Below are positions 1 through 10,447 of a stretch of DNA of 10,447 nt, in pieces (within the stretch, counting starts at the first letter, position 1; every line of letters starts with the position of its first letter). The notes beneath the pieces are model-generated. The model was given only the letters and a program-made list of their open reading frames with translations, had not been told where the DNA came from and did not search any database. The translations under genes and the position numbers were made by a program. Origin of the DNA: Armatimonadota bacterium (GTDB taxonomy: Bacteria > Armatimonadota > Armatimonadia > Armatimonadales > Armatimonadaceae); the NCBI GenBank assembly GCA_043754515.1, contig JAYUUO010000193.1, forward strand, positions 1-10,447. Direction: 5' to 3'.

Positions 1-1308
1 CAGGGTTCGCAGATTAAGGTGGGCAAGCGTGTAAGCAGCGGGCAGTAGTTCAAAGCCGAAGAAGTGCTTCGCGAGGTGGGTTCGGGCGCGGTCGGGGAAC
101 AGCGCGGCGTCCCCCGTCTCGGTCATGCGCTCCTTCACACGGCGGTACGCACGCGCGAGGAATGTACCGGTTCCGGTGGCGGGGTCGAGGAGGCGCACGG
201 CGGGATTTGCAAGCCCCCCTTCCAGGTCGAAGCCGGGGGACGCGAGCAGATCGTCCACGGCGCGAACTATGAAGTCGGTGACGGGTTCGGGCGTGTAGTA
301 GGTGCCGGTGGCTTTGCGGAGCGTCGGATCGTACACGGCCAGGAACGTCTCGTAGAAGTGGATCATCGGCTCTTTGCCGTCGGTCTGCTTCGCGCCGAGC
401 GCGGCGGATCGGTTGGCTTTTGCTAAGTCGCCGATGATGCCGGACACGATCCAATCGAGTTCGGGGGGCAGGTCGGTCAGGCCGAACCGGATCAGGGCGC
501 GGATCGGGGCGACCGCTTCAGGCAGAAGACGCAGAGCCTGAGCCTGATCGAATGGCTTGCGGTCGTCGTCGTGGCGCATCCAGGCGAGAAACAAGCCGTA
601 GGCGAACGTTTGCGCATACAGGTCGGCGAACTGCTTTTCCGAAACGTCGGTGGAAAGCGCGGCGCGGTAGGACGCGAGGAGCGGGGTTAGTTTGTCGCTA
701 TGGGCATTGAGGAGTTTCTTCGCGTTGTCGCGCAACAGGCTCGCCCGCATGGCGAGAAGCCGCGCGAGATTTTCGGAGGAAGTGACAGAGGCGGTGGCGT
801 CGGAAAGGAACTGAAGTAGGAGGGCGGCTAGTGCGTCGCGGTCAGCGTCGGGGACGGTGAGAGCGGTCTGTGTGTCGAACGCGGGTAGTTTGACCCTGGC
901 GACCGGGACCGTATCGCCTTTATTCTAAAGGCGATAGTCGGTGTGGTTCGTTTGAAGGAAGTTAGGGAGTCCGGCGATGAAGCGGTCGTTCTGGATCTTC
1001 GCGGAACCCTTCAGCGCGGACAGATCGGCGGTAACGGCTTCGGCCTCGACATATCCGACTTCGGATAGTCCGTTGTTTTGCGTAGCCTGGAAGTCGGGAC
1101 GCCCGAGGGCGTTTGCCCCAGCTTCGTTGGTGAAGTGGACACCAGGGAAACCGAGCGCGGACGCGGCGGCGTTGAGGAAGTTTTCGAGCGGCGTGCGGTA
1201 GGACAGTTCAGGTGTCGCGCCCTTCGGCACGGCTCGGAGTTCGGCGTAGTAGCGTGCAAGCGGTTCGGTCAGTTCGGGGGCGGGGGAGCGAGTTTCGGCG
1301 CGGTTCAT
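1..1308 (-). pseudogene. Fused restriction endonuclease / N6-adenine DNA methyltransferase (Type IIG / Type ISP-like), interrupted by one in-frame TAG at 927-925; 3' part lies outside the window
   Basis: ATG at 1308 gives 127 aa (TPELSYRTPLENFL...GRPDF...GYVEAE...NFLQTNHTDYRL), a PD-(D/E)xK-type N-terminal domain, then TAG. By manual translation the same frame stays open for 308 codons to position 1: NKGDTVPVARVKLP...FADLYAQTFAYGLFLAW...EPMIHFYETFLAVYDPTLRKATGTYYTPEPVTDFIVRAVDDLL...LLDPATGTGTFL...FFGFELLPAAYTLAHLNL. This includes GTYYTP (motif X) and DPATGTGTF (SAM-binding motif I, 186-160). Confidence 0.9.
912..936. repeat. Perfect 11-bp inverted repeat with a 3-nt loop (TATCGCCTTTA-TTC-TAAAGGCGATA), overlapping the premature stop of the R-M gene
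   Basis: 912-922 is the exact reverse complement of 926-936. ACCG (908-911) can pair further with CGGT (939-942) across a 2-nt bulge. Confidence 0.95.
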
Positions 1309-1476
1309 ACTATTTATTTCGCGACGGAAGTAGCACTTACCTGATTTATGTCGGTTAGCGGGCATTTGTTGCGGGTAGAGGGGTACCAACAACCCAGAGG
1401 GGCACCGGCAACCGGGAGGGGCACGCGAACACAAACAAGCCCCCCTGAAACGTTAACGTCCCCGCCCCCCCGATCC

Positions 1477-3006
1477 CTACGTTCGCCAGAACAAACGCCG
1501 CCGCGTCAGCACGGCGACCAGCACCGCGAGTAGCAACGTCTCCAGCGCGGCGGCACCGACGCCGAGCCAGGGCGTCGGGAACGCGCGATCCAGTGCGATT
1601 TGCCAGCCTGTTCGCTCATACAAGGGATACGCGAACGCGAACAGGGGCCACAAGAAGTTCGCCATCGCGACGTATGCGAGCATCGGGTTTTGTCCTACCC
1701 CTTCGAGCAGACGGAGCCAGACGCGCTTGCCGAACCCGTCCGCCACGATCGTGAGTGACGCGAGCAGGAACAGCGCGAGCGCGGACGAGACGAAATAGTA
1801 GCTCATCGTGGACGGGTCCTTGCGAATACCGCCCTCGAACGGCTCCGCGACCAGCCCGAGTGCCAGCCAGTATAGGCCCCACCGCGAGAGTGCCGCGAGC
1901 AGTCGCCCGGTAGCGTCCAACGGGCGCAGGGTGAGCGCGACGCAGCCCGCGCCGAGTCCGAGCGCGGCGAGCGTGGTCGGGACGAGATGACGCCCTTCAA
2001 GGCCCGCGAGCGTCACCGCCGTGAGCGACACCGCGACCGCAACGTAGGCGATAAGCCGTGCCCGCCACGCCCCGTCGAGGGGGCGCGGCTCCTCCTCCGC
2101 CCGCGCCCGCGCCCACTCCGCGATTAGATCCCCCGCCACCGTTCCCGGAACCACGATAAACAGGTACTTCAAGTAGTCCCACTCAAACAGCCAGGGCACC
2201 GGCGAATAGTCCCAGAGCGTGTGTACCCAGCCGTCTGTGCCCGAGGCGAGGCGCAGGGCGAACAGCAGGGCGAGCACGCCGAACCGGGCGACCAGACTGC
2301 GCCGCGTCGCAAGCCATACTCCCGTGCCGAAGCACGCCATGTTCGCGAGCACGATCAGGATGATGTCGCTCCGGTCGAGGCGGAAGCCGCCGCCCGCCGG
2401 GTACTGCCGCGCCGACAGCCAGAACAGCAAGCCGACCCCGCCGCCAAAACCCAGGAAACGCGTCGCCCAGTGGAAGCCGGGACGCCAACCGGACGGCAGA
2501 CGCGTGAACATCGGGAACAGCAGCGCGAACCCGAGGAGCGATACCGCCCAGGTGGTCACGTCCGGGTTGCCGCGCATCGTGTACGGCCGGATGTGTTGCA
2601 GGTAGATGGCGAACCAGCCGAGCAACGCCAGCCGTTGCCCCATCGCGCCCACCGTCTGCCAGACACTCATCCCTTTCTGAAGGCGACCGGCGAGCGCGAG
2701 CGGGATCGCGGCACCGAGCGCGAACAGAAACAGGGGGAAAACGAGATCCACCCAGGTCATGCCAGGGAGACGCGGGTTGAAGACGTGGCTTATCTCCGTA
2801 CCATTCCAGATCGGCGGCTCCTGCGCGTGGTACATCCAGCGCGGCAGGGGCTTGTCGAACGGGATGATGCCGGAAAAGACCATCATCAGAACCGCCAGCC
2901 CGCGTAGCGCGTCCAGCGCGACGGCGCGGGCGGGACGATGCGCCGACGGAGTGTCCGCCGTGTTTTTCGGGGAGGGGCTGTCTGTCGCGTCTTCTGGTTT
3001 GTGCAT
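1477..3006 (-). CDS. DUF5009-family / HGSNAT-like multi-pass membrane acyltransferase (about 509 aa)
   Basis: Motifs RAVALDALRGLAVLMMVFSG, WMYHAQEPP, PGMTWVDLVFPLFLFALGAAIP, FEGGIRKDPSTMSYYF and GQNPMLAYV, C-terminal FWRT, and many hydrophobic helices. ATG 3006 (MHKPED) is preferred over the longer ORF start at 3099. Confidence 0.85.
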   Translation of the reverse strand: MHKPEDATDSPSPKNTADTPSAHRPARAVALDALRGLAVLMMVFSGIIPFDKPLPRWMYHAQEPPIWNGTEISHVFNPRLPGMTWVDLVFPLFLFALGAAIPLALAGRLQKGMSVWQTVGAMGQRLALLGWFAIYLQHIRPYTMRGNPDVTTWAVSLLGFALLFPMFTRLPSGWRPGFHWATRFLGFGGGVGLLFWLSARQYPAGGGFRLDRSDIILIVLANMACFGTGVWLATRRSLVARFGVLALLFALRLASGTDGWVHTLWDYSPVPWLFEWDYLKYLFIVVPGTVAGDLIAEWARARAEEEPRPLDGAWRARLIAYVAVAVSLTAVTLAGLEGRHLVPTTLAALGLGAGCVALTLRPLDATGRLLAALSRWGLYWLALGLVAEPFEGGIRKDPSTMSYYFVSSALALFLLASLTIVADGFGKRVWLRLLEGVGQNPMLAYVAMANFLWPLFAFAYPLYERTGWQIALDRAFPTPWLGVGAAALETLLLAVLVAVLTRRRLFWRT

Positions 3007-3060
3007 TAAAGTGACACCCGACAGGTCCGGGAGCGATCCCGTGTCGCGGCGGATTCCGCT

Positions 3061-3069
3061 GTATAATAT
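3061..3069. promoter_or_regulatory. Candidate sigma70 -10 element(s) in the divergent intergenic region
   Basis: Perfect TATAAT on + at 3062-3067, overlapping a TATTAT on the minus strand, in a GC-rich background between divergent genes. Confidence 0.45.
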
Positions 3070-3174
3070 CGCCACGGGGCGGGAGATACCGAGCCGCATA
3101 CGAGCGTATCCTAACCAGAACCGCGCCGCTTGCCGATGATTAAAAGGGTAGCGGACATTAGAACACGAAGAACC

Positions 3175-3945
3175 ATGGACGAGATTATTGACTATAAGCT
3201 TATGACAAGCCTCGGCGTCGGTGACGACGCCACCAACACAGACTTACTGATTGCCGCGTTGACAGGCCCCGAACTGACCAGTGCCTGGACGGAGGCACTT
3301 GCGAACTGGACCGATTCCACCCCCGCGCGGCGCGGCGACGTCCGTGATCACGTCGTCGGGTTGCGCGATCACCTCCTGCACGTACTCGCCGACATTGATA
3401 ACGAGCCGGAGCGCGAGGCGGTCGCCACACTGTTTTATATCGGCCTGAAGTCGCATTGGATGGTGGTAAACACGCAGTTTGCCTACCAACTCCGATCCGG
3501 CGACTTCGACGACACACTGCTGTACCGCTCCAGCCTCCTTTCCTCGCTACTCGGCGCGATGGAGACCGTGCTGAAACCGGCCCGCGCCGCCCGCATCGGC
3601 GAGTTCCTGGCCGAGCCGCTAACACTGGAGAACCAAACGCCCGTCGCGAGTGACAACAAGCCATCCGACCCGGTGTTCGTGTTGCCGGATCAGTTGCTCG
3701 CCGCCGCGGCCGCGTCCACGCCGGAGAGCCGCGGGCTGTGCCACGTGATCGCCTATGCCCAGTCGCTCGAAACACGCATCGTGGAAATAACGGCCCAGAT
3801 GGAATCACTGAAACAGGAAAGGGAGACACTCCTTGAGCCGTACGCGCCCACGGAGCGGGGACCCACGGTAACACCGCCCCCCGTTATCGCCCCCCGCCCG
3901 ACTAAACCGCGTTCCGTTCTGGACCGACTTACCGGCCCGCCCTGA
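3175..3945 (+). CDS. Hypothetical all-helical protein (about 256 aa) with a C-terminal coiled coil and Pro-rich tail
   Basis: Long ORF with normal amino-acid composition and GC-rich third positions. Heptad segment YAQSLETRIVEITAQMESLKQERETLL. Start is ATG 3175 (alternative ATG 3136). Confidence 0.8.
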   Translation: MDEIIDYKLMTSLGVGDDATNTDLLIAALTGPELTSAWTEALANWTDSTPARRGDVRDHVVGLRDHLLHVLADIDNEPEREAVATLFYIGLKSHWMVVNTQFAYQLRSGDFDDTLLYRSSLLSSLLGAMETVLKPARAARIGEFLAEPLTLENQTPVASDNKPSDPVFVLPDQLLAAAAASTPESRGLCHVIAYAQSLETRIVEITAQMESLKQERETLLEPYAPTERGPTVTPPPVIAPRPTKPRSVLDRLTGPP

Positions 3946-3965
3946 ACCGCGACGCGCGGAGGCAG

Positions 3966-3990
3966 GGCGCGGCACACACGATGCCGCGCC
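3966..3990. terminator. GC-rich hairpin between convergent genes (possible terminator or mRNA 3'-end stabiliser)
   Basis: GGCGCGGCA-CACACGA-TGCCGCGCC, a 9-bp perfect stem. No U-tract on either strand. Confidence 0.4.
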
Positions 3991-4020
3991 GCGCTGAACG
4001 GCATCCCGCCCGCTACCCGC

Positions 4021-4326
4021 CTACTTCTTCGCGAGAACCGGCGTTTTGATGTGCGCGTTTTTGGCGAATTTCGCGGGGTCTTTCTTGAACTGCTCCGGGC
4101 AGTCCGCGCAACAGAAGAAGTACCGGTTGCTCTTGTAGTCGGCGTACCGCTTCGCCGCGGTCGCGGCCTTGATGTTTACTTTATTGCCCGTCTCCACGGC
4201 GCAACTGATGGTGGCGGGTGTCGCGGCGGTCGGTGCCGTTTTGATGTCCTTCTTAGCCGGAGGGCCTGCGAACGCCGCCGTGCCGATCAGTAAAAGGGTG
4301 CCCGCAAGCAGGCCAAAATGCTTCAT
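4021..4326 (-). CDS. Secreted YHS-domain (metal-binding, TRASH-like) protein, 101 aa
   Basis: Signal peptide MKHFGLLAGTLLLIGTAAFA, then the YHS pattern C-A-V...YADYKSNRYFFCCADCPEQFKKDPAKF. Purine-rich RBS-like GGAAGAAAGAAACAAC upstream. Confidence 0.88.
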   Translation of the reverse strand: MKHFGLLAGTLLLIGTAAFAGPPAKKDIKTAPTAATPATISCAVETGNKVNIKAATAAKRYADYKSNRYFFCCADCPEQFKKDPAKFAKNAHIKTPVLAKK

Positions 4327-4357
4327 GTTGTTTCTTTCTTCCGAGTGAGGATAGTTG

Positions 4358-5077
4358 CTATAACGCGCGGGGTGCCTCCGAAGGTTCCCGTGGCGGTAGT
4401 CTGTGCAGGACCGCGAGCAGAAACGCCCCTATCCCCGCGAGGCACAGGGGGAGCGGGTACGCCGCGATCCGCTCCATGCCGCCGACCCCTACGCCGGGAT
4501 ACACGCCGACCCCGACCAGAACCGTCGCCGCGAGACCGGTTACCCCGGCAACGAGGATCGCCCGCGCGAACGCGTCCGGGACGACTCTCATTCCGTGCGC
4601 GGCGCGTAGCGCGGCGACCCCGAGCAGGACGAGGGCGGCATTCCCGCATAGAAAGTGGATCGCCGCGCCCGACAAATGAACCGGCCCGACGGTGTCTTCG
4701 GGTACCAGCCCGACCGCGAACACGCCCGCCCCGGCGAGACCGAGGAGCGACCGCCCGATGGTGCCCGCCCGCTGTTTCGGGAACGCGCCGCCCAATAACG
4801 CGGCACCGCCCGCGATCAGCAAGCCCTGCGCCGCGAATGAACCGTTCATCACGTCATGACGCGGGGAGCAGACATAATTCGCGCTGCCCGAGGGGCGGTT
4901 CGCGCAACGGATCGCGCCGAGGTCGCTGATGTAGTTCCGCGTCCAACTATACGGCGTCGTCCACGCATGGCGGGCGATCTGCTCGCAGACGAAAAACTGG
5001 AGACACAGGCACCAGAGCACCGCGCCGACGATCAGCGGAGTCCGTCCCGAAGCCCGAAAATAGGGCGATCTCGTCAT
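4358..5077 (-). CDS. DUF998-family membrane protein (239 aa)
   Basis: Motifs PYSWTRNYISDLG, CSPRHDVMNGSF, VGLVPED...H and GGMERIAAYP, with about 5-6 TM helices. Confidence 0.85.
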   Translation of the reverse strand: MTRSPYFRASGRTPLIVGAVLWCLCLQFFVCEQIARHAWTTPYSWTRNYISDLGAIRCANRPSGSANYVCSPRHDVMNGSFAAQGLLIAGGAALLGGAFPKQRAGTIGRSLLGLAGAGVFAVGLVPEDTVGPVHLSGAAIHFLCGNAALVLLGVAALRAAHGMRVVPDAFARAILVAGVTGLAATVLVGVGVYPGVGVGGMERIAAYPLPLCLAGIGAFLLAVLHRLPPREPSEAPRAL

Positions 5078-5175
5078 AGGTACCTCGCAATTCGATGTAT
5101 GTTCGTGGGACGCGGCGGGCCGTAGGCGATCGCGGGCGGAAACGGTTCACCGACCGGATGCGGCTCACCGTCCGT

Positions 5176-5736
5176 TTAAGCGGGGGCCGGGCGACGATCC
5201 GACCGCGCGGTGTCGTGGGATCCGCCGGTGTGTGGCGGGGTTCTGTCGCGGGCGACGACGGACTCCTGACACACAAGACAGACCCCGAAAAACTCCAGCC
5301 GGTGCCTCTCGAGCCAGAAACCGGTCTCGGCTTCGAGGCGGTCCGTCAGCCCGCATAGGTCGCACCCCACGAACTGCTCAACTTTGCCGCACTGACGGCA
5401 GACGACGTGGTGACAATGCACCCTCTCTTGCGGCTCTTCGCGCTCGTACCGGTAGTACCCCTGCCCGAACTCGACGCGCCGTACGAGCCCGAGACTCACC
5501 AGAAGGTTGACGAACCGGTAAACAGTCACAAGGTTGATTTCCTCTCCCGCCGACGCGGGGCCGCCCGATTCCGGGCTATCTAAGCCGGGGTTGACGAGGG
5601 AATATAGTTCCTGAATCGAGAGCGGTTCGTGGGTCTCGGCGAAGACTCGGAGCAGGGCGCGGCGCGGCGCGGTGACGCGGTGGCCCTCCTCCTTAACAAC
5701 GCCTAGCATCCGCGTATATTTGACACGCCAGGGCAT
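5176..5736 (-). CDS. Fur-family metal-responsive transcriptional regulator (186 aa)
   Basis: GHRVTAPRRALL, INLVTVYRFVNLL (recognition helix), GLVRRVEF, HCHHVVCRQCGKV and LEFFGVCLVC (two CxxC structural Zn motifs). Subfamily (Fur/Zur/PerR) cannot be resolved by eye. Confidence 0.92.
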   Translation of the reverse strand: MPWRVKYTRMLGVVKEEGHRVTAPRRALLRVFAETHEPLSIQELYSLVNPGLDSPESGGPASAGEEINLVTVYRFVNLLVSLGLVRRVEFGQGYYRYEREEPQERVHCHHVVCRQCGKVEQFVGCDLCGLTDRLEAETGFWLERHRLEFFGVCLVCQESVVARDRTPPHTGGSHDTARSDRRPAPA

Positions 5737-5751
5737 GGGTTGATTATATCA
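5737..5751 (-). promoter_or_regulatory. Extended -10 promoter (TGnTATAAT) placed for a leaderless fur transcript
   Basis: Minus strand reads TG-A-TATAAT-CAACCC-ATG, with 6 nt between the -10 and the ATG at 5736 and no Shine-Dalgarno. Confidence 0.7.
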
Positions 5752-5849
5752 CTTGTGACGGCGAGACAGTGAGTATACTTTGTTGGTTTGGGACTGGGGT
5801 GGGTGGTGGGTTGTCCGCGGCGGGTGAGCGGACAATAAATTGTCCACGC

Positions 5850-6798
5850 CCGCGCGTCCCCGCGCACGCTCACACACCCGGCATCACCCGCGCGACACCG
5901 CGCTCACATCGCCCGGTGACACTTTCGTGCTACTCCATATGAGTTCGACGTTGCGACGAACCGCGTCGTTGTCTTGCCTGCACGGACCGAACTCGACGCG
6001 CCTCCCGTCTCGCGTATCCGCGAACAACGCTAGCCGCTGGCAGTTGCCGCGCCACGTCATCGACACGGAAACGCGGATCCGCGTCTCCGTCTGTCCCCCC
6101 TAGCCTGGGAAGTCACTGCCGTCGCGGTACGGCCGCGTAATCACTATCACGTTCGGCTTATTCCGGGCGAGTTGCGGGTGGGTCACATAGGCGCGCGTGG
6201 CGTGCGCAACCTCGCGGTAAACGCCGGGGGTAGCCGATGCCTGTTGCCGCGTTGCCTCAACCGCGTGGGTCACTGGGAACGCGTGCCACGCGGCCTCATC
6301 CGCGCCGGGAACTGTGCCACGATCCGCGCGTCATCCGCGAAGGCGATCCCCGCGTACACATCGGCGGTGGTTCGGTGCTGATCGAGGGCGTACCATTCAT
6401 TGCACGCGATGTCGCGACTACCGGGAGCCACTCCTTCGGAGGAACCGGCTAGCTCCCCGCGTAACCCGCCCGGCGTGGTACCGATCATGCAAGACGCGTG
6501 CTCTGGCAGGCCGTCCATGCGCACCGCGAAGCGGTACGCTCGGGTACCCGCTGGAACAGTGTTATTGCCCAACCCGCCTGCGTAGGGGTCGTACGGCGCG
6601 GTGTCCGGCAGAAAAGTGCCGCGCGGCGCGAAGCCGACGTAATCGCCCAGGGTGTTCGCGGCCCGTACCTCGACCAGCCGCGTATTGACTCCACGGATGG
6701 TGGTGATGTCGTGGGGGACGCGCCCAGCGGGGAACGGCTCGGCGGCGGCAGGTTGGATAGGGGATGACGCGAGCGGTGCGGTCAGGTAACTTCAACAC
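5850..6798 (-). pseudogene. Fragmented gene for a probable exported beta-rich protein (about 310 codons), third gene of the ECF operon
   Basis: GTG at 6798, 3 nt after the upstream stop. A frameshift near 6790 leads into YLTAPLASSPIQPAAAEPFPAGRVPHDITTIRGVNTRLVEVRAANTLGDYVGFAPRGTFLPD...YRFAVRMDGL...ADVYAGIAF. A second frameshift lies between 6330 and 6273, into DEAAWHAFPVTHAV...KPNVIVITRPYRDGSDFPG. An in-frame TAG at 6102-6100 is followed by GGQTETRIRVSVSMTW...LALFADTRDGRRVEF...VSPGDVSAV, and further lesions lie near 5895-5870. The 3' end is approximate. Confidence 0.6.
6065..6090. repeat. 26-bp near-perfect palindrome (12 of 13 pairs; perfect 14-bp core ACGCGGATCCGCGT)
   Basis: ACGGAAACGCGGA|TCCGCGTCTCCGT, with a single mismatch at 6070/6085. 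Confidence 0.85.
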
Positions 6799-6801
6799 GG
6801 C

Positions 6802-7677
6802 TCACCGTAGCGCGGTCAGCACCATCACCGGCTCCTCGCCGCTACGAACGTGGACGTGCGCCCACACGGGAACTTGAGGCTTACCGGCCGATCCCGGCAC
6901 ATCACGAGCAGTCAAAAGGCTCGTCGCTTCGGCACTCCCCGGCACGTCGCCGGAGACATTCCTCGCGACATGGACGCGCAACCCCTCGGCGGCGTTCGGC
7001 GGCGGGGCATCCCCCGTGCGTTACGGAAACGTACAAATGCCCTTCGTCTCCGATCCCATCGCCTGATCCGGGCTTCGCCGACTGCTCCGGCAGAGAACGA
7101 GAATGGACGGGCGAGGCCCCGTGACCGTCTGCGACGTATTCCCACGGTTCTCGCGGGGCATCGTTCGCGGCGGTGGGGACGCGTCCCCGAATGGCGAGGT
7201 CCAGTTCGCGAACACGGCCCGACGGGAACGCGCGGCGACGGGGCCGATGCCGATGACGCGGAACGGACGCGACCCGCGTCGCCGGGAGCCTTCCGACCCG
7301 GAACCCTTCCCGAACCGCCGCCTTTTCCCAGACGGCGGTTGGTGCTTCGGTACATGATTCTATTTTTCCAGAATAGGCGATAATATGCTGTGCCGGACTT
7401 TCCCGAACACTCACGGCGACGACCGCTCGCTCTGGGAGCGGGCGCGGCGACGCGAGGAGCGCGAACAGAACGACCGCGACCAGCGCGATTCGCCGCGTCC
7501 ACGGATCCCACCAGGCCAGGTAGCGTGACGCGCGGCCCAGGTAGCGTGACGCGCGGCGACGCGCCCGTGTCGCCTGTAATGCGTTCGCGAGCAGTCGGCT
7601 CGCCCGCGCGCCATCCAGCGGCGCGACGGGTGCCGCCGCGTCTCGTAGCCGCCCCCAACCCAGTCGTCAGGAGTCAT
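6802..7677 (-). pseudogene. Membrane-anchored anti-sigma-like partner of the ECF sigma factor, disrupted by two frameshifts
   Basis: ATG 7677 overlaps the sigma TGA (ATGA coupling). MTPDDWVG joins GRLRDAAAPVAPLDGARASRLLANALQ...WTRRIALVAVVLFALLASPRP (one TM helix) only if the G5 run at 7656-7652 is G6. After ...GDEGHLYVSVTHG the protein-like frame switches again at about the G5 run at 7015-7011 to DAPPPNAAEGLRVHVARNVSGDVPGSAEATSLL...VPVWAHVHVRSGEEPVMVLTALR, ending at TGA 6804-6802. Confidence 0.65.
7516..7557. repeat. Perfect 21-bp tandem duplication (CCAGGTAGCGTGACGCGCGGC x2)
   Basis: 7516-7536 is identical to 7537-7557. It is in frame in the anti-sigma-like gene (RASRYLG-RASRYLA). Confidence 0.97.
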
Positions 7678-8312
7678 TCGGGTTCCCCCGCCCCCGTGTA
7701 AAGCGCGCGGAACGCTTCTTTCGCCCGGTGCAGGCGCATCTTGACGGCGGGGAGCGGCAGGGCCAGCACGCCCGCGATTTCGTCGTACGACAATTCCTCC
7801 CAGTAGCGTAGCACCAGGATCACGCGGGAGTCCGGCTTGAGCGCGGCGAGAAGACAGCGCGCCGCGACCCGCTCGGCGTCGTCCATCACGCCCGGCACGG
7901 GCCGCTCGTCCTCGGGAATATCGCCTACGTGGTCGAGAGTCGCCCCATCGCGGCGCAGGAGCGTGTTCGCCTCGTTGACCGCGATCCGAAACAGCCACAT
8001 ATTTAGACTGGCGTCGCCGCGAAACCGGGGCAGTGCGACGAACGCCTTGATAAACGTCGCCTGTAGCACGTCCTCCGCGTCGGCTTCCCGGCGCGGGAGT
8101 CGGCGGCAGAGCCGCCAGACCGGCTCGCGGAACTCGGCGTAAAGCAGGGCGAGCGCGCCCTCGTCTCCCACTCGGGCGGGCGCGAGGTACGCCGGTTCGG
8201 GGGACCGCGCGGCGGTTCGCGGCCTGATACGGAGCCGTTCCCACAGGTCGCCGCCTTCGAGCGAAAGCAGAGGCGGCGTGGAATCGGATAATATAGCGGC
8301 GGCGGTACTCAT
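7674..8312 (-). CDS. ECF-subfamily RNA polymerase sigma-70 factor (SigW/RpoE-like), 212 aa
   Basis: Region 2 (DAEDVLQATFIKAF...FRGDASLNMWLFRIAVN) and region 4 (LVLRYWEELSYDEIAGVLALPLPAVKMRLHRAKEAFR). Confidence 0.95.
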   Translation of the reverse strand: MSTAAAILSDSTPPLLSLEGGDLWERLRIRPRTAARSPEPAYLAPARVGDEGALALLYAEFREPVWRLCRRLPRREADAEDVLQATFIKAFVALPRFRGDASLNMWLFRIAVNEANTLLRRDGATLDHVGDIPEDERPVPGVMDDAERVAARCLLAALKPDSRVILVLRYWEELSYDEIAGVLALPLPAVKMRLHRAKEAFRALYTGAGEPE

Positions 8313-8353
8313 TCTTCGTTCGCGCGGGAACGTTCTCCCCGCTCGTTCAGTTG

Positions 8354-8379
8354 GACGTTCGCCCCGCCCGGTTTGTCAC
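8354..8379 (-). promoter_or_regulatory. Candidate ECF-type autoregulatory promoter GTGACA-N16-CGTC
   Basis: Minus strand GTGACA (8379-8374), a 16-nt spacer, then CGTC (8357-8354), about 40 nt upstream of the sigma ATG. Resembles SigW/SigX-type -35/-10 geometry. Confidence 0.4.
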
Positions 8380-8402
8380 TGAAGAAGGAATTATCTGTTT
8401 TT

Positions 8403-9386
8403 ATGAAATATTGTACTGTATTTGTCGCCGCATTCGGCGTGCTGGCGGCCGCCGCGCTCGCGCCGCGCCCCGCCTACGCCTGGGGCGACATAGGCCATAA
8501 AGTCGTCGCCCGCATCGCGTGGGACAACATGAGGCCCGAAACGCGGGCCAAAATCACCGCCCTGCTCGACGCCGCGCCCGGCGACGCCGACCTCGCGAAC
8601 CTGCGCCCTGCCCCGGGGATGGCGAAGGCGGACGCGGACCGCGCCCTGTTCGAGTCGGCGGCGACCTGGCCCGACCTGATGCGCGCCAACAAGACCGACG
8701 CGGAGAAGACCCGCAACGCGAAGTACCACCACGGCCCTTGGCACTACTACGACCTATTTTTCGAGCAGGACGCGGCGACGGGCGTGGTCAAGGAGCGGAC
8801 CGACAAGAAGAACGCCCCCGAGAACGCGCTGAGCGAACTCGCGACGCAATCAACCCTGCTCGCCGACATCAACGCCCCGGCGGGCGACCGCGCCGTGGCC
8901 ATCGCGTGGCTGGAGCATCTAGTCGGCGACATCCACATGCCTCTTCATAACGTTGCCCGCGTCACGGAACTCGACCCGGACGGCGACCAGGGCGGCAACC
9001 GGTTCAAGCTGGGTAAGGAGACGCCAGGCGCGGAGCGCATCCCGAACCTGCACGGCTACTGGGACGGTATCCCCGACACGGCGTACCCCGCGCAACCGGG
9101 CGAGGACAAGGAAGCACGCATCGGGCGCATCGCGCGGGTGGCGACCTTCTCGCTCCCGAAGCCGATCTTCGACCGCGAGGGCCTGGTCCAGACCGGGCAG
9201 TTCGGGCAGTGGAACAGGGAAGGGGCGGAGGTCGCGGTCAGCCGCGTGTACCCCCACCTGACGCGCGACGAGATGCCGGACGCGGCATACGCCCGCGAAG
9301 CGCGGGACACGGCGATGGTCGCGGTCGCGAAGGCGGGGTATCGGCTCGCGGCGACGCTTGAGGCCGCGCTCGCGGGTAGCAAGTAG
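8403..9386 (+). CDS. Secreted S1/P1 nuclease family protein (327 aa)
   Basis: Signal peptide ending PAYA, mature N-terminus WGDIGH, and motifs ATWPD, WHYYD, HLVGDIHMPLH, DQGGN, NLHGYWD and AGYRLA (tri-zinc site ligands). ATG 8403 is preceded by AAGGAA. Confidence 0.95.
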   Translation: MKYCTVFVAAFGVLAAAALAPRPAYAWGDIGHKVVARIAWDNMRPETRAKITALLDAAPGDADLANLRPAPGMAKADADRALFESAATWPDLMRANKTDAEKTRNAKYHHGPWHYYDLFFEQDAATGVVKERTDKKNAPENALSELATQSTLLADINAPAGDRAVAIAWLEHLVGDIHMPLHNVARVTELDPDGDQGGNRFKLGKETPGAERIPNLHGYWDGIPDTAYPAQPGEDKEARIGRIARVATFSLPKPIFDREGLVQTGQFGQWNREGAEVAVSRVYPHLTRDEMPDAAYAREARDTAMVAVAKAGYRLAATLEAALAGSK

Positions 9387-9457
9387 GTATGCGCTGGGGA
9401 CTACGGGCGGCAGGTATTCCCGCCGCCCGAGACGCTGTCTCCATACATGCCGGGAGC

Positions 9458-9477
9458 GGGCGGGGATCACCCCGCCC
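9458..9477. terminator. GC hairpin between convergent genes
   Basis: GGGCGGGG-ATCA-CCCCGCCC, a perfect 8-bp stem with no U-tract. Confidence 0.4.
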
Positions 9478-9525
9478 CTGTACGCCACCCTGTCAGGCGA
9501 ACGTTCTAGATTGCCGCTTTATCGC

Positions 9526-10447
9526 TTACGGCACGTTGTACTGAGTCGAGTAGTTAGAGGTATGCCCATTCCCGATGACGCGGACGCGATACGAGCCGCT
9601 GTTGTAGCCGGGGAGCGGGACGTAAAACTCCACCGGGCTGGTCGCGGTCTGTGCCTCCGCAGGCACGGACTTCATGCCAACTACCGCCCAGGTTCCGTCA
9701 CCCGCTTGCTTCTCCGCTTGGACAGACGTACCCGCCGGTTGCGGAACGCTCACCCGCGTCTGTAGCAACATGCAACCGCGCGGGCACGCACTCCCGTCGG
9801 AGCCACCGGAGCGGATCTGTCCCCGGCCTATGATATCCGCGCCTGGAAGTGTGCTGAATGCCACGCCGTACTGCGCCGTCAACTCGTCGCGCAACGACTG
9901 CTTATCACTCTTCATGCCATCGGGAGAGACTCCGCCGCCGATCTCGTCCTCGGGGTCGGTGCCGTCCGTGTTGAAACGCCCCTGGTTCAGGTTGTCCAAG
10001 GTGTAGGTGCCATCCGTCTCCTTTGCGACGAACAGGACGTAGCTGGCACCGCTCTTCAACTCCGCGCAGTCCTCTATCACGGACTTGATGAACCCTCCGC
10101 TACCGTAGTCAACCAGCCCGACCGGCTCAGCAACCCGTATCGTCTGGCCGACCGTGATGCCGAACCCCGCCGGGCTGTTGAGCACCCCCGTCACCGCGAA
10201 GGAGCCGACGGTCCACTCCTCGACGACGTATTCGTTCGGGTCGTTGTCGAACAGGTCAGGGACATGGTATCGGACGAAGTGGGTTCGCCCGGACACGAAC
10301 TCCTGCGTCGGTGTCCCTGTGATGACGGCACTGTCGTTCGCGGCGAGATCACTCAGATTCGTGTCGTAATACGCGTCCCCGTGAACTCTCGACACAGTGA
10401 TCTTGCCTGCGGCCAGACCCAGCGGGACGACCACCCTCTCGATCCCC
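9526..10447 (-). CDS. Hypothetical, probably exported protein (5' end outside the window): N-terminal beta-barrel-like domain plus C-terminal FN3/Ig-like domain
   Basis: The frame is open to the window edge. The N-terminal part has the pattern Y..LSDLAANDSAVITG...FAVTGVL...TIRVAEP...LKSGASYVLFV...Y...QGRF. The C-terminus VQAEKQAGDGTWAVVG...YRVRVIGNGHTSNYS resembles FN3 strands. Confidence 0.75.
   Translation of the reverse strand, partial: GIERVVVPLGLAAGKITVSRVHGDAYYDTNLSDLAANDSAVITGTPTQEFVSGRTHFVRYHVPDLFDNDPNEYVVEEWTVGSFAVTGVLNSPAGFGITVGQTIRVAEPVGLVDYGSGGFIKSVIEDCAELKSGASYVLFVAKETDGTYTLDNLNQGRFNTDGTDPEDEIGGGVSPDGMKSDKQSLRDELTAQYGVAFSTLPGADIIGRGQIRSGGSDGSACPRGCMLLQTRVSVPQPAGTSVQAEKQAGDGTWAVVGMKSVPAEAQTATSPVEFYVPLPGYNSGSYRVRVIGNGHTSNYSTQYNVP

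Follow-up and report, generated by a model that had tools for sequence, protein, structure and literature searches.

The window, as the whole stretch of DNA that was analysed is called here, has a length of 10,447 nucleotides and represents the entire contig C193 of genome G000. On the minus strand, a gene for a predicted type IIG restriction-methyltransferase occupies positions 1 to 1308 with its 5' portion (436 codons) and reaches the contig end. PADLOC reports REase_MTase_IIG with an E-value of 1.6e-74 for the read-through protein, with the stop codon described below entered as X. Full-length homologues have about 1050-1120 aa; the 3' 60% of the gene is past the contig end, and this remaining part was not found in the G000 assembly. 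The window protein shows 87% sequence identity to homologue P0124 across 419 aa, with one gap.

A type IIG gene with a stop codon at a palindrome

The minus-strand frame from 1308 to 1 is interrupted by a single stop codon, TAG at 927-925, which was the sole lesion named in an earlier inspection of the letters alone (the sequence-only reading) and is the only one in the 436 codons covered by the count. It occupies codon 128. In the alignment of 120 homologues, this column contains Tyr in 111, Phe in 7, and Trp in 2 sequences, in agreement with the family pattern (RLYxxG) which that reading had named. The predicted off-state product is a 127-aa nuclease-domain fragment (925-1308, minus strand). 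Its putative catalytic motifs, P71-D72 and E88-A-E90 (1039-1098, minus strand), were assigned from the homologue alignment; P71-D72 and E88 are invariant in the 120 homologues, which conforms to a PD-(D/E)xK-type nuclease motif. Position 90 is Lys in 108 of the 120 and Glu in the other 12, an E-x-E subclade that includes the window protein (1039-1047, minus strand). Past the stop, the N6-adenine methyltransferase domain (Pfam N6_Mtase, residues 317-433) begins at 10-363 on the minus strand, in the same frame as the nuclease according to both Pfam and PADLOC results on the read-through protein. PF18135 is listed for P0002, the closest full-length homologue; the C-terminal target-recognition region of the window protein itself is beyond the contig end. 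The stop had been placed at about the boundary between nuclease and methyltransferase. It is indeed near the end of the nuclease domain, but about 190 codons ahead of the methyltransferase domain.

The stop codon straddles the stem/loop junction of a perfect palindrome, as had been described, with the span being slightly narrower (912-936) than the 908-942 given originally. A hairpin search and a DNA fold place the 11-bp arms at 912-922 and 926-936 and the unpaired 3-nt loop at 923-925. Each arm contains the hexamer CGCCTT, at 915-920 on the plus strand and at 928-933 on the coding strand, 7 nt from its partner. When the loop is flipped computationally in the window sequence, stop-Asn is converted into Tyr-Ser, as predicted. 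Thus, inverted repeats flank the flipped part and one of its orientations makes a stop, as in premature-stop invertons. The hairpin is the longest perfect one in the window (loop up to 10), and its DNA fold has a z-score of -4.39, with none of 200 shuffles being equally good. Since G000 carries 368 perfect hairpins of at least 11 bp (loop 0-10) in 5.13 Mb, one such hairpin alone is not rare. Among hairpins with a stem of at least 9 bp in coding-like frames of G000, flipping toggles a stop in 8 of 175, a background set from which a score filter left out the window site, which a second scan recovered. The codons of the hairpin core are rare ones (CTT accounts for 8% of Leu, TCT for 6% of Ser). 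By inspection, no simple repeat tract is present in 890-960, and the lesion is a stop rather than a frameshift.

Four of the 21 listed sequencing runs were examined at the site. Contigs from X2, a possible source, and from X5 and X7, which belong to two other studies, span the palindrome, are identical across 912-936, and all carry TAG; X6 had no coverage. In the X2 contig, the gene is longer by 694 bases. All 144 sampled words of the window are present in four possible source runs. Because the stop occurs in contigs from three studies, and X5 and X7 differ from the window elsewhere, it is real and shared between strains, and an assembly error is ruled out. The contigs of the three site-covering runs, which drop rare variants, contain no flipped allele. 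No RNA dataset containing the window was present among the listed runs; X7 is probably DNA.

Strain differences in the window gene rest on single contigs with a depth of 3-5, so that errors are possible; when a cluster at codons 327-329 is excluded, 6 of 8 changed codons are non-synonymous, and one change (A424D) hits a column with Ala in 118 of 120 homologues. The window population looks stably off and perhaps decaying, and the predominance of non-synonymous changes suggests that it has been off long enough to drift. In X7, five clustered differences at 322-328 of the window shift the peptide towards P0002, by recombination or in a chimeric contig.

Both loop orientations in the type IIG family

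A search of 401 genomes led to G138. The G138 protein is only 40% identical to the window protein, yet its gene shares the 23-nt core and is interrupted by the same stop within a 13-bp stem, and this is the only stop in a frame of 1054 codons. The gene of its congener G191 shows 88% DNA identity to that of G138 and shares 12-bp arms with it, while the loop is flipped, so that the frame is open (on). At the site, the G191 loop is exactly the G138 loop in reverse complement, and one synonymous base is changed in addition. This extra base leaves a 5-nt loop, the flip of which would give Trp; with both orientations open, the G191 gene looks locked on.

Protein sequences extend this pattern. P0124 reads RLYSKGD, the flipped Tyr-Ser state, while P0123, which is 83% identical to the window protein, has 127 aa and ends at the same codon as the window frame. 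In the G138 clade, P0132 terminates at that stop codon position and the full-length P0281 reads RLYSKGE (on). The predicted Tyr-Ser allele thus exists, in DNA from G191 and in the proteins P0124 and P0281. The window clade accordingly comprises off members (window, X5, X7, P0123) and an on member (P0124), as does the G138 clade (G138 and P0132 off, G191 and P0281 on). In a quick maximum-likelihood tree of 51 rows, the hairpin genes form two clades parted by starred branches. On and off states occur in both, which indicates at least two origins as far as such a tree can be trusted. P0002, the nearest outgroup to the window clade in the same tree, is devoid of the motif.

The outer pair of the stem covaries, being T:A in the window and A:T in G138 and G191, and it replaces a Phe which is present in 119 of 120 homologues. 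Among 111 distinct homologous sites, a count that left out 15 loci without a motif match, the stem does not exceed 8 bp in 108. Between G138 and G191, 77 codon differences are synonymous and 31 non-synonymous, with 5 amino-acid changes on the off branch versus 10 on the on branch; a second off/on pair gave 29 versus 76, with an outgroup that may lie closer to G138. Judged from their sequences, the off genes examined are otherwise whole and under purifying selection, not decayed. Scans of JGI metagenomes yielded no close relative, the relatives found being 33-42% identical and all devoid of the hairpin, and a scan of viral contigs did not find the palindrome.

Several simpler origins of the stop were considered and dropped. 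A one-way correction of TGG to TAG that perfects the stem, offered as an alternative in the sequence-only reading, is not supported, with Trp in just 2 of 120 homologues at column 128. A single change from TAT or TAC to TAG was dropped in view of the Tyr-Ser alleles in both clades, and an insertion footprint was rejected because the length compared to homologues shows no consistent change. The suggestion of a reversible on/off switch is supported in part: the link between stop and Tyr-Ser by a loop flip is strong and both states occur in two clades, with reversibility itself deduced from comparison between genomes.

The arm motif in other restriction-modification genes

Arms of the type CGCCTT...AAGGCG were found in 20 restriction-modification (R-M) genes from 10 related genomes, with 1-4 unpaired central bases; the motif is CGCCTT at 19 of the sites and AGCCTT at the twentieth. 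The spacer has 7 nt at seven sites, 8 nt at five, 9 nt at seven, and 10 nt at one, and is 75% A+T. The genes belong to Types I, IIG, and III and include hsdM, hsdS, type III mod, MmeI-like, Eco57I-like, and other IIG genes. At all 20 sites flipping gains or loses a stop, with 14 sites being off and 6 on. The stops at the other sites are TAA or TGA and occur mid-domain in methyltransferases, target-recognition domains, and HsdS. The left arm is read in each of the three registers, which makes it a motif of the DNA rather than of the protein. The phylum Armatimonadota is suggested by named homologues.

Genome G000 contains exactly three CGCCTT-N7-AAGGCG sites, each of them a long palindrome. Besides the window site, there is one on C293 in a PglX/IIG-like R-M gene, which is on and where a flip of the central base generates TAA. 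Its right arm is overlapped by a second hairpin (L196:7032; 12-bp stem, 6-nt loop), whose flip makes no stop. The third site (C287, L197:3279) is neutral and is located at the 5' end of a likely secreted-protein gene. Look-alike paralogues of an unnamed ORF from the far end of the window (9526-10434, minus strand) are found near it on C287.

Orthologues may differ at the site. In another IIG gene, G138 (off) and G183 (on) differ by a single central base; there, as between G138 and G191, the alleles are related by reverse complementation of the loop with unchanged arms, as in template-switch loop inversion. The orthologues from G138 and G231 have different solutions at one place, and in the homologous genes from C293 and G159 the motif is at different positions; the G159 gene was PADLOC-negative on the scanned part and is counted through its alignment to the C293 gene. 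The mod gene from G231, in the on state at the hairpin, seems broken further downstream. From these sequence comparisons, switch sites with common arms are of repeated independent origin.

Genome-wide arm searches that did not require a stop (27 plus 71 genomes) retrieved 29 looped perfect sites. Twelve of these are in R-M genes, and all twelve toggle a stop. Among imperfect control sites, 1 of the 50 scanned (of 62) is in an R-M gene, and a further one is the G191 allele. In 142 loci chosen mainly by R-M family and with any arm permitted, (C/A)GCCTT occurs in 13 of 16 toggling hairpins and in none of 55 non-toggling ones, a contrast for which the Fisher value of 1e-11 is overstated because five genomes had been picked for motif hits; for six of the 13, the R-M family was the sole basis of retrieval. 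A scan of 391 genomes which demanded TAA added three further sites (3 of the 20 thus come from that pattern), with R-M sites only in three families. An arm search with an extra outer pair was positive in 35 of 401 genomes and resembled background. The arms are also present at terminator-like and neutral sites, most R-M genes of switch-bearing genomes are devoid of such a hairpin, and two in-frame R-M stops are plain point changes (L382, L428).

The CGCCTT palindrome was also seen at the 5' end of likely secreted-protein genes, with L349:2756 (G127) and L365:3673 (G004) being off and L366:3323 (G409) on. L365 and L366 look homologous, yet their spacers differ. The device may thus also switch surface proteins.

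Other palindromes were encountered. In a methyltransferase locus of G039 (L024:2418), a frame of 593 codons ends in tandem stops that are covered by a 16-bp perfect hairpin with related arms (ATCGCCAT). In a Uma2-family gene of G000 (L194:3514, C174), a 12-bp hairpin without the motif has a TAG in its 8-nt loop, and the frame continues into a phosphofructokinase gene. A palindromic repeat whose AAATCG arms flank a spacer of 7 nt is dispersed over 17 places in G000 (e.g., C74:11204, C157:29556, C163:31532) and is REP-like or operator-like. In G138, REP-like GC-rich hairpins occur in frame within IIG genes (L256:2265-5427, L260:4860; repeated peptides GRGNPAPT and VGAGFPRP) and are also clustered downstream.

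A candidate switch, its proposed mechanism, and alternative explanations

The common arms in 20 R-M genes, together with the toggling of a stop in each of them, point to a selected on/off switch. We thus favour, with some reserve, the interpretation that the hairpin is a selected, reversible, and sequence-specific micro-inversion switch of R-M genes. The flip would be a loop inversion of the template-switch type, affecting 1-4 central bases; it is read in this way because no recombinase was found among the 11 window ORFs scanned. Plain template switching leaves the common arms unexplained, so that a host factor which recognizes the arms and raises the flip rate at these palindromes is likely. 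The original proposal of a recombinase-free process is retained only insofar as no recombinase is encoded beside the gene, with the shared arm sequence pointing to a sequence-specific host factor that was not foreseen there. Selection would have placed stop codons in hairpin loops, through which R-M genes could be silenced reversibly. In the off state, cells would be without restriction, which might allow DNA uptake or prevent self-cutting; restriction would return in the on state. Switching may be slow, on the scale of populations and not of a single culture.

The main rival is an unselected hotspot. A host process (e.g., nicking at CCTT) would perfect palindromes and flip loops wherever the arms occur; flips that generate stops would be removed from core genes, whereas dispensable R-M genes would tolerate them, drift to the off state, and later decay. 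The 14 to 6 excess of off over on sites speaks against a switch, as a one-way inactivation hotspot would give it too, and a hotspot would also fit the off state of every site-covering contig and the mostly non-synonymous strain changes in the window population. The G191 change, which opens both orientations, is expected if selection favours escape, and template switching is an established mutational cause of inverted loops (PMC8794818). A mere hotspot does not account for the absence of neutral CGCCTT hairpins from R-M frames while a flip creates a stop at 6 of 6 on sites (compared to toggling in 8 of 175 background hairpins), for stems that are maintained despite loss of a near-invariant Phe, or for off genes that are otherwise full-length and under purifying selection. 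We consider the hotspot possible, though rather unlikely.

Much less credit is given to two other explanations. In one, a dedicated, distantly encoded site-specific recombinase would use the palindrome as crossover site and invert the central bases by two exchanges. Inverted arms around a 7-9 nt spacer presumably resemble tyrosine-recombinase sites, and G000 has 14 tyrosine recombinase matches. However, G138 has just three such matches for three sites, the scan of the window ORFs was negative, and a spacer that varies from 7 to 10 led us to reject a recombinase site of fixed spacing; we find this reading improbable. In the other, the gene would be functionally split or read through, with the hairpin sequestering the stop or translation restarting downstream (first ATG at 750), which would result in methylation without restriction. 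In the window family the stop does remove just the nuclease part from a long downstream frame, and G000 has a tRNA with a CTA anticodon that was scored by ARAGORN and Rfam. However, C37 and altered D and T loops mark this tRNA as degenerate, and it was not found in 60 relatives. Among the 3432 predicted genes, TAG is the most frequent terminal stop, with 1306 cases, and PylS was searched for and not found, so that amber recoding or suppression was rejected. Met187 is present in 1 of 120 homologues, and the mid-domain TAA and TGA stops of the other sites also disagree with a functional split, which we regard as very improbable. The tRNA-like gene itself (G000 C138:11927-11999, corresponding to L046:3928-4000, minus strand; Rfam 37.2 bits) sits among ORFs of no assigned function and, by eye, adjoins Cas5/Cas6-like ORFs.

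A candidate for the factor that would promote flipping in the proposed switch is a poxvirus-like topoisomerase IB. Poxvirus topoisomerase can resolve junctions and form hairpins. The bacterial topoisomerase IB encoded by G000 looks intact, with equivalents of Gln69, Tyr70, Tyr72, Arg80, and Lys167, and the enzyme is encoded in 10 of 10 switch-bearing genomes. Of 66 topoisomerase IB-positive genomes, 10 are switch-bearing, compared to none of 32 negative ones (p = 0.015, uncorrected for kinship and with uneven site searches). Both strands have CCTT at the end of the arm. The vaccinia enzyme cleaves after (C/T)CCTT (PMC2666729), while the base ahead of CCTT is G here. Of the bacterial enzymes covered in the accessible part of that paper, the one from Pseudomonas has a modest preference for CCCTT and that from Deinococcus has none. 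In a genus in which no R-M site was seen, topoisomerase IB is present in 20 of 24 genomes with contact residues that look alike, and sequences from switch-bearing and other relatives are not separable by eye (22 of 24 loci aligned). No link between topoisomerase IB and loop flips was found in the literature searched. A broader version, in which a housekeeping topoisomerase IB nicks both strands of short palindromes after GCCTT, the A+T-rich spacer melts and refolds, and repair inverts 1-4 bases, would amount to a phase-variation code across this branch of the phylum, with all types of R-M genes and some secreted-protein genes having independently evolved the palindrome around a stop and no dedicated recombinase being involved. 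We consider this, like the topoisomerase candidate itself, doubtful.

The proposed switch resembles known systems in part. Intragenic invertons of the premature-stop class also add or remove a stop by inversion between inverted repeats within a gene (Chanin et al., PMC10028968); the example in the available text spans 57 bp, and its inversion is predicted to be invertase-mediated. Here, 1-4 bases flip rather than tens of bases, there is no adjacent invertase, and a single 6-bp arm is used by R-M genes that are not related to each other. The inversion of hairpin loops through template switching in replication, including bacterial rRNA examples (Monttinen and Loytynoja, PMC8794818), shares the perfect stem, the conserved loop length, the replacement of the loop by its reverse complement, and compensatory stem changes. 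It is, however, described as a mutation process and not as a gene switch, apparently needs no particular arm sequence (compare the arm motif in 13 of 16 toggling hairpins versus 0 of 55 others), and in the accessible text neither an arm motif nor R-M genes are named. Phase-variable R-M systems, as far as the sources available describe them, affect the same targets (mod, hsdS, hsdM, IIG), with a bet-hedging role that would also apply here if switching is real. They depend on simple repeat tracts (mod phasevarions) or large invertase-driven segments (hsdS invertons), neither of which is seen here. Hairpin-loop flip switches in R-M genes were not described in the literature searched, which covered few subscription journals and no supplements. 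It is likely that the hairpin is an undescribed on/off switch for anti-phage genes, a form of gene-internal inversion switching.

With a footprint of 1-4 bases, such a switch would likely be missed by tools for invertons and repeat tracts, and annotation would call the genes pseudogenes. The common 6-bp arm opens it to direct tests, and bacterial topoisomerase IB would gain a candidate role. If real, the switch would provide a 20-base programmable toggle for synthetic biology. Even if the sites are an unselected hotspot, they would reflect a sequence-specific mutation process which repeatedly inactivates R-M genes. If the switch is real, it would be a third route to phase variation of defence and methylation genes, beside repeat slippage and invertase-driven inversion.
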